The notes under the pieces: generated by a model
Told to the model about the DNA's origin: nothing
The model's database searches: none
Seen by the model: the letters and a program-made list of their open reading frames with translations, nothing else
Translations under genes and position numbers: made by a program
Part shown: positions 1 through 64,000 of the stretch, one piece after another
How positions within the stretch are numbered: the stretch's first letter is position 1
Layout of the letters: every line of letters starts with the position of its first letter
Assembly (NCBI RefSeq): GCF_011045215.1
Contig: NZ_CP049201.1
Source of the DNA: Escherichia coli
GTDB taxonomy: Bacteria; Pseudomonadota; Gammaproteobacteria; Enterobacterales; Enterobacteriaceae
Length of the DNA: 64,000 nt
Strand: one strand, 5' to 3'

Positions 1-9
1 ACACTCTTA

Positions 10-375
10 TCATTCGCCGCGATAGATACAACCAGCGGTGCAGGTTTCTTTTACCATCACCGCACTTAACAGCGGCACAACGGGTTTAACCTGATCCCAA
101 ATCCATTTTGCTAAAACTTCGCTAGTTGGGTTTTCCAGACCTGGAATATCATTGAGATAATGGTGATCGAGGCGCTCATAAGTTGGCTTAAACGCCGCTT
201 TTAGTTCAGCGAAATCGATAATCCAGCCCGTATGCGGATCGACTTCCCCGGTAATTTCCAGTCGCACCATAAAGGAATGCCCGTGCAGGCGACCACATTT
301 ATGCCCTTCCGGGACGTGTGGTAAGCGGTGAGCGGCTTCGAAGGTGAAATCTTTAAATAACGTGGTGGACATCAT
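10..375 (-). CDS. queD: 6-carboxy-5,6,7,8-tetrahydropterin synthase (queuosine biosynthesis)
   Basis: ORF 10..459 trimmed to the [10 protein letters not shown] start (121 aa); QueD/PTPS motifs (HGHSF, CxxxxxHGH); divergent from cysJ. Confidence 0.9.
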
Positions 376-690
376 AATTTCTCTACAGGACGATAAAACC
401 GCCGTAGAGTACCGGAAAGGCTGTTTTTTCGCATTATCTAAAACGACTTTGTTGCGCACAATCGCTGATTTATCTTAATGATTGGCTAAATTCATTTGTT
501 TTTCATTAGGTTGGTTAATCTATTTTGTTGTTAAAGACTATTGCTAAAACAGGTTAGTCGATTTGGTTATTAGTTATCGCTATCCCGTCTTTAATCCACA
601 CCGTTCACCCCGTTAACCTTACCTTCTCTTCTGTTTTATGGGCGCTGACAGGGCGCAGAAACAGCTTTGCTTACTGGAACATAACGACGC

Positions 691-2490
691 ATGACGACAC
701 AGGTCCCACCTTCCGCGTTGCTTCCGTTGAACCCGGAGCAACTGGCACGCCTTCAGGCGGCCACGACCGATTTAACTCCCACCCAGCTTGCCTGGGTTTC
801 TGGCTATTTCTGGGGCGTGCTCAATCAGCAGCCTGCTGCGCTTGCAGCGACGCCAGCGCCAGCCGCAGAAATGCCGGGTATAACTATTATCTCCGCCTCG
901 CAAACCGGCAATGCGCGCCGGGTTGCTGAAGCATTACGCGATGATTTATTGACGGCAAAACTGAACGTTAAGCTGGTGAACGCGGGCGACTATAAATTCA
1001 AACAAATCGCCAGCGAAAAACTGCTTATCGTGGTGACGTCAACGCAAGGAGAAGGGGAACCGCCGGAAGAAGCCGTCGCGCTGCATAAGTTCCTGTTCTC
1101 CAAAAAAGCGCCGAAGCTGGAAAACACCGCATTTGCCGTGTTTAGCCTCGGCGATAGCTCTTATGAATTTTTCTGTCAGTCCGGGAAAGATTTTGACAGC
1201 AAGCTGGCGGAACTGGGCGGTGAACGCCTGCTCGACCGTGTCGATGCCGACGTTGAATACCAGACCGCTGCCAGCGAGTGGCGCGCTCGCGTGGTTGATG
1301 CGCTTAAATCGCGTGCGCCTGTCGCGGCACCTTCGCAATCCGTCGCTACTGGCGTGGTAAATGAAATCCACACCAGCCCGTACAGCAAAGACTCGCCGCT
1401 GGTGGCGAGCCTCTCTGTTAACCAGAAAATTACCGGGCGTAACTCTGAAAAAGACGTTCGCCATATCGAAATTGACTTAGGTGACTCGGGCCTGCGTTAC
1501 CAGCCGGGTGACGCGCTGGGTGTCTGGTATCAGAACGATCCGGCACTGGTGAAAGAACTTGTCGAACTGCTGTGGCTGAAAGGCGATGAACCTGTCACCG
1601 TCGAGGGCAAAACGTTGCCTCTGAACGAAGCGCTACAGTGGCACTTCGAACTGACCGTCAACACCGCCAACATTGTTGAGAATTACGCCACGCTTACCCG
1701 CAGCGAAACACTGCTGCCGCTGGTGGGCGATAAAGCGAAGTTACAGCATTACGCCGCGACGACGCCGATTGTTGACATGGTGCGTTTCTCCCCGGCACAG
1801 CTTGATGCCGAAGCGCTAATTAATCTGCTGCGCCCGCTGACGCCGCGTCTCTATTCCATTGCCTCCTCGCAGGCGGAAGTCGAGAACGAAGTACACGTCA
1901 CCGTTGGTGTGGTGCGTTACGACGTGGAAGGCCGCGCCCGTGCCGGTGGTGCCTCCAGCTTCCTCGCTGACCGCGTGGAAGAAGAGGGCGAAGTCCGCGT
2001 ATTTATCGAACATAACGATAACTTCCGCCTACCAGCCAATCCAGAAACCCCGGTGATTATGATTGGCCCAGGCACCGGTATCGCGCCGTTCCGCGCCTTT
2101 ATGCAGCAACGTGCTGCCGATGAAGCACCGGGTAAAAACTGGCTGTTCTTTGGCAACCCGCATTTTACGGAAGATTTCCTCTACCAGGTGGAGTGGCAGC
2201 GCTACGTCAAAGAGGGCGTGCTGACACGTATCGATCTCGCCTGGTCGCGCGATCAAAAAGAAAAAGTTTACGTACAAGACAAACTACGCGAACAGGGCGC
2301 GGAGCTGTGGCGCTGGATCAATGACGGTGCCCACATTTATGTCTGCGGCGACGCTAATCGCATGGCGAAAGACGTTGAGCAGGCACTTCTGGAAGTGATT
2401 GCCGAATTTGGTGGCATGGACACCGAAGCGGCGGATGAATTTTTAAGTGAGCTGCGCGTAGAGCGCCGTTATCAGCGAGATGTCTACTAA
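691..2490 (+). CDS. cysJ: Sulfite reductase [NADPH] flavoprotein alpha subunit
   Basis: 599 aa; flavodoxin-like N-terminal and FAD/NADPH-binding C-terminal domains; first gene of cysJIH. Confidence 0.97.
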
Positions 2491-4202
2491 TGAGCGAAAA
2501 ACATCCAGGGCCTTTAGTGGTCGAAGGAAAACTGACAGACGCCGAGCGCATGAAGCTTGAAAGCAACTACCTGCGCGGCACCATTGCGGAAGATTTAAAC
2601 GACGGTCTGACCGGCGGCTTTAAGGGCGACAACTTCCTGCTGATCCGCTTCCACGGCATGTATCAGCAGGATGACCGCGACATCCGCGCCGAACGTGCTG
2701 AACAGAAGCTGGAGCCGCGCCATGCGATGCTGTTGCGCTGCCGTCTGCCGGGTGGAGTTATCACCACCAAACAGTGGCAGGCGATCGATAAATTTGCCGG
2801 TGAAAACACCATCTATGGCAGCATTCGCCTGACCAACCGCCAGACATTCCAGTTCCACGGCATTCTGAAAAAGAACGTCAAACCGGTGCACCAGATGCTG
2901 CACTCGGTCGGTCTTGATGCGCTGGCGACCGCTAACGACATGAACCGTAACGTACTCTGCACCTCGAACCCTTACGAGTCGCAGCTGCACGCAGAAGCGT
3001 ACGAGTGGGCGAAGAAAATCTCTGAACATCTGCTGCCTCGTACCCGCGCGTATGCGGAGATCTGGCTCGATCAGGAAAAAGTCGCCACCACTGATGAAGA
3101 ACCGATCCTCGGCCAGACCTACCTGCCGCGTAAATTCAAAACCACGGTAGTGATCCCGCCACAGAACGATATCGATCTGCACGCCAACGACATGAACTTC
3201 GTGGCGATCGCCGAAAACGGCAAGCTGGTGGGCTTTAACCTGTTGGTGGGCGGTGGGCTTTCCATCGAACACGGCAACAAGAAAACCTACGCCCGCACCG
3301 CGAGTGAGTTTGGCTATCTGCCGCTAGAGCATACGCTAGCGGTGGCGGAAGCCGTCGTGACAACTCAGCGTGACTGGGGTAACCGAACCGATCGTAAAAA
3401 TGCTAAAACCAAATACACGCTGGAGCGCGTGGGGGTTGAGACGTTTAAAGCGGAAGTGGAGCGTCGCGCGGGGATCAAATTTGAACCGATCCGTCCGTAT
3501 GAGTTCACCGGACGCGGAGATCGTATTGGCTGGGTTAAGGGCATTGATGATAACTGGCACCTGACGCTGTTTATCGAAAATGGTCGCATCCTTGATTATC
3601 CGGGGCGTCCGTTGAAAACCGGCCTGCTGGAGATCGCGAAGATCCACAAAGGTGATTTCCGCATTACGGCGAACCAGAATCTGATCATCGCCGGTGTGCC
3701 GGAAAGCGAGAAAGCGAAGATCGAGAAGATCGCCAAAGAGAGCGGGTTAATGAATGCCGTCACGCCGCAGCGTGAAAACTCAATGGCCTGCGTCTCGTTC
3801 CCGACTTGCCCGCTGGCGATGGCGGAAGCGGAGCGTTTCCTACCGTCTTTTATCGACAACATCGATAATTTAATGGCGAAACATGGTGTTAGCGATGAGC
3901 ATATCGTGATGCGTGTAACAGGCTGCCCGAACGGTTGTGGTCGCGCGATGCTGGCGGAAGTGGGCCTGGTGGGTAAAGCGCCGGGTCGCTACAACCTGCA
4001 TCTTGGCGGCAACCGTATTGGGACACGTATCCCACGGATGTATAAAGAAAACATCACCGAGCCGGAAATCCTGGCGTCGCTTGATGAACTGATAGGGCGC
4101 TGGGCGAAAGAGCGCGAAGCGGGTGAAGGCTTCGGCGACTTTACGGTGCGTGCGGGCATCATTCGCCCGGTGCTCGATCCGGCGCGCGATTTGTGGGATT
4201 AA
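2490..4202 (+). CDS. cysI: Sulfite reductase [NADPH] hemoprotein beta subunit
   Basis: 570 aa; siroheme/4Fe-4S sulfite reductase motifs (TGCPNGC); start overlaps the cysJ stop. Confidence 0.97.
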
Positions 4203-4207
4203 CCATC

Positions 4208-4255
4208 AGCCCGGTCTTGTAGGCCTGATAAGACGCGTGAGCGTCGCATCAGGCA
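4208..4255. repeat. REP-like palindromic unit between cysI and cysH
   Basis: Imperfect palindrome gcctgataagacgcg...cgcgtcgcatcaggc typical of enterobacterial REP elements; coordinates approximate. Confidence 0.6.
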
Positions 4256-4275
4256 AGGCAAACAGTGAGGAATCT

Positions 4276-5010
4276 ATGCCCAAACTCGATCTAAACGCCC
4301 TGAACGAACTGCCGAAGGTAGATCGCATTCTGGCGCTGGCAGAAACTAACGCCCAACTGGAAAAACTGGACGCTGAAGGCCGCGTAGCCTGGGCGCTGGA
4401 TAATCTGCCCGGTGAATATGTGCTTTCTTCCAGCTTCGGCATTCAGGCGGCGGTGAGCCTGCATCTGGTGAATCAGATTCGCCCGGATATTCCAGTGATC
4501 CTCACCGATACCGGTTACTTGTTCCCGGAAACCTACCGCTTTATTGACGAGTTAACGGACAAACTCAAGCTCAACCTGAAAGTGTACCGTGCTACCGAAA
4601 GCGCAGCCTGGCAGGAAGCACGCTACGGAAAACTGTGGGAGCAGGGCGTTGAAGGCATTGAAAAGTACAATGACATCAACAAAGTCGAACCGATGAACCG
4701 GGCGCTGAAAGAACTTAACGCGCAAACGTGGTTTGCTGGCCTGCGCCGTGAACAATCCGGCAGCCGCGCCAATTTACCGGTGCTGGCAATTCAGCGTGGC
4801 GTATTTAAAGTGCTGCCGATTATCGACTGGGATAACCGAACTATTTATCAGTACCTGCAAAAACATGGCCTGAAATATCACCCATTATGGGACGAAGGAT
4901 ATTTATCGGTGGGCGATACCCATACAACTCGTAAATGGGAACCCGGCATGGCGGAAGAAGAAACGCGTTTCTTTGGCTTAAAAAGGGAATGTGGGTTACA
5001 CGAAGGGTAA
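4276..5010 (+). CDS. cysH: Phosphoadenosine phosphosulfate (PAPS) reductase
   Basis: ORF 4123..5010 trimmed to the MPKLDLNAL start (244 aa); PAPS reductase family with C-terminal ECGLH motif; GAGG RBS upstream. Confidence 0.95.
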
Positions 5011-5028
5011 TTAATGCCGGATAAATTA

Positions 5029-5066
5029 AACGCCTCTGTCAGAAATGATGGGGGCGTTTTTATTTT
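5029..5066 (+). terminator. Putative rho-independent terminator downstream of cysH
   Basis: GC-rich inverted repeat (aaacgcc...ggcgttt) followed by a T-run; approximate. Confidence 0.4.
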
Positions 5067-5274
5067 GCGAGCAGCATTCCTGATTTTAAACGTGAACGCC
5101 GCTGGAAGAATTATCAGGTATAGAATGGCGTCGGGTGCTTGAGGCTGTCTGGCGTTAAGCATTCGCGAGGTTCCAGATGGACAAAAGCCCCAGGCGATAT
5201 TTCTATCAACCTGAGGCCAGCGTTCGAACCTAAGCAATTCGAATGTTAGTCTCTTCTTTGCAGGGAGGCAAGAC

Positions 5275-5427
5275 ATGCTGACAAAATATGCCCTTGTGGC
5301 AATCATCGTACTGTGTTGTACAGTACTGGGATTCACGCTGATGGTAGGCGACTCGTTGTGTGAGTTGAGTATCAGAGAACGTGGTATGGAGTTTAAGGCT
5401 GTTCTCGCTTACGAATCGAAGAAGTAG
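5275..5427 (+). CDS. hokX: Hok/Gef-family type I toxin (small membrane peptide)
   Basis: 50-aa ORF not in the track (below size cutoff): [50 protein letters not shown]; GGAGG RBS 6-10 nt upstream; hairpin downstream; symbol assigned from position in the cysH-cas3 intergenic region. Confidence 0.75.
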
Positions 5428-5459
5428 CCACCACGCGGGGGTAAAACCCCGCGTATTGA

Positions 5460-5619
5460 ATTGTGATGGTTTGGTCTCCTGCACCCTTTTTTAAATTTAT
5501 ATTTTTTATGTGAATATATTGTCTCTATTTATTATTATGAATTTCAAATGAAAATCATAAATTTATTCACAATATAAATGTTTTATTGGCTGATATATAT
5601 CACAGATAATTTTTAAAAT
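5460..5619 (+). promoter_or_regulatory. AT-rich region upstream of cas3 (likely cas3 promoter and nucleoid-protein silencing region)
   Basis: About 160 bp of very AT-rich sequence immediately 5' of cas3; no specific motifs mapped. Confidence 0.4.
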
Positions 5620-8319
5620 ATGCGTAAATATCCTTTAAGTTTACTGAAGGATAAAAATATTGTGACTTTCTTTGATTTCTGGGGAAAAACCCGACGCGAC
5701 GAGAAAGAAGGGGGTGACGACTATCACCTTCTTTGCTGGCATTCGCTGGATGTGGCCGCGATGGGCTATTTAATGGTTAAAAGAAATTGCTTCGGGCTGG
5801 CTGATTATTTTCGTCAATTAGGGATTTCTGACAAGGAACAGGCGGCTCAATTTTTCGCCTGGTTGTTGTGCTGGCACGATATTGGAAAATTTGCCCGCTC
5901 ATTTCAGCAACTTTACCTGCACCCACAACTCAAGGTTCCGGAAGGCGCAAGAAAGAATTACGAAAAGATCTCTCATTCAACGCTGGGCTACTGGTTGTGG
6001 CATCATTATTTAAGTGAATGCGAAGAATTGCTTCCTGCCTCTTCACTCTCTACTCGCAAACTTAAACGTGTAATAGCGATGTGGATGCCCATGACTACCG
6101 GGCATCATGGTCGGCCCCCTGACCGTATTGATGAACTGGATAATTTTCTGCCTGAAGACAAAGTTGCCGCGCGAGATTTTCTCCTTGAAATCAAGGCACT
6201 GTGTCCGCTCATAGAGATTCCCACATTCTGGGATAATGACGAGGGAGTTGAACTTTTAAAACAACTTTCCTGGTATATCTCTGCAACAGTCGTACTTGCA
6301 GACTGGACGGGTTCGTCAACGCGATTTTTTCCACGCGTCGCACACCCAATGGATATTAAAGATTACTGGCAGAAAACTTTAGTTCAGGCTCAAAACGCCT
6401 TAACCGTCTTTCCTCCAAAAGCAGAAACCGCACCTTTCACCGGAATTAATACGCTGTTTCCTTTTATTGAGCACCCGACACCATTACAGCAAAAGGTGCT
6501 GGATCTGGATATCAGCCAGCCAGGGCCACAGTTATTTATTCTGGAAGACGTGACTGGCGCAGGTAAAACAGAAGCGGCGCTTATCCTGGCGCACAGGTTG
6601 ATGGCTGCGAGGAAAGCACAGGGTTTGTTTTTTGGCCTGCCAACAATGGCAACGGCCAATGCCATGTACGATCGGCTGGTCAAAACCTGGCTTGCTTTCT
6701 TTTCGCCAGAATCCCGCCCCAGCCTGGTGCTGGCACACAGCGCCCGTACATTAATGGAACGCTTTAATGAATCACTCTGGTCCGGTGATTTAGTCGGGTC
6801 AGAAGAACCGGATGAACAAGCGTTCAGTCAAGGATGTGCAGCCTGGTTTGCCGACAGTAACAAGAAGGCTTTACTGGCTGAAATTGGCGTCGGCACGCTG
6901 GATCAGGCGATGATGGCAGTGATGCCGTTTAAACATAATAATCTGCGGCTTCTGGGGTTGAGTAACAAAATCCTGCTGGCTGATGAGATCCACGCCTGTG
7001 ACGCTTACATGTCGTACATTCTTGAAGGGTTGATTGAGCGACAGGTGCGTGGCGGAAACAGCGTCATTTTGCTTTCTGCTACGTTATCTCAACAGCAGCG
7101 CGACAAACTTGTCGCCGCCTTTGCGCGTGGCACAGAGGGCCAGCAAGAAGCTCCGTTCCTGGAAAAGGATGATTACCCCTGGCTGACGCATGTCACGAAA
7201 TCCGATGTGCATTCGCACCGGGTAGCGACGCGCAAAGACGTTGAGCGTAGCGTGAGCGTGGGTTGGCTTCATAGCGAACAAGAATGTATTGCGCGTATCG
7301 AATCAGCGGTAAGTCAGGGGAAATGCATCGCCTGGATCCGGAATTCTGTCGATGACGCTATTAAGGTTTATCGTCAGTTACTTGCCCGCGGCGTCATTCC
7401 TGCTTCCAGCCTTTCACTTTTTCATAGCCGCTTTGCTTTTAGCGATCGCCAGCGAATTGAAACGGAAACGCTGGCACGCTTTGGTAAAAATTGTAGTTTA
7501 AAAAGATCATCTCAAGTCATTGTTTGTACACAAGTAATTGAGCAAAGTGTGGATATTGACCTGGACGAAATGATCTCCGACCTGGCCCCCATTGATTTGC
7601 TGATCCAGCGAGCGGGGCGATTACAACGGCATATTCGCGATATTAATGGTCAGTTAAAGCGTGATGGAAAAGACGAGCGTTCCCCTCCTGAATTGCTGAT
7701 TCTGGCCCCCGTCTGGGACGACTCTCCGGGTGACGAATGGTTTGGCAGTGCGATGCGTAACAGCGCATATGTCTACCCCGATCATGGGCGAATCTGGCTG
7801 ACGCAGCGAGTATTGCGTGAGCAAGGCGCTATTCAGATGCCACACGCAGCCCGGCTTCTTATTGAATCCGTCTACGGTGAGGACGTGGTAATGCCGGAAG
7901 GATTTGCCCGCAGCGAGCAGGAGCAAGTGGGCAAATATTACTGCGATCGCGCAATGGCTAAAAAGTTTATGCTGAACTTCAGGCCCGGCTATGCCGCCAA
8001 TATCAACGATTACCTCCCGGAAAAGCTGTCGACACGTCTGGCTGAAGAGTCTGTTTCCCTGTGGCTGGCTACCTGTATTGACGGTGTGGTGAAGCCTTAT
8101 GCCAGCGGTGCTCACGCATGGGAAATGAGCGTTGCCAGAGTGCGTCGAAGCTGGTGGAAAAAACATCGGGATGAATTTTCTTTACTGGAAGGGGAAGCGT
8201 TCAGGCAGTGGTGTGTTGAACAACGGCAAGATCCGGAGATGGCAAACGTGATTTTAGTCACTGATGACGAAAGTTGCGGGTATTCGGCCAGGGAGGGATT
8301 GATTGGCAAGGTTGATTGA
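5620..8319 (+). CDS. cas3: Type I-E CRISPR-associated helicase/nuclease Cas3 (HD nuclease + SF2 helicase)
   Basis: 899 aa; N-terminal HD motifs (HLLCWHSLDVAA, WHDIGK), Walker A (GAGKTEAA) and DExH-like LADEIHA; start taken from the only upstream ATG, true start may be an internal GTG. Confidence 0.93.
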   Translation: MRKYPLSLLKDKNIVTFFDFWGKTRRDEKEGGDDYHLLCWHSLDVAAMGYLMVKRNCFGLADYFRQLGISDKEQAAQFFAWLLCWHDIGKFARSFQQLYLHPQLKVPEGARKNYEKISHSTLGYWLWHHYLSECEELLPASSLSTRKLKRVIAMWMPMTTGHHGRPPDRIDELDNFLPEDKVAARDFLLEIKALCPLIEIPTFWDNDEGVELLKQLSWYISATVVLADWTGSSTRFFPRVAHPMDIKDYWQKTLVQAQNALTVFPPKAETAPFTGINTLFPFIEHPTPLQQKVLDLDISQPGPQLFILEDVTGAGKTEAALILAHRLMAARKAQGLFFGLPTMATANAMYDRLVKTWLAFFSPESRPSLVLAHSARTLMERFNESLWSGDLVGSEEPDEQAFSQGCAAWFADSNKKALLAEIGVGTLDQAMMAVMPFKHNNLRLLGLSNKILLADEIHACDAYMSYILEGLIERQVRGGNSVILLSATLSQQQRDKLVAAFARGTEGQQEAPFLEKDDYPWLTHVTKSDVHSHRVATRKDVERSVSVGWLHSEQECIARIESAVSQGKCIAWIRNSVDDAIKVYRQLLARGVIPASSLSLFHSRFAFSDRQRIETETLARFGKNCSLKRSSQVIVCTQVIEQSVDIDLDEMISDLAPIDLLIQRAGRLQRHIRDINGQLKRDGKDERSPPELLILAPVWDDSPGDEWFGSAMRNSAYVYPDHGRIWLTQRVLREQGAIQMPHAARLLIESVYGEDVVMPEGFARSEQEQVGKYYCDRAMAKKFMLNFRPGYAANINDYLPEKLSTRLAEESVSLWLATCIDGVVKPYASGAHAWEMSVARVRRSWWKKHRDEFSLLEGEAFRQWCVEQRQDPEMANVILVTDDESCGYSAREGLIGKVD

Positions 8320-8408
8320 GATGCCTGCGACAGAGACTCTCTGAATAGTTGATACACCGAAAAGGATGGATAACCGACCTGGATGGTCTTTTTTACGAGA
8401 GGATGCGT

Positions 8409-9971
8409 ATGAACTTGTTTTCACTTCTGACAACCCCGTGGTTGCCCGTTCGTTTTAAAGACGGAACGACAGGCAAACTGGCGCCAGTCGATCTGGCTGA
8501 TGAAAATGTTGTCGATATCGCCGCGCCGCGAGCAGATTTACAAGGTGCGGCATGGCAGTTTTTGCTGGGGCTACTACAAACCAGCTTTGCGCCAAAAGAT
8601 CATCGTCGTTGGGATGATATCTGGGAAGACGGACTGGAAGCTGAAAAGCTAAGGGAAGCATTGCTGTCATTAGAACATGCTTTCCAGTTTGGCCCAGATT
8701 CCCCTTCATTTATGCAGGATTTTGAGGCGCTCACGGGAGATAAAGTTCAGGTCGCTTCGCTACTGCCTGATGTTCCCGGCGCTCAAACGACGAAGTTTAA
8801 TAAAGACCATTTTATCAAGCGTGGTGTAACGGAATATCTGTGCCCCCATTGTTTAGCATTGGCCTTGTTCTCTTTACAGTTGAATGCACCAGCGGGTGGC
8901 AAAGGCTATCGCACCGGTTTGCGCGGCGGTGGGCCGATGACCACTCTGATTGAATTACAGGAATATCAGGGCAATCAACAAACACCCTTATGGCGCAAAC
9001 TGTGGCTCAACGTGATGCCGCAGGATGAAGCCGACTTACCGCTACCCCAAAAATTTGACGATCTGGTTTTCCCCTGGCTTGGCCCGACGCGTACCAGCGA
9101 ACTGGCCGGTGCGGTGGTAACCGATGATCAGGTTAATAAACTCCAGGCGTACTGGGGAATGCCACGGCGTATTCGTATTGATTTTAATACCACCACAGTC
9201 GGCAACTGCGATATTTGCGGTGAGCAGAGCGACGCGCTTCTGAGCCTGATGACGACCAAAAATTACGGCGCTAACTATGCCATGTGGCAGCATCCCTTAA
9301 CGCCTTACCGTGTACCACTTAAAGAGGGCGGCGAGTTTTACTCAGTTAAACCACAACCGGGCGGTTTAATCTGGCGCGACTGGTTAGGCCTTATCGAAAC
9401 GGGGAAATCAGAAAACAATACGGAACTTCCCGCGCTGGTGGTGAAACTCTTTAATGCCAGCAGTCTGAAACAGGCAAAAGTGGGCCTGTGGGGATTTGGT
9501 TATGATTTTGACAACATGAAAGCGCGCTGTTGGTACGAGCACCATTTCCCGCTTCTGCTCAATAAAAAAGAAGGCCAGATACCGAAACTGCGGCTGGCTG
9601 CGCAAACGGCTTCACGGATTCTGAGTCTGTTACGGAGTGCATTGAAAGAAGCGTGGTTCTCCGATCCAAAAGGTGCACGGGGTGATTTCAGTTTTGTGGA
9701 TATCGACTTCTGGAACAAAACTCAGCATCGCTTCCTGAGGTTAGTGCGCCAAATTGAAGAAGGTCAGGATGCGGATGAATTACTCGGCAAATGGCAAAAG
9801 GAAATTTGGTTATTCGCACGTCAGGATTTTGACGAGCGTGTATTCACCAATCCTTATGAGCCCGTTGATTTGGAACGCGTCATGACCGCGCGCAAGAAAT
9901 ATTTTACAACATCGGCGGAGAAGCAAAGTGCTAAAGCCGCCAGGGAGAAAAAGCAGGAGGCTGCTGAATGA
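8409..9971 (+). CDS. casA: Cascade large subunit Cse1/Cas8e
   Basis: ORF 8349..9971 trimmed to MNLFSLLTTPWLPVR (520 aa), matching the Cse1 N-terminus pattern MNL...W.PVR; conserved GLRGGGPMTTL loop region; GAGAGG RBS. Confidence 0.9.
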   Translation: MNLFSLLTTPWLPVRFKDGTTGKLAPVDLADENVVDIAAPRADLQGAAWQFLLGLLQTSFAPKDHRRWDDIWEDGLEAEKLREALLSLEHAFQFGPDSPSFMQDFEALTGDKVQVASLLPDVPGAQTTKFNKDHFIKRGVTEYLCPHCLALALFSLQLNAPAGGKGYRTGLRGGGPMTTLIELQEYQGNQQTPLWRKLWLNVMPQDEADLPLPQKFDDLVFPWLGPTRTSELAGAVVTDDQVNKLQAYWGMPRRIRIDFNTTTVGNCDICGEQSDALLSLMTTKNYGANYAMWQHPLTPYRVPLKEGGEFYSVKPQPGGLIWRDWLGLIETGKSENNTELPALVVKLFNASSLKQAKVGLWGFGYDFDNMKARCWYEHHFPLLLNKKEGQIPKLRLAAQTASRILSLLRSALKEAWFSDPKGARGDFSFVDIDFWNKTQHRFLRLVRQIEEGQDADELLGKWQKEIWLFARQDFDERVFTNPYEPVDLERVMTARKKYFTTSAEKQSAKAAREKKQEAAE

Positions 9972-10504
9972 GTATTGTAAAAGAGGAGCACAAAGCCACG
10001 CTGCGCAAATGGCATGAGGAATTGCAGGAGAAACGCGGCGAACGTGCCAGTCTGCGGCGTAGTACGACGGTTAATGATGTTTGTCTGACGGATGGATTTC
10101 GCCTGTTTCTGAAGAACAGACAAATAAAGTGGCAGGATGAACCTGAATGGCGTATTACCGCACTGGCGCTGATAGCCGCACTTAGCGCTAATGTTAAAGC
10201 CATTGATGAACGGCTGCCTTTTGCTGCGCAGCTGGCGGCGGTAATGTCAAAGGGGCGTTTTACTCGCCTGTCGGCAGTAAAAACACCGGATGAATTACTG
10301 CGCCAGTTACGCCGCGCAGTCAGATTATTAAACGGTTCCGTTAATCTTGACTCTCTGGCAGAGGGTGTCTTCCGCTGGTGCCAGGAGAGCGACGATCTGC
10401 TCAATCATCACCGCCGTCATCAGCGGCCAACCGAATTTATCCGTATCCGCTGGGCGCTGGAATATTACCAGGCTGGCGACGCCGATAACGAACAAAATCA
10501 ATAA
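9968..10504 (+). CDS. casB: Cascade small subunit Cse2/Cas11
   Basis: 178 aa basic helical protein; ATG overlaps the cse1 stop (ATGA); position between cse1 and cas7. Confidence 0.85.
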   Translation: MSIVKEEHKATLRKWHEELQEKRGERASLRRSTTVNDVCLTDGFRLFLKNRQIKWQDEPEWRITALALIAALSANVKAIDERLPFAAQLAAVMSKGRFTRLSAVKTPDELLRQLRRAVRLLNGSVNLDSLAEGVFRWCQESDDLLNHHRRHQRPTEFIRIRWALEYYQAGDADNEQNQ

Positions 10505-10515
10505 AGGACTATCTC

Positions 10516-11571
10516 ATGACGACATTTATTCAGCTTCATTTGTTAACCGCTTACCCTGCAGCCAACCTTAACCGTGATGACACCGGAGCGCCGAAAACCG
10601 TGGTCCTGGGTGGAGCAACGCGACTGCGCGTTTCCTCGCAAAGTCTGAAACGTGCGTGGCGCACTTCTGCACTTTTTGAACAGGCACTGGCGGGCCATAT
10701 TGGTATTCGCAGTGGGCGTATTGCGCGTGAGGCGGCAACGATCCTGATTGAGAAAGGCATCGAAGAGAAAAAAGCCATCGAATGGGCGGCAAAAATTGCG
10801 GATTATCTTGGGAAAGCTAAAAACGACAAAAAACCAAAAGATCCGCTCACTAACGCCGAAACTGAACAATTAGTCCATATCAGCCCGGCAGAATTTGACG
10901 CCGTAAAAGCGCTGGCCCATCAACTGGCCGAAGAAAAGCGCGCGCCAAAAGAGGAAGATCTCGCTTTGTTACGTAAAGATCGCATGGCGGTAGATATCGC
11001 TATGTTTGGTCGTATGCTGGCGAATAAACCCGAATTTAATGTTGAAGCCGCCTGCCAGGTCGCGCATGCATTTGGTGTCAGTGAAACGATTGTCGAAGAT
11101 GATTTTTTCACCGCCGTTGATGATTTGCGCCAGGCTTCTGAAGATGCCGGTGCCGGGCATCTTGGTGAAACCGGATTCGGTTCTGCGCTGTTCTACACCT
11201 ATATCTGCATCGATAAAGATCTGCTGGTCGAAAACCTCGGCGGTGACGAAGCGTTAGCTAATCAGACCTTGCGCGCCTTTACGGAAGCCGCACTTAAAGT
11301 CTCCCCAACCGGCAAACAGAACAGCTTTGCCAGCCGTGCCTACGCCTCCTGGGCGCTGGCAGAAAAAGGGACTGAACAACCACGCTCTCTGGCGGCGGCT
11401 TTCTATGAACCCATTAATGGCACCCGGCAGTTAGATGTGGCGGTGCAGCGTATTACAACGCTTCGCGAAAATATGAATACGGTCTATGAACAGAAGACCG
11501 AATGCGCAAGCTTTGACGTGATGAACAAACAGGGAAGCATGAAGGACGTGCTGGACTTTATCTGCGCGTAA
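10516..11571 (+). CDS. casC: Cascade backbone subunit Cas7e
   Basis: 351 aa; Cas7e-like N-terminal region (LTAYPAANLNRDD...SSQSLKRAWR); third gene of the effector operon. Confidence 0.9.
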   Translation: MTTFIQLHLLTAYPAANLNRDDTGAPKTVVLGGATRLRVSSQSLKRAWRTSALFEQALAGHIGIRSGRIAREAATILIEKGIEEKKAIEWAAKIADYLGKAKNDKKPKDPLTNAETEQLVHISPAEFDAVKALAHQLAEEKRAPKEEDLALLRKDRMAVDIAMFGRMLANKPEFNVEAACQVAHAFGVSETIVEDDFFTAVDDLRQASEDAGAGHLGETGFGSALFYTYICIDKDLLVENLGGDEALANQTLRAFTEAALKVSPTGKQNSFASRAYASWALAEKGTEQPRSLAAAFYEPINGTRQLDVAVQRITTLRENMNTVYEQKTECASFDVMNKQGSMKDVLDFICA

Positions 11572-11581
11572 GGGGCGGCTA

Positions 11582-12328
11582 ATGAGCCAATATTTGATTT
11601 TTCAGCTTCATGGGCCAATGGCATCCTGGGGCGTCGATGCCCCCGGCGAAGTGCGTCATACCCATGAACTGCCTTCGCGCTCAGCATTGCTGGGGCTGCT
11701 GGCTGCCGGGGTAGGGATTCGGCGTGATGATACCGAACGATTAAACGCGTTTAACCGCCACTATTCACTGGTGGTTTGCGCCAGCCGTAACCCGCGCTGG
11801 GCACGGGATTATCACACGATCCAGATGCCAAAAGAGGTGCGTAAAGCGCGTTATTTCAGCCGTCGCGAAGAGTTGAGCGACCCTGATCTTCTGAGCGCGA
11901 TTATCTCCCGGCGCGACTACTACACCGACGCCTGGTGGATGGTGGCGGTGGCAACAACAGCCGATGCGCCTTACAGCCTCGAACAGTTGCAGGGCGGTTT
12001 ACGCCATCCAGTTTTTCCTCTTTATCTGGGGCGAAAAAGTCATCCGCTGGCATTACCACTTGCGCCGTTACTGCTCGAAGGCAACGCGTCTGATGTTTTA
12101 CGTAACGCATATCACCAGTATCAGGAGCATTTCCACGACCTGAAAATCGCACTCCCGAAACTTCAGGATGAATGCTGGTGGGAAGGGGAGCACGACGGCC
12201 TGGTCGCGAGCAAAATATTGCGCCGCCGGGATGTTCCTTTAAATCGTCAGCAATGGCTGTTTGGGGAACGCACCGTCAATCAGGGGCCGTGGCTCAGCAA
12301 GGAGGAACCATGTACCTCTCAAGAATAA
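11582..12328 (+). CDS. casD: Cascade subunit Cas5e
   Basis: 248 aa; N-terminus QLHGPMASWG...LPSRSALLGLLAAGVGIRRDD resembles Cas5e. Confidence 0.9.
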   Translation: MSQYLIFQLHGPMASWGVDAPGEVRHTHELPSRSALLGLLAAGVGIRRDDTERLNAFNRHYSLVVCASRNPRWARDYHTIQMPKEVRKARYFSRREELSDPDLLSAIISRRDYYTDAWWMVAVATTADAPYSLEQLQGGLRHPVFPLYLGRKSHPLALPLAPLLLEGNASDVLRNAYHQYQEHFHDLKIALPKLQDECWWEGEHDGLVASKILRRRDVPLNRQQWLFGERTVNQGPWLSKEEPCTSQE

Positions 12329-12956
12329 CCTTACATACCGGCCAGCTTTCGCCTGCGCAGTTGCTGCATCTGGTGGAGCGCGGGGAATATGTGATGCATC
12401 AGTGGCTGTGGGATCTCTTCCCTGGCGGCAAAGAAAGGCAATTTCTTTATCGTCGGGAAGAACTCCAGGGCGCGTTTCGCTTTTTTGTACTGTCGCAGGA
12501 ACGCCCGGCGGAAAGTGAAACGTTCACCATCGAATGCCGGTCATTTGTGCCCGAGCTGCGTACCGGACAACAACTTTGTTTCAACCTGCGGGCGAATCCA
12601 ACAATCTGTAAAGCGGGCAAGCGCCACGATCTGCTGATGGAGGCGAAACGGCAGGTGAGGGGGCAGGCGGAAGGAAGTGATGTCTGGTTGCATCAACAAC
12701 AGGCGGCGCTGGACTGGCTGGCAGCGCAGGGGGAGAGAAGCGGTTTTACACTGCTGGATACCTCGGTTGATGCCTACCGACAACAGCAACTGCGGCGGGA
12801 AAACTCCCGGCAACTGATCCAGTTCAGTAGCGTGGATTATACGGGGATGCTTACGGTCACCGATCCCGGGTTATTTCTGCAACGTCTCAGTCAGGGGTAT
12901 GGCAAAAGCCGCGCGTTCGGCTGTGGTCTGATGCTGATCAAACCCGGAGCAGAGGC

Positions 12957-12960
<4 letters not shown>
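12310..12960 (+). CDS. casE: Cas6e pre-crRNA endoribonuclease
   Basis: ORF 12172..12960 trimmed to MYLSRITLH (216 aa) preceded by an AAGGAGGA RBS; C-terminal glycine-rich GxGxxxxxGxG loop; overlaps the cas5 3' end. Confidence 0.9.
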
Positions 12961-14170
<1,210 letters not shown>

Positions 14171-14266
14171 GTTATGTGTTCTTTAAAAATAAGGAAATGT
14201 TTGAATTTAGTTGGTAGATTGTTGATGTGGAATAAATTTGTTTAAAAACAGATATGTATGCTTAGT
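14171..14266 (+). promoter_or_regulatory. CRISPR leader (AT-rich; array promoter and integration-proximal region)
   Basis: 96-bp AT-rich sequence between the cas2 stop and the first repeat. Confidence 0.8.
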
Positions 14267-14478
14267 GTGTTCCCCGCGCCAGCGGGGATAAACCGGTGCA
14301 TAAAAAATGATACCCCAGCGTTTCGTTGTGTTCCCCGCGCCAGCGGGGATAAACCGATTGAAATAGATCTCCCCGACATTAACGAACAGTGTTCCCCGCG
14401 CCAGCGGGGATAAACCGGGCGCACTGGATGCGATGATGGATATCACTTAGAATTCCCCGCCCCTGCGGTAGAACTCCC
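14267..14478 (+). CRISPR. Type I-E CRISPR array: 4 repeats (29 bp) and 3 spacers (32 bp)
   Basis: Repeat GTGTTCCCCGCGCCAGCGGGGATAAACCG at 14267-14295, 14328-14356 and 14389-14417; degenerate terminal repeat GAATTCCCCGCCCCTGCGGTAGAACTCCC at 14450-14478; spacers at 14296-14327, 14357-14388 and 14418-14449. Confidence 0.97.
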
Positions 14479-14498
14479 AGCTCCCATTTTCAAACCCA

Positions 14499-15536
14499 TC
14501 AAGACGCCTTCGCCAGCTCCTTCACCAGTGGTAGCATTATCCGCATAACATCACGGCAGCGACGTTCTATTCTTCCAGGAAGTGCCTTATCAATATGCTG
14601 TTGATTATCAAGCCTTACATCATGCCAGCTATTTCCCGCAGGGAATGCGGCTGTTTTTGCGCGTTGCTGATAACCATCTTTATTCCCAAGATTCCAGTTA
14701 GTCGCTTCCACCGAAAGTACAGCAATGCCCGCTTTGTCGAATATTTCTGCGTCATTACAACACCCAGTGCCTTTCGGATAATTTTTATTCAAACCCGGAT
14801 TGGTCGTTGCGGCTATTCCGTGACTGCGCGCAATTGCCAGCGCCCTGTCGCGCGTTAATTTCCTTACTGCTTCAGGGGTTTTTACACCGCTGTTGAAATA
14901 CAATTTATCGCCAACAATTAAGTTATCGAGATTAATCACCAGCAGCGTATTTTTCTTTTCGGTGTCACTCATCCGCTTGAGTAAATTCTCAGCGCCTAAT
15001 TTCCCTTCCTCTTCGCCGCTGGTCGCCACAAATCGAATACCATACTCGGTAGGCGTATTTTTCAGGCGTTCTGCCAATTCCAGCATGACACCTAAACCTG
15101 CGGCGTTATCATCCATTCCTTGTAACGTCAGCCCGCCGAGATTGGCATCGGCGTCAGCATCGCTCAGCGGGGCGTAAGTATCCAGATGCGCCATAATGAT
15201 GATCTGCTGCGGCGCTTTGCCTTCATGAGCGGCAATCACCGTACTTCCCGTCACGTTATGCCAGCTCTTGCGATTATCGCGGGCGGTATAAATATACCGA
15301 CTATTAAATGTCCGAATATCACTGCGATAACCCATTTGCTGAAACTGTTGGCGAATATAATCGGCAGATAACATTTCTGCAGGAGTTCCGGTCATGCGTC
15401 CCGGAAAGAAAGTAGCAATATGTCGTGCCTGGGTATTAGCAAAATCGCCAGGTTTAGGTGACGAGGCGTGTACGGGGAGAATAAAGCATACGCCGAGCGC
15501 CAGGGCAGCGGTACGGTGGCGCAATGCGGAAAACAT
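14499..15536 (-). CDS. iap: Alkaline phosphatase isozyme conversion aminopeptidase
   Basis: 345 aa with signal peptide; M28-family peptidase; conserved position next to the CRISPR array. Confidence 0.93.
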   Translation of the reverse strand: MFSALRHRTAALALGVCFILPVHASSPKPGDFANTQARHIATFFPGRMTGTPAEMLSADYIRQQFQQMGYRSDIRTFNSRYIYTARDNRKSWHNVTGSTVIAAHEGKAPQQIIIMAHLDTYAPLSDADADANLGGLTLQGMDDNAAGLGVMLELAERLKNTPTEYGIRFVATSGEEEGKLGAENLLKRMSDTEKKNTLLVINLDNLIVGDKLYFNSGVKTPEAVRKLTRDRALAIARSHGIAATTNPGLNKNYPKGTGCCNDAEIFDKAGIAVLSVEATNWNLGNKDGYQQRAKTAAFPAGNSWHDVRLDNQQHIDKALPGRIERRCRDVMRIMLPLVKELAKAS

Positions 15537-15787
15537 AGTGAGTCCTTAAATACCATGCAAATTTTTTTACCGCCATAGTATGAAACTGCCGCTGCGCTAA
15601 AACAATTTCAAATCTTCCTAAACGCCCGAAATCCGGTGCCTTAAGCACTTTTTGATATTAGCTTTGCCAAATCGTTATTCCGTTAAGGAACTACTCATTC
15701 TAATTGGTAATTTCATTCGTTCTCTTACGCTCCCTATAGTCGAAACATCTGATGGCAAGAAAATAGCGGTATTGCAAAGGAACGGTT

Positions 15788-16696
15788 ATGGATCAAAAAC
15801 GACTTACCCACCTACGACAGCTGGAGGCGGAAAGCATCCACATCATTCGCGAGGTGGCGGCAGAATTCTCAAATCCGGTGATGCTCTACTCTATCGGTAA
15901 AGATTCCAGCGTCATGCTGCATCTGGCGCGCAAGGCGTTTTATCCAGGTACGCTGCCTTTCCCGTTGCTGCATGTCGATACCGGCTGGAAATTCCGCGAG
16001 ATGTATGAGTTCCGCGATCGTACTGCTAAAGCCTACGGCTGCGAGCTGCTGGTGCATAAAAACCCGGAAGGCGTGGCGATGGGGATTAATCCATTCATAC
16101 ACGGCAGCGCGAAACATACCGATATTATGAAAACTGAAGGCCTGAAACAGGCCCTGAATAAATACGGTTTTGATGCCGCCTTCGGTGGTGCGCGCCGTGA
16201 CGAAGAGAAATCCCGCGCTAAAGAGCGAATCTATTCTTTCCGTGACCGCTTCCATCGCTGGGATCCGAAAAATCAGCGCCCGGAGCTGTGGCACAACTAC
16301 AACGGGCAAATTAACAAAGGTGAAAGCATCCGCGTCTTCCCGCTCTCTAACTGGACCGAGCAGGATATCTGGCAATACATCTGGCTGGAAAATATCGACA
16401 TTGTGCCGCTGTATCTCGCTGCGGAACGTCCGGTTCTGGAACGCGACGGTATGTTGATGATGATTGATGACAACCGTATCGACCTGCAACCGGGCGAAGT
16501 GATTAAAAAACGGATGGTGCGTTTCCGTACGCTGGGCTGCTGGCCGCTGACCGGTGCGGTGGAGTCAAATGCACAAACACTGCCGGAGATCATCGAAGAG
16601 ATGCTGGTTTCTACCACCAGTGAACGTCAGGGCCGCGTGATTGACCGCGACCAGGCGGGGTCTATGGAGCTGAAAAAACGTCAGGGGTATTTTTAA
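15788..16696 (+). CDS. cysD: Sulfate adenylyltransferase subunit 2
   Basis: 302 aa; PAPS-reductase-like ATP sulfurylase small subunit; first gene of cysDNC. Confidence 0.97.
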
Positions 16697-16697
16697 G

Positions 16698-18125
16698 ATG
16701 AACACCGCACTTGCACAACAAATCGCCAATGAAGGCGGCGTCGAAGCCTGGATGATTGCGCAACAACATAAAAGCCTGCTGCGTTTTCTGACCTGTGGTA
16801 GCGTCGATGACGGCAAAAGTACCCTGATTGGTCGCCTGCTGCACGATACCCGCCAAATCTACGAAGATCAGCTCTCATCGCTGCATAACGACAGTAAGCG
16901 TCACGGCACCCAGGGCGAAAAGCTGGATCTGGCACTGCTGGTGGACGGCCTGCAAGCTGAGCGCGAACAGGGCATCACCATTGACGTGGCTTACCGTTAT
17001 TTCTCTACCGAGAAGCGTAAATTTATTATCGCCGACACCCCAGGGCACGAGCAGTACACTCGCAATATGGCGACTGGCGCATCGACATGTGAACTGGCGA
17101 TCTTACTGATCGATGCCCGTAAAGGCGTGCTCGATCAAACCCGTCGTCACAGTTTTATCTCCACATTGTTGGGGATCAAACATTTGGTCGTGGCGATCAA
17201 CAAAATGGATCTGGTGGATTACAGTGAAGAGACGTTCACCCGTATTCGTGAAGATTATCTGACTTTTGCCGGGCAGCTGCCGGGTAATCTGGATATCCGC
17301 TTTGTGCCGCTCTCCGCACTGGAAGGTGACAACGTGGCTTCGCAAAGTGAAAGTATGCCGTGGTACAGCGGTCCGACACTGCTCGAAGTGCTGGAAACCG
17401 TGGAGATCCAGCGAGTGGTGGATGCTCAGCCAATGCGCTTCCCGGTGCAGTACGTTAATCGCCCGAATCTCGATTTTCGTGGCTACGCCGGAACGCTGGC
17501 ATCCGGTCGCGTGGAAGTCGGGCAACGTGTAAAAGTTCTGCCCTCTGGTGTGGAATCAAACGTCGCGCGGATCGTGACTTTTGATGGTGATCGCGAAGAA
17601 GCCTTTGCCGGAGAAGCGATCACCCTGGTGCTGACGGATGAAATCGACATCAGCCGTGGCGATCTGCTGCTGGCGGCAGACGAAGCGTTACCAGCTGTGC
17701 AGAGCGCGTCGGTGGATGTGGTATGGATGGCGGAACAGCCGCTTTCCCCGGGCCAGAGTTACGACATCAAAATTGCCGGTAAGAAGACGCGTGCTCGTGT
17801 TGATGGCATTCGTTATCAGGTTGATATTAATAACCTTACCCAACGCGAAGTTGAAAACCTGCCGCTGAACGGCATCGGCCTGGTGGATCTCACTTTTGAC
17901 GAGCCACTGGTGTTAGATCGTTATCAGCAAAACCCGGTTACCGGTGGGCTGATTTTTATCGATCGCCTGAGCAATGTGACCGTAGGTGCCGGTATGGTGC
18001 ATGAGCCAGTTAGCCAGGCAACTGCTGCGCCATCTGAATTTAGTGCATTCGAACTGGAATTGAATGCCCTGGTTCGCCGCCACTTTCCACACTGGGGCGC
18101 GCGCGATTTGCTGGGGGATAAATAA
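16698..18125 (+). CDS. cysN: Sulfate adenylyltransferase subunit 1 (GTPase)
   Basis: 475 aa; GTP-binding motifs ([18 protein letters not shown]). Confidence 0.97.
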
Positions 18126-18730
18126 TGGCGCTGCATGACGAAAACGTCGTCTGGCATAGCCATCCGGTCACTGTGCAACAACGCGAGCTACACCACGGTC
18201 ATCGTGGTGTAGTGCTGTGGTTTACCGGCCTCTCCGGGTCCGGTAAATCAACGGTCGCCGGGGCGCTGGAGGAGGCGTTACATAAACTCGGCGTCAGTAC
18301 GTATCTGCTGGATGGCGACAATGTTCGCCACGGATTATGCAGCGATCTCGGTTTTAGCGATGCCGATCGTAAAGAGAATATCCGTCGCGTCGGTGAAGTG
18401 GCGAATTTGATGGTTGAAGCCGGACTGGTGGTGCTGACCGCATTTATCTCGCCACACCGCGCCGAACGCCAGATGGTTCGTGAACGCGTAGGAGAAGGGC
18501 GCTTTATCGAAGTGTTTGTCGATACGCCGCTGGCGATTTGCGAAGCCCGCGATCCAAAAGGCTTATATAAGAAAGCGCGTGCCGGTGAACTGCGCAACTT
18601 TACGGGAATAGATTCCGTTTACGAAGCGCCTGAATCGGCAGAAATTCATCTCAATGGTGAACAATTAGTAACAAATTTGGTACAGCAATTATTAGATCTG
18701 TTGAGACAGAACGATATTATCAGATCCTGA
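18125..18730 (+). CDS. cysC: Adenylylsulfate (APS) kinase
   Basis: 201 aa; P-loop GLSGSGKST; start overlaps the cysN stop. Confidence 0.97.
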
Positions 18731-18779
18731 GACACCACCGGGTTTCCATGCCCGGTTCGTCAAAGTAACAGGATCAAAT

Positions 18780-19103
18780 ATGCGTAATAGCCATAACATT
18801 ACACTAACAAATAACGACAGCCTTACTGAGGATGAAGAAACCACATGGTCACTGCCTGGTGCCGTGGTCGGTTTTATCTCCTGGTTATTTGCGCTGGCGA
18901 TGCCGATGTTGATTTATGGCTCTAACACGCTGTTCTTCTTTATCTACACCTGGCCTTTCTTTCTGGCACTGATGCCTGTCGCGGTAGTGGTGGGGATTGC
19001 GCTGCATTCATTGATGGACGGAAAGCTACGCTACAGTATTGTTTTCACCCTGATGACAGTAGGCATTATGTTTGGCGCACTGTTTATGTGGCTACTGGGC
19101 TAA
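18780..19103 (+). CDS. ygbE: Inner membrane protein YgbE (DUF3561)
   Basis: 107 aa hydrophobic protein; conserved position after cysC. Confidence 0.85.
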   Translation: MRNSHNITLTNNDSLTEDEETTWSLPGAVVGFISWLFALAMPMLIYGSNTLFFFIYTWPFFLALMPVAVVVGIALHSLMDGKLRYSIVFTLMTVGIMFGALFMWLLG

Positions 19104-19296
19104 TTTGTACTTTCCCGTCTCCTCTGTTCATAATTCAAACCGTAACTAATAATGAGATTATGTTCTGCACGCCCTGGGTATACGTAACAATGGACAAATG
19201 TGGTACATTTGCCCGCGTTGTCGCGGTATCCCCAACAGAGGATGTAGAGTCGTCTTCGGATGCATGGGATGATGATGCCGTTTTTCAGGGGGCAGG

Positions 19297-19608
19297 ATGG
19301 GTAAACTAACGCTGCTGTTGCTGGCTATTCTGGTCTGGCTACAGTATTCGCTGTGGTTCGGTAAGAACGGTATACATGACTATACCCGCGTCAATGATGA
19401 TGTGGCGGCACAGCAAGCTACAAACGCGAAACTTAAAGCGCGAAACGATCAACTTTTTGCCGAAATTGACGATCTCAATGGCGGCCAGGAGGCGCTCGAA
19501 GAGCGTGCGCGTAATGAACTCAGCATGACCAGGCCGGGCGAAACTTTTTATCGTCTGGTGCCTGACGCGTCGAAGCGCGCACAGTCTGCGGGGCAAAACA
19601 ATCGATAA
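19297..19608 (+). CDS. ftsB: Cell division protein FtsB
   Basis: 103 aa; N-terminal transmembrane helix followed by a coiled coil; upstream of ispD. Confidence 0.95.
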
Positions 19609-19626
19609 ATCAGCCCGGGAATTAAC

Positions 19627-20337
19627 ATGGCAACCACTCATTTGGATGTTTGCGCCGTGGTTCCGGCGGCCGGATTTGGCCGTCGAATGCAAACGGAATG
19701 TCCTAAGCAATATCTCTCAATCGGTAATCAAACCATTCTTGAACACTCGGTGTATGCGCTGCTGGCGCATCCCCGGGTGAAACGTGTCGTCATTGCCATA
19801 AGTCCTGGCGATAGCCGTTTTGCACAACTTCCTCTGGCGAATCATCCGCAAATCACCGTTGTAGATGGCGGTGATGAGCGTGCCGATTCCGTGCTGGCAG
19901 GTTTGAAAGCCGCTGGCGACGCGCAGTGGGTATTGGTGCATGACGCCGCTCGTCCTTGTCTGCATCAGGATGACCTCGCGCGATTGTTGGCGTTGAGCGA
20001 AACCAGCCGCACGGGAGGGATCCTAGCCGCACCAGTGCGCGATACTATGAAACGTGCCGAACCGGGCAAAAATGCCATTGCTCATACTGTTGATCGCAAC
20101 GGCTTATGGCACGCGCTGACGCCGCAATTTTTCCCTCGTGAGCTGTTACATGACTGTCTGACGCGCGCTCTAAATGAAGGCGCGACTATTACTGACGAAG
20201 CCTCGGCGCTGGAATATTGCGGATTTCATCCGCAGTTGGTCGAAGGCCGCGCGGATAACATTAAAGTCACGCGCCCGGAAGATTTGGCACTGGCCGAGTT
20301 TTACCTCACCCGAACCATCCATCAGGAGAATACATAA
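19627..20337 (+). CDS. ispD: 2-C-methyl-D-erythritol 4-phosphate cytidylyltransferase
   Basis: 236 aa; IspD family; followed by ispF. Confidence 0.97.
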
Positions 20338-20816
20338 TGCGAATTGGACACGGTTTTGACGTACACGCCTTTGGCGGTGAAGGCCCAATTATCATTGGTG
20401 GCGTACGCATTCCTTACGAAAAAGGATTGCTGGCGCATTCTGATGGCGACGTGGCGCTCCATGCGTTGACCGATGCATTGCTTGGCGCGGCGGCGCTGGG
20501 GGATATCGGCAAACTGTTCCCGGATACCGATCCGGCATTTAAAGGTGCCGACAGCCGCGAGCTGCTACGCGAAGCCTGGCGTCGTATTCAGGCGAAGGGT
20601 TATACCCTTGGCAACGTCGATGTCACTATCATCGCTCAGGCACCGAAGATGTTGCCGCACATTCCACAAATGCGCGTGTTTATTGCCGAAGATCTCGGCT
20701 GTCATATGGATGATGTTAACGTGAAAGCCACTACTACGGAAAAACTTGGATTTACCGGGCGTGGGGAAGGGATTGCCTGTGAAGCGGTGGCGCTACTCAT
20801 TAAGGCAATAAAATGA
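20337..20816 (+). CDS. ispF: 2-C-methyl-D-erythritol 2,4-cyclodiphosphate synthase
   Basis: 159 aa; IspF motifs (GHSDGDV); start overlaps the ispD stop. Confidence 0.97.
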
Positions 20817-21842
20817 TTGAGTTTGATAATCTCACTTACCTCCACGGTAAACCGCAAGGCACCGGGCTGCTGAAAGCCAATCCGGAAGACTTTGTGGTGG
20901 TGGAAGATTTGGGCTTTGAGCCTGATGGTGAAGGTGAGCATATTCTGGTTAGAATCCTCAAAAACGGCTGCAATACCCGTTTTGTGGCGGATGCACTGGC
21001 GAAATTCCTGAAAATTCATTCCCGTGAAGTCAGCTTCGCTGGGCAAAAAGACAAACATGCTGTAACGGAACAGTGGTTATGTGCTCGCGTGCCGGGCAAG
21101 GAAATGCCCGATCTGAGCGCCTTTCAACTGGAAGGCTGCCAGGTGCTGGAGTATGCGCGGCACAAGCGCAAGCTGCGTTTAGGGGCGCTGAAAGGTAACG
21201 CCTTTACCCTGGTTCTGCGCGAAGTGAGCAATCGCGATGACGTTGAACAACGTCTGATCGATATTTGCGTAAAAGGTGTACCGAACTACTTCGGTGCCCA
21301 ACGTTTTGGGATTGGCGGTAGCAACTTGCAGGGCGCGCTGCGCTGGGCGCAAACCAATACTCCGGTGCGCGATCGCAATAAACGGAGTTTTTGGTTGTCG
21401 GCAGCCCGCAGTGCGTTGTTTAATCAGATTGTTGCTGAGCGCCTCAAAAAAGCAGACGTTAATCAAGTTGTTGACGGCGATGCGCTACAATTAGCCGGAC
21501 GTGGTAGCTGGTTTGTAGCAACCACCGAAGAACTGGCGGAATTACAGCGTCGCGTCAACGATAAAGAGCTGATGATAACCGCCGCATTGCCGGGCAGTGG
21601 CGAATGGGGAACTCAGCGTGAAGCGCTGGCATTCGAACAAGCAGCTGTCGCCGCAGAAACTGAATTACAAGCTTTACTGGTGCGCGAAAAAGTTGAAGCC
21701 GCGCGCAGAGCGATGCTGCTGTATCCGCAACAATTAAGCTGGAATTGGTGGGATGACGTCACCGTAGAGATCCGTTTCTGGCTTCCGGCGGGTAGTTTTG
21801 CAACCAGCGTTGTCAGGGAACTTATCAACACAACAGGTGATT

Positions 21843-21862
<20 letters not shown>
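20813..21862 (+). CDS. truD: tRNA pseudouridine(13) synthase
   Basis: 349 aa; TruD family. Confidence 0.95.
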
Positions 21863-23224
<1,362 letters not shown>

Positions 23225-23363
23225 AACGTGAGGAAATACCTGGATTTTTCCTGGTTATTTTGCCGCAGGTCAGCGTATCGTGAACATCTTTTCCAGTGTT
23301 CAGTATGGTGCCTTGCACGGTAATTATGTCACTGGTTATTAACCAATTTTTCCTGGGGGATAA

Positions 23364-24551
23364 ATGAGCGCGGGAAGCCCAAAATTCACCGTTCGCCGCA
23401 TTGCGGCTTTGTCACTGGTTTCGCTATGGCTGGCAGGCTGTTCTGACACTTCAAATCCACCGGCACCGGTCAGCTCCGTTAATGGCAATGCGCCTGCAAA
23501 TACCAATTCTGGTATGTTGATTACGCCGCCGCCGAAAATGGGGACGACGTCTACAGCGCAGCAACCGCAAATTCAGCCGGTGCAGCAGCCACAAATTCAG
23601 GCCACTCAACAACCGCAAATTCAGCCGGTGCAGCAGCCACAAATTCAGGCCACTCAACAACCGCAAATCCAGCCAGTGCAGCCAGTAGCTCAGCAGCCGG
23701 TACAGATGGAAAACGGACGCATCGTCTATAACCGTCAGTATGGGAACATTCCGAAAGGCAGTTATAGCGGCAGTACCTATACCGTGAAAAAAGGCGACAC
23801 ACTTTTCTATATCGCCTGGATTACTGGCAACGATTTCCGTGACCTTGCTCAGCGCAACAATATTCAGGCGCCCTACGCGCTGAACGTTGGTCAGACCTTG
23901 CAGGTGGGTAATGCTTCCGGTACGCCAATCACTGGCGGAAATGCCATTACCCAGGCCGATGCAGCAGAGCAAGGAGTTGTGATCAAGCCTGCACAAAATT
24001 CCACCGTTGCTGTTGCGTCGCAACCGACAATTACGTATTCTGAGTCTTCGGGTGAACAGAGTGCTAACAAAATGTTGCCGAACAACAAGCCAACTGCGAC
24101 CACGGTCACAGCGCCTGTAACGGTACCAACAGCAAGCACAACCGAGCCGACTGTCAGCAGTACATCAACCAGTACGCCTATCTCCACCTGGCGCTGGCCG
24201 ACTGAGGGCAAAGTGATCGAAACCTTTGGCGCTTCTGAGGGGGGCAACAAGGGGATTGATATCGCAGGCAGCAAAGGACAGGCAATTATCGCGACCGCAG
24301 ATGGCCGCGTTGTTTATGCCGGTAACGCGCTGCGCGGCTACGGTAATCTGATTATCATCAAACATAATGATGATTACCTGAGTGCCTACGCCCATAACGA
24401 CACAATGCTGGTCCGGGAACAACAAGAAGTGAAGGCGGGGCAAAAAATAGCAACCATGGGTAGCACCGGAACCAGTTCAACACGCTTGCATTTTGAAATT
24501 CGTTACAAGGGGAAATCCGTAAACCCGCTGCGTTATTTGCCGCAGCGATAA
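23364..24551 (+). CDS. nlpD: Murein hydrolase activator lipoprotein NlpD (LysM + M23 domains)
   Basis: 395 aa; lipobox LAGC; Gln/Pro-rich repeats; C-terminal M23 peptidase-like domain; rpoS promoter expected within this gene. Confidence 0.95.
23559..23678 (+). repeat. In-frame tandem repeat tract in nlpD (five 24-bp units encoding [16 protein letters not shown])
   Basis: Direct repeats seen in the DNA, including a near-identical 48-bp duplication (23583-23630 vs 23631-23678). Confidence 0.85.
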
Positions 24552-24613
24552 ATCGGCGGAACCAGGCTTTTGCTTGAATGTTCCGTCAAGGGATCACGGG
24601 TAGGAGCCACCTT

Positions 24614-25606
24614 ATGAGTCAGAATACGCTGAAAGTTCATGATTTAAATGAAGATGCGGAATTTGATGAGAACGGAGTTGAGGTTTTTGACGAAAAGGCC
24701 TTAGTAGAAGAGGAACCCAGTGATAACGATTTGGCCGAAGAGGAACTGTTATCGCAGGGAGCCACACAGCGTGTGTTGGACGCGACTCAGCTTTACCTTG
24801 GTGAGATTGGTTATTCACCACTGTTAACGGCCGAAGAAGAAGTTTATTTTGCGCGTCGCGCACTGCGTGGAGATGTCGCCTCTCGCCGCCGGATGATCGA
24901 GAGTAACTTGCGTCTGGTGGTAAAAATTGCCCGCCGTTATGGCAATCGTGGTCTGGCGTTGCTGGACCTTATCGAAGAGGGCAACCTGGGGCTGATCCGC
25001 GCGGTAGAGAAGTTTGACCCGGAACGTGGTTTCCGCTTCTCAACATACGCAACCTGGTGGATTCGCCAGACGATTGAACGGGCGATTATGAACCAAACCC
25101 GTACTATTCGTTTGCCGATTCACATCGTAAAGGAGCTGAACGTTTACCTGCGAACCGCACGTGAGTTGTCCCATAAGCTGGACCATGAACCAAGTGCGGA
25201 AGAGATCGCAGAGCAACTGGATAAGCCAGTTGATGACGTCAGCCGTATGCTTCGTCTTAACGAGCGCATTACCTCGGTAGACACCCCGCTGGGTGGTGAT
25301 TCCGAAAAAGCGTTGCTGGACATCCTGGCCGATGAAAAAGAGAACGGTCCGGAAGATACCACGCAAGATGACGATATGAAGCAGAGCATCGTCAAATGGC
25401 TGTTCGAACTGAACGCCAAACAGCGTGAAGTACTGGCACGTCGATTCGGTTTGCTGGGGTACGAAGCGGCAACACTGGAAGATGTAGGTCGTGAAATTGG
25501 CCTCACCCGTGAACGTGTTCGCCAGATTCAGGTTGAAGGCCTGCGCCGTTTGCGCGAAATCCTGCAAACGCAGGGGCTGAATATCGAAGCGCTGTTCCGC
25601 GAATAA
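24614..25606 (+). CDS. rpoS: RNA polymerase sigma factor RpoS (sigma-38)
   Basis: ORF 24578..25606 trimmed to [11 protein letters not shown] (330 aa); full-length, no premature stop. Confidence 0.97.
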
Positions 25607-25626
25607 GTAAGCATCTGTCAGAAAGA

Positions 25627-25659
25627 CCAGTCTCAAGCGAGGCTGGCCTTTTTCTTTTG
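25627..25659 (+). terminator. rpoS rho-independent terminator
   Basis: 8-bp stem (CCAGUCUC/GAGGCUGG with one G-U pair), 4-nt loop, then a T-rich tract. Confidence 0.7.
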
Positions 25660-25725
25660 TTTGGGAAGCTTGTGTTTTTGTCGCCTGGATAAGACACGTC
25701 AGCGTCCTACCCGGCAATTTGCATC

Positions 25726-26133
25726 CTATGTGTTCATCATCTTGCGCACCAGCTGCACAAACAGCTCCTGCTCTTCTGCACTCAAACGCCCCAAAAATTC
25801 CTCATCCACGCTGTCACCAATCGGTATCGCCGCAGCAAGTATCTTTTCTCCTTCGGCAGTCAGCCAGACAAAGCGACGCCGCTTGTCAGCGGCATCATGT
25901 TCACGTCTGACTAAGCCACGATTCTCCATTCTTGCCAACATTTCTGCCAACGTTGCTTTGGTGCTGACTGCTGCTTCTATCAGTGCCACCTGTTCGATAC
26001 CAGGCTTATCAGCAATGGCGCGCATCACCGCATACTGTGGTTTGGTCAGGTCAGGTAACTCGTGCTGCCAGCGAGCCGTGTGCTGCTGAAAAAGCTGTCG
26101 TAACTGATGGAACGCTTTATTTCGTAACGCCAT
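25726..26133 (-). CDS. MarR/SlyA-family transcriptional regulator
   Basis: 135 aa winged-helix regulator; divergently oriented to the downstream decarboxylase operon. Confidence 0.85.
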   Translation of the reverse strand: MALRNKAFHQLRQLFQQHTARWQHELPDLTKPQYAVMRAIADKPGIEQVALIEAAVSTKATLAEMLARMENRGLVRREHDAADKRRRFVWLTAEGEKILAAAIPIGDSVDEEFLGRLSAEEQELFVQLVRKMMNT

Positions 26134-26279
26134 GTAAACTCCGGGCTAATTCTCTGTCGCTATCATAGCGGTTTTTTAGTGACGAAGAAGATGTTGTTAC
26201 TTTTCAATCCTTGCCGCTGTGGAAATGAAGGAGTATGTTAATAATAACGTTCGTATACGAACAATTAAGAGAATAAGCA

Positions 26280-26873
26280 ATGAAACTGATCGTCGGGATG
26301 ACAGGGGCTACCGGTGCGCCTCTTGGTGTGGCATTACTGCAAGCGCTGCGGGAGATGCCGAATGTCGAGACTCATCTGGTGATGTCGAAGTGGGCGAAAA
26401 CCACCATTGAACTGGAAACGCCTTACAGCGCTCGCGATGTTGCTGCCCTCGCAGACTTCTGCCATAACCCGGCGGATCAGGCGGCGACCATCTCCTCAGG
26501 TTCCTTTCGTACCGACGGCATGATCGTTATTCCGTGCAGTATGAAAACGCTCGCCGGTATCCGCGCTGGTTACGCCGATGGCTTGGTAGGGCGCGCGGCG
26601 GACGTCGTGCTCAAAGAAGGCCGCAAACTGGTGCTGGTGCCGCGTGAAATGCCGCTTAGCACCATCCATCTCGAAAATATGCTCGCACTTTCACGCATGG
26701 GCGTGGCGATGGTGCCGCCGATGCCTGCCTTTTATAACCATCCCGAAACGGTAGATGACATTGTCCACCATGTGGTAGCCCGCGTGCTGGATCAATTTGG
26801 CCTCGAACATCCCCACGCCAGGCGCTGGCAAGGATTGCCGCAGGCCCGGAATTTTTCTCAGGAGAATGAATAA
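26280..26873 (+). CDS. ecdB: UbiX-like flavin prenyltransferase (decarboxylase subunit B)
   Basis: 197 aa; UbiX/Pad1 family (MKLIVGMTGATGA...); first gene of a three-gene operon; symbol recalled from the O157-type locus naming, treat as tentative. Confidence 0.85.
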   Translation: MKLIVGMTGATGAPLGVALLQALREMPNVETHLVMSKWAKTTIELETPYSARDVAALADFCHNPADQAATISSGSFRTDGMIVIPCSMKTLAGIRAGYADGLVGRAADVVLKEGRKLVLVPREMPLSTIHLENMLALSRMGVAMVPPMPAFYNHPETVDDIVHHVVARVLDQFGLEHPHARRWQGLPQARNFSQENE

Positions 26874-28300
26874 TGGCATTTGATGATTTACGCAGCTTTT
26901 TACAGGCGCTTGATGACCACGGCCAGTTACTGAAAATCAGCGAAGAAATGAACGCTGAACCGGATCTGGCTGCCGCTGCCAACGCCACCGGGCGTATCGG
27001 CGATGGTGCACCGGCGCTGTGGTTTGATAATATTCGCGGCTTTACCGATGCCCGCGTGGCGATGAATACCATCGGTTCCTGGCAGAACCACGCGATTTCC
27101 CTGGGCCTGCCGCCAAACACCCCGGTTAAAAAACAGATTGATGAATTCATCCGCCGCTGGGATAACTTCCCGATTGTCCCGGAACGCCGCGCCAATCCTG
27201 CCTGGGCGCAGAACACCGTCGATGGCGACGAGATTAATTTGTTCGATATCCTGCCACTGTTTCGTTTAAACGATGGCGATGGCGGTTTCTATCTCGACAA
27301 AGCCTGCGTGGTTTCCCGCGATCCGCTCGACCCAGATAACTTCGGCAAGCAGAACGTCGGCATCTACCGCATGGAAGTGAAGGGCAAGCGTAAGCTCGGC
27401 CTGCAACCGGTGCCGATGCACGATATCGCCCTGCATCTGCATAAAGCAGAAGAGCGCGGTGAAGATCTGCCGATTGCGATCACGCTCGGTAACGATCCGA
27501 TCATCACGCTGATGGGGGCCACGCCGCTGAAATACGATCAGTCTGAGTATGAAATGGCAGGCGCGCTGCGTGAAAGCCCGTACCCGATCGCCACCGCCCC
27601 GCTGACCGGTTTTGATGTGCCGTGGGGTTCAGAAGTGATCCTCGAAGGGGTCATCGAAAGCCGTAAGCGCGAAATCGAAGGGCCGTTCGGTGAGTTTACC
27701 GGACACTACTCCGGCGGGCGTAACATGACCGTGGTGCGCATCGATAAAGTCTCTTACCGCACCAGGCCGATTTTCGAATCGCTGTACCTCGGCATGCCGT
27801 GGACCGAAATCGACTACCTGATGGGGCCAGCCACCTGCGTACCGCTATATCAACAACTGAAAGCCGAGTTCCCGGAAGTGCAGGCGGTAAACGCCATGTA
27901 CACCCACGGCCTGCTGGCGATTATCTCCACCAAAAAACGCTACGGCGGCTTTGCCCGCGCGGTGGGCCTGCGCGCGATGACCACGCCGCACGGTCTGGGC
28001 TACGTGAAGATGGTGATTATGGTCGATGAAGACGTTGATCCGTTCAACCTGCCGCAGGTGATGTGGGCGCTCTCCTCGAAAGTGAACCCGGCAGGGGATT
28101 TGGTGCAGTTGCCGAATATGTCCGTGCTGGAACTCGACCCAGGCTCAAGCCCGGCGGGGATCACCGACAAGCTGATTATCGACGCCACCACGCCTGTTGC
28201 CCCGGACAACCGTGGTCACTACAGCCAGCCGGTGGTGGATTTACCGGAAACCAAAGCCTGGGCTGAAAAACTGACCGCTATGCTGGCTGCACGTAAATAA
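26873..28300 (+). CDS. ecdC: UbiD-family reversible aromatic acid decarboxylase (subunit C)
   Basis: 475 aa; UbiD family; start overlaps the ecdB stop. Confidence 0.85.
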   Translation: MAFDDLRSFLQALDDHGQLLKISEEMNAEPDLAAAANATGRIGDGAPALWFDNIRGFTDARVAMNTIGSWQNHAISLGLPPNTPVKKQIDEFIRRWDNFPIVPERRANPAWAQNTVDGDEINLFDILPLFRLNDGDGGFYLDKACVVSRDPLDPDNFGKQNVGIYRMEVKGKRKLGLQPVPMHDIALHLHKAEERGEDLPIAITLGNDPIITLMGATPLKYDQSEYEMAGALRESPYPIATAPLTGFDVPWGSEVILEGVIESRKREIEGPFGEFTGHYSGGRNMTVVRIDKVSYRTRPIFESLYLGMPWTEIDYLMGPATCVPLYQQLKAEFPEVQAVNAMYTHGLLAIISTKKRYGGFARAVGLRAMTTPHGLGYVKMVIMVDEDVDPFNLPQVMWALSSKVNPAGDLVQLPNMSVLELDPGSSPAGITDKLIIDATTPVAPDNRGHYSQPVVDLPETKAWAEKLTAMLAARK

Positions 28301-28310
28301 GGAGAAGAAG

Positions 28311-28547
28311 ATGATTTGTCCACGTTGTGCCGATGAACAGATTGAAGTGATGGCGAAATCGCCGGTGAAAGATGTCTGGACGGTATATCAGTGCCAGCAT
28401 TGCCTTTATACCTGGCGCGATACCGAACCGCTACGCCGCACCAGCCGCGAACATTATCCCGAAGCGTTCCGCATGACGCAGAAAGATATTGATGACGCGC
28501 CAATGGTGCCGAGCATCCCGCCGCTGCTGGCGGAAGGTAAGCGCTAA
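28311..28547 (+). CDS. ecdD: Decarboxylase small subunit D (Cys-rich, zinc-ribbon-like)
   Basis: 78 aa with CPRC...CQHC motif; immediately after the UbiD gene. Confidence 0.75.
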   Translation: MICPRCADEQIEVMAKSPVKDVWTVYQCQHCLYTWRDTEPLRRTSREHYPEAFRMTQKDIDDAPMVPSIPPLLAEGKR

Positions 28548-28555
28548 TAAAAAGT

Positions 28556-28583
28556 GCCGGGTAGTGGCTTTGCTTTACCCGGC
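28556..28583. terminator. Hairpin terminator between convergent ecdD and pphB
   Basis: Perfect 8-bp stem GCCGGGTA/TACCCGGC with a 12-nt loop; U-run on the pphB (minus) side. Confidence 0.55.
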
Positions 28584-28587
28584 CTCA

Positions 28588-29243
28588 TTACTTTATTTTA
28601 TAAAATGACAGCCGCCCGCTGTTCGGCGATCCGGTATCAATATAAATCTGGTTAGCGAACGTCTGAATGTTATCAAACATCATATGTCCAAATATAAAAT
28701 AATCAGCGCCGTTTATTTGTTGTAACTCGCCATTAAGCGATTTCTGCACACGATCAACAGGCCAGAGTAATTCGCTCTCCGCTATTTCTTTACCAAAGAG
28801 ATATTCACTCCCCGGATAATCTGCATGTGCGATGACATATTTTATGTTGTCGTTAGTGATTTAATAATATGTGGAAGGTGATGGAATTTCAGCAACAGAT
28901 CTATTGCCTCTTGTTGCTCTGAATCATTTAAATCGAAAAACCAGTCACCACCGCTGGCAAGCCACATATTTCCATCGCCAGTTTCGAATGCCTCAAGGGC
29001 CATCGCTTCGTGGTTGCCTTTAGCCGATGTAAACCAGGACTGGTTTAACAGGCGCAGCACGTTAAGACTCTCCGGCCCACGATCGATGTTATCGCCTGTG
29101 GAAATAAGTAAGTCGGTTTCAGGGCAAAAAGAGAGTTGATGTAAACGGGATTGTAATAACTGATATTCACCATGAATATCACCAACGACCCATATATGGC
29201 GATAATGATGGGCATTGACTTTTTGATAGCGTGTAGATGGCAT
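28588..29243 (-). pseudogene. pphB: Serine/threonine protein phosphatase 2 (PphB), disrupted by a 1-bp frameshift
   Basis: N-terminal 133 aa (GDIHG, GDNIDRG motifs) ends at stop 28842; the C-terminal part continues in the -1 frame to a stop at 28588; frameshift near 28860. Confidence 0.8.
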
Positions 29244-29348
29244 GGTTTTACCCTGTAAAATAAGCTTTCCTATTATACAGGGTATTTTTATTTGATTCGT
29301 CAGCTGTAGATAATATTCCCGATAGTATTTTTCTACCGGGAATTATAA

Positions 29349-31910
29349 TTACACCAGACTCTTCAAGCGATAAATCCACTCCAGCGCCTGACGCGGGGTG
29401 AGTGAATCCGGATCGAGGTTTTCCAGTGCCTCGACCGCAGGCGAAGTTTCTTCCGGTACTGACAGCAAAGACATTTGCGTACCATCCACTTGCGTAGCGG
29501 CGGCGTTCGGCGAAATGCTTTCCAGCTCACGCAGTTTTTGCCGTGCGCGCTTAATAACCTCTTTTGGCACGCCGGCCAGAGCTGCAACCGCCAGGCCGTA
29601 GCTTTTGCTCGCCGCGCCATCCTGCACGCTATGCATAAAGGCAATGGTGTCGCCGTGCTCCAGTGCATCGAGATGCACGTTGGCGACGCCTTCCATTTTC
29701 TCCGGTAACTGGGTCAGCTCAAAATAGTGGGTAGCAAACAGCGTCAATGCCTTAATCTTATTCGCCAGATTTTCCGCGCACGCCCATGCCAGTGACAGAC
29801 CATCGTAAGTGGACGTTCCACGCCCGATCTCATCCATTAACACCAGACTGTATTCGGTGGCGTTATGTAAAATATTGGCGGTTTCAGTCATCTCCACCAT
29901 AAAGGTTGAGCGCCCGGAAGCCAGGTCATCTGCCGCGCCTACGCGGGTAAAGATACGGTCAATCGGTCCAATCTCGACTTTTTGTGCCGGTACATAGCTG
30001 CCGATGTAGGCCATCAGCGCAATCAGTGCGGTCTGGCGCATATAGGTACTTTTACCACCCATGTTCGGACCGGTGATGATCAACATGCGGCGCTGCGGCG
30101 ACAGATTCAGCGGGTTAGCGATAAATGGCTCATTCAGTACTTGTTCAACTACCGGATGGCGACCTTCGGTAATGCGAATGCCCGGTTTATCAATAAAGGT
30201 CGGGCAGGTGTAATTCAGGGTATAGGCCCGTTCCGCCAGGTTCACCAGCACGTCGAGTTCCGCCAGCGCGCTCGCGCTCTGTTGCAACGCTTCCAGATGC
30301 GGCAACAGCAGGTCGAACAACTCTTCATAAAGCTGTTTTTCCAGTGCCAGTGCTTTGCCTTTTGAGGTGAGAACTTTATCTTCGTACTCTTTTAGCTCTG
30401 GAATGATGTAGCGCTCGGCGTTTTTCAGCGTCTGGCGACGCATGTAGTTGATGGGTGCCAGATGGCTTTGCCCACGGCTGATTTGAATGTAGTAGCCGTG
30501 CACCGCATTAAAGCCAACTTTCAGCGTGTCCAGGCCGGTACGTTCACGCTCGCGGACTTCCAGACGCTCCAGATAATCGGTCGCGCCGTCAGCCAGCGCG
30601 CGCCACTCATCCAGCTCTTCGTTATAGCCCGATGCGATAACACCACCGTCGCGTACCAGCACCGGCGGTGCGTCGATGATTGCTCGCTCCAGCAGATCGC
30701 GCAGCTCGGCAAACTCGCCCATCTTCTCACGTAGCGCCTGTACCGGTGCACTATCAACAGGTTCTAACTGCGCACGCAGCTCCGGCAGTTGCTGGAAAGC
30801 GTGACGCATACGGGCCAGATCGCGTGGGCGAGCGGTACGCAACGCCAGACGCGCCAGAATACGTTCCAGGTCGCCAACCTGACGTAGTACCGGCTGTAGC
30901 CCGGCGGTGAAATCCTGCAATGCGCCAATAGTTTGCTGGCGCTCAAGCAACACGCGGGTATCGCGCACTGGCATATGCAGCCAGCGTTTCAGCATACGGC
31001 TGCCCATCGGCGTGACGGTGCAGTCGAGTACAGAAGCCAGCGTGTTTTCCGCACTGCCCGCCAGGTTCTGGGTAATTTCCAGGTTACGACGCGTCGCGGC
31101 ATCCATAATGATGCTGTCCTGCTCACGTTCCATGGTGATGGAACGAATATGCGGCAGAGTCGTACGTTGGGTATCTTTCGCATACTGCAACAGACAACCG
31201 GCAGCACAAAGTCCGCGCGGCGCGTTCTCGACGCCAAAACCGACCAGATCGCGAGTGCCAAATTGTAGATTCAACTGCTGGCGCGCGGTGTCGATTTCAA
31301 ACTCCCACAGCGGGCGACGGCGCAGGCCGCGACGGCCTTCAATTAACGACATTTCAGCAAAATCTTCTGCATACAGCAGTTCCGCAGGATTAGTGCGTTG
31401 CAGTTCTGCCGCCATCGTTTCCCGGTCAGCCGGTTCGCTCAGGCGAAAACGACCGGAACTGATATCCAGCGTCGCGTAGCCGAAACCTTTGCTGTCCTGC
31501 CAGATAGCCGCCAGCAGGTTGTCCTGACGCTCCTGCAACAGGGCTTCATCGCTGATGGTGCCTGGCGTAACGATACGCACAACTTTGCGCTCAACCGGAC
31601 CTTTGCTGGTCGCCGGATCGCCAATTTGTTCGCAGATGGCAACGGACTCGCCCTGATTCACCAGTTTGGCGAGGTAGTTTTCCACCGCATGGTAGGGAAT
31701 CCCCGCCATCGGGATCGGCTCTCCCGCCGAAGCACCGCGTTTGGTCAGTGAAATATCCAGCAGTTGCGATGCGCGTTTTGCGTCGTCATAAAACAGTTCA
31801 TAAAAATCACCCATCCGGTAAAACAGCAGGATCTCGGGATGCTGGGCTTTCAGCTTGAGATACTGCTGCATCATGGGCGTATGGGCGTCGAAATTTTCTA
31901 TTGCACTCAT
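29349..31910 (-). CDS. mutS: DNA mismatch repair protein MutS
   Basis: 853 aa; Walker [10 protein letters not shown]. Confidence 0.98.
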
Positions 31911-32196
31911 GGGGTTATGTCCGGTTCCCTGATATTAAATGGGGTGTGATGGTTTTTATTTTCGTTGTAATCACATAAGGCGCACATGATACCGGAGTTA
32001 ATCATTTCAGGGGAAGAAGCGAACGGCGAGTTCTTGATGCTGGTTCCGGGAAAGATGCTGTTTTGCAGCTTTTGCGTGATGCTTATGAAGCAAGTACGCA
32101 AAATTGCGTCGGTTGAATAAACCTCCTCCTTCAGAGCCATAGTCCCCTTTGAAATTAAGTTGTAGTATAAATACACCTTAAGAGTATGGAGGCAGC

Positions 32197-32550
32197 ATGT
32201 CCGGCAAGCGTATCTCTCGTGAAAAACTGACGATTAAAAAAATGATCGATCTTTATCAAGCGAAATGCCCGCAGGCGTCAGCGGAGCCGGAGCATTACGA
32301 CGCGCTGTTTGCCTACGCGCAAAAGCGGCTGGATAAATGTGTGTTCGGCGAAGAGAAACCAGCCTGTAAGCAGTGTCCGGTGCACTGTTACCAGCCTGCA
32401 AAGCGTGAAGAGATGAAACAGATTATGCGTTGGGCCGGGCCGAGAATGCTGTGGCGTCATCCGATCTTAACCGTGCGTCATCTCATCGATGACAAGCGTC
32501 CGGTGCCAGAACTGCCGGAAAAATATCGTCCGAAAAAACCTCGTGAATAG
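32197..32550 (+). CDS. ygbA: Uncharacterised Cys-rich protein YgbA
   Basis: 117 aa; conserved position between mutS and fhlA. Confidence 0.85.
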   Translation: MSGKRISREKLTIKKMIDLYQAKCPQASAEPEHYDALFAYAQKRLDKCVFGEEKPACKQCPVHCYQPAKREEMKQIMRWAGPRMLWRHPILTVRHLIDDKRPVPELPEKYRPKKPRE

Positions 32551-32586
32551 TATGCCGGACAGGCAGATCTGTCCGGCAATTTGCAG

Positions 32587-34665
32587 TTAAATCAATGCCG
32601 ATTTATCAATTCCCAGCCGCTTCATCCGTGACAGCAGGGTCGTGCGTTTCAGCCCCAGACGTTGCGCAGCGCCTTTAGGCCCGGCAACCACGCCGTTAGT
32701 TTCTTTCAGCACGCGAACAATCAACTGATATTCATCTTCGCCCTCCTGAGCGACAACCGTTGCGGCAGGCGGCGTTTCAGGCTCCGGTAAAGCAATATCT
32801 GGCAATGACAGCTGCAGCACGTTGCCGCGTGTTAGCAATACCGCGCGCTCAATGACGTTTTCCAGTTCGCGTACGTTACCCGGCCACTCCATATTGCTCA
32901 AGGTGCGCAACGTCTCGGCAGGAATGCTGTCGATATTGCGCCCCAGACGACGGGCAATTTTGAAGGTAAAGGCTTTCGCCAGCAGCGGAATATCTTCCGG
33001 ACGCTCGCGTAGTGGCGGAAGGTGAATCGGGAATACGTTCAGGCGGTAATAGAGATCGCTACGGAACTCACGGTCGGCGACCATTTTTTTCAGATCGCGG
33101 TTAGTCGCGGCGATTAGACGCACGTCCGTCTGAATGATTTTGTTGCTGCCGAGGCGTTCAAACTCCTGTTCCTGCAATACACGCAGCAACTTCGGCTGTA
33201 ACTCCAGTGGCATATCGCCCACTTCGTCGAGGAACAGGGAGCTTTTATCCGCCAGTTCAAAACGACCGATACGCTGGGCGCTGGCACCGGTAAAAGCCCC
33301 ACGCTCATGACCAAACAGATCGCTCTCCAGCAATCCGGCAGGCATCGCCGCGCAATTCATTTTGACCATGCGGCGATTATTACGTCCACTGAGATTATGG
33401 ATAGCACGGGCAATCAGCTCTTTACCCGTGCCAGTTTCACCGAGGATCAGCACGGTACTGTCACTTTGCGCCACCATTTCAACTTGTTTAAGCACGCTGT
33501 ACATGGCTTCGCTGCGGCCAATAATCTCGCCAAATTCACTATCAACATTGTTGAGCTGCTCGGTCAGGGCGAGGTTTTCATCAACCAGCCGTTCTTTCAG
33601 ACGATGGATTTCCTGATAGGCGAGGGCGTTATCGACAGCGATTGCCACACGTTCGGCAATCTGGCGCAGTAAATTCAGATTGGTAGTGGTAAACACTTTC
33701 TCTTCACATTGCGCCAGTTTCAGCACGCCCAGCATGGTGTCGCCAGACATCAGCGGTAACAGGCACAAGGTTTGAATCTGGTTGCCCCAGGTATCGAACA
33801 ACATGCGTTCATAGGGGGCTAAATCATCCCGCTCGTGGAGATTAATCAGCAGCATCTCTTTACTTTTGAACACGCGTTCGGTGAGGGTTCCGGCTTCATC
33901 GACTTCGCTCTGTTCGTGGGCGGGATGCTGTTTATCAAGATAGTGAGTGGAGTAGATGTTGAGTTTGTTTTTACGGTGGCTGCGTAAGACGATACTGATA
34001 TCGTCAATATCGAAATAGTAATGGATTTCTTTGGCGACTTCGCTGACCAGTTCGTCCATATCCAGGCGGGAAAGCACCGCGTTGGTGATGGCGACCAGGA
34101 TGCGGAAGTTATCGCGTTCCCGGCATAACAACTCATAGTCGACATTGTTAACGACGCGACTCTGGATTTGTTCGGTGACGACAGAAACGATCTGCGTAAA
34201 TGTTTGCAGACGATTGAACTCTTTTTCGCTCCAGGGGCGATCGTCATAACGAATAAATTCACAGCCACCAAAAATATGCCCTTCCGCCGCCAGTGGCATC
34301 AGGCAATAGTGACCAAATTTTGGGTATAGCCCACCTGCGGCCAGCTGCGGCCAGGTTTCACAAAATTCTTCGTAACTGCAATGCAGCGTATCAGGGCGCG
34401 ACAAAATGCTGCGTACCGGACCGTGTGCCAGAACAGTTTCGTCTTCATATTTAATGGGGGTGTCTTTTTCACGCGATGCGTAATAAGACGCACGTTGAGT
34501 CTGCGCTTGCCACAACACAATAGCCGCGTTGTCGGCGAGCGCAGAACGCTTTACCAGTTGCGAAAGAGCCTCACACAGCGAGGCCAGATCGGGCTGCTGC
34601 AATAGTGTCCGAGTGATGTCGAACAACCCTTGCTGTCCGAGATCACTCATCGGTGTATATGACAT
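32587..34665 (-). CDS. fhlA: Formate hydrogenlyase transcriptional activator FhlA (sigma54-dependent)
   Basis: ORF trimmed to MSYTPMSDLG (692 aa); GAF domains, AAA+ sigma54-interaction domain ([14 protein letters not shown]) and C-terminal HTH. Confidence 0.96.
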   Translation of the reverse strand: MSYTPMSDLGQQGLFDITRTLLQQPDLASLCEALSQLVKRSALADNAAIVLWQAQTQRASYYASREKDTPIKYEDETVLAHGPVRSILSRPDTLHCSYEEFCETWPQLAAGGLYPKFGHYCLMPLAAEGHIFGGCEFIRYDDRPWSEKEFNRLQTFTQIVSVVTEQIQSRVVNNVDYELLCRERDNFRILVAITNAVLSRLDMDELVSEVAKEIHYYFDIDDISIVLRSHRKNKLNIYSTHYLDKQHPAHEQSEVDEAGTLTERVFKSKEMLLINLHERDDLAPYERMLFDTWGNQIQTLCLLPLMSGDTMLGVLKLAQCEEKVFTTTNLNLLRQIAERVAIAVDNALAYQEIHRLKERLVDENLALTEQLNNVDSEFGEIIGRSEAMYSVLKQVEMVAQSDSTVLILGETGTGKELIARAIHNLSGRNNRRMVKMNCAAMPAGLLESDLFGHERGAFTGASAQRIGRFELADKSSLFLDEVGDMPLELQPKLLRVLQEQEFERLGSNKIIQTDVRLIAATNRDLKKMVADREFRSDLYYRLNVFPIHLPPLRERPEDIPLLAKAFTFKIARRLGRNIDSIPAETLRTLSNMEWPGNVRELENVIERAVLLTRGNVLQLSLPDIALPEPETPPAATVVAQEGEDEYQLIVRVLKETNGVVAGPKGAAQRLGLKRTTLLSRMKRLGIDKSALI

Positions 34666-34738
34666 TTTGTTCTTCCAGGAAAGCACCGCAAAGCGGTGCA
34701 AAAGGTCATTGACTAACTATAGGAGATTTAGAATTTTA

Positions 34739-35749
34739 TTAGCATATACGCGGAAGCGGTTCGGCGTGTGGTAAATCGAGGGTTCGTTTCACGCCATACA
34801 GACCGGCAAGACGAACACCTTTACGTTCCACCACTTCACCAATCAGCGCCGCGTCTTTCCCCAGTGGATGGGAATGTAACGCTGCCAGCACTTGCTCTGC
34901 CGCGTTGCGTTCAACGGCGATCACCAGTTTGCCTTCGTTGGCAAAGTTCAGGGCGTCCAGTCCCAGCAATTCGCAAACGCCGCGCACGGCAGGTTTAACC
35001 GGCAGCGCTGATTCAGAAATTTCAATACCGCAACCGCAGGCTGCCGCGAACTCATGAACCACCGCGTTTACACCACCACGGGTGGCATCACGCAGCGCTT
35101 TCACGCCGGGAATGTCACGCAGCGTCTGAATAAGCGGCGTCAGCACCGCGCAGTCGCTGACCAGTTCGCCATCCAGCCCCAGCTGCTCACGCAGGTTAAG
35201 GATAGTCGCCCCGTGGTCGCCGAGTGTACCGCTAACCAGCAATACATCGCCTGCGGTTAGCGTCTGTGCGCCCCAGTGAATATTCGCCGGAATTGCGCCC
35301 ATGCCCGCGGTGTTGATAAACAGTTTATCTGCCGCGCCGCGCTGCACCACTTTAGTATCGCCAGTAACGATGGCAATGCCTGCCGTGCGGGCGGTTTCTG
35401 CCATGCTGGTCACTACGGCTTTCAGTGTCTCCATCGGCAATCCTTCTTCGAGGATAAAGCCACAGGAGAGATAGCGCGGAATAGCGCCACTGACCGCAAC
35501 GTCATTCGCGGTGCCGCAAATCGCCAGCTTGCCGATATTACCGCCAGGGAAGAACAGCGGGTCAATAACGTAACTGTCGGTAGAGAACGCCAGACGGTCG
35601 CCTTCCGCTACCAGCTGCGCCAGATCAAGACGTGCCTGATCTTCCTGCTCTGCCAGCCACGGGTTGGCAAAGGCTTCCATAAACAGGCTGTTGATTAATT
35701 GCTGCATCGCCTGGCCGCCGCTACCGTGGGCGAGTTGGATATTATTCAC
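34739..35749 (-). CDS. hypE: Hydrogenase maturation protein HypE
   Basis: 336 aa; HypE family ending in ...PRIC. Confidence 0.95.
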   Translation of the reverse strand: MNNIQLAHGSGGQAMQQLINSLFMEAFANPWLAEQEDQARLDLAQLVAEGDRLAFSTDSYVIDPLFFPGGNIGKLAICGTANDVAVSGAIPRYLSCGFILEEGLPMETLKAVVTSMAETARTAGIAIVTGDTKVVQRGAADKLFINTAGMGAIPANIHWGAQTLTAGDVLLVSGTLGDHGATILNLREQLGLDGELVSDCAVLTPLIQTLRDIPGVKALRDATRGGVNAVVHEFAAACGCGIEISESALPVKPAVRGVCELLGLDALNFANEGKLVIAVERNAAEQVLAALHSHPLGKDAALIGEVVERKGVRLAGLYGVKRTLDLPHAEPLPRIC

Positions 35750-36867
35750 GCTTCACTCTCCTGCTGACGATACTGATACCACGCGGCGCACGCTCCTTCG
35801 GAGGAGACCATCAGTGCACCAAATGCGGTTTGAGGATTACAGGTGTTACCAAACAGCGGGCATTGATGCGGCTTACATTTGCCCGTTAATACCTCACCAC
35901 AACGCGCGCGCGGGTCATCGCAGACCTGCTGCGGTGCCGGGCGGAAATGTGCTTCGGCATCGAATCGTTGATAATCCGGCGTCAGGTGCACGCCAGAAGA
36001 TTCAATCACGCCTAAGCCGCGCCATTCGCTGTCGCCGTTGACACAGAACACATCGGCAATCGCCTGTTGCGCCAGCAGGTTACCGGCATCCGGTACCACC
36101 CGACGATACTGATTCTCTACCTTGCTGTGGGCCGCTATTTTCTGCTCCACCAGCATCACCACGCCTTGCAGTAGATCAAGGGGTTCGAAACCAGCGACCA
36201 CCAGCGGACGATGAAAATCGCTGGCGATAAAATTATAGGCATCAGTGCCGATAACCATACTAACGTGGCCCGGCGCGAGGAACGCGTCGATACCGTTATC
36301 CGGCTGTTCCAGCAAACTGCGAAGCGTCGGGATAAGCGTAATGTGCTGGCAGAAGAAGTAAAAATTCTGCACATCACGCGCTTTCGCCTGTTGCAGAGTG
36401 ATAGCGGTGGTCGGCATGGTGGTTTCAAAACCTAAGCCGAAGAACACCACTTTGCGGGTTGGATTCTCCTGCGCCAGTTTCAACGCATCCATCGGCGAGT
36501 AAACGATGCGCACATCGGCACCGCGTGCTTTTGCCTGCAACAGCGATCCCTGTTTCCCCGGCACGCGCATGGCGTCGCCAAAGGTACAGAAGATGACTTC
36601 CGGATGGCTGGCAATCTCCACGCAGGTGTCGATTCTGCCCATCGGCAGTACGCACACCGGGCAACCCGGACCGTGGATAAACTCAACGTTTTCAGGCAGT
36701 AACTGGTCGAGGCCGAATTTAAAAATGGCGTGGGTATGACCACCGCACACTTCCATAATCCGCAGAGGGCGTTCGGCGGTGTAAGAGAGATGTGAAGCAC
36801 GTTCGCGCAGATGCTCAATTAACTGCATCACCTGTTCCGGCGCGCGATATTCATCAACAAAACGCAT
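35746..36867 (-). CDS. hypD: Hydrogenase maturation protein HypD
   Basis: 373 aa; HypD Cys motifs (CGGHTH, GPGCPVC). Confidence 0.95.
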   Translation of the reverse strand: MRFVDEYRAPEQVMQLIEHLRERASHLSYTAERPLRIMEVCGGHTHAIFKFGLDQLLPENVEFIHGPGCPVCVLPMGRIDTCVEIASHPEVIFCTFGDAMRVPGKQGSLLQAKARGADVRIVYSPMDALKLAQENPTRKVVFFGLGFETTMPTTAITLQQAKARDVQNFYFFCQHITLIPTLRSLLEQPDNGIDAFLAPGHVSMVIGTDAYNFIASDFHRPLVVAGFEPLDLLQGVVMLVEQKIAAHSKVENQYRRVVPDAGNLLAQQAIADVFCVNGDSEWRGLGVIESSGVHLTPDYQRFDAEAHFRPAPQQVCDDPRARCGEVLTGKCKPHQCPLFGNTCNPQTAFGALMVSSEGACAAWYQYRQQESEA

Positions 36868-37139
36868 TATTTTTCCTCGCCATACAACAGCGCGCCGACA
36901 TCCGGCTCAACGTCAAACATGTTTTGTAAGGCGTCGAGAGTGTCGCGTGCTTCGGCTTCATTAATTACGCTCATGGCAAAGCCAACGTGTACCAGTACCC
37001 ACTGGCCCACGCGCGGCTGACCGTTTTCATCGCAGCTGCCGACTAACGTTAAATCGACATCGCGCTGAATGCCGCAGACGTCGACTTTCGCCTGGTTGCC
37101 GTCAATGGTGCGGATCTGGCCGGGAACGCCTATGCACAT
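36867..37139 (-). CDS. hypC: Hydrogenase maturation chaperone HypC
   Basis: ORF trimmed to [10 protein letters not shown] (90 aa); start overlaps the 3' end of hypB. Confidence 0.93.
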
Positions 37140-38002
37140 CGCTGTGTCTCCAGCCAGTTCAGCCACTGGTCCATCCCTTCGCCGCTGGTGGCGGAAATAA
37201 GGATGATTTCAATTTCTGGATTGACTTCGCGGGCGCAGGCGATGCACTTCTCAACGTCAAAGTTGAGATACGGCAACAGGTCAACTTTGTTGAGCAGCAT
37301 CAGCGAGGCGGCGGCAAACATATGCGGATATTTCAGCGGTTTGTCTTCACCTTCGGTAACGGAAAGCACCGCCACTTTGTGTTTTTCACCGAGATCGAAG
37401 CTGGCCGGGCATACGAGGTTGCCAACGTTTTCGATAAACAGAATACCGTTATCGTCCAGTGGCAGGCGCGGTGCGGCGTCGGCAATCATCTGTGCGTCAA
37501 GATGGCAGCCTTTACCGGTGTTCACCTGAATCGCTGGTGTGCCGGTAGCGCGAATGCGTGCGGCATCGTTCACGGTTTGCTGGTCACCTTCAATAACCGC
37601 GCACGGAACGCTGTCTTTCAGGCGCATTAAGGTTTCCGTCAGCAGGGTGGTTTTACCGGAACCAGGGCTGGAAACCAGGTTGAGCACCAGTTGCTTGCGG
37701 GCAGCAAAGCGCGCGCGGTTGCGTTCAGCCAGACGGTTGTTTTTGTCCAGCACGTCAATTTCGACTTCCAGCATCCGGCGCTGGCTCATGCCCGGCGCGT
37801 GAGTGCCCGCTTCGCCATGACCGTAATGCAGGTCGCCTTCTTCAGTCTGGCTGGGGGTAAATTCAGGCGCTTTAATGCCGGTGATTTTCATCTTCGGGCG
37901 TGCCGCCGGGGCAAATGGCGCGCTACGAAACGCGGAATGAGGGTTATGTTCATCACCCTCGATATACAGGTTGCCTTCACCGCAACCGCATGTTGTACAC
38001 AT
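37130..38002 (-). CDS. hypB: Hydrogenase nickel-insertion GTPase HypB
   Basis: 290 aa; N-terminal MCTTCGCG metal site and P-loop GSGKTT. Confidence 0.96.
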
Positions 38003-38005
38003 CGC

Positions 38006-38356
38006 TCACTCCTGGTCTATTTCTATCCGCCGAATCTGTAAACCGTCGTCTGCCACAATCTGTAGCATGTCACCATGACACTGTGGACAGCGGCGGACGC
38101 GCTGGGTCAGTAGCGTCACATACTGTTGGCATGTTTCACACCAGCATTCGGCCTCTTGTTCTTCGAGGTGCAGTTTACAACCTTCCGCCACGCTGCCGCG
38201 GCAAACCAGATCAAAACAAAAGGCAAGAGAGCTGGTTTCGACACAAGAAAATGCGCCAATTTTGAGCCAGACCCCAGTTACGCGTTTTGCGCCGTGTTTT
38301 GCGGCCTGCTGTTCGATCAATTCCAGTGCCCGTTGGCAGAGGGTTATTTCGTGCAT
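38006..38356 (-). CDS. hypA: Hydrogenase nickel-incorporation protein HypA
   Basis: ORF trimmed to MHEITLCQRAL (116 aa); zinc-site CxxC...CxxC. Confidence 0.95.
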   Translation of the reverse strand: MHEITLCQRALELIEQQAAKHGAKRVTGVWLKIGAFSCVETSSLAFCFDLVCRGSVAEGCKLHLEEQEAECWCETCQQYVTLLTQRVRRCPQCHGDMLQIVADDGLQIRRIEIDQE

Positions 38357-38385
38357 ATCGCCTCCCATTAACTATTGCCAGCTAC

Positions 38386-38403
38386 AAGCAATAATTGTGC
38401 CAG
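38386..38403 (-). promoter_or_regulatory. Candidate sigma54 promoter for the hyp operon
   Basis: Minus-strand TGGCAC-N6-TGCT (GG-N10-GC spacing) about 30 nt upstream of the hypA start. Confidence 0.5.
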
Positions 38404-38515
38404 TGTTGATTATCCCTGCAGTGAATAATGTCGATGATGTCGAAATGACACGTCGACACGGCGACGAAATTCACCAAAATCTTAAAAATCGCTTTAATAA
38501 CAATAAATTAAAAGT

Positions 38516-38531
38516 TGGCACAAAAAATGCT
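38516..38531 (+). promoter_or_regulatory. Candidate sigma54 promoter for the hyc operon
   Basis: TGGCAC-N6-TGC with GG-N10-GC spacing, about 40 nt upstream of the hycA start. Confidence 0.5.
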
Positions 38532-38567
38532 TAAAGCTGGCATCTCTGTTAAACGGGTAACCTGACA

Positions 38568-39029
38568 ATGACTATTTGGGAAATAAGCGAGAAAGCCGAT
38601 TACATCGCACAGCGGCATCGTCGCCTACAGGACCAGTGGCACATCTACTGCAATTCGCTGGTTCAGGGGATCACGTTATCGAAAGCGCGCCTGCATCACG
38701 CCATGAGCTGCGCGCCGGACAAAGAACTCTGTTTCGTCCTTTTTGAACATTTTCGTATTTACGTCACCCTGGCGGATGGCTTTAACAGCCACACCATCGA
38801 GTATTACGTCGAAACAAAAGATGGCGAAGACAAACAGCGGATTGCGCAGGCGCAACTGAGCATTGACGGCATGATTGATGGCAAGGTCAACATCCGCGAT
38901 CGCGAACAGGTTCTGGAACACTATCTCGAAAAAATCGCTGGCGTTTACGACAGCTTATACACCGCCATTGAAAACAATGTGCCGGTGAATTTAAGCCAAC
39001 TGGTAAAGGGACAAAGCCCGGCAGCATGA
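38568..39029 (+). CDS. hycA: Formate hydrogenlyase regulatory protein HycA
   Basis: 153 aa; first gene of the hyc operon, divergent from hypA. Confidence 0.93.
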   Translation: MTIWEISEKADYIAQRHRRLQDQWHIYCNSLVQGITLSKARLHHAMSCAPDKELCFVLFEHFRIYVTLADGFNSHTIEYYVETKDGEDKQRIAQAQLSIDGMIDGKVNIRDREQVLEHYLEKIAGVYDSLYTAIENNVPVNLSQLVKGQSPAA

Positions 39030-39153
39030 GCTGAGGCTTTGCCCGTTTTGCAGGCGTTACGCCTGTTTGGGGATGGGCGTGTCGATGAGTGTCGAAAATG
39101 ACATTTCATCGGCATGTTTTCGTCAAAAATGACAATCACCTGAGGAATGCCTG

Positions 39154-39765
39154 GTGAATCGTTTTGTAATTGCTGACTCCACGCTCTGTATCGGCTGCCA
39201 CACTTGTGAGGCCGCCTGTTCAGAGACGCATCGCCAGCACGGCCTGCAATCAATGCCGCGCCTGAGAGTGATGCTAAATGAAAAAGAATCTGCGCCGCAG
39301 CTCTGTCACCACTGTGAAGATGCACCCTGCGCGGTGGTCTGCCCGGTTAACGCCATCACCCGCGTTGATGGGGCCGTGCAGTTGAATGAAAGTCTGTGCG
39401 TAAGCTGCAAACTGTGCGGCATCGCCTGCCCGTTTGGCGCAATCGAATTTTCCGGCAGCCGTCCGCTGGATATTCCGGCAAACGCCAATACCCCGAAAGC
39501 GCCACCGGCACCGCCTGCTCCGGCGCGTGTCAGCACATTGCTTGACTGGGTGCCAGGTATTCGCGCGATCGCCGTCAAATGTGACCTTTGTAGCTTTGAT
39601 GAACAAGGTCCGGCCTGCGTGCGGATGTGCCCGACTAAAGCCCTGCATCTGGTGGATAACACCGATATCGCCCGCGTCAGCAAACGTAAGCGTGAGCTGA
39701 CCTTTAACACGGACTTTGGCGATCTCACCTTGTTTCAGCAGGCTCAAAGTGGAGAGGCTAAATGA
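39154..39765 (+). CDS. hycB: Formate hydrogenlyase subunit 2 (4Fe-4S ferredoxin)
   Basis: 203 aa; multiple CxxCxxCxxxCP clusters. Confidence 0.95.
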   Translation: MNRFVIADSTLCIGCHTCEAACSETHRQHGLQSMPRLRVMLNEKESAPQLCHHCEDAPCAVVCPVNAITRVDGAVQLNESLCVSCKLCGIACPFGAIEFSGSRPLDIPANANTPKAPPAPPAPARVSTLLDWVPGIRAIAVKCDLCSFDEQGPACVRMCPTKALHLVDNTDIARVSKRKRELTFNTDFGDLTLFQQAQSGEAK

Positions 39766-41588
39766 GCGCAATTTCCCTGATCAATAGCGGCGTGGCGTGG
39801 TTTGTCGCCGCCGCTGTTCTGGCATTTCTCTTTTCTTTTCAAAAGGCGCTAAGCGGCTGGATAGCCGGAATTGGCGGCGCGGTTGGTAGTCTGTATACGG
39901 CAGCCGCGGGCTTCACTGTACTGACTGGCGCGGTTGGCGTGAGCGGTGCGCTGTCGCTGGTAAGCTACGATGTGCAAATCTCTCCGCTTAACGCGATTTG
40001 GCTGATTACGCTCGGTCTGTGCGGTCTGTTTGTCAGCCTCTACAACATTGACTGGCATCGCCACGCGCAGGTGAAGTGCAACGGCTTGCAGATCAATATG
40101 TTGATGGCTGCCGCCGTCTGCGCCGTCATTGCCAGCAACCTCGGCATGTTCGTGGTAATGGCCGAAGTCATGGCCTTGTGTGCGGTGTTCCTCACCAACA
40201 ACAGCAAAGAGGGCAAACTGTGGTTTGCGCTGGGGCGTCTTGGCACTCTGCTGCTGGCGATTGCTTGCTGGCTGCTGTGGCAGCGTTACGGCACGCTGGA
40301 TCTGCGCCTGCTGGATATGCGTATGCAACAGCTGCCGCTCGGTTCCGATATCTGGCTGCTCGGTGTGATTGGCTTTGGCCTGCTGGCCGGGATTATTCCG
40401 CTGCACGGCTGGGTGCCGCAGGCACATGCGAACGCCTCTGCGCCAGCTGCCGCGTTGTTTTCTACGGTAGTCATGAAAATTGGCCTACTGGGCATTTTAA
40501 CCCTGTCACTGCTGGGCGGTAATGCACCGCTGTGGTGGGGGATCGCGCTGCTGGTGCTCGGCATGATCACCGCGTTCGTCGGTGGTCTGTATGCGTTGAT
40601 GGAACACAACATCCAGCGCCTGCTGGCTTACCACACCCTGGAAAATATCGGCATTATCCTGCTGGGGCTGGGCGCTGGCGTAACGGGTATCGCGCTCGAA
40701 CAACCGGCGCTGATTGCCCTTGGTCTGGTCGGTGGTCTGTACCATCTGCTTAACCATAGCCTGTTCAAAAGCGTACTGTTCCTCGGGGCGGGGAGCGTCT
40801 GGTTCCGTACCGGTCATCGCGATATCGAAAAACTCGGTGGTATTGGCAAGAAAATGCCGGTTATCTCCATCGCCATGTTAGTCGGGCTGATGGCAATGGC
40901 TGCGCTGCCACCACTGAACGGTTTTGCCGGGGAATGGGTTATCTATCAATCCTTTTTCAAACTGAGCAATAGTGGCGCGTTTGTTGCCCGTCTGCTGGGG
41001 CCGCTGCTCGCTGTGGGTCTGGCAATTACCGGTGCGCTGGCGGTGATGTGTATGGCGAAAGTCTATGGCGTCACGTTCCTCGGCGCGCCGCGTACCAAAG
41101 AAGCCGAAAACGCCACCTGTGCGCCGCTCCTGATGAGCGTAAGCGTAGTGGCACTGGCGATTTGCTGCGTAATTGGCGGTGTTGCTGCGCCGTGGCTGCT
41201 GCCGATGCTGTCTGCTGCTGTACCTCTGCCGCTGGAGCCTGCTAACACCACCGTTTCTCAACCGATGATCACGTTGCTGCTGATTGCCTGCCCGCTGCTG
41301 CCATTCATCATTATGGCGATTTGCAAAGGCGATCGTTTGCCATCGCGTTCCCGCGGTGCGGCCTGGGTGTGCGGTTACGACCACGAAAAATCAATGGTGA
41401 TTACCGCTCACGGTTTTGCCATGCCGGTGAAACAGGCGTTTGCGCCGGTGCTGAAACTGCGCAAATGGCTGAATCCGGTGTCGCTGGTGCCGGGCTGGCA
41501 GTGCGAGGGGAGTGCGTTGCTGTTCCGCCGGATGGCGCTGGTTGAACTGGCGGTACTGGTGGTGATTATTGTTTCACGAGGAGCCTGA
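39762..41588 (+). CDS. hycC: Formate hydrogenlyase subunit 3 (membrane antiporter-like)
   Basis: 608 aa polytopic membrane protein. Confidence 0.95.
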   Translation: MSAISLINSGVAWFVAAAVLAFLFSFQKALSGWIAGIGGAVGSLYTAAAGFTVLTGAVGVSGALSLVSYDVQISPLNAIWLITLGLCGLFVSLYNIDWHRHAQVKCNGLQINMLMAAAVCAVIASNLGMFVVMAEVMALCAVFLTNNSKEGKLWFALGRLGTLLLAIACWLLWQRYGTLDLRLLDMRMQQLPLGSDIWLLGVIGFGLLAGIIPLHGWVPQAHANASAPAAALFSTVVMKIGLLGILTLSLLGGNAPLWWGIALLVLGMITAFVGGLYALMEHNIQRLLAYHTLENIGIILLGLGAGVTGIALEQPALIALGLVGGLYHLLNHSLFKSVLFLGAGSVWFRTGHRDIEKLGGIGKKMPVISIAMLVGLMAMAALPPLNGFAGEWVIYQSFFKLSNSGAFVARLLGPLLAVGLAITGALAVMCMAKVYGVTFLGAPRTKEAENATCAPLLMSVSVVALAICCVIGGVAAPWLLPMLSAAVPLPLEPANTTVSQPMITLLLIACPLLPFIIMAICKGDRLPSRSRGAAWVCGYDHEKSMVITAHGFAMPVKQAFAPVLKLRKWLNPVSLVPGWQCEGSALLFRRMALVELAVLVVIIVSRGA

Positions 41589-41590
41589 GA

Positions 41591-42514
41591 ATGAGTGTTT
41601 TATATCCGTTAATTCAGGCGCTGGTGTTATTTGCCGTTGCGCCGCTGCTCTCCGGTATAACCCGCGTGGCGCGCGCCCGCTTGCATAACCGTCGCGGGCC
41701 GGGCGTGTTGCAGGAGTATCGCGACATTATCAAACTGCTGGGGCGTCAGAGCGTTGGCCCGGATGCCTCCGGCTGGGTGTTCCGCCTGACGCCGTATGTG
41801 ATGGTGGGCGTCATGCTGACTATCGCTACTGCGCTGCCGGTGGTGACCGTCGGTTCTCCGCTGCCGCAACTGGGCGATTTGATCACCTTACTGTATCTCT
41901 TTGCCATCGCGCGTTTCTTCTTTGCCATTTCCGGTCTGGATACCGGTAGCCCGTTTACTGCTATCGGCGCGAGCCGTGAAGCGATGCTTGGCGTGTTGGT
42001 CGAACCGATGCTGCTGCTTGGTCTGTGGGTTGCCGCACAGGTTGCCGGTTCCACCAACATCAGCAACATCACCGACACCGTTTATCACTGGCCGCTGAGC
42101 CAGAGCATCCCGCTGGTACTGGCGCTTTGTGCCTGTGCGTTCGCCACCTTTATCGAAATGGGCAAACTGCCGTTCGACCTGGCGGAAGCTGAGCAGGAGT
42201 TGCAGGAAGGTCCGCTCTCTGAGTACAGCGGCAGCGGCTTTGGCGTCATGAAATGGGGTATCAGCCTGAAACAGCTGGTGGTGCTGCAGATGTTCGTCGG
42301 CGTATTTATCCCGTGGGGACAGATGGAAACCTTCACCGCCGGTGGGTTGCTGCTGGCGCTGGTGATTGCCATCGTCAAACTGGTCGTCGGCGTCCTGGTT
42401 ATCGCGCTGTTCGAAAACAGCATGGCCCGTCTGCGTCTTGATATTACTCCGCGCATTACCTGGGCTGGGTTTGGCTTTGCATTTTTAGCGTTCGTCTCCT
42501 TGCTGGCGGCGTGA
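41591..42514 (+). CDS. hycD: Formate hydrogenlyase subunit 4 (membrane)
   Basis: 307 aa NuoH-like membrane protein. Confidence 0.95.
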   Translation: MSVLYPLIQALVLFAVAPLLSGITRVARARLHNRRGPGVLQEYRDIIKLLGRQSVGPDASGWVFRLTPYVMVGVMLTIATALPVVTVGSPLPQLGDLITLLYLFAIARFFFAISGLDTGSPFTAIGASREAMLGVLVEPMLLLGLWVAAQVAGSTNISNITDTVYHWPLSQSIPLVLALCACAFATFIEMGKLPFDLAEAEQELQEGPLSEYSGSGFGVMKWGISLKQLVVLQMFVGVFIPWGQMETFTAGGLLLALVIAIVKLVVGVLVIALFENSMARLRLDITPRITWAGFGFAFLAFVSLLAA

Positions 42515-42531
42515 TTAAAGAGAGTTTGAGC

Positions 42532-44241
42532 ATGTCTGAAGAAAAATTAGGTCAACATTATCTCGCCGCGCTGAATGAGGCATTTCCGGGCGTCGTGCTG
42601 GACCACGCCTGGCAGACCAAAGATCAGCTGACTGTCACCGTAAAGGTGAACTATCTGCCGGAAGTGGTGGAGTTTCTCTACTACAAGCAGGGGGGCTGGC
42701 TGTCGGTGCTTTTTGGTAACGACGAACGCAAACTGAATGGTCATTACGCCGTTTATTACGTGCTGTCGATGGAGAAGGGGACTAAGTGCTGGGTAACGGT
42801 TCGCGTCGAAGTTGATGCCAACAAACCGGAGTATCCGTCCGTGACGCCGCGCGTTCCGGCGGCGGTGTGGGGCGAGCGCGAAGTGCGCGATATGTACGGA
42901 TTGATTCCGGTTGGTCTGCCGGATGAACGCCGTCTGGTGCTGCCGGATGACTGGCCGGATGAACTTTATCCGCTGCGTAAAGACAGCATGGATTATCGTC
43001 AGCGTCCGGCACCGACCACCGATGCTGAAACCTACGAGTTCATCAACGAACTGGGCGACAAGAAAAACAACGTCGTGCCGATTGGTCCGCTGCACGTCAC
43101 TTCTGACGAACCGGGCCACTTCCGTCTGTTCGTCGATGGCGAAAACATTATCGACGCCGACTACCGCCTGTTCTATGTCCATCGCGGCATGGAAAAACTG
43201 GCGGAAACCCGCATGGGTTATAACGAAGTGACCTTCCTCTCTGACCGTGTGTGCGGGATCTGCGGCTTTGCTCACAGCACCGCCTACACCACGTCGGTGG
43301 AAAACGCGATGGGTATTCAGGTGCCAGAACGTGCGCAGATGATCCGCGCCATTCTGCTGGAGGTGGAACGCCTGCACTCGCATCTGCTCAACCTCGGCCT
43401 CGCCTGCCACTTTACCGGCTTCGACTCCGGCTTTATGCAGTTCTTCCGCGTGCGTGAAACCTCCATGAAAATGGCAGAGATCCTTACCGGTGCGCGTAAA
43501 ACCTACGGCCTGAACCTGATCGGCGGGATTCGTCGCGATCTGCTGAAAGATGACATGATCCAGACCCGCCAGCTGGCGCAACAGATGCGTCGTGAAGTGC
43601 AGGAGCTGGTGGATGTGCTGCTGAGCACACCGAACATGGAACAACGCACCGTCGGCATTGGTCGTCTGGACCCGGAAATCGCCCGCGATTTCAGTAACGT
43701 TGGCCCGATGGTTCGCGCCAGCGGTCACGCCCGCGATACTCGCGCCGATCACCCGTTTGTTGGTTATGGCCTGCTGCCAATGGAAGTCCACAGCGAGCAG
43801 GGCTGCGACGTGATTTCCCGTCTGAAAGTGCGTATCAACGAAGTCTATACCGCGCTGAACATGATCGACTACGGTCTGGATAACCTGCCGGGCGGCCCGC
43901 TGATGGTGGAAGGCTTTACCTACATTCCGCACCGCTTTGCGCTGGGCTTTGCCGAAGCGCCGCGCGGCGATGATATCCACTGGAGCATGACCGGCGACAA
44001 CCAGAAGCTGTACCGCTGGCGCTGCCGTGCCGCGACCTACGCGAACTGGCCGACCCTGCGCTACATGCTGCGCGGCAACACCGTTTCCGATGCGCCGCTG
44101 ATTATCGGTAGCCTGGACCCTTGCTACTCCTGTACCGACCGCATGACCGTAGTCGATGTACGTAAGAAGAAGAGCAAAGTGGTGCCGTACAAAGAACTCG
44201 AGCGCTACAGCATTGAGCGTAAAAACTCGCCGCTGAAATAA
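42532..44241 (+). CDS. hycE: Hydrogenase 3 large subunit
   Basis: ORF trimmed to MSEEKLGQHYL (569 aa); [NiFe] ligands (RVCGICGFAH; C-terminal DPCYSCTDR). Confidence 0.96.
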   Translation: MSEEKLGQHYLAALNEAFPGVVLDHAWQTKDQLTVTVKVNYLPEVVEFLYYKQGGWLSVLFGNDERKLNGHYAVYYVLSMEKGTKCWVTVRVEVDANKPEYPSVTPRVPAAVWGEREVRDMYGLIPVGLPDERRLVLPDDWPDELYPLRKDSMDYRQRPAPTTDAETYEFINELGDKKNNVVPIGPLHVTSDEPGHFRLFVDGENIIDADYRLFYVHRGMEKLAETRMGYNEVTFLSDRVCGICGFAHSTAYTTSVENAMGIQVPERAQMIRAILLEVERLHSHLLNLGLACHFTGFDSGFMQFFRVRETSMKMAEILTGARKTYGLNLIGGIRRDLLKDDMIQTRQLAQQMRREVQELVDVLLSTPNMEQRTVGIGRLDPEIARDFSNVGPMVRASGHARDTRADHPFVGYGLLPMEVHSEQGCDVISRLKVRINEVYTALNMIDYGLDNLPGGPLMVEGFTYIPHRFALGFAEAPRGDDIHWSMTGDNQKLYRWRCRAATYANWPTLRYMLRGNTVSDAPLIIGSLDPCYSCTDRMTVVDVRKKKSKVVPYKELERYSIERKNSPLK

Positions 44242-44250
44242 GGAATCGCC

Positions 44251-44793
44251 ATGTTTACCTTTATCAAAAAAGTCATCAAAACCGGCACGGCGACCTCGTC
44301 TTATCCGCTGGAGCCGATTGCGGTTGATAAAAACTTCCGTGGTAAGCCAGAGCAGAACCCGCAGCAGTGCATCGGCTGCGCGGCCTGCGTCAATGCCTGC
44401 CCGTCAAACGCCTTAACGGTTGAAACTGACCTCGCCACAGGAGAGCTTGCGTGGGAGTTTAATCTCGGGCGTTGCATCTTCTGTGGACGCTGCGAAGAAG
44501 TTTGCCCGACGGCGGCGATCAAACTGTCGCAAGAGTACGAACTGGCGGTGTGGAAGAAAGAAGACTTCCTGCAACAGTCCCGCTTCGCGCTGTGTAACTG
44601 CCGCGTCTGCAATCGTCCTTTCGCCGTTCAGAAAGAGATCGACTACGCCATTGCGCTGCTTAAGCACAACGGCGACAGCCGCGCGGAAAACCACCGCGAA
44701 AGCTTTGAGACTTGCCCGGAATGTAAGCGCCAGAAATGCCTGGTGCCGTCCGACCGTATTGAACTGACTCGCCATATGAAAGAGGCCATCTGA
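44251..44793 (+). CDS. hycF: Formate hydrogenlyase subunit 6 (ferredoxin)
   Basis: 180 aa; 4Fe-4S motifs. Confidence 0.95.
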
Positions 44794-45560
44794 TGAGCAA
44801 TTTATTAGGCCCCCGTGACGCCAACGGCATTCCGGTCCCGATGACGGTGGATGAATCCATCGCCAGTATGAAGGCGTCGTTACTGAAAAAAATCAAACGC
44901 TCTGCCTACGTTTACCGCGTGGACTGCGGCGGCTGCAATGGCTGCGAAATCGAAATTTTTGCCACGCTTTCGCCGCTGTTTGATGCAGAACGCTTCGGCA
45001 TTAAAGTCGTTCCTTCACCGCGTCATGCGGATATTTTACTGTTTACCGGCGCGGTCACCCGTGCAATGCGATCCCCTGCGCTGCGTGCGTGGCAGTCCGC
45101 GCCGGACCCGAAAATTTGTATCTCCTACGGTGCCTGCGGTAACAGCGGCGGGATCTTCCACGATCTCTACTGCGTGTGGGGCGGTACGGATAAAATCGTC
45201 CCGGTGGATGTTTATATCCCTGGCTGCCCGCCAACGCCTGCCGCCACGCTGTACGGCTTTGCAATGGCGCTCGGCCTGCTGGAGCAGAAAATTCACGCCC
45301 GTGGGCCGGGTGAGCAGGATGAACAACCGGCGGAGATCCTGCATGGCGATATGGTGCAGCCGCTGCGTGTGAAAGTGGATCGCGAAGCACGTCGACTGGC
45401 GGGTTATCGTTACGGTCGTCAGATTGCCGATGATTACCTTACACAGTTAGGGCAGGGCGAAGAACAGGTTGCACGCTGGCTGGAAGCGGAAAACGATCCG
45501 CGTCTGAACGAGATTGTCAGCCATCTGAATCATGTTGTTGAAGAGGCGCGTATCCGATGA
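44793..45560 (+). CDS. hycG: Hydrogenase 3 small subunit
   Basis: 255 aa; NuoB-like small subunit. Confidence 0.95.
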
Positions 45561-45967
45561 GTGAAAAGGTGGTGTTCAGTCAACTGAGCCGTAAATTTAT
45601 TGATGAGAACGATGCCACGCCCGCCGAGGCGCAGCAGGTGGTCTATTACAGCCTGGCGATTGGTCACCACCTTGGGGTTATCGATTGCCTGGAAGCGGCG
45701 CTCACCTGCCCGTGGGATGAATATCTGGCATGGATTGCCACTCTGGAGGCGGGCAGCGAAGCCCGCCGCAAAATGGAAGGTGTGCCGAAATATGGTGAGA
45801 TCGTCATCGACATTAACCATGTGCCGATGCTGGCCAACGCATTCGATAAAGCCCGGGCAGCGCAAACTTCGCAGCAGCAGGAATGGAGTACAATGCTGTT
45901 AAGTATGCTGCATGATATTCATCAGGAAAACGCCATCTATTTGTTGGTGAGGAGACTGCGTGACTGA
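45557..45967 (+). CDS. hycH: Formate hydrogenlyase maturation protein HycH
   Basis: 136 aa; position in operon. Confidence 0.92.
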
Positions 45968-46430
45968 CGTTTTACTCTGTGTTGGCAATAGCATGATGGG
46001 CGATGATGGCGCAGGTCCGCTGCTGGCGGAAAAGTGCGCCGCCGCGCCGAAAGGCAACTGGGTGGTGATTGACGGCGGTAGCGCACCGGAAAACGACATT
46101 GTCGCTATCCGCGAACTGCGCCCGACACGGCTGCTGATTGTCGACGCCACGGATATGGGGCTAAACCCCGGCGAGATCCGCATCATCGACCCGGATGACA
46201 TCGCCGAGATGTTTATGATGACTACCCATAACATGCCGTTGAACTACCTTATCGATCAGTTGAAAGAAGATATTGGCGAAGTGATTTTCCTCGGCATCCA
46301 GCCGGATATCGTCGGCTTTTACTACCCGATGACCCAGCCGATTAAAGATGCGGTTGAAACCGTTTATCAACGTCTGGAAGGCTGGGAAGGGAACGGCGGT
46401 TTCGCGCAGTTAGCGGTGGAAGAAGAGTAG
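45960..46430 (+). CDS. hycI: Hydrogenase 3 maturation endopeptidase
   Basis: 156 aa; HycI/HybD protease family. Confidence 0.95.
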   Translation: MTDVLLCVGNSMMGDDGAGPLLAEKCAAAPKGNWVVIDGGSAPENDIVAIRELRPTRLLIVDATDMGLNPGEIRIIDPDDIAEMFMMTTHNMPLNYLIDQLKEDIGEVIFLGIQPDIVGFYYPMTQPIKDAVETVYQRLEGWEGNGGFAQLAVEEE

Positions 46431-46500
46431 TTTTTCAATAAGGAATCAGGACAGGGATGTTCTTGATGGGGTGAACCAGCTCTGATGCCAAATGCTAAAT

Positions 46501-46582
46501 TGCCCGATGCGCTGCGCTTATCGGGCTTTCCTGGTTCGTGCGACATGTAGGCCGGATAAGGCGTTCACGCCGCATCCGGCAC
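46501..46582. repeat. REP/BIME elements between hycI and ascB
   Basis: Two REP-like palindromes (tgcccgatgcgctgcgcttatcgggc; gtaggccggataaggcgttcacgccgcatccggcac). Confidence 0.7.
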
Positions 46583-46588
46583 TGTTAC

Positions 46589-49479
<2,891 letters not shown>

Positions 49480-49564
49480 CGGATTTTATCCTGTTATCAG
49501 TAGGGTAGATGTAGTTGTTATCAGTCGACGTGACGGAAAAATGCCGATGCTGAAACGGAATTAA

Positions 49565-49653
49565 GAAACCGGTTTCACAAAATCATGAATAGTTGTCACC
49601 AAATAAGCAAGAGAGTTAATTGTTCATTTTTTATATTTGTGAAACCGGTCACC
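49565..49653. promoter_or_regulatory. ascG/ascFB divergent control region with two LacI/GalR-type operator palindromes
   Basis: gaaaccggtttc (49565-49576) and tgtgaaaccggtcacc (49638-49653), the second an imperfect copy. Confidence 0.6.
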
Positions 49654-49738
49654 TGAATATTTTTCCCGCCGATTGTGCAAGGACAATCGGCAAACGGTGC
49701 AGTACACTGCGTTGATTGCGTGTAAAGGGATGAAAATG

Positions 49739-50749
49739 ATGACGACGATGCTGGAAGTGGCGAAGCGCGCCGGGGTTTCAAAAGCGACCGTTTCCCGCGT
49801 GCTTTCAGGTAATGGCTACGTCAGCCAGGAGACTAAAGATCGCGTGTTTCAGGCGGTAGAAGAGAGCGGTTACCGTCCAAACTTGCTGGCGCGCAATCTG
49901 TCGGCGAAGAGTACTCAGACGCTGGGGCTGGTAGTGACCAACACGCTTTACCACGGCATTTATTTTAGTGAATTACTCTTTCATGCCGCGCGAATGGCGG
50001 AAGAGAAAGGGCGGCAGTTGCTATTGGCAGATGGTAAACACAGCGCAGAAGAAGAGCGCCAGGCGATTCAGTATCTGCTGGATCTGCGCTGCGACGCGAT
50101 CATGATTTACCCGCGTTTTTTAAGCGTGGATGAGATCGATGACATCATTGACGCGCACAGTCAGCCGATAATGGTGCTTAATCGCCGCCTGCGCAAAAAT
50201 AGCAGCCATAGCGTCTGGTGCGATCATAAACAGACCAGTTTTAACGCCGTGGCAGAGTTGATAAACGCCGGGCATCAGGAGATTGCTTTCCTTACCGGCT
50301 CGATGGATTCCCCCACCAGCGTTGAACGTCTTGCCGGGTATAAAGACGCGCTGGCGCAGCATGGTATTGCGCTCAATGAAAAACTTATCGCTAACGGTAA
50401 ATGGACGCCCGCCAGCGGGGCCGAAGGGGTAGAAATGTTGCTCGAACGTGGGGCTAAATTTAGCGCGTTAGTTGCCAGTAACGACGATATGGCGATAGGT
50501 GCGATGAAAGCGTTACACGAGCGCGGCGTAGCGGTGCCTGAGCAGGTGTCAGTTATCGGATTCGATGATATCGCAATTGCCCCCTACACCGTTCCGGCGC
50601 TCTCCAGCGTAAAAATTCCGGTGACTGAGATGATTCAGGAAATTATTGGACGGCTGATTTTTATGCTCGATGGGGGCGCTTACACACCGCCGAAAACCTT
50701 CAGCGGAAAACTGATCCGCCGCGACTCACTCATTGCTCTTTCGCGATAA
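49739..50749 (+). CDS. ascG: LacI-family repressor of the asc operon
   Basis: ORF (TTG-initiated in the track) trimmed to MTTMLEVAKRAGVSKATVSRVL (336 aa); N-terminal HTH. Confidence 0.93.
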   Translation: MTTMLEVAKRAGVSKATVSRVLSGNGYVSQETKDRVFQAVEESGYRPNLLARNLSAKSTQTLGLVVTNTLYHGIYFSELLFHAARMAEEKGRQLLLADGKHSAEEERQAIQYLLDLRCDAIMIYPRFLSVDEIDDIIDAHSQPIMVLNRRLRKNSSHSVWCDHKQTSFNAVAELINAGHQEIAFLTGSMDSPTSVERLAGYKDALAQHGIALNEKLIANGKWTPASGAEGVEMLLERGAKFSALVASNDDMAIGAMKALHERGVAVPEQVSVIGFDDIAIAPYTVPALSSVKIPVTEMIQEIIGRLIFMLDGGAYTPPKTFSGKLIRRDSLIALSR

Positions 50750-50897
50750 ACATTGTCATCACATGTCATCGTCACTAGTGTCGATGACATCTTTTTTCCT
50801 GCATTACAGAAATTAATTTCCTTAAATAACAGTGAATTAAAAACTGGCATGATTTGTGAATGTATCGGCGCATTAACTGTCATTGCTGGAGAATTTG

Positions 50898-51425
50898 ATG
50901 AACCGTTTCATCATTGCTGACGCGAGTAAATGTATTGGTTGCCGTACCTGTGAAGTGGCGTGCGTGGTTTCTCATCAGGAAAATCAGGACTGTGCATCGC
51001 TGACCCCGGAAACATTTTTACCGCGTATCCATGTCATTAAAGGTGTGAACATTTCCACGGCGACAGTTTGCCGTCAGTGTGAAGATGCACCGTGCGCTAA
51101 CGTCTGCCCGAATGGTGCTATCAGCCGTGATAAAGGGTTTGTTCATGTGATGCAGGAACGTTGCATTGGTTGCAAAACCTGCGTTGTGGCTTGCCCGTAT
51201 GGCGCGATGGAAGTGGTGGTACGTCCGGTGATTCGCAACAGCGGCGCAGGGCTGAATGTACGGGCTGACAAAGCCGAAGCCAATAAATGCGACCTGTGCA
51301 ACCATCGTGAAGACGGTCCGGCGTGTATGGCGGCTTGCCCGACTCATGCGCTGATTTGTGTCGATCGTAATAAACTTGAACAACTGAGCTCAGAAAAACG
51401 TCGCCGCACGGCGCTGATGTTCTAA
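50898..51425 (+). CDS. hydN: Electron transport protein HydN (4Fe-4S ferredoxin)
   Basis: ORF trimmed to [19 protein letters not shown] (175 aa); ferredoxin Cys clusters. Confidence 0.93.
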
Positions 51426-51577
51426 AAATCTTACAGAACTGTTCTGGCATCAAAGGAATTCCCGGAAATATTCGTAGAATACGAAGCGGGCAGTATCGCC
51501 GACCTGTGACTACCGGATGCGACGCTGTCGTATCCGGCTGGGCGGGTTACGCAATTCATGATGGCGGGAATAACTCA

Positions 51578-53830
51578 ATGTCAAAAAACACATCTTGCGG
51601 TGTCCAACTGCGTATTCGTGGCAAAGTGCAGGGCGTCGGTTTTCGTCCGTTTGTCTGGCAACTGGCACAGCAATTAAATCTTCACGGCGATGTCTGTAAT
51701 GACGGCGATGGCGTAGAAGTCCGGCTGCTGGAAGACCCGGAAACGTTTCTTGTTCAATTGCATCAGCACTGCCCGCCGCTGGCGCGTATTGATAGCGTCG
51801 AGCGTAAGCCGTTTATCTGGTCACAGCCGCCCACTGAGTTCACCATCCGCCAGAGCACAGGCGGCACCATGAATACGCAAATTGTTCCCGATGCTGCCAC
51901 TTGCCCTGCTTGCCTTGCCGAAATGAATACCCCAGGCGAACGGCGTTATCGTTATCCATTTATCAACTGTACTCACTGTGGTCCGCGTTTCACCATTATT
52001 CGCGCCATGCCTTACGACCGCCCGTTTACCGTAATGGCGGCGTTTCCGCTGTGTCCAGCCTGTGATAAAGAGTACCGCGACCCGCTCGATCGTCGCTTCC
52101 ACGCCCAGCCGGTGGCCTGCCCGGAGTGTGGCCCACATCTTGAATGGGTAAGTCATGGTGAACATGCAGAACAAGAGGCGGCATTACAGGCGGCTATCGC
52201 ACAGTTAAAAATGGGCAACATTGTCGCCATCAAAGGGATTGGCGGATTTCATCTTGCCTGCGATGCACGTAACAGTAACGCGGTGGCGACACTGCGGGCG
52301 CGCAAACATCGCCCGGCGAAACCGCTGGCGGTCATGTTGCCAGTGGCTGACGGTTTACCAGACGCTGCGCGCCAGTTGCTTACCACGCCCGCCGCGCCGA
52401 TTGTGCTGGTGGATAAAAAATACGTACCTGAGCTTTGTGATGATATCGCCCCTGACCTTAACGAAGTCGGGGTAATGTTGCCTGCGAACCCGCTCCAGCA
52501 TTTGCTGTTACAGGAACTGCAATGCCCGCTGGTGATGACCTCCGGCAACCTGAGCGGTAAACCACCGGCTATCAGCAACGAACAGGCGCTGGAGGATTTG
52601 CAGGGCATTGCCGACGGATTCTTAATACATAACCGCGACATCGTGCAGCGGATGGATGATTCAGTGGTGCGCGAAAGCGGCGAAATGATGCGCCGTTCGC
52701 GGGGGTATGTGCCGGATGCGCTGGCTTTGCCTCCGGGCTTTAAAAATGTTCCGCCTGTGCTGTGTCTCGGCGCGGATCTGAAAAATACCTTCTGCCTGGT
52801 GCGCGGTGAACAAGCGGTGTTGAGCCAGCATCTGGGCGATTTAAGTGACGATGGCATCCAGATGCAGTGGCGCGAAGCGTTACGCCTGATGCAAAACATC
52901 TACGATTTCACCCCGCAATACGTTGTGCATGACGCACATCCGGGCTATGTCTCCAGCCAGTGGGCGAGTGAAATGAATCTGCCGACGCAAACGGTGCTGC
53001 ATCATCATGCCCACGCGGCGGCGTGTCTGGCAGAACATCACTGGCCACTGGAGGGCGGTGATGTCATTGCTTTGACGCTCGACGGTATCGGTATGGGGGA
53101 GAACGGCGCTTTGTGGGGCGGCGAGTGCCTGCGGGTGAACTATCGCGAATGCCAGCACCTGGGCGGCTTGCCTGCGGTGGCGCTTGCTGGTGGCGATTTG
53201 GCGGCGAAGCAGCCGTGGCGAAACCTGCTGGCGCAGTGCCTGCGCTTTGTGCCGGAGTGGCAGAATTATCCCGAAACAGCGAGTGTGCAACAGCAAAACT
53301 GGAGCGTGCTGGCGCGGGCCATTGAGCGTGGAATTAACGCGCCGCTGGCGTCATCGTGTGGGCGTTTGTTCGATGCTGTGGCGGCGGCACTGGGCTGTGC
53401 GCCAGCCACGTTAAGTTATGAAGGTGAAGCGGCTTGTGCTCTGGAGGCGCTCGCAGATTCGTGCGACGGAGTGACGCATCCGGTGACGATGCCGCGGGTG
53501 GACAATCAACTGGATCTCGCCACTTTCTGGCAGCAGTGGCTGAACTGGCAGGCACCGGTTAATCAACGCGCGTGGGCGTTTCATGATGCGCTGGCGCAGG
53601 GTTTTGCCGCGTTGATGCGTGAGCAGGCCACGATGCACGGTATCACTACGCTGGTATTTAGCGGCGGGGTTATTCATAACCGTTTGCTGCGTGCACGTCT
53701 GGCGCATTATCTCGCTGATTTCACATTGCTCTTCCCGCAGAGTTTACCGGCGGGTGATGGCGGTTTGTCTCTGGGGCAGGGGGTTATTGCTGCGGCGCGT
53801 TGGTTAGCGGGTGAAGTCCAGAACGGATAA
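51578..53830 (+). CDS. hypF: Carbamoyltransferase HypF ([NiFe]-hydrogenase maturation)
   Basis: ORF trimmed to [25 protein letters not shown] (750 aa); acylphosphatase domain, two Zn-finger CxxC pairs, YrdC and Kae1-like domains. Confidence 0.96.
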
Positions 53831-53853
53831 AGCGTGTTGCATTTGGACACCCT

Positions 53854-53939
53854 TGCCGGATGCGGCGTAAATGCCTTATCCGGCTTACATATGCGCTCCC
53901 CGTAGGTCGGATAAGACGCGCCAGCGTCGCATCCGACAT
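53854..53939. repeat. REP/BIME elements between hypF and norW
   Basis: REP-like palindromes (tgccggatgcggcgtaaatgccttatccggc; gtaggtcggataagacgcgccagcgtcgcatccgac). Confidence 0.7.
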
Positions 53940-53958
53940 TTTAGGCACAGTAGCCCAC

Positions 53959-55092
53959 CTACACCGTCAACGTTTTCAACAATCCAAATGCCTCTTTCAT
54001 CCGATCCTCACTGACCACAAAGGCGCGAAGCTGGTCAGCATCGTCAACGCCGCGCGCCACCATTCCCTGGCGTTCGGTATTAATCTGCCAGCGTAAATCC
54101 TGACGCTGGGTTTCGCCTGCCAGATGCAGCGGTAATTCCGGCGTTTTGATTTTCACCAGCATCGCCGGTAGTTTCAGCGGCGTGTTATTGCCGAGAAGAT
54201 TTTTTGCCAGCACCATCCCGCTAAGTTGAATCGGCTGCAGGAACGGCAATACCTGACTGTTAATTTCCGCGCAATCGCCCAGCGCGTAAATATCGGCATT
54301 ACTGGTTTGCAGATAACTATCGACGCAAACGCCGCGATTAATCGTCAGCCCGGCGCGTCGTGCCAGGGCGGTTTCCGGGCGCAGTCCGGTGGCGGCAATT
54401 ACCGCATCCACTTCGATACTACGCTGGCGGTCCAGCGTTGCCAGAATGCCAGAATCCGTTTTTTCCAGCCCCTGCAACTGAGATTTCAACAGCAGATGAA
54501 CGCCCATCTCCGTCAACCGATGCTGCAAGCGGCTGCTTACTTCCGGTGGCATTAACGACGCCAGAATACTGGTAGCGTTGTCGATTAGCGTAACCATTTT
54601 GCCTGCACGACAAAAATCCATCGCCAGTTCGCTACCAATCAAACCACCGCCAACAATCAACACGCGTCGGGCATCCCGCAGTTGCGTTTCACAGGCGCGA
54701 TACTCTTGCTGACTATTTAACGTCAGCATTAACTCACGCCCAGGCACAGGCGGGACAAAGGCGCTGGCACCAGTTGCCAGCACTAACTTGTCGTATTGCC
54801 ACTGATTATTCTGGCTTTTCACCACATGGGCTTCGGCATCGATATCCGTCACCCAGGTGTGCGGAAACAGGCGCAGATTAAACTGCTCGGCAAATTCACC
54901 CGCCGTCTGGCGGGTAAGGTCGTCGGCACGTTGCCCCTTACTGATAACATGGCTGAGGTCAGGTTTGTTGTACTCATCTATGCTGTCGGCGGCAATCAGG
55001 GTTAATGGAATAGTGGCGTCCTGTTTGCGAATATTTTTCACCAGTTGGCGGGCGGCGAAGCCCGAACCGATGATCACAATGCCGTTACTCAT
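53959..55092 (-). CDS. norW: Nitric oxide reductase FlRd-NAD(+) reductase
   Basis: 377 aa; FAD/NAD Rossmann motifs ([15 protein letters not shown]). Confidence 0.95.
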
Positions 55093-56528
55093 TTTGCCTC
55101 CGATGCCAGTTCGTCAAAGACGTCTTTGCCGAGGGAGCATTCCGGGCAGAGGAAGTTATCCGGGACTTCACTCCACGGCGTTCCTGGCGCAACGTCCTGC
55201 ATTGGCTCGCCTTTTGCCGGATCGTAAATCCACTGGCAGACGCTGCACTGCATCCGTGGGCCGAGGTCAGCCGTCGTGGTGGCAGAGGTTTCTTCTTTAA
55301 CTACCGTATTCACCGTGCTCTGCGGCAGCGGCGCGAGCGCCCACTGACGGGCGATTTCGCGACCGTGTTCACGGCATAACTCCAGAGCGTCCTGGTCTGG
55401 TCGCCATTTCGCTTTCAGGCTAAGCGACATTTCGAAACCCGCATCCTGCAGGCGCGTGGAAAGACGATCCACCGCACCGCCGCTCCAGCCGTGAGAGCCG
55501 AAAGCACTGGCGCGTTTGTTACGGAAGCGTAATCCGGTCATCTCCTCCACCAGCCCGGCGATTTTCGGCATCATCACGTTATTCATCGTCGAAGTGCCGA
55601 CCAGCACGCCTTTTGAGCGGAAGACATTGGTCAGGATTTCGTTTTTATCGCTTCGGGCGACGTTGAAAATTTTCACCGCCACGCGTGGGTCGGTTTCCGC
55701 AATCCCCTGGGCGATAGCGTCAGCCATCATGCGGGTGTTATTCGACATGGTGTCGTAGAAAATGGTGATTCTGTCTTCCTGATAATCAGCCGCCCATTTC
55801 AGGTACAGCTCGACAATTTGCGTCGGGTTATCGCGCCAGACCACGCCGTGAGAGGTCGCTATCATATCGACTGGTAAGTTAAAGCCCAGGATCTCGGTAA
55901 TTTTCGGCGTTACCAGGCGGCTGAACGGCGTAAGGATATTGGCGTAGTAACGCTGGCACTGCTCAAAAAGCTCCGTCTGATCCACTTCATCGTTGAACAG
56001 ATGCTCGTCGCAGTAGTGCTGACCGAAAGCATCGTTACTGAACAGCACCGCGTCGCCTGTCAGGTAAGTCATCATGCTGTCCGGCCAGTGCAGCATTGGT
56101 GTTTCGACAAAAATGAGCTGTTTGCCGTTGCCGATATCCAGCGTGTCGCCAGTTTTCACCACATTAAAATTCCACTCCGGATGATGGTGATGACCATTTA
56201 TCGAGTCGATAGCGTTGGCAGTACAGTAGATCGGCGTATCGGGAATTTGTGCCATCAGTTCGGTCAGCGCCCCGGCGTGGTCCTCTTCTGCATGGTTAAT
56301 CACGATGTAATCGATATCCGCCAGATCGATTTCATTACGCAGGTTCTGCACAAATTCGCGGCTGAATTTATGGTCGACGGTGTCGATCAGCACGTTTTTT
56401 TCTTCGCGGATGAGGTAGCTGTTGTAGCTGCTGCCGCGCAGCGTTTTATATTCCGTGCCGTGAAAATCACGCACTTCCCAGTCACGTTGACCCACCCAAT
56501 GAATGTTATTTTTCACCACAATAGACAT
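55089..56528 (-). CDS. norV: Anaerobic nitric oxide reductase flavorubredoxin
   Basis: 479 aa; metallo-beta-lactamase, flavodoxin and C-terminal rubredoxin (CxxC...CPxC) domains. Confidence 0.96.
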
Positions 56529-56574
56529 AGCAACCTCAATTTATTCAGCGTGTTCTAAAAAGATGTCTTGCTAA

Positions 56575-56592
56575 TTGCAGATTGCGTGCCAG
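56575..56592 (-). promoter_or_regulatory. Candidate sigma54 promoter of norVW
   Basis: Minus-strand TGGCAC-N6-TGCA (GG-N10-GC) about 45 nt upstream of the norV start. Confidence 0.6.
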
Positions 56593-56646
56593 TTTTTTAT
56601 CTGATTGTTTTTACTCTATAAATAAAATTATGCTCATTAATGAGTA

Positions 56647-56702
56647 GTCAAAATGACTATCAATAAAATGGTCGATATGACAATATGTATAGTCAAATTG
56701 AC
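56647..56702. promoter_or_regulatory. Three NorR-type enhancer sites (GT-N7-AC) in the norR-norV intergenic region
   Basis: gtcaaaatgac (56647-56657), gtcgatatgac (56671-56681), gtcaaattgac (56692-56702). Confidence 0.65.
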
Positions 56703-56714
56703 AGTGAGGCAAAG

Positions 56715-58229
56715 ATGAGTTTTTCCGTTGATGTGCTGGCGAATATCGCCATCGAATTGCAGCGTGGGATTGGTCATCAGGATCGTTTTCAGCGCCTGAT
56801 CACCACGCTGCGTCAGGTGCTGGAGTGCGATGCGTCTGCGTTGCTACGTTACGACTCGCGGCAGTTTATTCCGCTTGCCATCGACGGGCTGGCGAAGGAT
56901 GTACTCGGTAGACGCTTTGCGCTGGAAGGTCATCCACGGCTGGAAGCGATTGCCCGCGCGGGTGATGTGGTGCGCTTTCCCGCAGACAGCGAATTGCCCG
57001 ATCCCTATGATGGTTTGATTCCCGGACAGGAGAGTCTGAAGGTCCACGCCTGCGTTGGTCTGCCATTGTTTGCCGGGCAAAACCTGATCGGCGCATTGAC
57101 GCTCGACGGGATGCAGCCCGATCAGTTCGATGTTTTCAGCGACGAAGAGTTACGCCTGATTGCCGCGCTGGCGGCGGGAGCGTTAAGCAATGCGTTGCTG
57201 ATTGAGCAACTGGAAAGCCAGAATATGCTGCCGGGCGATGCCGCTCCATTTGAAGCGGTGAAACAGACGCAGATGATTGGCTTGTCCCCTGGCATGACGC
57301 AACTGAAAAAAGAGATTGAGATTGTGGCGGCGTCCGATCTCAACGTCCTGATCAGCGGTGAGACGGGAACCGGTAAGGAGCTGGTGGCGAAAGCGATTCA
57401 TGAAGCCTCGCCACGGGCGGTGAATCCGCTGGTCTATCTCAACTGTGCCGCACTGCCGGAAAGTGTGGCGGAAAGTGAGTTGTTCGGGCATGTGAAAGGA
57501 GCGTTTACTGGCGCTATTAGTAACCGCAGCGGGAAGTTTGAAATGGCGGATAACGGCACGCTGTTTCTCGATGAGATCGGCGAGTTGTCGTTGGCATTGC
57601 AGGCCAAGCTGCTGAGAGTGTTGCAGTATGGCGATATTCAGCGCGTTGGCGATGACCGCAGTTTGCGGGTCGATGTGCGCGTGCTGGCGGCGACTAACCG
57701 CGACTTACGCGAAGAGGTGCTGGCAGGGCGATTCCGCGCCGATTTGTTTCATCGCCTGAGTGTGTTTCCACTTTCGGTGCCGCCGCTGCGTGAGCGGGGC
57801 GATGATGTCATTCTGCTGGCGGGGTATTTCTGCGAGCAGTGTCGTTTGCGGCAGGGGCTCTCCCGCGTGGTATTAAGTGCCGGGGCGCGAAATTTACTGC
57901 AACACTACAGTTTTCCGGGAAACGTGCGCGAACTGGAACATGCTATTCATCGGGCGGTAGTGCTGGCGAGAGCCACCCGCAGCGGCGATGAAGTGATTCT
58001 TGAGGCGCAACATTTTGCTTTTCCTGAGGTGACGTTGCCGCCGCCAGAAGTGGCGGCGGTGCCCGTTGTTAAGCAAAACCTGCGTGAAGCGACAGAAGCG
58101 TTTCAGCGTGAAACTATTCGTCAGGCACTGGCACAAAATCATCACAACTGGGCTGCCTGCGCGCGGATGCTGGAAACCGACGTCGCCAACCTGCATCGGC
58201 TGGCGAAACGTCTGGGATTGAAGGATTAA
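56715..58229 (+). CDS. norR: Anaerobic nitric oxide reductase transcriptional regulator NorR (sigma54-dependent)
   Basis: ORF trimmed to [16 protein letters not shown] (504 aa); GAF domain, AAA+ domain ([14 protein letters not shown]), C-terminal HTH. Confidence 0.96.
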
Positions 58230-59191
58230 ATAATCCCGGCCTGATAGAAATCCTGCAGGTTTATTGCGCCGGTGAGTTTGCCGTTTTCATCCACCACCGG
58301 TGCGGCAGTGATTTTGCGCTTCATCAGGATCTCTTTGGCGTCGATGGCGCGACTTTGCGATTGCAACGTGGTGCCGCCGACCGTCATCGCTTCATTGACT
58401 GGCGTGGTGAGTGCGCCGCCGCCAACCAGCCAGCGACGTAAATCGCCGTCGGTAAAGACGCCTTGTACCTGTTGTTGAGCGTCACATACCGCCACCAGCC
58501 CCAGACCGGTGCGGCTGAGTTCCAGCATAGCATCCATCACGCTGGCGGTTAACGCCACCTGTGGGATGGCATCGTCACGGCGCATCAGATGATGCACTTT
58601 ATTCAGCAAGCGAGCGCCCAGTGCTCCAGCAGGGTGGGAGCGGGCAAAATCTTCTTCATTAAATCCGCGCGCCTGCATGACCGCCATCGCCAGCGCGTCA
58701 CCCATCATCAGGGTATTGACGGTGCTGGAGGTCGGCGCAAGGTGCATCGGGCAGGCTTCGCGTTCTACGGAGATATCCAGCACCGCTTTCGCCGCCAGGC
58801 CCAGCGGTGACGTCGGTTTGCCGGTCATCGCCAGCAGCGCGATAGATTTGTCTTCCAGACGCGGAATAATCAGATCCAGTTCCTTCGCCCCACCGGAGTA
58901 AGAGATAAACAGCATCACATCGCGGCTTTCGAGCATCCCCAGATCGCCATGCAGCGCTTCTGCCGGATGGACAAAAAAAGCCGGTGTGCCGGTACTGGCA
59001 AGCGTTGCGGCGATTTTCTTACCAATGTGGCCCGATTTGCCAATTCCCGAAACCACCACTTTGCCTTCGCAGTGCAGGATGATATTGGCGGCGCGAACAA
59101 AATCATCGCCCAGACGTTCCGGTAAACGGCTTGCTTCCTGCAATTCCAGCATTAACGTCTGACGTCCCGCGTTCAGTAGTGCTTCACTCAT
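58226..59191 (-). CDS. gutQ: Arabinose-5-phosphate isomerase GutQ (SIS + CBS domains)
   Basis: 321 aa; SIS motif VSGIGKSG. Confidence 0.95.
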
Positions 59192-59957
59192 TGCTCTCTC
59201 CGGTTATGATCACATCGATCCCTTTCTCTTCCAGCGCCTGACGAAACGCCGGATCGATATCTGCGTCGGTAATCAGCTTATCGACGCTTTCAAGACTGCA
59301 AACTACGTTGGGGCTTTTACGGCCAAACTTTGATGAGTCCGCCATCAAAATCACTTCGCGCGCGGCATTGCACATTGCCTTACTGACGGTATAGACCTCG
59401 TTGAAGGTGGTTACGCCCGCATTGAGATCGATGCCGTCAGTACCCATGAATAATTTGTCGAAGGTGAAATGCTCGAAGGCATTCTCTGCCAGCTGCCCGT
59501 GAAATGAGGCCGATTTTTTACGAAACGTTCCGCCTGGCATCAGGATAGTTTGTTCGTTATCCAGTTCAGATAGCGCATTGACGATATGCAGACTGTTGGT
59601 CATCACCGTGATGTTATTAAAGCGCGAGAGCAGAGGCACCATCTGCAAAACGGTGCTGCCAGCATCAAGAATGATCGAATCGCCATCATGAATAAAACCA
59701 ACGGCAGCTTCTGCTATCAGCTCTTTCTTGTGGGTGTTGATGAGTGTTTTATGATCGATAGGCGGATCGGATTCCTCTTTATTCAACACCACTCCGCCAT
59801 AAGTACGAATGACGGTTCCGGCATGTTCCAGAATGACCAGATCTTTGCGAATGGTTGTGCCTGTGGTGTCAAAGTATTGCGCCAATTCTTCAACCGAGCA
59901 TTTACCCTGCTTTTGCAGATACTCCAGAATGGCGGCCTGACGCTGACGAGGTTTCAT
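59184..59957 (-). CDS. srlR: DeoR-family glucitol operon repressor
   Basis: 257 aa; N-terminal HTH, DeoR C-terminal domain. Confidence 0.95.
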
Positions 59958-60023
59958 GGGCGTGATTACCTGATTTAGGTTTCAAAATGATAACTTCGCA
60001 AGCAAGTAACATTCACAACGAAA

Positions 60024-60383
60024 TTATCCACGTTTCAGTTTAAGCGCCAATGATAGAGCATTCTGTGATAGTGGATCATGGGGAAAGATCACATCGGGCT
60101 GTAAATCACCCGCATGCATACCGGTAATTGCGGGAATTTTTTGCGGTCGGGCGAAGACGGTCAGTCCTTTCATAAACAAGGTGTCGGCGATGCGCTGCTG
60201 ATCGTCCAGGGCGATGGCGACCACGACCCGCGGTTTAAAGCGCCCGCTGGAACGGCCCACGCCAACCCGCCCTTGCTGGCATAGTGTGTCGAAGGCACGG
60301 TTAAAACGAGAAATTTGCCAGCCGCCTAAGGCCAGTTGCGCACACCAGGCGATAACGGCGACAGTGATGAGTGCGGATACCAT
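60024..60383 (-). CDS. srlM: Glucitol operon activator
   Basis: 119 aa; position between srlD and srlR. Confidence 0.9.
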   Translation of the reverse strand: MVSALITVAVIAWCAQLALGGWQISRFNRAFDTLCQQGRVGVGRSSGRFKPRVVVAIALDDQQRIADTLFMKGLTVFARPQKIPAITGMHAGDLQPDVIFPHDPLSQNALSLALKLKRG

Positions 60384-60488
60384 AACTTTTCCTTAATGTA
60401 GTGGCGGAAGTCCTGTATGCCTGATGAGCGTAGCGCATCAGGCATTCTATTAGTCTCACGGAGATCCTTAACGGATCTCCGCTGTTGA

Positions 60489-61643
<1,155 letters not shown>

Positions 61644-61653
61644 GTTTCAGCCT

Positions 61654-63191
<1,538 letters not shown>

Positions 63192-63428
63192 TTATTGTTT
63201 TATTACCAAACGGCAACCTAATCTAATCATATTGAAAGATTTGAAAGTGTTATTTTGATCGCAAAATGAAAGATAAATATTTTAATTTGAAAGTTTGAGT
63301 AAAAGGATAGCGAGGAGAATGAGTTGAGTTATGTAAAGTCCGTATCGGGCAGTGACTACCGCTTCCTTGTGCGGGGCGTGATGCTTTACCATACTTGCCC
63401 CTGGTTGAATCTGTTAAATGGACCCCTC

Positions 63429-64000
63429 ATGTTCAAGCGTCGTTATGTAACATTGCTTCCCCTTTTTGTGTTGCTTGCCGCCTGTAACAGCAAGCCAAAA
63501 CCTACTGAGACTGAAACGACCACCGGAACGCCGTCTGGCGGCTTCCTGCTTGAGCCGCAGCACAATGTGATGCAGATGGGCGGCGATTTCGCTAATAACC
63601 CGAATGCCCAGCAGTTCATCGACAGAATGGTGAACAAACACGGTTTCGATCGTCAGCAGTTGCAGGAAATTCTCTCCCAGGCGAAACGTCTGGATTCGGT
63701 ACTGCGGCTGATGGATAACCAGGCACCAACCACATCGGTGAAACCGCCATCAGGTCCGAACGGCGCATGGCTGCGTTATCGCAAAAAATTTATTACGCCG
63801 GACAATGTGCAGAACGGTGTGGTTTTCTGGAATCAGTATGAAGATGCGTTGAATCGCGCGTGGCAGGTGTATGGCGTACCGCCGGAAATTATCGTCGGGA
63901 TTATCGGCGTTGAAACCCGCTGGGGGCGCGTGATGGGGAAAACTCGCATCCTCGATGCGCTGGCAACGCTGTCATTTAACTACCCACGCCGCGCGGAGTA
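63429..64000 (+). CDS. mltB: Membrane-bound lytic murein transglycosylase B (5' portion; continues beyond the window)
   Basis: Translation from ATG 63429: MFKRRYVTLLPLFVLLAACNSKPKP... with lipobox LAAC; no stop before the window end, so absent from the ORF track. Confidence 0.85.
   Translation, partial: MFKRRYVTLLPLFVLLAACNSKPKPTETETTTGTPSGGFLLEPQHNVMQMGGDFANNPNAQQFIDRMVNKHGFDRQQLQEILSQAKRLDSVLRLMDNQAPTTSVKPPSGPNGAWLRYRKKFITPDNVQNGVVFWNQYEDALNRAWQVYGVPPEIIVGIIGVETRWGRVMGKTRILDALATLSFNYPRRAE

Follow-up and report, generated by a model that had tools for sequence, protein, structure and literature searches.

The intergenic spacer between cysH and cas3 in the window, by which we mean the whole 64,000-nucleotide stretch of E. 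coli DNA analysed here, carries, with a probability of about 0.9, the chromosomal hokX/sokX type I toxin-antitoxin locus of E. coli in a structurally intact copy. The spacer is 609 bases long (5011–5619) and is bounded on one side by the cysH stop at 5010 and on the other by an 899-aa Cas3 open reading frame (ORF) that starts at 5620; the end of the hokX ORF and the start of cas3 are 192 nt apart and on the same strand. In a RefSeq genome with a 99.3% identical stretch, the annotated order is cysH, Hok/Gef family protein, and Cas3. A Hok-type toxin-antitoxin system at this position was what the original prediction had proposed, and the proposal holds: the antisense RNA SokX was found at 5235→5177, and the Rfam sok family matches with 111.7 bits. 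The prediction had also called the toxin ORF unlisted, which is true of the ORF track from which it was made but not of the public record, where RefSeq annotates the coding sequence (CDS) in thousands of genomes and hokX/sokX has been published. The correct recovery of a small toxin gene below the ORF-size cut-off serves as a sanity check on the scan method.

The hokX/sokX locus (HokG) is already known, named, and annotated in RefSeq, and its relation to the E. coli CRISPR-I region has been described. Its original description, in E. coli B, may be that of Schneider et al. in 2002. The name hokX denotes the hok copy in the cysH-iap region, which is inactivated by an insertion sequence (IS) in E. 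coli B and intact in the AIEC strain NRG857c (PMC7232551). Almendros et al. (2014) found hok sok in every CRISPR-I arrangement except the cas-E2 (K-12-type) variant (PMC3903273), and about 90% of uropathogenic isolates carry hok together with sokX adjoining cysH, the remainder having sokX only, as in K-12 (PMC12736100). Beyond cas3, Tandem Repeats Finder found no CRISPR array in the window, and a direct-repeat search found an array of three repeats.

The original prediction of a 50-codon ORF at 5275–5427 (plus strand) with a strong ribosome-binding site is borne out: hokX has an ATG start and 50 codons, and GGAGG stands at 5264–5268, 6 nt before the ATG, where it is invariant among the relatives in a 30-sequence alignment. 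Its Hok/Gef architecture was assessed by length (about 50 aa), an N-terminal hydrophobic helix, a conserved Cys, a C-terminal (A)YE motif, and a profile match. The peptide carries Cys29 and an AYES motif, and an HMM search aligned its residues 5–46 to the full Pfam HOK_GEF model (PF01848, model positions 1–42 of 42; i-E 6.3e-10, 38.9 bits), which places it in the Hok/Gef membrane toxin family. This full-model match, together with the Rfam score, puts the observation far beyond chance. The best NCBIfam matches are HokA and Hok-family models, with scores of 53 bits against the curated cut-off of 89 for the HokA equivalog NF007290 and 39.5 bits against 73 for the Hok subfamily model NF007279; since both fall below their cut-offs, a HokA identity was rejected and the peptide lies outside the NF007279 subfamily model. 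Compared with the K-12 paralogues, it shares 39 of 50 residues with HokE, 24 with HokA, 19 with HokC, and 16 with HokB, and, judged from these alignments, it is a separate paralogue whose nearest relative is HokE. The Swiss-Prot entry "putative protein HokG" (HOKG_ECO57) is identical to it, as is WP_000956458.1 on sequence comparison. The substitution pattern indicates that the coding sequence is under purifying selection, with a median dN/dS of 0.13 between the window and 52 relatives and, among Escherichia relatives, 0 nonsynonymous versus 4–5 synonymous differences from the window CDS. Toxicity was seen for 42 of the 45 diverse Hok homologues tested in a recent survey, and HokE was also toxic on induction (doi 10.1101/2025.08.07.668861).

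Near the end of the CDS, a conserved hairpin (consensus helix 11; CUUACGAAU, 5402–5423, plus strand) presents the Tyr46 codon as UAC+G in its loop. Among 30 relatives, codon 46 is TAC in 28 and TGC in 2, and editing at Cys46 has been reported for hokC, hokD, and hokE (doi 10.1101/2025.08.07.668861). By analogy, A5411 is likely a TadA A-to-I recoding site that would change Tyr46 to Cys, and such recoding could add a further switch to hokX.

We then surveyed the distribution of the locus in complete E. coli genomes. The spacer 5011–5619 was matched in 5425 of 5426 genomes, and the hok ORF with its 3′ region (5275–5495) was found in 4220 of the 5426 (in 3417 at ≥80% query coverage). Where the ORF is present, the RefSeq label is "Hok/Gef family protein", and every CDS checked in the sampled genomes encodes the same or a near-identical peptide; the exact hokX peptide, named "Putative protein HokG" (HOKG_ECO57) in UniProt, occurs on at least 1000 contigs. 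In K-12 MG1655, hok is missing from this site, and the ncRNA sokX (b4701) alone stands between cas3 and cysH; K-12 and HS are identical to the window through the hok ATG and unrelated from the following base. Disruption by IS elements, for which the original prediction had suggested inspecting this region, does occur in some E. coli genomes: an IS1 lies in the leader of locus L012, and an IS421/IS186-family element is inserted inside the post-stop hairpin of locus L013, where the match ends at 5449. The window copy is clean, with no IS element within 5011–5619. A third locus, L011, has the cas-less arrangement cysH-hok-iap, and a Klebsiella relative, which came from a search of plasmid records, adjoins mutS with no cas genes alongside. 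The plasmid records matched are mostly chromosome-sized or chromosome-derived (0.1–5 Mb) and predicted to be non-mobilizable, and hokE-like copies are also among the matches.

Sequence and comparison together show the outline of a two-RNA locus, in which a predicted hok mRNA of about 360 nt encodes the 50-aa Hok peptide and a 59-nt SokX is encoded on the opposite strand. The hok and Sok promoters were placed by sequence reading and homology. For hok, a putative −10 box (TAGAAT, 5121–5126, plus strand) lies 6 nt before the probable mRNA start and has a poor −35 region; in K-12 hokC (TATAAT) and hokE (TAAGAT), the −10 box is likewise followed by 6 nt and then GGGTGC. The hok mRNA most likely starts at G5133, and the full-length transcript would run on the plus strand from GGGTGC at 5133 through the U-run after the fold-back element, to about 5492. 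The Rfam sok model RF01794 matched over its positions 1–157 at 5133–5290 with 111.7 bits (gathering score 59; E 2.6e-26), the sole Rfam family at threshold in the whole 64-kb window. This match sits on the hok-sense strand and establishes homology with hok leaders, and a "sok" match reported on that strand can mislead annotation. Matches to ctRNA_p42d (5026–5068) and Spot_42 (4968–5063), which overlap the cysH terminator, and to IsrM (5430–5570) scored far below the Rfam gathering scores and were set aside as look-alikes.

We next examined the folding of the hok mRNA. The full-length RNA (5133–5492) has a minimum free energy of −130.6 kcal/mol (z = −3.74 versus shuffles). In its predicted fold, the tac-like 5′ end (GGGUGCUUGAGG, 5133–5144, plus strand; pairing partners from ViennaRNA), GGGUGC-UU-GAGGCU, pairs with an fbi-like fold-back element, GGUCUC-CU-GCACCC (5473–5486, plus strand), which is followed by U6 (5487–5492). 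The hairpin after the stop codon that the original prediction had pointed out exists (ACGCGGGG/CCCCGCGT, also as ACGCGGGG-GUAAAA-CCCCGCGU; 5433–5454, plus strand), but it is not the fold-back inhibitory element, a role that falls to 5473–5486. It is supported by the fold and by compensatory changes, 10 and 4 at its two outer pairs in the 30-sequence alignment. In a nascent or 3′-truncated RNA, the truncated form being modelled as RNA cut after the post-stop hairpin, 5133–5144 is predicted to pair with 5153–5164 instead. The models thereby contain both a fold-back closure and an alternative local 5′ pairing. Between the full-length and the truncated or nascent folds, the unpaired probability of the target of the SokX tail (5225–5235) rises from 0.29 to 0.63, and that of the hok ribosome-binding site stays near 0.5 whether the RNA is full-length or truncated. 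A GAGG box at 5213–5216 (plus strand), homologous to the mok ribosome-binding site of hokB, hokC, and Klebsiella relatives, pairs with 5250–5253 in the truncated RNA, in a helix with five compensatory A-U to G-C changes.

These elements are conserved among relatives. A single scan of species-representative genomes yielded 56 related loci, spread across Enterobacteriaceae. The 5′ motif GGGTGC(Y)TGA lies 139–147 nt upstream of the hok ATG in 50 of 50 relatives and in the window, and an exact GCACCC lies about 49–58 nt past the stop in 36 of 51 loci (the window included), and in the other 15 the motif is changed at one base, for example to GCACCT; every sequence of the 30-sequence alignment has the core GCACC. 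Alignment columns 1–6 pair with 375–380 in 30 of 30 relatives, and because it is invariant, this closing 5′/3′ helix carries no covariation evidence of its own. The RNAalifold consensus contains 65 pairs, with 97.6% of cells paired versus 39–48% when the partners were slid, counts that are flattered because the consensus structure came from the same alignment. Compensatory changes occur at 17 pairs versus 10.2 ± 1.6 in shuffles, and none of 500 shuffles reached 17.

On the opposite strand, SokX (the antitoxin; 59 nt, 5235→5177, minus strand) is homologous to the K-12 ncRNA sokX (b4701), with two mismatches. It is predicted to fold into a free single-stranded 5′ tail followed by a terminator-like hairpin and CUUUUGU (−22.7 kcal/mol, z = −3.57). 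A minus-strand promoter, as anticipated, can be read upstream of it: a putative −35 box TTGCCT (plus strand AGGCAA, 5266–5271), which overlaps the hok ribosome-binding site, is separated by 17 nt from a putative −10 box TAACAT (plus strand ATGTTA, 5243–5248), which in turn lies 7 nt from the annotated SokX 5′ end. The consensus promoter/terminator scan, run at a threshold of 9/12, called neither this promoter nor that of hok; the Sok promoter went uncalled because it has 8/12 consensus matches. In this region, the calls of the scan were the cysH terminator (5028–5059) and AT-rich matches near cas3, and nothing else. The Sok promoter is supported by the invariance of its boxes, by the same boxes and spacing in hokE/sokE, and by identity with K-12, where SokX is expressed. 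A5243, T5244, T5247, and A5248 are invariant in 30 relatives, giving TAnnAT on the minus strand, as is GGCAA of the −35 region, and the stretch 5236–5277 is identical in K-12, in which RNA-seq detected SokX in all conditions tested (doi 10.1101/2024.06.20.599902). Collectively, the putative promoter, the terminator-like hairpin, and the complementarity to the leader identify SokX as a cis-encoded antisense Sok RNA, whose expression is known from the K-12 literature.

The original prediction had noted that hok loci normally carry an overlapping mok frame and a short antisense Sok near the leader; the Sok RNA was mapped here, and the canonical long mok frame is absent. In K-12, mokC and mokB start 57–58 nt upstream of hok, behind GAGG, and are overlapped by the Sok 5′ end. 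At the corresponding site, Klebsiella has GCGAATGAAC and K-12 hokB has ACGAATGAAC with the same AATG, and the window has GCGTTCGAAC, where TTCG replaces AATG at 5223–5226 despite the GAGG box at 5213–5216. Only 8 of 50 relatives retain the canonical mok ATG with GAGG. In E. coli hokX, the bases altered at the start site, together with changes in the opposite arm, yield a perfect 9-bp hairpin (5220–5228/5238–5246). Of the upstream frames, just one extends to the hok ribosome-binding site: a 12-codon leader frame (5243–5281, plus strand), a candidate mok equivalent that crosses this site and ends in a TGA (5279–5281) overlapping the hok start as AUGCUGA. Its ATG at 5243 (−32 from hok) is out of frame with hok, has its stop at +4, follows no clear ribosome-binding site, falls outside the Sok duplex by 8 nt, and in the truncated fold is enclosed in a stem (predicted unpaired probability 0.02). 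This ATG is kept in most relatives, a conservation that is ambiguous as to translation because the ATG doubles as the Sok −10 box. A 36-aa frame with a TTG start (5139–5249) was rejected as mok: it begins at the 5′ terminus of the mRNA and stops short of the hok ribosome-binding site.

In the R1 system, Hok is no longer translated once the mok start codon is mutated, and mok translation is required only as far as the hok ribosome-binding site (PMC9841398); by that minimal requirement, the 12-codon mini-leader could suffice. Ribosomes would reach hokX either through the frame at 5243–5281 or through the strong GGAGG alone. We tentatively suggest, as a possibility we hold to be on the unlikely side, that hokX of Escherichia and its nearest relatives works without a classical mok, Hok synthesis being either coupled to the mini-leader or mok-independent through GGAGG. 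With the mini-leader, the start codon of the 12-codon frame would simultaneously be the −10 box of the Sok promoter; with mok-independent synthesis, SokX would act by structure or decay and not by masking a mok start. If true, hok translational control would exist in a distinct form in a toxin gene that most E. coli strains carry. The textbook mok element does not transfer to the hokX clade, which is relevant to the regulation of chromosomal hok genes, and considerations of this kind led the authors of a recent survey of Hok diversity to leave mok unannotated (doi 10.1101/2025.08.07.668861).

From the R1 paradigm (PMC9841398) and the predicted folds, we infer a mechanism for hokX, including its RNA ends, 3′ processing, RNase III cleavage, and toxicity. 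The full-length mRNA would be locked by pairing of its 5′ end with the 3′ fold-back element (5473–5486), a form that would be untranslated and would bind Sok poorly. Slow 3′ trimming towards the post-stop hairpin, whose compensatory changes and position upstream of the fbi element provide the structural prerequisites for such processing, would free the 5′ end for local folding with 5153–5164, and this refolding would expose the Sok target loop (5229–5237). As long as it is made, the unstable SokX would pair with the leader, block ribosome entry, and mark the duplex for RNase III; upon SokX decay, Hok would be translated and inserted into the inner membrane, and the cell would be depolarised.

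Three other readings of the locus were weighed. That the spacer holds no gene, the frame being open by chance, might be argued from the ORF's mere 50 codons and from the two NCBIfam models below their curated cut-offs, but it is refuted by the Pfam match over the full model (E 6.3e-10), the Rfam score of 111.7 bits, the identical peptide on at least 1000 contigs, and the 56 related loci across Enterobacteriaceae with dN/dS of about 0.13, which leave it practically no probability. The neighbourhood raises the thought that hokX/sokX is functionally tied to type I-E CRISPR-Cas, as an addiction cassette for cas-E1 or as a regulator of cas3, the latter of which could operate via a hokX read-through transcript or the AT-rich 3′ flank: hokX precedes cas3 by 192 nt and shares its strand, the presence of hokX goes with the cas-E variant (E2 being the one arrangement that lacks it; PMC3903273), and K-12 and HS part from the window at the first base past the hok ATG. 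However, the locus is also present in strains without cas-E, as cysH-hok-iap (L011; PMC3903273; PMC12736100), the Klebsiella relative lies beside mutS and not beside cas genes, and hok genes are found near defence systems in 12% of cases versus 9.4% by chance, which is not an enrichment (doi 10.1101/2025.08.07.668861). A link between hokX/sokX and the adjacent CRISPR-Cas is unlikely, and a functional tie of either kind seems to us highly improbable.

The third reading accepts the same hokX/sokX locus and regards it as a translationally silent relic with no toxin activity in vivo, Hok synthesis having ended with the loss of the mok start codon and hence of the coupling of ribosomes to hok. The window lacks the canonical mok ATG with GAGG, which only 8 of 50 relatives keep, the R1 start mutations abolish Hok translation (PMC9841398), the −32 ATG is buried in a predicted stem, and E. 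coli strains have repeatedly lost the locus or acquired IS insertions in it. Chromosomal hok loci have, moreover, been reported as inactive in killing assays, hokA, hokB, and hokC being described as lacking post-segregational killing in reports cited in doi 10.1101/2025.08.07.668861. On the other hand, a silent relic fits poorly with purifying selection (median dN/dS 0.13, 0 nonsynonymous differences among Escherichia relatives), with retention of the ORF region in 4220 of 5426 genomes, where the checked CDSs encode the same or a near-identical peptide, and with compensatory changes that preserve the RNA fold. The hok ribosome-binding site is a strong GGAGG, the 12-codon frame extends as far as mok has to be translated in R1 (PMC9841398), and 42 of 45 diverse Hok homologues are toxic (doi 10.1101/2025.08.07.668861). 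We regard loss of activity as doubtful.

With the plasmid-borne hok/mok/sok of R1, hokX/sokX shares the Hok family, a cis-antisense Sok, a Sok promoter inside the leader, 5′/3′ fold-back closure, and local 5′ refolding in a shorter RNA, the last two being predictions for hokX. It differs in being chromosomal, in its 50-aa peptide, and in lacking the start of the 70-codon mok, which in R1 has its own ribosome-binding site and start and is needed for Hok synthesis. The K-12 loci hokB/mokB/sokB and hokC/mokC/sokC are members of the same family with their elements in the same order, and contain a homologous GAGG box and Sok hairpin; HokB and HokC agree with the hokX peptide at only 16 and 19 of 50 residues, respectively, and both loci have an annotated mok overlapped by the Sok 5′ end, whereas hokX has neither feature. 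The closest K-12 paralogue is hokE/sokE (39/50 residues; about 79.5% identical DNA), which resembles hokX in leader layout, Sok boxes (TTGCCT / 17 nt / TACCAT), the homologous position of the Sok 5′ end, and the absence of a canonical mok start. In hokE, an upstream ATG (−36) is in frame with hok and gives a 62-codon frame, whereas the −32 ATG of hokX is out of frame, and the 3′ region of K-12 hokE is cut by IS186B. At the site itself, K-12 and HS have only the leader and sokX and the hokX of E. coli B is reportedly IS-inactivated (PMC7232551); unlike these, the window copy is intact. The hokX/sokX of E. coli B, O157:H7 (HOKG_ECO57), AIEC NRG857c (hok-5), and uropathogenic strains is the same locus as that in the window, shows no substantial difference from it, and shares with it the cysH-iap / CRISPR-I site, an identical 50-aa peptide, and the same SokX.

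Alignment of the window with the corresponding loci of K-12 and HS, both carriers of the cas-E2 variant, showed identity through the ATG of hokX, the 50-codon toxin gene (5275-5427, plus strand), and unrelated sequence from the next base on, placing the boundary at 5277/5278. Since the identity breaks right after this ATG, the hok start codon marks the junction of a cas-E cassette replacement, and Almendros 2014 (PMC3903273) is in agreement with such a junction in cas-E2 strains. The replacement has left K-12 and HS with an orphan leader and sokX. In the window, a direct-repeat search revealed a very short CRISPR array 3' of the cas genes (14266-14417), in which type I-E-like repeats of 30 nt (TGTGTTCCCCGCGCCAGCGGGGATAAACCG) occur three times, 61 nt apart, and hence enclose two spacers; this array was missed by both Rfam (at the gathering threshold) and Tandem Repeats Finder. 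The cysH gene ends in an intrinsic terminator at 5028-5059, made up of a 14-bp stem and a downstream T-run, which was the source of weak Rfam matches to ctRNA_p42d and Spot_42, rejected here as look-alikes.

The Rfam search also returned a match to the 'sok' model, RF01794, at 5133-5290 on the plus (hok-sense) strand, and the 3' end of this model consists of the hok ribosome-binding site and AUG. The antisense RNA SokX (5177-5235) lies on the minus strand, opposite to the match, and a strand copied directly from Rfam would therefore be wrong.

Downstream of the hok stop codon is a hairpin of the form GGGG-N6-CCCC (5433-5454, plus strand). In one class of genomes, the match to the window stops at 5449, within this hairpin; in the one such genome that was checked (L013, 1675-1730), the match end is followed by a transposase of the IS421/IS186 family. 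IS186 also occupies the equivalent place in K-12 hokC and hokE. From these positions, the hairpin appears to be a hot spot for IS186-type insertions, which sever the fold-back element (5473-5486) that pairs with the mRNA 5' end.

Within the hok frame, a conserved hairpin (5402-5423, plus strand) presents in its 9-nt loop CUUACGAAU the codon for Tyr46, UAC, with a G as the next base. Codon 46 is TAC in 28 of the 30 aligned relatives and TGC (Cys) in the other 2. A TadA A-to-I recoding site has been reported for Cys46 of hokC, hokD, and hokE (doi 10.1101/2025.08.07.668861), and by analogy A5411 resembles it as a candidate edited base; if Tyr46 were recoded, Cys46 would face Cys29.

In Escherichia albertii (L022, 1-271), the hok frame encodes a peptide 96% identical to HokX; its upstream sequence, on a contig that stops shortly upstream, is unrelated and contains no leader, Sok, or GGAGG site. 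The Klebsiella pneumoniae relative (L008, 83% DNA identity) is flanked by hydroxyarylic acid decarboxylase genes and mutS; its source, CP125156.1, is a 5.37-Mb 'plasmid' in PLSDB and evidently a chromosome. At the leader hairpin (window 5220-5246), the window has TTCG where Klebsiella and hokB have AATG, and the opposite arm has changed from CAGATG to CGAATG; through these two changes, the canonical ATG of mok, the leader frame coupled to hok translation in plasmid R1, is gone and a perfect 9-bp hairpin has formed; the SokX 5' tail targets the loop of this hairpin (5229-5237). In contrast, the K. pneumoniae relative has kept an in-frame mok-type ATG, 51 nt 5' of hok.

What the first reader, a model, noticed from the sequence alone, without database searches (positions are those of the whole stretch)
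5620..14478. Complete type I-E CRISPR-Cas locus whose effector genes differ from my recollection of the K-12 proteins
All eight genes are intact and tightly packed with overlapping stop/start codons, followed by leader and array. Cas3, Cse1, Cse2, Cas7, Cas5 and Cas6e share only family-level motifs with the K-12 proteins as I recall them and have different lengths (899, 520, 178, 351, 248 and 216 aa), suggesting the second E. coli I-E cas variant. The locus sits between the cysJIH and cysDNC sulfur-assimilation operons, as in other E. coli.
Basis: partly seen in the sequence, partly recalled or inferred. Interest (0 to 1): 0.55.

Follow-up and report, generated by a model that had tools for sequence, protein, structure and literature searches.

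The report
Common non-K-12 E. coli CRISPR-Cas locus

Summary
Window 5620-14478 holds eight intact, tightly packed type I-E cas genes (cas3, cse1, cse2, cas7, cas5, cas6e, cas1, cas2). A 96-bp leader follows, then a small array of three 29-nt repeats, three 32-nt spacers and one degenerate terminal repeat.

Against K-12 MG1655, Cas3 through Cas6e are 23-36% identical. Cas1 and Cas2 are 84-86% identical. The flanking cysJIH, iap and cysDNC products are 99-100% identical.

It is the published cas-E1 variant, also called cas-EO (Díez-Villaseñor 2013; Almendros 2014). It comes with its own leader-A and its own GTG-type repeat.

It is the majority form. A near-full-length copy is present in 2,419 of 5,426 complete E. 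coli genomes, against 1,115 for the K-12 form.

Catalytic motifs are intact, and dN/dS against O55:H7 is 0.06-0.33, so the genes are under purifying selection. This copy's best whole-locus identity to a complete genome is only 96.5-97.2%. That is explained by mosaic recombination among E1 alleles already circulating in E. coli.

Spacers 1 and 2 match no known phage or plasmid.

Verdict: already known, low interest.

The parts
5428..5619 (+). AT-rich region upstream of cas3 (27% GC overall, 19% GC over 5470-5619). Presumed cas3 promoter region and candidate H-NS binding site.
   Evidence: Composition. One promoter-like site at 5590-5619, but the total found is no more than expected from shuffles. 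The H-NS role is inferred from K-12 and Salmonella literature, not tested.
5620..8319 (+). cas3, 899 aa: HD nuclease fused to an SF2 helicase. Motifs: H41, H86-D87, H162-H163, D228; Walker A GAGKTE at 313; DEIH at 455; motif VI QRAGRLQRH at 663.
   Evidence: NCBIfam cas3_core 227 bits and cas3_HD 88 bits, both above cutoff. PADLOC Cas3e 953 bits. PDB alignment to 4Q2C and 4QQW. Motif positions.
8320..8408 (+). 89-bp cas3-cse1 spacer, against 414 bp in K-12, where that region holds Pcas. Contains a weak hairpin followed by a T-run, then the cse1 ribosome-binding site GAGAGGA.
   Evidence: K-12 coordinates. Length varies among E1 loci: 97 bp in four genomes and 429 bp in strain N3.
8409..9971 (+). 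cse1/casA (cas8e), 520 aa: Cascade large subunit, responsible for PAM recognition and Cas3 recruitment.
   Evidence: TIGR02547 613 bits against a cutoff of 70. PADLOC Cas8e. 23% identical to K-12 CasA.
9968..10504 (+). cse2/casB (cas11e), 178 aa: Cascade small subunit.
   Evidence: TIGR02548 99 bits against a cutoff of 28.5. BLASTP finds no significant match to K-12 CasB.
10516..11571 (+). cas7e/casC, 351 aa: Cascade backbone subunit.
   Evidence: TIGR01869 448 bits against a cutoff of 178.
11582..12328 (+). cas5e/casD, 248 aa.
   Evidence: TIGR01868 158 bits against a cutoff of 69.
12310..12960 (+). cas6e/casE, 216 aa: pre-crRNA endoribonuclease. Catalytic His conserved (H30, equivalent to K-12 H20). 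C-terminal glycine-rich loop GCGLM at 204.
   Evidence: TIGR01907 292 bits. Alignment to K-12 CasE chain 4QYZ_K. Positions.
12957..13880 (+). cas1e, 307 aa, GTG start: integrase. The K-12 active-site residues E141, H208, D218 and D221 are all conserved.
   Evidence: TIGR03638 379 bits. Pairwise alignment with K-12 Cas1 at 84% identity.
13877..14170 (+). cas2e, 97 aa.
   Evidence: TIGR01873 134 bits. 86% identical to K-12 Cas2.
14171..14266 (+). Leader, 96 bp, 25% GC. This is 'leader-A': identical to the O55:H7 leader and only partly alignable with the K-12 'leader-T'.
   Evidence: Alignment. Leader types defined in PMC3737337.
14267..14449 (+). CRISPR2.1 array.
- Repeats at 14267-14295, 14328-14356 and 14389-14417: the GTG-type ('CRISPR-A') 29-nt repeat with a 7-bp GC-rich hairpin.
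- Spacers at 14296-14327, 14357-14388 and 14418-14449.
- Spacer 3 is the ancestral 'anchor' spacer, 31/32 identical to the last K-12 spacer.
   Evidence: Repeat fold -15.2 kcal/mol, z = -3.2. Anchor concept from PMC3903273.
14450..14478 (+). Degenerate terminal repeat GAATTCCCCGCCCCTGCGGTAGAACTCCC, conserved with K-12.
   Evidence: High-identity homology to K-12 resumes from the anchor spacer and degenerate repeat onward.

Best explanation
**What it is.** This is a complete chromosomal type I-E CRISPR-Cas adaptive-immunity cassette of the cas-E1 variant (also called cas-EO, or 'O157:H7-type'). It carries its cognate leader-A and GTG-type repeats and sits at the conserved cysH-iap site of E. 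coli.

**How it most likely works.** These steps are inferred from the family and not tested here.
- The array is transcribed from the leader.
- Cas6e (catalytic H30) cuts each repeat hairpin.
- Cse1, Cse2, Cas7, Cas5 and Cas6e assemble on the crRNA as Cascade. The 1:2:6:1:1 stoichiometry is assumed from K-12.
- Cascade finds protospacers flanked by an AWG PAM. This is the CWT motif of the published work, read on the other strand.
- Cascade forms an R-loop and recruits Cas3, which nicks and unwinds the target.
- Cas1-Cas2 insert new 32/33-nt spacers at the leader-repeat junction.

**Regulation.** Expression is probably low under laboratory conditions, through H-NS-type silencing of the very AT-rich cas3 upstream region and leader. 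This is inferred.

**Origin of the two forms.** The cassette differs from K-12 because K-12 and a minority of strains had the whole cassette replaced by a different I-E lineage, cas-E2. The replaced stretch runs from just after the hok start codon to the penultimate spacer.

**This particular copy.** It is a recombinant mosaic of E1 alleles already circulating in E. coli.
For: **Family membership.**
- All eight proteins exceed the curated NCBIfam I-E cutoffs, and the best PADLOC models are all I-E.
- Gene order and overlaps fit an operon.
- Catalytic residues are intact in Cas3, Cas6e and Cas1.
- The repeat folds into the canonical hairpin.

**Variant identity.**
- DNA identity to O55:H7 and O157:H7 loci is 96-97%.
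- Protein identity to O55:H7 is 94.8-100%.
- The leader is identical to that of O55:H7.
- Gene lengths, GC content and K-12 identities match published tables.
- cas GC is 51.3% against 44.8% in K-12. Almendros 2014 reported 53.5% against 45.6%.

**Prevalence.** This form is present in 2,419 of 5,426 complete genomes; the K-12 form in 1,115.

**Cassette boundaries.** High-identity homology to K-12 stops at window 5277 and resumes at the anchor spacer.

**Selection.** dN/dS against O55:H7 is 0.06-0.33 for the genes with measurable divergence.

**Mosaicism.** Each 300-nt block is 99-100% identical to a different E. coli genome.

**Published function.** Acquisition by the cas-EO Cas proteins, with a CWT motif, was shown experimentally in PMC3737337.
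Against: - No expression or interference data exist for this strain.
- The array is minimal: two lineage-specific spacers plus the ancestral anchor spacer. This argues for little recent acquisition.
- Spacers 1 and 2 match nothing in 50,697 phage or 72,556 plasmid records.
- Promoter-like sites in the region are no more frequent than in shuffled sequence.
- H-NS silencing, Cascade stoichiometry and the interference PAM are carried over from K-12, O157:H7 and Salmonella work, not shown here.
Confidence: 0.93

Rival explanations
1. The locus is an inert relic: intact by chance but no longer used for immunity, and on its way to the loss seen in many E. coli lineages.
For: - Only three spacers, one of them the ancestral anchor spacer.
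- No protospacer found for spacers 1 and 2.
- Many E. coli genomes retain only hok plus an array remnant, or IS-disrupted cas genes (H8, H9, H11, H17-H24).
- On my own knowledge, the E. coli population literature reports little evidence of ongoing immunity. I did not check this here.
Against: - Eight of eight ORFs are intact over 8.5 kb, with all catalytic motifs present.
- Divergence from O55:H7 is mostly synonymous. dN/dS is 0.16 for cas3 and 0.06 for cse1, which indicates continuing purifying selection.
- Spacers 1 and 2 are not shared with any of 5,426 complete genomes, so they were acquired within this lineage.
Confidence: 0.15
2. The cassette, or its divergent cas3/cse1 segment, was recently imported from another species. 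That would explain why no complete E. coli genome exceeds about 97% identity across the locus.
For: - The best whole-locus identity is 96.5-97.2%.
- Local dS reaches 0.56 in cse1 codons 101-200, against 0.04-0.12 in cysJIH.
- The exact Cas3 protein was seen on only 3 contigs in a very large collection.
Against: - Block-by-block comparison with only five E. coli genomes finds 99-100% matches for most 300-nt blocks. The best donor switches along the locus: ET350, Res13/SCU-316, then O55:H7. The sequence is therefore a new combination of alleles from the E. coli pool.
- Recombination within cas-E1 is already documented.
- Cassette GC (51.3%) is close to that of the window as a whole (53.2%).
Confidence: 0.04
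3. The locus is kept mainly for a non-immune role, for example Cas1 in DNA repair or crRNA-guided regulation of host genes.
For: Purifying selection despite a tiny array. On my own knowledge, non-canonical roles have been proposed for the K-12 Cas1 and for Salmonella I-E. I did not check this here.
Against: Nothing in the sequence points to it. I did not search spacers 1 and 2 on their own for targets elsewhere in E. coli chromosomes. The search with the leader-plus-array segment found no genome sharing them. The architecture is the canonical immune one.
Confidence: 0.03

Closest known systems
E. coli cas-E1 / cas-EO type I-E system (O157:H7 and O55:H7 type) with leader-A and CRISPR-A repeats. 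Described in Díez-Villaseñor et al. 2013 RNA Biol (PMC3737337), Almendros et al. 2014 mBio (PMC3903273), and as 'var. B-8552' in PMC12736100.
   Same: - Same chromosomal site, gene order and gene lengths.
- Identical leader and identical repeat.
- Proteins 94.8-100% identical to O55:H7 DEC5B.
- Intact hok upstream of cas3, as in the other E1 genomes examined.
   Different: - The cas3 and cse1 alleles are a new mosaic: 94.6% and 95.0% nucleotide identity to O55:H7, with other blocks matching ET350 or Res13.
- The array is shorter (3 spacers), and two of its spacers are not seen elsewhere.
- The cas3-cse1 spacer is 89 bp rather than 97 bp.
E. coli K-12 type I-E system (cas-E2 / cas-EK, leader-T, GAG-type repeat), the biochemical and structural reference for Cascade and Cas3.
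   Same: - Same subtype, same eight genes in the same order, same cysH-iap site.
- Same terminal anchor spacer and degenerate repeat.
- The 29-nt repeat differs at a single base.
- Cas1 and Cas2 are 84-86% identical.
   Different: - Cas3 through Cas6e are only 23-36% identical, with no nucleotide similarity.
- cas GC is 51.3% against 44.8%.
- The leaders differ.
- The cas3-cse1 spacer is 89 bp against 414 bp.
- hok is truncated in K-12.
- The published acquisition motif is CWT for this variant and CTT for K-12.
Type I-E systems with solved structures: K-12 Cascade (4QYZ, 4TVX, 5H9F), Thermobifida fusca Cas3 and Cascade (4QQW, 6C66), Thermobaculum terrenum Cas3 (4Q2C), Thermus thermophilus Cse3 (2Y8W).
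   Same: Same domain architecture and catalytic motifs.
   Different: No solved structure is a close relative of the three proteins I searched. Cas3 matches 4Q2C best (284 bits), Cse1 reaches only 61 bits against K-12 CasA, and Cas6e reaches 45 bits.

Membership tests
Type I-E CRISPR-Cas | Signature large subunit Cse1/Cas8e and small subunit Cse2/Cas11e | tested here: met
   TIGR02547 613 bits (cutoff 70) and TIGR02548 99 bits (cutoff 28.5). PADLOC Cas8e and Cas11e.
Type I-E CRISPR-Cas | Cas7e, Cas5e and Cas6e present, in the order cas3-cse1-cse2-cas7-cas5-cas6e-cas1-cas2, with no cas4 | tested here: met
   No additional ORF lies between the genes.
Type I-E CRISPR-Cas | Single-chain Cas3 with an N-terminal HD nuclease and an SF2 helicase, catalytic motifs intact | tested here: met
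   cas3_HD and cas3_core both above cutoff. HD, Walker A, DExH and motif VI located.
Type I-E CRISPR-Cas | Cas1e and Cas2e adaptation pair with the Cas1 metal-binding residues | tested here: met
   TIGR03638 and TIGR01873 above cutoff. E141, H208, D218 and D221 conserved.
Type I-E CRISPR-Cas | Adjacent array of 29-nt palindromic repeats with ~32-nt spacers, downstream of an AT-rich leader | tested here: met
Type I-E CRISPR-Cas | crRNA-guided DNA interference and spacer acquisition actually occur | not testable with these tools
   Needs experiments in the strain. Published acquisition data exist for the O157:H7 version of the variant.
E. coli cas-E1 / cas-EO variant | Cas proteins cluster with O157:H7 and O55:H7, not with K-12 | tested here: met
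   94.8-100% amino-acid identity to O55:H7, against 23-36% to K-12 for Cas3 through Cas6e.
E. coli cas-E1 / cas-EO variant | Linked leader-A and CRISPR-A repeat (…GGGGAACAC, equivalent to GTGTTCCCC…) | tested here: met
   Leader identical to O55:H7. Repeat sequence. Definitions from PMC3737337.
E. coli cas-E1 / cas-EO variant | Higher GC than the K-12 variant (published 53.5% against 45.6%) | tested here: met
   51.3% against 44.8%. Per-gene GC of 49-56% matches Table 1 of PMC12736100.
E. coli cas-E1 / cas-EO variant | Located between cysH and iap | tested here: met
E. coli K-12 cas-E2 variant | Matches the K-12-specific NCBIfam equivalogs NF007248 (Cas3) and NF007247 (CasA) above cutoff | tested here: not met
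   430 bits against a cutoff of 569, and 104.5 bits against 576. The K-12 proteins score 1620 and 909.

The most novel reading that the evidence does not exclude
The new mosaic of Cas3 and Cse1 alleles might be functionally meaningful. Nonsynonymous changes relative to O55:H7 cluster in Cas3 codons 101-200 and 601-700 and in Cse1 codons 101-200. By alignment to K-12 CasA, the Cse1 segment covers the PAM-sensing loop region. The combination could alter PAM tolerance or Cas3 recruitment, or allow escape from an anti-CRISPR, and be maintained by balancing selection among E1 alleles.
Probability: 0.06. Interest if true: 0.35.

Novelty: already known. Interest (0 to 1): 0.1.

Why it matters
It matters little as a discovery. 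The two-variant dimorphism of the E. coli I-E system, its chromosomal site, its linked leader and repeat types and its within-variant recombination are all published.

It is a useful reminder that K-12 Cascade and Cas3, the model for nearly all I-E biochemistry and structure, is the minority form in the species. The majority form, present in about 45% of complete genomes, has no close relative among solved structures for the three proteins I searched (Cas3, Cse1, Cas6e). Its published acquisition motif also differs.

For annotation purposes the locus can be labelled confidently as an intact cas-E1 type I-E system.

Tried and rejected
- **Tandem Repeats Finder** did not report the array. This is expected for spaced repeats; the repeat finder and a pattern search did find it.
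- **Rfam** at gathering threshold found no CRISPR repeat family in the window. Its only hit was sok.
- **Spacers 1 and 2** gave no match in phages or plasmids at E <= 1. No complete E. coli genome shares them.
- **'Rare allele means foreign import'** was considered, because the best whole-locus identity was only ~97% and exact Cas3 was found on 3 contigs. It was rejected after the block-wise comparison showed a mosaic of E. coli alleles and mostly synonymous divergence.
- **Plasmid carriage.** A protein search with Cse1 gave four Escherichia hits. Three are 4.8-4.9-Mb records, which are chromosome-sized. One is a 293-kb plasmid with a partial cse1. All other hits are 46% identical or less. There is no evidence that the variant is plasmid-borne.
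- **Promoter and terminator scans** gave counts no higher (promoters) or only marginally higher (terminators) than shuffled sequence. No regulatory claim rests on them.
- **An IHF consensus scan** of the leader gave only matches with two mismatches, so no IHF site is claimed.
- **Not run:** the large protein-database and genome-collection scans and structure prediction. They could not change the verdict.
Full report

Yes. The six-frame ORF list shows a run of same-strand ORFs from 5620 to 14170 with the stated lengths.

The 520-aa (ATG 8409) and 216-aa (ATG 12310) starts are the ones annotated in homologous RefSeq loci. The NCBIfam models also align from those starts, beginning at residues 5 and 1.

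Junctions are -4, +11, +10, -19, -4 and -4 nt, with one 89-nt gap between cas3 and cse1. Shine-Dalgarno-like sequences precede most starts.

A 96-bp leader with 25% GC follows cas2. Next come three exact copies of GTGTTCCCCGCGCCAGCGGGGATAAACCG at 61-nt spacing, where none is expected by chance. The array also has three 32-nt spacers and a degenerate terminal repeat ending at 14478. The repeat RNA folds into a 7-bp GC hairpin (-15.2 kcal/mol, z = -3.2).

**2. What are the genes?**

All eight proteins exceed the curated cutoffs of the NCBIfam type I-E models:
- Cse1 613 bits (cutoff 70).
- Cse2 99 bits (cutoff 28.5).
- Cas7e 448 bits (cutoff 178).
- Cas5e 158 bits (cutoff 69).
- Cas6e 292 bits (cutoff 45).
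- Cas1e 379 bits (cutoff 216).
- Cas2e 134 bits (cutoff 33).
- Cas3 core domain 227 bits and HD domain 88 bits.

The best PADLOC models are all of the "e" subtype.

The two K-12-specific equivalog models are not reached. Cas3 scores 430 bits against a cutoff of 569, and CasA scores 104.5 against 576. The K-12 proteins score 1620 and 909 on the same models.

Catalytic features are intact:
- Cas3: HD residues H41, H86/D87, H162/H163 and D228; Walker A GAGKTE at 313; DEIH at 455; motif VI at 663.
- Cas6e: H30, equivalent to K-12 H20, plus the C-terminal glycine-rich loop.
- Cas1: E141, H208, D218 and D221.

**3. How different is it from K-12?**

I fetched the MG1655 locus and compared it gene by gene.

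| Protein | Identity to K-12 |
|---|---|
| Cas3 | 30% |
| Cse1 | 23% |
| Cse2 | 24% (BLASTP finds no significant match) |
| Cas7 | 33% |
| Cas5 | 36% |
| Cas6e | 27% (local BLASTP) |
| Cas1 | 84% (73% nucleotide) |
| Cas2 | 86% (74% nucleotide) |
| CysJ, I, H, Iap, CysD, N, C | 99-100% (97-99.7% nucleotide) |

The first six genes show no detectable nucleotide similarity to K-12.

Nucleotide homology to K-12 runs at ~98% from the window start to position 5277, which is the last base of a hok start codon. High-identity homology resumes at the last spacer and the degenerate repeat, and runs on through iap. That spacer is 31/32 identical to the last K-12 spacer.

The dimorphic segment is thus the whole cassette, about 5278-14417. 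It includes cas1, cas2 and the leader at intermediate divergence. cas GC is 51.3% here and 44.8% in K-12.

**4. Is this known?**

Yes.
- Díez-Villaseñor et al. 2013 (PMC3737337) distinguished cas-EK (K-12, leader-T, repeat ending ...AACTC) from cas-EO (O157:H7, leader-A, repeat ending ...AACAC). They showed experimentally that cas-EO uses a CWT acquisition motif rather than CTT.
- Almendros et al. 2014 (PMC3903273) renamed the two forms E2 and E1. They showed that E1 is the majority form and groups with the Salmonella enterica and E. albertii outgroup strains used in that study. They showed that E2 replaced E1 in a minority of strains, that each variant carries its own leader, that recombination occurs within E1, and that the terminal spacer plus degenerate repeat is a conserved "anchor".
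- A 2025 survey (PMC12736100) tabulates gene lengths of 2700/1563/537/1056/747/651/924/294 nt and K-12 identities of 29/23/-/31/32/29/84%. These figures match the present locus.

The window's repeat is the A type. Its leader is identical to that of O55:H7 DEC5B. Its proteins are 94.8-100% identical to the O55:H7 proteins.

**5. Prevalence.**

Among 5,426 complete E. coli genomes, 2,419 hold at least 80% of this cassette at roughly 93-97% identity, all on chromosomes. The K-12 cas3-casE segment is present at 80% coverage or more in 1,115 genomes, a count that includes many laboratory K-12 derivatives.

**6. The one oddity, and its resolution.**

No complete genome matches the cassette better than 96.5-97.2%. 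The exact Cas3 protein was on record on only three contigs.

Against O55:H7 the divergence is concentrated in cas3 and the 5' half of cse1. Individual 300-500-nt blocks there fall to 87-90% identity, and cas5 also carries one divergent block. The rest of cse2 through cas2 is 99-100% identical.

The divergence is mostly synonymous: dN/dS is 0.16 for cas3 and 0.06 for cse1. Local dS reaches 0.56, against 0.04-0.12 in cysJIH.

I compared 300-nt blocks with five E. coli genomes. Nearly every block is 99-100% identical to one of them, but the best match switches along the locus:
- ET350 for 5620-6220 and 8620-9520.
- Res13 and SCU-316 for 7120-7720.
- O55:H7 for 9820-11620.

The locus is therefore a new recombinant combination of E1 alleles already present in the species. 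This is the behaviour Almendros et al. described. It also shows that the genes are under purifying selection.

**7. Function.**

The shown facts are intact genes, intact motifs, a canonical repeat hairpin and signs of selection.

Inferred from the family and from published work on this variant:
- Transcription from the leader.
- Cas6e processing of the pre-crRNA.
- Cascade assembly.
- AWG-PAM-dependent R-loop formation.
- Cas3 recruitment.
- Cas1-Cas2 integration at the leader-proximal repeat.

The 150 bp upstream of cas3 are 19% GC. That is compatible with H-NS silencing, as in K-12, but I did not test it. Consensus promoter scans are uninformative.

The cas3-cse1 spacer is 89 bp, against 414 bp in K-12, where that region holds the Pcas promoter. 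The regulatory layout is therefore likely to differ. Among E1 loci this spacer is 97 bp in four genomes and 429 bp in strain N3.

The array is very short. Spacers 1 and 2 have no match in phage or plasmid collections and are not shared with any complete genome.

**8. Structural coverage.**

By sequence search, no close relative of the three proteins I searched has a solved structure:
- Cas3 matches T. terrenum 4Q2C best, at 284 bits.
- Cse1 reaches only 61 bits to K-12 CasA.
- Cas6e reaches 45 bits.

A protein search of plasmids with Cse1 shows 37-46% identity to Cse1 of Salmonella, Ralstonia, Salinivibrio and others. That is higher than the 23% identity to K-12.

**9. Verdict.**

The feature is a well-described, common variant and an ordinary member of it. 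Interest is low.

Noticed in passing
window 5133-5427: An intact hok/sok toxin-antitoxin module lies between cysH and cas3. The sok RNA is an Rfam RF01794 hit at 5133-5290 (111.7 bits). The hok ORF is 5275-5427 (50 aa, [20 protein letters not shown]...). K-12 homology stops at the last base of the hok ATG, so K-12 keeps only sokX. The hok start codon therefore marks the left edge of the E1/E2 replacement.
   Followed up: partly
window 25653-28588: This is the rpoS-mutS polymorphic segment. Where K-12 has ygbI-ygbN (~6.1 kb), the window has a MarR-family regulator (25729-26133, minus strand) and a vdcBCD/ecdBCD-type hydroxyarylic acid decarboxylase operon. The operon is VdcB 26280-26873, VdcC 26873-28300 (787 bits, cutoff 650) and VdcD 28311-28547. 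To my knowledge this is an already described polymorphism of this region, but I did not check it here.
   Followed up: partly
window 23364-24551 (repeat 23562-23682): nlpD is 395 aa, against 379 aa in K-12. It carries one extra 48-bp unit of the QPQIQ... tandem repeat.
   Followed up: partly
window 8320-8408; L009 4523-4951: The length of the cas3-cse1 intergenic spacer varies among E1 loci: 89 bp here, 97 bp in O55:H7, Res13, ET350 and SCU-316, and 429 bp in strain N3 (414 bp in K-12). This may mean different promoter arrangements within one variant. The content of the N3 insert was not examined.
   Followed up: no
window 5920-6219, 7420-7719, 8709-9008: Nonsynonymous differences from O55:H7 cluster in Cas3 codons 101-200 (Nd 15) and 601-700 (Nd 19.5), and in Cse1 codons 101-200 (Nd 10.5, dS 0.56). 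By alignment to K-12 CasA, the Cse1 segment covers the PAM-sensing loop region. The pattern is explained by recombination between old alleles. Whether selection maintains these alleles was not tested.
   Followed up: partly
PLSDB record NZ_LC542972.1, 240729-242000 (hit H98): A 293-kb E. coli plasmid record carries a partial E1-type cse1 (residues 78-501, 96% identity), lying under a gene annotated as a DUF6012 family protein. Three other 'plasmid' hits are 4.8-4.9-Mb records, which are chromosome-sized.
   Followed up: no
window 28589-64000: The rest of the window is collinear with K-12 2,825,005-2,860,415 (pphB, mutS, ygbA, fhlA, hyp, hyc, asc, hydN, hypF, norRVW, gutQ and most of srl). It forms a single alignment at 98.0% identity, with no insertion sequences or islands.
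   Followed up: yes

What the first reader, a model, noticed from the sequence alone, without database searches (positions are those of the whole stretch)
5620..5700. Ambiguous cas3 translation start
The only in-frame ATG upstream of the HD domain is at 5620, with a weak RBS. The conserved WGK motif lies about 20 residues in, further from the N-terminus than I recall for K-12 Cas3. An in-frame GTG about 14 codons downstream (near 5662), preceded by AAGGA, is an alternative.
Basis: inference. Interest (0 to 1): 0.2.

Follow-up and report, generated by a model that had tools for sequence, protein, structure and literature searches.

The report
cas3 starts at GTG, not ATG
The CRISPR nuclease gene cas3 in this Escherichia window most likely begins at the GTG at 5662, 14 codons after the ATG that databases annotate; this is an ordinary annotation over-extension, not a new biological feature.

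Summary
ATG 5620 follows an in-frame TAA (5614-5616) and has no Shine-Dalgarno. GTG 5662 is codon 15, preceded by AAGGA (5647-5651). WGK lies at residues 21-23, against 11-13 in K-12 Cas3.

- Of 101 homologue clusters without the E. coli extension, 93 have the W at residue 5-7, which matches a start at 5662.
- In Salmonella enterica, Klebsiella pneumoniae and E. albertii (intact cas3), a GTG at the equivalent codon is the only in-frame ATG/GTG/TTG after the upstream stop.
- G+C jumps from 24% to 50% exactly at 5662.
- The predicted Shine-Dalgarno duplex energy is -5.5 kcal/mol for GTG and +0.4 for ATG.
- Published Cappable-seq of E. coli O157:H7 EDL933, identical to the window over 5583-5697, maps a cas3 transcription start at the equivalent of window 5639. 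That is downstream of the ATG and 23 nt upstream of the GTG.

RefSeq annotates the 899-aa ATG form. The stretch 5620-5664 is identical in 2614 of 2624 E. coli genomes. It shows no synonymous-type variation, which fits a promoter and 5'UTR rather than coding sequence.

An extra ATG-initiated isoform from upstream transcripts is not excluded. Interest is low.

The parts
5662..8319 (+). cas3 coding sequence as proposed here (885 codons plus stop). It encodes a type I-E Cas3 HD nuclease/helicase of the Salmonella-like E. coli variant.
   Evidence: ORF. Pfam Cas3_HD 21-237 and Cas3-like_C_2; NCBIfam cas3_core and cas3_HD. Homology to orthologues begins at query residues 1-6 of the GTG-start protein in about 80 genomes.
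5662..5664 (+). GTG, the proposed translation initiation codon.
   Evidence: It is orthologous to the GTG that is the only possible start in Salmonella, K. pneumoniae and E. albertii. C. rodentium, C. youngae and S. diarizonae also have GTG here. Phytobacter has TTG. Cronobacter and one E. coli allele have ATG. It is invariant in all 10 aligned Escherichia sequences.
5647..5651 (+). AAGGA Shine-Dalgarno element, 10 nt before the GTG.
   Evidence: Duplex with the 16S 3' end is -5.5 kcal/mol. Comparable SD elements precede the equivalent start in orthologues, at -3.0 to -6.9 kcal/mol.
5639..5639 (+). Position equivalent to the Cappable-seq transcription start of cas3 in E. coli O157:H7 EDL933 (genome position 3694696, minus strand).
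   Evidence: PMC10469882 Table S5 sheet 2. EDL933 cas3 CDS is 3692016-3694715. Base-by-base reading. Window 5583-5697 is identical to EDL933.
5620..5622 (+). ATG that RefSeq/PGAP annotates as the cas3 start in E. coli (899 aa). Here it is interpreted as lying in the core promoter, 19 nt upstream of the mapped TSS.
   Evidence: Annotations. No SD. Out of frame in L010 and absent in E. albertii.
5620..5661 (+). The 14 'extension' codons (MRKYPLSLLKDKNI). They are probably non-coding: the promoter -10 region, the TSS and the 5'UTR.
   Evidence: G+C is 23.8%, like the 24.7% intergenic DNA upstream and unlike the 50% of the gene. 0 of 42 sites vary in 8 E. coli, against 13.8% in the gene. Identity to E. 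albertii is 50% with a 2-nt indel, against 76% just downstream.
5592..5669 (+). Island of nucleotide conservation within E. coli, spanning about -47 to +31 relative to the mapped TSS.
   Evidence: One variable site (5617) in 78 nt among 8 diverse E. coli. 5620-5664 is identical in 2614 of 2624 genomes. Flanks are much more variable.
5614..5616 (+). In-frame TAA that closes the reading frame two codons before ATG 5620.
5680..5688 (+). W-G-K motif, the first conserved residues of the Cas3 HD domain.
   Evidence: Pfam Cas3_HD profile position 1 aligns to W21. W7 G8 K9 are invariant in the 30-sequence alignment.
5629..5653 (+). Predicted hairpin UAUCCUUUA/UGAAGGAUA that would pair the SD. It can exist only in transcripts that start upstream of 5629.
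   Evidence: -8.2 kcal/mol, z = -1.86, 8 of 200 shuffles fold as well. Its 5' arm lies upstream of the mapped TSS at 5639.

Best explanation
The gene is an ordinary type I-E cas3 whose translation starts at GTG 5662, giving an 885-aa protein with N-terminus (f)Met-TFFDFWGK. The AAGGA Shine-Dalgarno at 5647-5651 serves this start. The mRNA 5' end lies at about 5639, giving a 23-nt leader.

The in-frame ATG at 5620 sits in the AT-rich core promoter, upstream of that transcription start. It is not part of this mRNA. The 899-aa RefSeq model is therefore over-extended by 14 codons.

What is shown:
- the sequence features;
- the position of the start in orthologues;
- the composition boundary at 5662;
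- the conservation pattern within E. coli;
- a published TSS in an E. coli strain identical over this stretch.

What is inferred:
- that the same TSS is used in the window's strain;
- that no other transcript supplies the ATG;
- that ribosomes actually initiate at the GTG.
For: 1. Among the 120 best homologue clusters, the MRKYPLSLLKDKNIV extension occurs only in 14 E. coli-type entries. Of the other 101 with an N-terminus, W of WGK is at residue 7 in 73, 5 in 16 and 6 in 4. A GTG-5662 start puts W at residue 7.
2. DNA evidence independent of annotation: in Salmonella enterica, K. pneumoniae and E. albertii (intact cas3, 92% identical) the only in-frame ATG/GTG/TTG between the upstream stop and WGK is a GTG at the equivalent codon. 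C. rodentium, C. youngae and S. diarizonae also have GTG there. A divergent E. coli allele has ATG there, with a stop 5 codons upstream.
3. tblastn homology in about 80 genomes starts at residues 1-6 of the GTG-start protein. The K-12-type Cas3 profile aligns its position 4 to residue 14.
4. G+C is 24.7% over 5438-5619, 23.8% over 5620-5661, 50% over 5662-5703 and 50% for the gene.
5. SD duplex energy is -5.5 kcal/mol for GTG and +0.4 for ATG.
6. Cappable-seq of EDL933 lists a Cas3 TSS at 3694696. That is 19 nt downstream of the annotated ATG (CDS end 3694715). It was seen in all four stationary-phase conditions. The authors attribute such downstream TSSs to wrongly annotated start codons (PMC10469882). 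The window is identical to EDL933 over 5583-5697.
7. 5620-5661 shows 0 of 42 variable sites in 8 E. coli. The coding region shows 13.8%, with 59 of 97 variable sites at third codon positions. About 3.5 variable third positions would be expected in 14 codons if they were coding.
8. 5620-5661 is only 50% identical to E. albertii and carries a frame-breaking 2-nt indel, like the intergenic DNA.
Against: - The ATG is in frame, and no stop separates it from the GTG in 2614 of 2624 E. coli genomes. An ATG-initiated product is therefore possible whenever a transcript includes it.
- ATG is intrinsically a stronger initiator than GTG, and AU-rich unstructured leaders can support SD-independent initiation (general knowledge).
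- The stored copy of the TSS table is truncated for upstream TSSs (sheet 1 stops at gene 11675). An additional upstream cas3 TSS in EDL933, or read-through from hok/cysJIH, cannot be excluded.
- The TSS was measured in EDL933, not in the window's strain.
- A stretch of about 20 residues before the W is tolerated in T. fusca Cas3, so the extension is not structurally absurd.
- No protein-level or ribosome-level data were found.
- The frameshift between ATG and GTG in strain SCPM-O-B-8794 comes from a cas3 remnant truncated into CRISPR repeats, so it carries little weight.
Confidence: 0.85

Rival explanations
1. ATG 5620 is the genuine and only start, as RefSeq annotates it. On this view E. coli Cas3 of this variant carries a lineage-specific 14-residue N-terminal extension (899 aa).
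For: PGAP annotates it in E. coli. The ATG and the open frame are conserved in 2614 of 2624 genomes. ATG is a stronger start codon than GTG. T. fusca Cas3 also has about 20 residues before its WAK motif.
Against: - There is no SD.
- The extension is absent from all non-E. coli orthologues and from E. albertii.
- G+C and divergence from E. albertii are those of intergenic DNA.
- There is no synonymous variation.
- The mapped TSS lies downstream of the ATG.
- PGAP still calls an 898-aa product in a strain where IS1 separates the ATG from the gene. The long model therefore looks propagated by homology rather than supported by local evidence.
Confidence: 0.05
2. Both starts are used. Transcripts from the mapped TSS at 5639 give the 885-aa protein from the GTG. 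Longer transcripts (an upstream promoter, or read-through from hok/cysJIH) also allow initiation at ATG 5620, giving a minor 899-aa isoform.
For: The frame between ATG and GTG is open in nearly all E. coli. Upstream TSS data are unavailable because the table is truncated. In long transcripts the GTG's SD is predicted to pair in a hairpin at 5629-5653, which would favour the ATG there.
Against: There is no SD for the ATG. Nothing indicates selection on the 14 codons as protein. No upstream TSS was seen in the data that could be read. A hairpin follows the hok ORF at about 5428-5455, though it lacks a clear T-run and was not called by the terminator scan.
Confidence: 0.1

Closest known systems
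Cas3 of Salmonella enterica / Klebsiella pneumoniae / Citrobacter type I-E systems (about 882-888 aa, N-terminus M-x-I-[FY]-x-[YF]-WGK)
   Same: 70-75% protein identity over the whole length. In K. pneumoniae, C. rodentium and Raoultella the gene likewise follows cysH. A GTG initiation codon sits at the same codon, 6 residues before the W. An SD-like element lies upstream.
   Different: E. coli of this variant additionally has an in-frame ATG 14 codons upstream, which annotation pipelines choose. The upstream AT-rich DNA is not alignable with those genera.
E. coli K-12 Cas3 (YgcB, 888 aa; NCBIfam NF007248)
   Same: Same function, same domain order and same chromosomal position downstream of cysH.
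   Different: It is a different I-E variant. The window protein scores 429.9 bits against NF007248, below the cut-off of 569. K-12 has 10 residues before WGK (MEPFKYICHYWGK). The proposed GTG-start protein has 6.
Start-codon over-extension in automated annotation ('longest ORF' or homology-propagated starts)
   Same: The annotated start is the most upstream ATG. It lacks an SD and lies upstream of the mapped TSS. Zehentner et al. 2023 (PMC10469882) list 466 such TSSs downstream of annotated starts in EDL933 and suggest that wrong start codons explain some of them.
   Different: Nothing essential. The cas3 case is in their supplementary table but is not discussed individually.

Membership tests
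Type I-E Cas3 (HD nuclease + SF2 helicase) | N-terminal HD nuclease domain | tested here: met
   Pfam PF18019 Cas3_HD, residues 21-237, E = 3.4e-33. NCBIfam TIGR01596 cas3_HD.
Type I-E Cas3 (HD nuclease + SF2 helicase) | Cas3 helicase core and Cas3 C-terminal domain | tested here: met
   TIGR01587 cas3_core scores 227 bits against a cut-off of 102. PF22590 Cas3-like_C_2, E = 2.8e-34. Matches to solved Cas3 structures 4q2c, 6c66 and 4qqw.
Type I-E Cas3 (HD nuclease + SF2 helicase) | Encoded next to the Cascade genes and a type I-E CRISPR array | tested here: met
   casA is annotated immediately downstream in near-identical E. coli records. Further ORFs of cas-gene size follow. Repeats GTGTTCCCCGCGCCAGCGGGGATAAACCG lie at 14266-14478 with 61-nt spacing.
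K-12-type Cas3 equivalog (NCBIfam NF007248) | Score at or above the curated cut-off of 569 bits | tested here: not met
   429.9 bits. This is the other, Salmonella-like, E. coli I-E variant.
SD-led GTG-initiated bacterial gene | In-frame GTG preceded by a sequence complementary to the 16S 3' end at workable spacing | tested here: met
   AAGGA at 5647-5651, 10 nt before the GTG; -5.5 kcal/mol, which is within the strongest 14% of positions sampled across the window.
SD-led GTG-initiated bacterial gene | Start codon lies downstream of the mRNA 5' end | tested here: met
   The EDL933 Cappable-seq TSS is equivalent to window 5639, 23 nt upstream of the GTG and 19 nt downstream of the ATG. It was measured in a different strain that is identical over this stretch.
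SD-led GTG-initiated bacterial gene | Start position conserved in orthologues | tested here: met
SD-led GTG-initiated bacterial gene | Direct evidence of initiation (protein N-terminus, initiation profiling) | not testable with these tools
   One literature search for ribosome-profiling data on cas3 found none.
SD-sequestering RNA switch / RNA thermometer in the cas3 leader | The SD-pairing hairpin is part of the cas3 mRNA and is more stable than chance | tested here: not met
   The hairpin at 5629-5653 has z = -1.86, and 8 of 200 shuffles fold as well. Its 5' arm (5629-5637) lies upstream of the mapped TSS at 5639, so it is absent from that transcript.
Sigma-70-type promoter for the mapped TSS | Recognisable -35 and -10 hexamers at the right distance from 5639 | tested here: inconclusive
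   The consensus scan found only CTGATA-18-TAAAAT (5590-5619), whose expected start is near 5626, not 5639. By eye, AAATAT at 5626-5631 is a weak -10 candidate 7 nt from the TSS. The TSS is seen only in stationary phase.

The most novel reading that the evidence does not exclude
The near-invariant block 5592-5669 might be a transcript-selective gate. On this reading, only RNA initiated at the stationary-phase TSS at 5639, inside the 5' arm of the hairpin at 5629-5653, exposes the AAGGA SD and lets Cas3 be made from the GTG. Read-through or upstream-initiated RNA would fold the SD into the hairpin and stay poorly translated, or would yield a 14-residue-longer isoform from the SD-less ATG. Cas3 synthesis would then be coupled to one promoter rather than to total transcript level.
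Probability: 0.08. Interest if true: 0.45.

Novelty: already known. Interest (0 to 1): 0.15.

Why it matters
The value is practical rather than conceptual.
- The 899-aa model is the form seen in the RefSeq E. coli records inspected and appears propagated by homology; about 2,600 complete E. coli genomes carry this allele. It probably adds 14 residues that are never made.
- Anyone cloning, tagging at the N-terminus, or mutating the 'coding' 5' end of this cas3 allele would in fact be altering its promoter and leader.
- The GTG start codon recurs across Salmonella, Klebsiella, Citrobacter and Escherichia. That fits the view that Cas3 is kept at a low level, but this is an inference and was not tested here.

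Tried and rejected
- A first homologue search with only the N-terminal 264 aa returned almost only gene fragments and was of little use. The full-length query worked.
- The consensus promoter scan suggested CTGATA-18-TAAAAT ending at 5619. Its implied start near 5626 does not match the mapped TSS at 5639, so I do not rely on it.
- An SD-sequestering hairpin or RNA thermometer was considered. Similar SD-pairing stems are predicted in strain SCPM-O-B-8794, E. albertii and C. youngae, but not in Salmonella or Phytobacter. No z-score is significant, and the 5' arm lies upstream of the mapped TSS. It is kept only as a low-probability reading.
- The 1-nt insertion that puts the ATG out of frame in strain SCPM-O-B-8794 looked decisive. 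That cas3 is truncated at about residue 420 and fused to CRISPR repeats, so it was down-weighted.
- The primer-extension study of Salmonella Typhi cas3 (Medina-Aparicio 2017, PMID 28270274) is not held. The cas3-promoter papers that were found concern K-12 or Acinetobacter.
- A search for ribosome-profiling evidence on cas3 found nothing.
- Tandem Repeats Finder missed the CRISPR array. The repeat finder found it.
- Distance of WGK from the N-terminus is not decisive on its own: about 20 residues precede the W in T. fusca Cas3.
Full report
**1. The observation**

The window carries cysJ, cysI, cysH, a 50-codon hok/gef-type ORF (5275-5427), an AT-rich gap, and then a 2.7-kb ORF at 5620..8319. 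That ORF encodes a type I-E Cas3. It matches Pfam Cas3_HD (residues 21-237), Cas3-like_C_2, NCBIfam cas3_core and cas3_HD, and the solved Cas3 structures 4q2c, 6c66 and 4qqw.

- The frame is closed by TAA at 5614-5616, so ATG 5620 is the longest possible start.
- The only other ATG/GTG/TTG before the WGK motif (residues 21-23, 5680-5688) is GTG 5662, which is codon 15.
- AAGGA lies at 5647-5651, 10 nt before the GTG.
- K-12-lineage Cas3 begins MEPFKYICHYWGK, with the W at residue 11.

**2. Where the window comes from, and what databases say**

The stretch 5000-6400 is 99.6% identical to one environmental E. coli chromosome and about 93-96% identical to many others. In total, 2229 of 5426 complete E. 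coli genomes hold most of it.

RefSeq/PGAP annotates the ATG-start 899-aa protein in these genomes. The protein scores below the cut-off of the K-12-type Cas3 equivalog NF007248 (429.9 bits against 569). This is therefore the other, Salmonella-like, E. coli I-E variant.

**3. Orthologue N-termini**

I searched the full-length protein and examined the 120 best homologue clusters.

- The MRKYPLSLLKDKNIV extension occurs only in 14 E. coli-type entries.
- Five more clusters are N-terminally truncated calls.
- Of the remaining 101, W of WGK is at residue 7 in 73, residue 5 in 16 and residue 6 in 4. Only 8 have it further in.
- These clusters include Salmonella, Citrobacter, Klebsiella, Raoultella, Phytobacter, Enterobacter and Cronobacter.
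- A start at GTG 5662 gives (M)TFFDFWGK, with W at residue 7.
- A few E. coli database entries already use that start (P0107, P0113).

**4. DNA-level check, independent of gene callers**

Protein N-termini in databases reflect gene-caller choices, so I went to the DNA.

- In Salmonella enterica, K. pneumoniae and E. albertii, the only in-frame ATG/GTG/TTG between the upstream stop and WGK is a GTG at exactly the codon equivalent to 5662.
- The E. albertii cas3 is intact and 92% identical in protein.
- C. rodentium, C. youngae and S. diarizonae also have GTG there.
- Phytobacter has TTG, and Cronobacter has ATG with a stop one codon upstream.
- A divergent E. coli allele (P0055) has ATG there, with a stop five codons upstream.
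- SD-like elements precede these starts, at -3.0 to -6.9 kcal/mol, except the P0055 allele (-1.4).
- In about 70 more distant genomes, tblastn homology to the GTG-start protein begins at query residue 1-6, and likely starts lie within a few codons of it.

A GTG start at this codon is therefore an ancestral feature of this cas3 clade. The upstream ATG is peculiar to E. coli.

**5. Signals in the window itself**

- G+C is 24.7% in the gap 5438-5619, 23.8% in 5620-5661, 50% in 5662-5703 and 50% over the whole gene. The composition boundary sits at the GTG, not the ATG.
- The best duplex with the 16S rRNA 3' end is +0.4 kcal/mol before the ATG and -5.5 kcal/mol before the GTG.
- Against E. albertii, DNA identity is 52% over 5560-5619. 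It is 50% over 5620-5661, with a frame-breaking 2-nt indel. It is 76% over 5662-5730.
- The 14 'codons' share no residues with the E. albertii translation.

**6. Population data**

- The 45 nt at 5620-5664 are identical in 2614 of 2624 E. coli genomes that have them.
- The stretch 5600-5661 is identical in 1652 genomes and differs at one to three positions in 974. In the sampled cases the difference is a single mismatch (98.4% identity). In strain 05-3629 and two other aligned strains it is A5617T, upstream of the ATG.
- The next 62 coding nucleotides are identical to the window in only 35 genomes and 90-95% identical in 2260.
- The 62 nt upstream of 5600 are too diverged for megablast in all but 28 genomes.
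- Among 8 diverse E. coli sequences, 5592-5669 has one variable site in 78.
- In the same 8 sequences the coding region has 13.8% variable sites, 59 of 97 at third codon positions. The upstream AT-rich DNA has 25-29%.
- If 5620-5661 were ordinary coding sequence, about 3.5 variable third positions would be expected. None is seen (P about 0.02 on that crude model).
- An equally long invariant run exists inside the gene (6298-6360), so this argument is supportive only.
- Invariance at every position fits a promoter and leader better than a dispensable peptide.

**7. Experimental transcription start**

Zehentner et al. 2023 (PMC10469882) ran Cappable-seq on E. coli O157:H7 EDL933.

- Table S5, sheet 'AGs with d_gTSS', lists TSSs downstream of annotated start codons.
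- It gives one TSS for gene 19295 (Cas3, minus strand), at 3694696.
- That TSS was detected in all four stationary-phase conditions and in none of the four exponential ones.
- The EDL933 cas3 CDS is annotated 3692016-3694715. The TSS is therefore 19 nt downstream of the A of the ATG and 23 nt upstream of the GTG.
- The window is identical to EDL933 over 5583-5697, so the equivalent position is G 5639.
- This mRNA lacks the ATG. It begins GUUUACUGAAGGAUAAAAAUAUU-GUG and keeps the SD.

Caveat: the stored copy of sheet 1 (upstream TSSs) is truncated before this gene. An additional upstream TSS cannot be excluded.

With the TSS at 5639, the conserved block 5592-5669 spans about -47 to +31. That is the core promoter, leader, SD and start codon, which explains why the ATG is conserved without being a start codon.

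**8. Mechanism proposed, and alternatives**

- **Best explanation (0.85).** Transcription starts at about 5639, mainly in stationary phase. The 30S subunit binds AAGGA, and initiation occurs at GTG 5662 to give an 885-aa Cas3.
- **ATG as the sole start (0.05).** This is contradicted by points 3 to 7.
- **Dual use (0.10).** This needs transcripts that include the ATG. None was seen, but the data are incomplete.

In longer transcripts a hairpin at 5629-5653 (UAUCCUUUA/UGAAGGAUA, -8.2 kcal/mol, z = -1.86) would pair the SD. This suggests a speculative transcript-selective gate. The fold is not statistically distinctive, and it is not conserved in Salmonella or Phytobacter.

**9. Comparison with the known, and novelty**

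This is a standard type I-E cas3. Its true start matches the annotated start of the Salmonella, Klebsiella and Citrobacter orthologues. The discrepancy is a homology-propagated over-extension in E. coli annotation.

Strain ST12468 illustrates the propagation. IS1 sits between the ATG and the GTG (target duplication tactgaagg), yet an 898-aa Cas3 is still called, starting inside the IS1 end.

Nothing here is new in kind.

Noticed in passing
window 5275-5427 (+): A 50-codon Hok/Gef-family toxin ORF ([50 protein letters not shown]) lies between cysH and cas3. It is followed by a GC-rich hairpin at about 5428-5455. Near-identical E. coli records annotate it as a Hok/Gef family protein. I did not look for a Sok-like antisense RNA.
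   Followed up: partly
window ~5438 (junction); loci L085-L087, L096: In several E. coli strains (MB53, isolateA, EC590, ST12468) an IS421 (IS4-like) element is inserted between hok and the AT-rich cas3 upstream region, in either orientation. Homology to the window resumes at about 5438.
   Followed up: partly
L096 1520-2310 (E. coli ST12468), equivalent to window ~5642-5650: IS1A is inserted in the cas3 leader with target duplication tactgaagg. It cuts ATG 5620 and the mapped TSS away from the SD and GTG. PGAP nevertheless annotates an 898-aa Cas3 that starts inside the IS1 end (apparently at ATA), which suggests homology-forced start placement.
   Followed up: partly
window 8349 vs ~8417 (casA start): The mechanical ORF list starts casA at TTG 8349. 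RefSeq relatives start it at the equivalent of about 8417. This is a second start-site ambiguity in the same operon.
   Followed up: no
L010 ~2260-3227 (E. coli SCPM-O-B-8794): cas3 is truncated at about residue 420 and runs directly into CRISPR repeats (translated VFPAPAGINR, repeated). This indicates a deletion that removed the rest of cas3 and the cas operon. The same strain has a 1-nt insertion between the ATG and the GTG.
   Followed up: partly
proteins P0082-P0084, P0113, P0149-P0151: Several E. coli database proteins are chimeras. The Cas3 N-terminal part is fused to Cas1, Cse1, CasE or Cas7 domains. They presumably arise from internal deletions of the cas operon.
   Followed up: no
window 14266-14478 (+): A short CRISPR array: three good repeats GTGTTCCCCGCGCCAGCGGGGATAAACCG and one degenerate terminal repeat, with 61-nt spacing. 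Tandem Repeats Finder missed it.
   Followed up: partly
window 5639 (EDL933 3694696): The only cas3 TSS found in the readable part of the EDL933 Cappable-seq tables is specific to stationary phase (4 of 4 stationary conditions, 0 of 4 exponential). There is no good sigma-70 consensus upstream. The sigma factor and the role of H-NS were not examined.
   Followed up: no

Follow-up and report, generated by a model that had tools for sequence, protein, structure and literature searches.

Two described loci are among the closest to the CRISPR array studied here. In E. coli K-12 MG1655 the array known as CRISPR I or CRISPR2.1 (NC_000913.3, about 2,877,6xx–2,878,5xx) occupies the same position, in the order cas2, leader, array and iap, and likewise consists of 32-nt spacers repeated with a period of 61 nt. 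The CRISPR1 array of O157:H7/O55:H7 (FDAARGOS_293, NZ_CP022050.2) also shares the layout of the present locus, with three repeats, three spacers and a degenerate repeat. New spacers are known to be acquired in a leader-polarised manner, internal units are usually the ones lost, and recombination between repeats or slippage are the usual mechanisms (PMC8047081). Trailer ends are described as stable and terminal repeats as polymorphic in general (PMC8047081), and the role of the last spacers has been considered uncertain because of their degenerate repeats (PMC4422515). H-NS silencing, an AAG PAM, sites for IHF and Cas1-Cas2 and a weak leader promoter in K-12 have been reported as well (PMC10011333).

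We analysed a 64-kb stretch of E. coli DNA, referred to below as the window, in which a preliminary description had placed a three-spacer CRISPR array at 14267–14478. These coordinates and the spacer sequences given with them proved exact. The assignment to the E. coli type I-E system is confirmed by the cas protein models, the gene order and the leader: the array is E. coli type I-E CRISPR1 (CRISPR2.1) with the O157-type cas variant, located between cas2 and iap. Short arrays had been described as typical of some pathogenic E. coli lineages, which is consistent with the three-spacer layout of O157 and with published work (PMC4489801). The observations as a whole are best explained by a CRISPR1 type I-E array that was shortened by an internal collapse of 348 bp, a reading to which we assign a probability of about 85%.

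The array, its cas operon and its leader

The direct repeat GTGTTCCCCGCGCCAGCGGGGATAAACCG is 29 nt long and is present in the 64-kb window in three exact copies at a spacing of 61 nt. All elements of the array lie on the plus strand. Repeat 1 (14267–14295) is proximal to the leader and is followed by spacer 1 (S1, GTGCATAAAAAATGATACCCCAGCGTTTCGTT, 32 nt, 14296–14327), repeat 2 (14328–14356), spacer 2 (S2, ATTGAAATAGATCTCCCCGACATTAACGAACA, 32 nt, 14357–14388), repeat 3 (14389–14417) and spacer 3 (S3, 32 nt, 14418–14449). Repeats 1 to 3 all have the exact consensus sequence. The array is closed by the degenerate repeat GAATTCCCCGCCCCTGCGGTAGAACTCCC (14450–14478), in which 18 of 29 bases match the consensus. 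A strongly mutated last repeat had been noted before as expected for the leader-distal end, and the leader is indeed found at the opposite end, on the side of cas2. The three exact copies conform to the E. coli I-E repeat type GWGTTCCCCGCGCCAGCGGGGATAAACCG and match the K-12 consensus at 28 of 29 positions.

The 27-nt core of the repeat was matched three times, compared to zero matches expected from 100 shuffles, and no further copy was detected elsewhere in the window when up to three mismatches were allowed. This repeat-core search also revealed no second E. coli I-E array region in the window; such an array has been reported at a distance of about 24 kb (PMC4489801). Tandem Repeats Finder returned no rows for positions 13000–16000, which was to be expected with one half of each repeat-spacer unit being unique. 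None of the Rfam CRISPR repeat families was detected, neither at the gathering threshold nor at E≤1; there was merely a chance match to Chlorobi-1 with 16.7 bits. A miss in Rfam is uninformative for an element of 29 nt, and the array call is not weakened by the blank results of the two programs.

The intact repeat is predicted to fold into a hairpin with a 7-bp stem and a GCCA loop (−15.2 kcal/mol, z = −3.2), a palindromic core as it would be needed for a stem-loop of the Cas6e type. For the terminal repeat the predicted hairpin is down to 4 bp at −6.4 kcal/mol.

All eight cas open reading frames are uninterrupted and located on the plus strand, and seven of the eight score above the cut-off of type I-E-specific NCBIfam models. 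The operon starts with cas3 (5620–8319, 899 aa), which exceeds the cut-offs of the generic models cas3_core (227 bits) and cas3_HD (88 bits) only and stays below the full-length model NF007248 (430 bits versus a cut-off of 569); the protein is colinear with Cas3 of O157 at 94.8% amino acid identity and has no internal stops. It is followed by casA/cse1 (8409–9971, 520 aa; TIGR02547, 613 bits; 97.1% amino acid identity to O157), casB/cse2 (9968–10504, 178 aa; TIGR02548, 99 bits; 98.9%), cas7e/casC (10516–11571, 351 aa; TIGR01869, 448 bits; 100%), cas5e/casD (11582–12328, 248 aa; TIGR01868, 158 bits; 95.2%), cas6e/casE encoding the pre-crRNA endonuclease (12310–12960, 216 aa; TIGR01907, 292 bits; 99.1%), cas1e with a GTG start (12957–13880, 307 aa; TIGR03638, 379 bits; 99.4%) and cas2e (13877–14170, 97 aa; TIGR01873, 134 bits; 100%), all of them intact. 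On the other side of the array the aminopeptidase gene iap (14499–15536, minus strand; NF007568, 705 bits) serves as a flanking marker outside of the CRISPR system. K-12 and O157 have iap at this position too, and cysD, cysN and cysC are found beyond it. The order cysH, hok/sok, cas3 to cas2, leader, array, iap and cysD is common to the window, K-12 MG1655 and O157 FDAARGOS_293.

The hok/sok toxin-antitoxin module is located directly upstream of the cas operon and is annotated likewise in O157. A sok antitoxin RNA was detected between cysH and cas3 at 5133–5290 on the plus strand (Rfam RF01794, 111.7 bits, E 1.4e-24), and a Hok/Gef open reading frame of 50 aa is called in the identical region of two related contigs, L003 and L004, which are introduced below.

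Between the cas2 stop codon and repeat 1 lies the leader (14171–14266, plus strand), which comprises 96 nt with an AT content of 75% as compared to 46.8% for the window. Its sequence is 100% identical to the leader of O157 and to that of 11 of the 12 other O157-type loci examined, and the same leader accompanies arrays of up to 18 repeats in O157-type loci. Scanning the leader for a simple sigma-70 consensus gave no promoter match, a weak negative considering the simplicity of the scan.

A spurious open reading frame of 79 aa runs across the array on the minus strand (14207–14446). An exact-protein look-up with CasA and with this frame returned no record, and a homology search with the frame for further arrays containing S1 and S2 yielded only generic array-encoded frames with at most 71% identity. 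Protein databases contain many spurious reading frames of this kind that run across I-E arrays, with the submitter-given names ‘DUF2825’ or ‘CRISPR associated protein of unknown function’. They were seen in E. coli, Salmonella, Pectobacterium, Dickeya and Cronobacter.

Relatives of the locus and origin of the short array

Among 5426 complete E. coli genomes the best identity was 99.2% for cysDNC and 96.5% for the block from cas to array and iap, the latter to O55:H7 and O157:H7 strains. A first comparison had given about 92% identity because the spacers contained in the query mismatched. An origin outside E. coli, as this figure might suggest, was dismissed in view of the 99.2% identity of cysDNC to E. 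coli and of cas2 and the leader, which equal those of O157. On the nucleotide level the individual genes differ in their similarity to O157: identity is 100% for cas2 and the leader and 99.5–99.7% for cas1, cas6e, cas7 and casB, and lower values were obtained for cas5 (96.5%), casA (94.9%) and cas3 (94.6%). An indel of 8 bp distinguishes the window from O157 between cas3 and casA. This mosaic divergence from the O157 operon along 5620–14266 suggests recombination breakpoints inside the operon.

In a large assembly collection the exact Cas3 protein of the window was present on two contigs only, namely CAJVFD010000005.1 of GCA_910665095.1 (L003) and a contig of the Logan assembly of SRR11014969 (L004). 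Because of this scarcity and of the modest best identities, the window is assigned to a rare E. coli lineage carrying an O157-type cas-E variant. L004 is 100% identical to positions 1–14416 of the window, and the contig ends inside repeat 3. L004 and the window may stem from a single isolate, and L004 therefore possibly offers no independent confirmation. Over 14,356 nt upstream, L003 and the window differ by seven SNPs, and 3,615 nt downstream are free of differences. S1 is also present in L003, L004 and a third sequence, L008 (GCA_025989065.1), and S2 in L003 and L004; beyond the window, the two spacers were seen solely in such rare draft assemblies. As a separate observation, the cas2 stop codon TAG is changed to TGG in L003 (18549–18551, corresponding to 14168–14170 of the window, A to G at 14169), and the called Cas2 product is lengthened from 97 to 122 aa, reaching into the leader.

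The array's trailer end is shared much more widely. S3 was found in 3744 of the 5426 complete E. coli genomes (about 69%), once per genome and inside annotated CRISPR features. It is the terminal spacer in all 14 loci compared, K-12 and O157 included, with no more than one base difference. The terminal degenerate repeat shows at most two differences across the O157-type loci compared, and the K-12 version is more divergent. Since this anchor occurs species-wide, the mutated terminal repeat is ancient and not the result of recent decay. S3 and the degenerate repeat form a fixed ancestral anchor of the species that carries no lineage information. The suggestion that the spacer set may identify the lineage thus applies in part: as S3 is shared across the species, it fails as a marker, and S1 and S2 are the sole lineage-informative spacers.

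Comparison of the window to L003 relates the short array to a longer one. Starting at the leader, the array of L003 contains S1, Sa, a truncated unit with a repeat of 17 nt, Sc, Sc again, Sd (33 nt), Se, S2 and S3 and ends with the same terminal repeat. It follows the window up to position 14356, continues with 348 extra bases and resumes at 14357. The 348-bp block starts and stops at corresponding points of two repeats that have the same sequence. The extra sequence comprises six internal units, among them a truncated repeat, a tandem-duplicated spacer and a 33-nt spacer. L008, whose flanks are only about 96% identical to the window, agrees with L003 at every base of S1, Sa, the truncated repeat and the spacer remnant; Sd comes next, and six younger spacers lie upstream of S1. 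The junction of S1, repeat and S2 is found in L004 too, and adjacency of S1 and S2 is confined to the window and L004.

Because spacers enter at the leader end and S1 is adjacent to Sa in two backgrounds, the adjacency of S1 and S2 would be the product of a deletion. The shortness of the window array is therefore best explained by the loss of six internal units and not by the acquisition of three spacers only, the direction of the 348-bp indel being judged from three arrays. From an ancestor of the structure S1-Sa-(truncated unit)-Sc-Sc-Sd-Se-S2-S3, the six internal units (348 bp) would have been deleted when identical repeats recombined or replication slipped between them, and repeat 2 of the window would mark the junction.

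The truncated unit itself deserves a comment. It is 42 nt long (L003 18770–18811, L008 about 9203–9244) and consists of a repeat cut to about 14–17 nt that is fused to a spacer remnant. Its sequence is identical in the two genomes despite flanks that are only about 96% identical. The unit is either an old scar inherited by both genomes, or a block of the array moved between lineages.

The opposite direction of change, in which the three-spacer array is older and L003 gained six units later by recombination with the array of another strain or by off-site integration, would be in line with the documented ability of E. coli strains to exchange CRISPR-cas modules (PMC3903273), with the mosaic cas operon of the window relative to O157, and with L008, which holds part of the block in a different background so that such blocks can evidently sit in different genomes. 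However, S1 is leader-proximal to the extra block in L003 as well as in L008, and the two copies of the block agree even in the truncated repeat, so that the adjacency of S1 and Sa is the shared state. An import would furthermore have to start and end exactly within repeats, keeping S1 and leaving the flanks unaltered, with no difference downstream. One deletion is simpler and a commonly observed event (PMC8047081), and we consider a later gain in L003 very unlikely.

We also considered that a longer array might have been shortened by a short-read assembler that skipped from its repeat 2 to its repeat 8. Such a jump is conceivable because the repeats are identical and S1 and Se both end in T; assemblies are well known to collapse in CRISPR arrays, the L004 contig stops inside repeat 3 as if the assembler had struggled, and the tandem duplicate of Sc in L003 is hard to assemble too. 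On the other hand, the window and SRR11014969, as two data sets, have the identical junction of S1, repeat and S2. By reasoning alone, a de Bruijn graph of an L003-type array would be expected to fork at repeat 2, so that the contig ends there, whereas L004 passes through repeat 2 unbroken, and the window is contiguous over the array for 64 kb. An assembly artefact is thus highly improbable in our view, and loss of the six internal units remains the preferred explanation.

Spacer targets and expected function

The preliminary description had proposed to search the spacers against phages, plasmids, E. coli genomes and the genome itself. These searches were carried out and did not turn up a protospacer for S1, S2 or S3 in the collections covered, and consequently no PAM could be read. 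S1 and S2 had no match in 50,697 phages or 72,556 plasmids (blastn, word size 11, E≤10), a mode that gave weak chance matches in other searches and hence works. Against the 5426 complete E. coli genomes, megablast matched S3 only, and blastn with S1 and S2 gave only matches of E=2 that span the artificial S1/S2 junction of the concatenated query. In type I-E crRNA every sixth position is unpaired. When S1 and S2 were searched with N at every sixth position no match was found in IMG/VR, in GTDB representative genomes or in JGI metagenome contigs, and a search of IMG/VR with 20-mers taken from each half of the two spacers gave no exact match either. Self-targeting inside the window was not detected with up to three mismatches, and a full-text search of a paper library for the three spacer sequences found no paper. 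S3 gave only chance matches of 19–21 nt in phages; among plasmids its matches were limited to mislabelled chromosomes and one IncHI2 plasmid with a copy of the locus. Spacers of E. coli I-E arrays typically go unmatched (PMC10011333).

The plasmid matches of S3 are worth recording on their own. A copy of cas5e-cas6e-cas1e-cas2e-CRISPR-iap including the anchor spacer, a segment that is normally chromosomal, is present on pIOMTU792, a conjugative IncHI2 plasmid from E. coli (293 kb; NZ_LC542972.1, 243939–249967). The PLSDB entries NZ_OL790696.1, NZ_CP141089.1 and NZ_CP134663.1 hold the CRISPR1 anchor spacer as well; at 4.8–4.9 Mb they look like chromosomes filed as plasmids.

A target was found for one of the spacers that are absent from the window. 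Sc (GCTGGCCAAAGAGAACAGGGCACGTATTGATG), present in L003 as a tandem duplicate (18841–18872 and 18902–18933), matches traC of IncF conjugative plasmids at 32 of 32 positions. Among plasmids it matches 2295 records, with an identity of at least 99% in 1377 cases, and it gave no match in phages. In R100 (NC_002134.1) the protospacer lies at 61130–61161 and is flanked by CTG, not AAG, with only the G being canonical. Protospacers in F plasmids have been reported earlier for E. coli arrays (PMC4422515).

The collapse thus took out an anti-IncF spacer, which may be of interest for the conflict between CRISPR and plasmids in E. coli. One might speculate that the 348-bp collapse was selected, since removal of the two traC-matching spacer copies would have freed the lineage to carry an F-type plasmid. 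If true, this would be a natural case of I-E array pruning for plasmid tolerance, and a supposedly silent system would exert real pressure in the wild. The non-canonical CTG flank in R100 and the known silencing by H-NS weaken this idea, and we regard it as unlikely.

Following the established I-E pathway, a weak promoter in the AT-rich leader would give rise to the array transcript. Cas6e would bind the 7-bp hairpin of each repeat and cut at its 3’ base, and the product would be a crRNA of 61 nt composed of the 8-nt handle AUAAACCG, the 32-nt spacer and a 21-nt hairpin handle. The crRNAs would then steer Cascade and Cas3 to a matching protospacer beside a PAM of the AAG type, and Cas1-Cas2 together with IHF would insert new spacers at repeat 1. 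Type I-E crRNA retains the hairpin of the downstream repeat with Cas6e bound to it. Two standard crRNAs are expected, those of S1 and S2, because only these spacers have intact repeats on both sides. A crRNA of S3 is doubtful since the hairpin of the following repeat is largely destroyed according to the folding prediction, and we infer that S3 probably does not mature into a standard crRNA. H-NS probably represses the system under ordinary conditions and leaves it largely silent, as it does in other E. coli.

Comparison with known CRISPR1 loci

The locus is a textbook example of the already known E. coli I-E CRISPR1, and an identical sequence is already contained in a public read set. Its anchor, its collapse and its orphan spacers are ordinary CRISPR population biology. 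For subtyping, S1 and S2 mark a rare lineage and are absent from the 5426 complete genomes. The window and GCA_910665095.1 form a clean natural example of repeat-mediated collapse between near-identical genomes.

Compared to K-12 MG1655, the last spacer equals S3 except for its final base, and the degenerate repeat and the sequence downstream of it are homologous; the last full repeat of K-12 also begins with GTGTT. K-12 has 13 spacers as opposed to three in the window, and the anchor is the sole spacer in common. Its cas genes and leader belong to the other, divergent cas-E variant, the leader being clearly different, whereas the operon of the window best fits O157/O55. O157 FDAARGOS_293 has the identical S3, and its identity to the window amounts to 100% for cas2 and the 96-nt leader and to 99.7% for cas1. 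Differences to O157 lie in spacers 1 and 2, which are unrelated to those of the window, in the third repeat, which is the variant GCATCAGC, and in cas3 and casA, which show about 95% nucleotide identity with the 8-bp indel between them. L003 belongs to the same lineage and shares S1, S2, S3, the terminal repeat and Cas3 with the window, from which it differs by the six additional units (348 bp).

Follow-up and report, generated by a model that had tools for sequence, protein, structure and literature searches.

A low-variability coding minisatellite in the N-terminal linker of Escherichia coli NlpD

NlpD of E. coli K-12 (379 aa, UniProt NLPD_ECOLI) is a lipoprotein with a LysM domain and a degenerate LytM domain, which activates the amidase AmiC. 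In a 64-kb stretch of E. coli DNA (64,000 nucleotides, hereafter called the window), we encountered an nlpD gene that encodes a longer protein and carries a tandem array of five 24-bp units. Is this array a repeat whose copy number really varies in the species, how would the five-unit form have arisen, and does a change of its length matter, either for NlpD or for rpoS, the gene that follows?

The nlpD gene and its repeat tract

The gene order in the window is pcm-nlpD-rpoS, both in the list of open reading frames and in the annotated syntenic region of E. coli. The translated 395-aa frame begins with a signal peptide ending in an LWLAGC lipobox with Cys26, a residue that is invariant in an alignment of 34 homologues. 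In the Pfam search, a LysM domain (46.8 bits, with a cut-off of 20.9) was followed by a C-terminal M23/LytM domain (113.6 bits, with a cut-off of 28.7). An open reading frame of this length, with a lipobox, LysM and M23, located between pcm and rpoS, is therefore nlpD, and the same 395-aa protein is already listed as NlpD in NCBI nr. Outside the tract it is identical to K-12 NlpD, with the same gene context, lipobox, LysM and M23, and because of this identity the degenerate LytM site and the activation of AmiC can be carried over: the window protein is predicted to be an AmiC activator with a non-catalytic LytM site. It differs from K-12 NlpD by 16 additional residues (48 bp), five octapeptides instead of three, and a tether of 112 rather than 96 residues. 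NlpD of the K-12 derivative NEB5-alpha (L091, 379 aa) equals the window protein minus one 16-residue block. The first-pass annotation, which took the K-12 protein to be about 16 residues shorter, was thus exact in this respect (395 versus 379 aa).

Lengths given for NlpD also depend on the start codon. RefSeq/PGAP begins the gene at a TTG, codon 16 of our frame (window 23409), and UniProt at the ATG (window 23364), so that a three-unit nlpD measures 1,095 bp from the TTG (L006, 24215-25309; L091, 1046-2140) versus 1,140 bp, or 379 aa, from the ATG. The choice of start therefore creates a 15-aa length gap between sources, regardless of the repeat. We find the ATG more plausible, since the TTG start drops the positively charged K7/R11/R12 part of the signal peptide.

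Direct reading and Tandem Repeats Finder both confirmed that the tract consists of five 24-bp units with a near-perfect 48-bp duplication, as initially proposed. The units are in frame and encode the octapeptide QQPQIQ(PV/AT). With a period of 24, the program reported positions 23554-23682 (5.4 copies, 72% match), and with a period of 48, positions 23562-23682 (2.5 copies, 97% match, no indels, score 228); no other tandem repeat in the 64-kb window reached a score of 80. When the tract was shifted by 48 nt against itself, 69 of 72 bases matched, with an exact run of 59 nt, which is far beyond chance. Removal of positions 23607-23654 restores the structure found in the three-unit alleles L006 and L091-L093; the register of these extra 48 bp is conventional, as the duplicated block has no unique placement. 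The tract had been assigned to the linker between LysM and M23, and this needs to be corrected: it occupies residues 66-105, N-terminal of the LysM domain that Pfam places at residues 139-181. The opposite strand also has open reading frames of 83 and 190 aa over the tract, which we set aside as unsupported side effects of the repeat. The features of the locus are listed in Table 1.

Table 1. Features of nlpD, its repeat tract and rpoS in the window (positions in window coordinates, or the place of a unit in the tract).
Feature	Position	Strand	Details
nlpD CDS, murein hydrolase activator lipoprotein	23364..24551	+	395 aa + stop; ORF list, Pfam, E. coli annotation
Signal peptide with lipobox LAGC	23364..23441	+	Cys26 codon 23439-23441; read from translation
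N-terminal linker, lipid anchor to LysM	23442..23777	+	aa 27-138
Repeat tract, five 24-bp units, A1-B-A2/A1 hybrid-B-A2	23559..23678	+	aa 66-105; direct reading, Tandem Repeats Finder
Unit A1, CAGCAACCGCAAATTCAGCCGGTG	first of five	+	
Unit B, CAGCAGCCACAAATTCAGGCCACT	second and fourth of five	+	
A2/A1 hybrid unit, CAACAACCGCAAATTCAGCCGGTG	third of five	+	
Unit A2, CAACAACCGCAAATCCAGCCAGTG	fifth of five	+	
Extra 48 bp relative to the common three-unit allele	23607..23654	+	hybrid A unit and second B unit
Degenerate repeat tail QPVAQQPVQ	23679..23705	+	aa 106-114; array extended into the tail by Tandem Repeats Finder
LysM domain	23778..23906	+	aa 139-181; PF01476, E 2.9e-12
Peptidase_M23 (LytM-type) domain	24246..24527	+	aa 295-388; PF01551, E 5e-33
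Approximate major rpoS promoter inside nlpD	24011..24047	+	TTGCGT and TATTCT hexamers just upstream of start site
rpoS CDS, intact	24614..25606	+	330 aa; ATG at 24614

The window as a whole looks like E. coli DNA: it shows synteny with strain EC1515 and, over 24 kb, 98.3% identity to the best complete genome. Its cysJIH-cas region (window 1-14357) is 96.2% identical to EC1515, versus about 98-99% for the neighbouring DNA. The window contains a chromosomal hok/sok locus, with a sok antitoxin RNA match at 5133-5290 on the plus strand (Rfam RF01794, 111.7 bits); in EC1515, a Hok/Gef family gene occupies this place between cysH and cas3. Alignment with EC1515 puts a type I-E CRISPR array (14266-14478) between the cas and iap regions; it is very short, with three good 30-nt repeats and one degenerate repeat at 61-nt spacing; the EC1515 array is longer (456 bp). 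Downstream of rpoS, the polymorphic rpoS-mutS intergenic region (from 25726-26133, minus strand, to about 29.3 kb) contains genes for a MarR-family regulator and a hydroxyarylic acid decarboxylase, a type also seen in O157:H7, O55:H7 and EC1515.

Copy number across E. coli

The first-pass annotation had suggested that the tract is prone to changes of copy number. Our search for nlpD in RefSeq complete E. coli genomes found the gene in 5,421 of 5,426, and in every match listed, sampled across the ranking, it spanned 1,140 bp, 48 bp less than in the window. A 301-nt probe was covered to at least 80% in 5,356 of the 5,426 genomes, with the 48-bp-shorter span in every match listed, and a three-unit probe aligned ungapped in at least 5,063 of them (E <= 1e-40). 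Some 290 complete genomes reached the coverage threshold with the 301-nt probe and failed the strict three-unit probe, and further variants are possible there; identity in the tract region was only 90-95% in 30 complete-genome records and 80-90% in one. A junction probe for a one-unit allele matched 61 of the 5,426 genomes (1.1%), among them O157:H7 TW14359, EC4115, SS17 and SS52 as well as unrelated isolates from humans, poultry, panda and water. Junction probes for two units (B-A2) and four units (A1-A1-B-A2) had no match in complete genomes, and these alleles come from draft or metagenome data only. Alleles with five or more units were found in none of the 5,426 complete genomes with either of two probes. 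The first of these, a 72-nt megablast probe, could miss alleles with GCT/GTA codons, in which no 28-nt exact word is left, and a 161-nt blastn probe was used for this reason. According to local controls, the five-unit probes would detect all six known five-unit alleles, that of the window included, and three-unit alleles fell below the cut-off.

The same range was explored at the protein level by exact look-up in a collection of 15 billion proteins, with synthetic variants otherwise identical to K-12 NlpD as queries. The three-unit protein (379 aa) was found on at least 1000 contigs, the one-unit protein (363 aa) on 160, and the five-unit protein (395 aa) on 6, the longest of which measures 5.41 Mb. 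Two-unit proteins (371 aa) occurred as AT-PV on 25 contigs and as PV-PV on a single contig, named Shigella flexneri, while a four-unit protein (PV-PV-AT-PV, 387 aa) was present on 3 contigs. Seven- and nine-unit forms (411 and 427 aa) were found on no contig of this collection. Proteins with one, two, three, four and five units thus exist, which bears out the suggested copy-number variability and disproves an identical count in all alleles. The units are tandem and in frame, their number varies within the species, and the changes are recurrent; the nlpD tract is a real variable-number tandem repeat (VNTR) of low variability, and the window allele is among its rarer variants. Our literature searches turned up no account of a tandem-repeat or 48-bp polymorphism in E. 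coli nlpD.

Many O157:H7 genomes carry the one-unit allele, including NC_013008.1 (TW14359), NC_011353.1 (EC4115), SS17 and SS52, while other O157:H7 strains, for example Balcarce_24.2 and TR01, have kept three units, with flanks 1 nt apart in 2.7 kb. The one-unit allele may offer a simple way to mark an O157:H7 sublineage.

Short-read assemblers can miscount tandem repeats, and one might ask whether assembly error produced the extra 48 bp, the more so as the 5,426 complete genomes contain no five-unit allele. We consider this extremely improbable. By our reasoning, a three-unit allele, with just an 11-bp exact repeat at 48-bp spacing, should not assemble as five units. Moreover, there are six independent records, in which lineage-specific variants have been copied into both repeats, and one five-unit record lies on the 5.41-Mb contig.

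Gain and loss of repeat units

The identical 395-aa protein is encoded in five independent NCBI draft assemblies, none of whose loci is identical to the window. Over 5.2 kb, these loci differ by 36-50 nt from the window and by 17-54 nt from one another, and downstream of rpoS they fall into two different gene contexts. In three of them (L001, L003 and L005) the rpoS-mutS region next to the allele is of the ygbN (GntP) type, unlike in the window. Within each five-unit allele, both copies share the synonymous variants of that lineage. The duplicated block has GTG and GCC in the window, GTG and GCT in L001, and GTA and GCT in L003 and L005; L004 has GTA and GCT, with GTA in A2 too. In L002, B plus A2 is duplicated exactly and the junction is different, so that there are two junction types among the five-unit alleles. 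Across 2,668 nt of flanking haplotype, with the tract excluded, L004 (five units) and PK8566 (one unit) showed no difference, TW14359 (one unit) and O157:H7 Balcarce (three units) differed at one position, and L001 (five units) and K-12 (three units) at three. The presence of a lineage's own variants in both copies, together with like flanks around unlike counts, calls for several independent events. On this evidence, expansions and contractions of the nlpD tract recur independently.

The units themselves carry a trace of these events. The middle A unit of the window has the start of A2 (CAA) and the end of A1 (ATT CAG CCG GTG), and each of the four sequenced one-unit alleles is an A1/A2 hybrid of the opposite kind, with an A1-like start and an A2-like end. 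Units A1 and A2 have in common an 11-bp block, CAACCGCAAAT, at a distance of 48 bp, and the crossover falls within this block in the window allele and, reciprocally, in all four one-unit alleles. Most copy-number events go through this microhomology, giving reciprocal hybrid units. Hybrid junction units of this type are the expected mark of misalignment between short direct repeats, a well-established process that takes place by replication slippage or by unequal exchange between sister strands.

We therefore propose the following model. The starting state would be the normal E. coli allele with three units, A1-B-A2. The A1 and A2 units, 48 bp apart, would misalign in replication or in sister-strand exchange, with a crossover inside the shared 11-bp block. 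One product would be a 48-bp duplication, leading to five units with an A2/A1 hybrid as in the window, and the reciprocal product would be a 48-bp deletion that leaves a single A1/A2 hybrid unit. In the five-unit product, the tether between Cys26 and LysM would grow from 96 to 112 residues, with both domains (LysM and M23), the frame, and the promoter and leader of rpoS left intact. The exact repeat amounts to 11 nt in the three-unit allele and to 59 nt after expansion, and a five-unit allele should revert or change easily; a one-unit allele would have no repeat left for misalignment. We suggest that five-unit alleles are rarer than one-unit alleles (0 versus 61 complete genomes; 6 versus 160 contigs) because the former revert readily and the latter cannot slip. 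We infer slippage as the mechanism, its independence of RecA and the absence of a phenotype; replication slippage and unequal recombination would leave traces that are inseparable from sequence alone.

In bacterial envelope proteins, coding minisatellites (intragenic VNTRs) change the length of the protein by misalignment at direct repeats. The nlpD tract resembles them in its head-to-tail units in multiples of three, its copy-number alleles within a species, and its recurrent changes with hybrid junctions. It differs in its low variability, since about 99% of complete genomes are estimated to have three units, and in that it is not known to be linked to antigenic variation. The rarity of events would follow from the three-unit state having only 11 bp of exact homology. 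Simple-sequence contingency loci, which produce phase variation through slipped-strand mispairing, share with nlpD the misalignment at repeats, the same general mutational process. By contrast, the nlpD units are 24 or 48 bp long, always in frame, not part of a promoter spacer and not an on/off switch; a phase-variable contingency locus is ruled out, as there is neither a frameshift nor a change of promoter spacing. The nlpD tract is an ordinary coding minisatellite, a fresh instance of a well-known kind of variation, and it is probably near-neutral. Taken together, we put at roughly 85% the reading that an in-frame minisatellite in the disordered NlpD tether underwent, by A1/A2 misalignment, a rare and near-neutral expansion that left rpoS untouched.

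Relation to rpoS and to linker function

The proximity of nlpD to rpoS raises the question of whether the indel alters rpoS expression, since nlpD carries regulatory DNA of rpoS. The major rpoS promoter is located in nlpD, and the rpoS 5' UTR measures 567 nt (PMC10372455); the location of the promoter within nlpD was also described in Salmonella work (PMC3391293), and both reports agree with what the first-pass annotation had stated. A scan for sigma-70 consensus promoters in 23150-24700 called none, and the promoter position given here therefore rests on the published 567-nt leader. By arithmetic, the start site lies at about 24047, 567 nt upstream of the ATG, which corresponds to nlpD gene position 684. 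The tract ends at 23678, 369 bp upstream of this computed start site, outside the promoter and outside the leader, and is included only in read-through transcripts from nlpD promoters. The further expectation that indels in the tract would be close to rpoS regulatory sequence was consequently not supported, as the changes occur 369 bp upstream, in frame, and in multiples of 24 bp.

Altered rpoS expression is thus highly improbable as an explanation of what the indel does, even though the promoter is inside nlpD and the read-through transcripts contain the tract. A change in frame brings no polarity, and rpoS itself is intact, with 330 aa. A related case is nlpD of Salmonella Typhimurium UK-1, where a 12-bp in-frame deletion was judged by the authors to be outside the rpoS promoter region (PMC3391293). 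Like the E. coli change, it is a strain-specific in-frame nlpD indel, albeit in another species and of another size (12 bp versus 48 bp). By position, an effect of the tract on rpoS is unlikely.

A separate question is whether the number of units matters for NlpD. The N-terminal linker is rich in Gln and Pro (25 Q and 18 P among 112 residues), and both NlpD linkers, the first of which contains the tract, were predicted to be disordered (Tsang et al., 2017; PMC5533458). An AlphaFold2 model built from a 34-sequence alignment had a mean pLDDT of 38, with even M23 below 50, and is too poor to serve as evidence of disorder; before residue 114, this low-confidence model has no secondary structure except a short helix at residues 10-13. 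Among 80 species representatives of the Enterobacteriaceae, the linker differs in both length and sequence, with four octapeptide units in E. albertii, three in E. whittamii, and degenerate PQIQPVQ...QPVQ tracts in most other genera. In E. albertii NBRC 107761 (L007), NlpD has four QQPQIQxx units and 386 aa, and in Citrobacter sp. 18056 (L065), with 394 aa, the linker has a different expansion made of PVQTA-type repeats. This variability across genera fits a tolerant linker.

It could nevertheless be argued that copy number is adaptive, with tether length or the QQPQIQ count tuning the reach of NlpD to septal peptidoglycan and AmiC, or its binding to a partner, in which case the one- and five-unit alleles would be selected variants. 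At least 90% of 34 Enterobacteriaceae homologues share P68, Q69, Q71 and P72 in a PQIQP core that is conserved across genera, and the variation inside the E. coli tract is all synonymous; together, these two observations suggest that the tract may be more than a spacer. The "reach" of outer-membrane NlpD was raised as a possible control point by Tsang et al., who also saw weak midcell enrichment of a linker-only NlpD fusion (PMC5533458). In addition, the one-unit allele is present in many O157:H7 genomes, although these are probably related. Against adaptation, natural E. coli isolates have tethers of 80, 96 or 112 residues, the one- and five-unit alleles are rare (1.1% and 0% of complete genomes) and scattered, and the two are found on identical haplotypes, which fits mutation pressure better than directional selection. 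We therefore regard adaptive copy number as unlikely. A more specific version, in which QQPQIQ(PV/AT) is a short linear motif for septal recruitment of NlpD or its restraint at the outer membrane, strikes us as quite improbable; if it were true, avidity or reach would be graded across the natural alleles with one, three and five units, and the timing of daughter-cell separation would change accordingly. Our preferred reading remains that of a tolerated change, and the length difference is most likely near-neutral.

The importance of these findings is modest. For annotation, the repeat explains differences in NlpD length between strains without loss of function, and the one-unit allele may serve as a lineage marker in some O157:H7 strains. 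They also advise caution in the reading of nlpD indels, which should be taken as rpoS regulatory changes only if they lie near or downstream of gene position ~684. For the biology of E. coli, they mean that a housekeeping gene of cell division carries a real length polymorphism, present at low frequency, whose mutational mechanism can be read from the repeat units themselves.

Follow-up and report, generated by a model that had tools for sequence, protein, structure and literature searches.

Layout and borders of the rpoS-mutS interval

Between rpoS and mutS the window (the whole 64,000 nt stretch of Escherichia coli DNA analysed here) carries a MarR-family regulator gene, hosA, and, divergently transcribed from it, three genes B, C and D on one strand, followed by pphB (Table 1). 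The stop codon of B overlaps the start of C by 1 nt, and a 10-nt gap separates C from D. A preliminary description of this DNA had proposed a divergent MarR-family regulator and an operon of a UbiX-type, a UbiD-type and a small-subunit gene, and the ORF layout along with matches to MarR-family models and to VdcB, VdcC and VdcD agrees with both proposals.

Table 1. Features of the rpoS-mutS interval and its flanks (positions in the window)
Feature	Position	Strand	Basis
rpoS, left flank, intact, 330 aa	24614-25606	+	ORF; translation identical to annotated RpoS WP_000081550.1, strain D8
rpoS terminator hairpin	25627-25646	+	terminator-like site; fold -17.3 kcal/mol
Non-K-12 segment, 2,936 bp, O157:H7-type rpoS-mutS segment	25653-28588		BLAST borders
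hosA, MarR-family, 135 aa	25726-26133	-	ORF; near-identity to crystallised HosA
Divergent hosA-B intergenic region, 146 bp	between 26133 and 26280
13-nt palindrome CGCTATCATAGCG	26158-26170		inverted repeat; 25 nt upstream of hosA start
HosA operator, perfect 14-bp palindrome GTTCGTATACGAAC	26249-26262		inverted repeat; published oligonucleotides
Gene B (EcdB/VdcB/Pad1), UbiX-type, 197 aa	26280-26873	+	ORF; NCBIfam VdcB; PDB 1SBZ
Gene C (EcdC/VdcC), UbiD-type, 475 aa	26873-28300	+	ORF; NCBIfam VdcC; PDB 7AE4
Gene D (EcdD/VdcD), zinc-ribbon subunit, 78 aa	28311-28547	+	ORF; NCBIfam VdcD; PDB 7AE4_a
Hairpin GCCGGGTA-N12-TACCCGGC, between convergent D and pphB	28556-28583		fold and comparison
pphB, right flank, frameshifted	28588-29243	-	ORF, PphB model, O157:H7 alignment
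mutS, right flank, intact, 853 aa	29349-31910	-	ORF; best identity 98.9%

The borders of the segment were set by BLAST against the K-12-derived strain C600 and against PapM-32-1. Homology to K-12 stops at 25652, just past the rpoS terminator hairpin, as seen by both BLAST and sequence comparison, and against the K-12-derived genome the two borders fall at 25652/25653 and 28588/28589, within about 50 bp of the extent first proposed (25700-28590). With rpoS located on one side and pphB/mutS on the other, the segment lies, as had been suggested, in the polymorphic rpoS-mutS interval, where K-12 indeed has another gene set (ygbN-ygbM-ygbL-otnK-ltnD-ygbI). The interval is a mosaic, and its identity to other strains differs block by block. 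The G+C content is 55.1% in the segment and 57.4% in B and C, compared with 53.2% for the window, 51.8% for rpoS and 42.0% for pphB. An annotated mutS was matched in 5,418 genomes, with a top identity of 98.9%.

The hairpin between D and pphB folds at -18.4 kcal/mol on the plus strand (z -2.9) and -19.9 kcal/mol on the minus strand (z -4.2), and is likely a two-way terminator. O157:H7 has it in identical form, whereas PapM-32-1 and K-12 lack it and form different hairpins at their own junctions; the joint is peculiar to the short layout of the O157 type. The only unusual feature around the locus is the frameshifted pphB. In the alignment with O157:H7 pphB a G is missing (a 1-bp deletion near 28863), and the ORF ends at 133 aa, with a match to the PphB model (218 positions) that extends over 1-128.

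HosA and the hosA-B control region

The regulator ORF matches MarR-family models with E values down to 5e-25. Its product has 133/135 residues in common with 'Transcriptional regulator HosA' of PDB 8AGA and with six further entries; compared with the O157:H7 protein, 134/135 residues are identical (stop codon excluded). This full-length near-identity to a characterised protein, along with the divergent gene and a 14-bp operator in the intergenic region, identifies it as HosA. Older annotations name slyA at this place, but the protein here is HosA itself. PcaV (PDB 4FHT) and SlyA resemble HosA in their winged-helix MarR fold and in having a phenolic acid as ligand, and are its distant relatives (E=3.3e-16 for PcaV and about 5e-8 for SlyA).

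For HosA of UMN026 and O157:H7 it has been reported that 4-hydroxybenzoate relieves DNA binding. The ligand frees HosA from a 14-bp site, with a KD of 4.74 uM for HosA and 4-hydroxybenzoate (PMC6261655), and in vivo induction, specific to 4-hydroxybenzoate, reached up to 38-fold in a published HosA study. Located 17 bp before the start codon of B, the palindrome GTTCGTATACGAAC recurs together with its flanks in the published oligonucleotides of the HosA binding site (supplement of PMC6261655). In the alignment it is conserved in D8 and PapM-32-1, while O157:H7 AC-3 has a single mismatch.

Closer to hosA lies the second palindrome, CGCTATCATAGCG, which is invariant in 4/4 aligned strains while the adjoining intergenic bases vary. 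A simple sigma-70 scan of the hosA-B intergenic region gave no 9-of-12 promoter. It is rather unlikely, in our view, that the divergent control region holds more than the one known operator; if it does, CGCTATCATAGCG could be an undescribed regulatory site, e.g. one through which hosA is controlled by its own product or at which a second regulator ties the operon, next to rpoS, to stationary phase.

The decarboxylase subunits and their proposed function

Every subunit scores above the cut-off of its own NCBIfam model, B with 312.6 bits against VdcB (cut-off 290, E 7e-94), C with 786.9 bits against VdcC (cut-off 650, E=4.6e-237) and D with 121.2 bits against VdcD (cut-off 30, E 1.2e-35), and along with the B-C-D gene order, in which D is the small subunit (about 9 kDa), this places them in VdcBCD/EcdBCD. 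B is identical to PDB 1SBZ at 195/197 residues. C matches the VdcC chain of PDB 7AE4, from S. hydroxybenzoicus, over residues 3-471 (E=6.5e-160), and D matches the ShdD chain 7AE4_a (E=3.4e-11).

C retains the catalytic residues R166, E269 and E274 plus the metal- and prFMN-binding N161, H183 and E225, which we take to correspond to Fdc1 N168/H191/E233. E274 is aligned with E278 of ShVdcC, the residue named as catalytic glutamate (PMC8379154). D has Cys3, Cys6, Cys28 and Cys31 as two CXXC knuckles, with the same numbering as the zinc ligands of ShVdcD; VdcD is described as a zinc ribbon that VdcC strictly needs in order to be active (PMC8379154).

Two other assignments were tried and rejected. 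As a phenylphosphate carboxylase, C scores 120.1 against TIGR02723 (cut-off 564.6) and 145.2 against TIGR02724 (cut-off 468.95). For the BagM/BagN/BagL type of bagremycin/ferroverdin the scores were 342.1 for NF041218 (cut-off 420), 113.2 for NF041219 (1000) and 88.1 for NF041230 (230).

To the reading of B and C as the housekeeping UbiX/UbiD ubiquinone pair, decarboxylating 3-octaprenyl-4-hydroxybenzoate, we give practically no credence. B and C are indeed members of the UbiX and UbiD superfamilies and pass the generic subfamily models TIGR00421 and TIGR00148, and C finds UbiD structures from E. coli with E values of about 1e-46. However, C reaches only 172.9 bits against the UbiD equivalog PRK10922 (cut-off 788), as opposed to 786.9 against VdcC, and B passes VdcB; these family scores refute the housekeeping pair and uphold the accessory clade favoured in the preliminary description. 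Further, the locus also includes a VdcD subunit and a repressor that senses 4-hydroxybenzoate, chromosomes of E. coli bearing it have a second UbiD-like place elsewhere, and a gene of an essential aerobic pathway could not possibly be lacking, as this locus is, in about 55% of the complete genomes of E. coli.

Hence we regard it as very likely that the locus is HosA-EcdBCD (alias VdcBCD, KpdBCD or 'Pad1/YclC'), an accessory system, inducible by its substrate, for the non-oxidative decarboxylation of hydroxyarylic acids, which acts as follows; nothing in the sequence was found to contradict this explanation. Without ligand a HosA dimer would sit on the palindrome just upstream of B and keep the operon repressed, and 4-hydroxybenzoate would bind HosA and make it leave the DNA. 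B, a UbiX-type flavin prenyltransferase, would supply reduced prenylated FMN. C, of the UbiD family, would bind this cofactor and remove CO2 reversibly by its Arg166/Glu269/Glu274 triad, turning 4-hydroxybenzoate into phenol and probably vanillate into guaiacol, while D, as a four-cysteine zinc ribbon, would bind C and be needed for its activity. The statements that the operon is repressed and that 4-hydroxybenzoate induces it, as well as those on the substrates accepted and on what D does, come from published experiments on orthologues, and we infer the same behaviour for this particular allele, with decarboxylation presumably the physiological direction. By analogy with the published orthologue and relatives, C of this allele is predicted to decarboxylate 4-hydroxybenzoate, to require D and to be oxygen-sensitive, and vanillate is probably a second substrate. 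Compound 57a, in the review table considered below, is presumably the vanillate of Lupa et al. 2005.

The substrate had initially been called undeterminable. This has been overtaken by publications on the O157:H7/UMN026 orthologues, from which the mechanism is known; experiments on these near-identical proteins give 4-hydroxybenzoate both as substrate and as inducer through HosA. The table of a review lists EcdCD of E. coli O157:H7 among 4-hydroxybenzoate decarboxylases, with top activity on compound 49a under that heading (PMC6644310). It should be noted that this table codes substrates by compound number, and that 49a is read as 4-hydroxybenzoate from the table heading.

Another phenolic acid as main substrate, such as protocatechuate (AroY-type) or gallate (LpdC-type), appears very improbable. 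The family is promiscuous, with several further substrates given for the Klebsiella enzyme in the same review table (PMC6644310), and a comparison of C with structures of protocatechuate decarboxylases gives E values of about 1e-25 to 1e-28. C is nevertheless far nearer to VdcC (E=6.5e-160) than to these AroY-type structures, and its partner is VdcD, which has no sequence similarity to LpdD (PMC8379154). The cognate regulator responds specifically to 4-hydroxybenzoate, and the O157:H7 enzyme, two residues apart, is most active on 49a in the table cited.

It seems also quite improbable that the system works in vivo mainly as a carboxylase, from phenol to 4-hydroxybenzoate, or that it mainly serves as a UbiX backup with B supplying prenylated FMN. 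The reaction is described as reversible in the family (PMC6644310, PMC8379154), and B is a genuine UbiX-family enzyme; on the other hand, the inducer is the acid and not the phenol, the window holds no phenol-activating genes (phenylphosphate synthase or kinase), and C stays far under the scores that the models for phenylphosphate carboxylase subunits demand. Also against this reading, the B stop overlaps the C start, and B is co-transcribed with C and D.

Allele, distribution and relation to known systems

Excluding stops, the proteins are identical to those of O157:H7 at 195/197 residues for B, 473/475 for C and 78/78 for D. At the nucleotide level the differences from O157:H7 number 46 synonymous and 2 non-synonymous in C (pN/pS 0.013), 8 and 2 in B, and 2 and 0 in D. 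These differences indicate that the locus is under purifying selection. That the cassette has lost its function and is decaying, as a leftover within a hot spot of recombination, is in our judgement an extremely remote possibility. The adjoining pphB is frameshifted, the interval is mosaic and many lineages have lost the cassette, and these points would fit such decay; however, all four ORFs are full-length, none of the catalytic, metal- or zinc-binding residues is lost, the operator palindrome has no mismatch, and substitutions against O157:H7 are overwhelmingly synonymous (pN/pS 0.013 to 0.08 for B and C).

As nucleotide identity over the locus is 96.5% to O157:H7 and 98.7% at best among complete E. 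coli genomes, the locus is a distinct allele. The locus occurs in 2,417/5,426 complete E. coli genomes (about 44%), and in those 2,417 RefSeq names the four genes. The O157-type short layout is found in 801 of them, and many other locus-bearing strains have the cassette and the K-12 ygb module side by side; the two are not mutually exclusive alternatives.

The genome falls into the group with the short O157-type arrangement of rpoS-mutS, which is known as a marker for typing. Although it has this layout, its flanks are closest to those of a long-layout strain, which may mean, though we give this a low probability, that the short layout spread by recombination and not by descent. The strain is predicted to convert 4-hydroxybenzoate to phenol, which bears on gut phenol and phenyl sulfate production, and the locus adds a further natural allele both of HosA as a biosensor and of a prFMN decarboxylase with uses in biocatalysis. 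Publications already cover the locus with its regulator, inducer and operator, the chemistry of the enzymes and the polymorphism in the population, and the four genes are annotated in RefSeq. The finding is correct but ordinary, since HosA and the decarboxylase operon are well studied and so widespread in E. coli, and its discovery value is small as the locus is already known.

Among known systems, the ubiquinone UbiX/UbiD enzymes have prenylated FMN chemistry and folds in common with B and C, but are unlinked housekeeping genes without a D subunit and with a prenylated substrate, and UbiD has Asp at the position of Glu274 in C (EGPYGD in UbiD, EGPFGE in C). Sedimentibacter hydroxybenzoicus VdcCD (PDB 7AE4/7AE5/7AE7) and Bacillus subtilis BsdBCD/VdcBCD also combine a UbiD-type C with a zinc-ribbon D. 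They have the E-R-E motif, the four cysteine positions and, by analogy, 4-hydroxybenzoate and vanillate as substrates in common with the present locus, but their sequences are more distant (C 536 bits, D E=3.4e-11) and their hosts are Gram-positive anaerobes or Bacillus.

Klebsiella KpdBCD and Salmonella StdBCD likewise have a MarR-B-C-D cassette, with about 97% protein identity in C. The cassette adjoins rpoS in Salmonella and lies between rpoS and mutS in Klebsiella. In Salmonella Senftenberg it is inverted, with D adjoining rpoS and a ygb-type module beyond, while Klebsiella pneumoniae has three extra genes between rpoS and the regulator and a hok/gef gene in place of pphB. Closest is the HosA-EcdBCD system of O157:H7/UMN026, represented by PDB 1SBZ (EcdB/Pad1) and by 8AGA and others (HosA), where the four genes match in order, orientation and chromosomal position and the proteins are 0-2 residues apart. 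O157:H7 has the short rpoS-hosA-BCD-pphB-mutS layout, the junction hairpin and the operator sequence in common with the locus here; about 20 positions of the hosA-B intergenic region differ, the operator mismatch of AC-3 is replaced by a perfect palindrome, and pphB is frameshifted here.

Layout and borders of the rpoS-mutS interval

As anticipated in the preliminary description, a MarR-family regulator lies divergent from a UbiX/UbiD/small-subunit operon, a reading on which ORF layout, NCBIfam and PDB matches agree. The regulator is HosA, and the operon genes, here called B, C and D, encode EcdB/VdcB, EcdC/VdcC and EcdD/VdcD of a 4-hydroxybenzoate decarboxylase; together they form the hosA-B-C-D cassette.

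Features of the rpoS-mutS interval, in window coordinates
Feature	Coordinates	Strand	Size	Remark
rpoS	24614-25606	+		upstream of cassette
rpoS terminator hairpin	25627-25646			
hosA, MarR-family ORF	25726-26133	-	135 aa	
hosA-B intergenic region			146 bp	
B	26280-26873	+	197 aa	
C	26873-28300	+	475 aa	ATG shares one base with B stop codon
D	28311-28547	+	78 aa	
pphB	28588-29243	-		convergent with B-C-D
mutS	29349-31910	-		convergent with B-C-D

BLAST against a K-12-derived genome showed homology ending at 25652, just beyond the rpoS terminator hairpin, and restarting at 28589, the pphB stop codon. Between these borders, which agree with the coordinates first proposed for the segment to within ~50 bp, lie 2,936 bp of non-K-12 sequence. 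At the same position K-12 has ygbN, ygbM, ygbL, otnK, ltnD and ygbI, which confirms the different K-12 gene set stated in the preliminary description. The segment has a G+C content of 55.1%, its B and C genes reaching 57.4%, compared with 53.2% in the whole window and 42.0% in pphB.

Boundary repeats had been proposed as a check, and one was found, a single 14-nt inverted repeat with one mismatch bracketing the cassette (25707-25720 / 28551-28564). Its reading as a mobile-element end was rejected. A rough calculation gives about one pair of this kind per 3.5 kb from chance alone, and the right arm spans 28554, at which the match to the long-layout strain (cassette followed by the K-12 ygb module) breaks off; hence we put the repeat down to chance combined with hairpin sequence. 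The neighbourhood of the cassette contains neither an insertion sequence nor an integrase gene. Each junction has a terminator-like hairpin, a different one each time. The joint of the short layout, GCCGGGTA-N12-TACCCGGC at 28556-28583, has the same sequence in O157:H7, and strain D8 matches the window by 98-99% over 28400-28599.

The gene order matches E. coli over the whole window, with cysJIH, the type I-E cas operon, iap, cysDNC, ispDF, truD, surE, pcm, nlpD and rpoS on the left side and mutS, ygbA, fhlA, hyp, hyc, asc, hypF, nor and srl on the right. The cas operon, cas3 through cas2 within 5620-14480, was identified by size and order against K-12. It precedes a very short CRISPR array (14266-14478), whose repeats recur every 61 nt; three 30-nt copies are good and one is degenerate. 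The Rfam scan gave a sok antitoxin RNA (RF01794, 111.7 bits, 5133-5290, plus strand) between cysH and cas3 as the sole family in the window, and no family within the locus. In nlpD (23364-24551) a 24/48-nt tandem repeat at 23554-23682 codes for QPQIQ(P/A)(V/T)QQ units. As the ORF has 395 aa, longer than the annotated 1083-1095 nt (360-364 aa) of the E. coli and Salmonella strains used for comparison, the gene is polymorphic in repeat number. It should be noted that rpoS is annotated as frameshifted in O157:H7 AC-3 (locus L001, 516-1507).

On the other side, pphB is frameshifted by a 1-bp deletion near 28863 (ATTATT-AAATC in the window, ATTATTGAAATC in O157:H7), and its ORF stops at 133 aa rather than 218. 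An exact 29-mer across the deletion was not found in species-representative genomes. The 5' half of pphB is only ~87-91% identical to O157:H7 and D8 and the 3' half almost identical, hence it is a mosaic gene.

Identity of the proteins and the HosA operator

All three enzymes scored above the curated NCBIfam cut-offs (VdcC 786.9, cut-off 650; VdcB 312.6, cut-off 290; VdcD 121.2, cut-off 30), which assigns them, as judged from sequence, to the accessory decarboxylase family. The preliminary description had named grouping with the housekeeping UbiX/UbiD enzymes as the outcome that would speak against this assignment. For C this grouping is contradicted, as C passes the VdcC model and fails that of housekeeping UbiD (172.9, cut-off 788), along with those for menaquinone decarboxylase, phenylphosphate carboxylase subunit and BagN. 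The structures agree: in 7AE4, the VdcCD complex of S. hydroxybenzoicus, the VdcC chain is matched by C with E=6.5e-160 and the ShdD chain by D, while C matches E. coli UbiD with only ~1e-46 and AroY-type protocatechuate decarboxylases with ~1e-25 to 1e-28. Further, B is identical to PDB 1SBZ in 195/197 residues, and the regulator to "Transcriptional regulator HosA" (8AGA and six further entries) in 133/135.

The functional residues are retained. C has N161, R166, H183, E225, E269 and E274, the last aligning with E278 of ShVdcC, the catalytic glutamate of a conserved E(D)-R-E motif (PMC8379154). The D cysteines at positions 3, 6, 28 and 31 are numbered exactly as the four residues that bind zinc in ShVdcD (PMC8379154). 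Compared with O157:H7, we counted 46 synonymous and 2 non-synonymous differences in C (pN/pS 0.013), 8 and 2 in B, and 2 and 0 in D. As these are nearly all synonymous, the B-C-D genes are kept by selection and are not decaying.

The 14 bp at 26249-26262 form a perfect palindrome, GTTCGTATACGAAC, located 17 bp 5' of the B start codon. Among the supplementary oligonucleotides of a HosA biosensor paper, the HosA binding site has this very sequence between identical flanks (…TAATAATAAC-site-AATTAAGAGAATAA…), and the paper reports that 4-hydroxybenzoate dissociates HosA from a 14-bp site, the HosA-ligand KD being 4.74 uM (PMC6261655). Strains D8 and PapM-32-1 keep the operator intact; that of O157:H7 AC-3 (L001, 2150-2163) contains a single mismatch, GTTCGTATGCGAAC. 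A sigma-70 consensus scan of the hosA-B intergenic region returned no 9-of-12 match; the best candidate by eye is TTGCCG-17 nt-TATGTT (26211-26239, 8-of-12 match), and we claim no promoter. The same region holds a 13-nt palindrome, CGCTATCATAGCG, at 26158-26170, 25 nt 5' of the hosA start codon, unchanged in four strains though nearby intergenic bases vary; a T-run follows, and the scan also flagged it as terminator-like.

Distribution of the cassette

The original papers on rpoS-mutS polymorphism are LeClerc 1999 and Herbelin 2000, cited here, like Roy & Ranjan 2016, after later work. That the interval is polymorphic was borne out by the several layouts among complete genomes. The cassette was present in 2,417 of 5,426 complete E. 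coli genomes, chromosomal in every case, and 801 genomes have the contiguous rpoS-hosA-BCD-pphB-mutS layout of the window and O157:H7. In other genomes, such as PapM-32-1, it is followed by the K-12 ygb module; as such genomes have both, cassette and module are additive rather than alternative. A PCR survey of 510 strains, whose references include the founding papers, describes the layouts as patterns I to IV, tied to phylogroup (PMC4209514).

Searching the 5,426 genomes, we found PapM-32-1 (from baboon) closest over 24 kb, at 99.1%, and a best identity of 98.9% for mutS. The DNA therefore stems from a lineage thinly covered by complete E. coli genomes, or from a Shigella. Within the locus and further into pphB and mutS, successive blocks differ in their identity to other strains, as expected for a recombination-prone region.

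Plasmid carriage in E. coli was considered and rejected. With tblastn of C against PLSDB, every near-identical copy came from a record of either 4.8-5.4 Mb or 0.57-0.73 Mb, from E. coli, Klebsiella or Salmonella. At least two of these records are chromosome pieces mislabelled as plasmids, since both, from Salmonella Senftenberg and Klebsiella pneumoniae, contain rpoS and nlpD, and the Klebsiella record also mutS. Genuine megaplasmid copies were those of Pantoea and Rahnella, at ~89-92% identity, and the search gave no evidence of a present-day mobile vector for the cassette in E. coli.

In both mislabelled records C is ~97% identical. In Salmonella Senftenberg (L005, NZ_LN868944.1, 7833-11712) MarR-B-C-D adjoins rpoS in the orientation opposite to that of E. 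coli, D being nearest rpoS. In K. pneumoniae (L006, CP125156.1, 2201-11847) rpoS and mutS flank it; DUF4440, MFS and LysR genes come before the cassette, and after it a hok/gef gene takes the place of pphB. The same cassette at these positions fits a long residence in the rpoS-mutS interval with lineage-specific loss, which the title of Herbelin et al. 2000 also suggests.

Comparison with characterised decarboxylases

One review tabulates "E. coli O157:H7 (EcdCD)" as a 4-hydroxybenzoate decarboxylase, with two substrates that it shares with B. subtilis BsdBCD and Salmonella StdBCD (PMC6644310). VdcC, inactive without VdcD, binds it tightly, and this zinc-ribbon partner props up loops that carry the catalytic triad; the prFMN cofactor of VdcCD is supplied by UbiX, the holo-enzyme being oxygen-sensitive (PMC8379154). 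By analogy HosA would sense the acid, B would make the prFMN cofactor, and C plus D would remove CO2. Our protein identities, functional residues and operator are read from the DNA itself, while induction, the range of substrates and what D does are transferred from E. coli orthologues differing by 0-2 residues, or from the more distant ShVdcCD.

The observation in the preliminary description is real and its interpretation right. Its sole correction concerns the substrate, held there not to be determinable: both substrate and inducer are known from experiments on near-identical proteins. Relative to the annotated O157:H7 genes, HosA differs by 1 residue, B by 2, C by 2 and D by 0. The allele shows no departure from the known HosA-decarboxylase system, and every element of the locus has already been described, crystallised or annotated.
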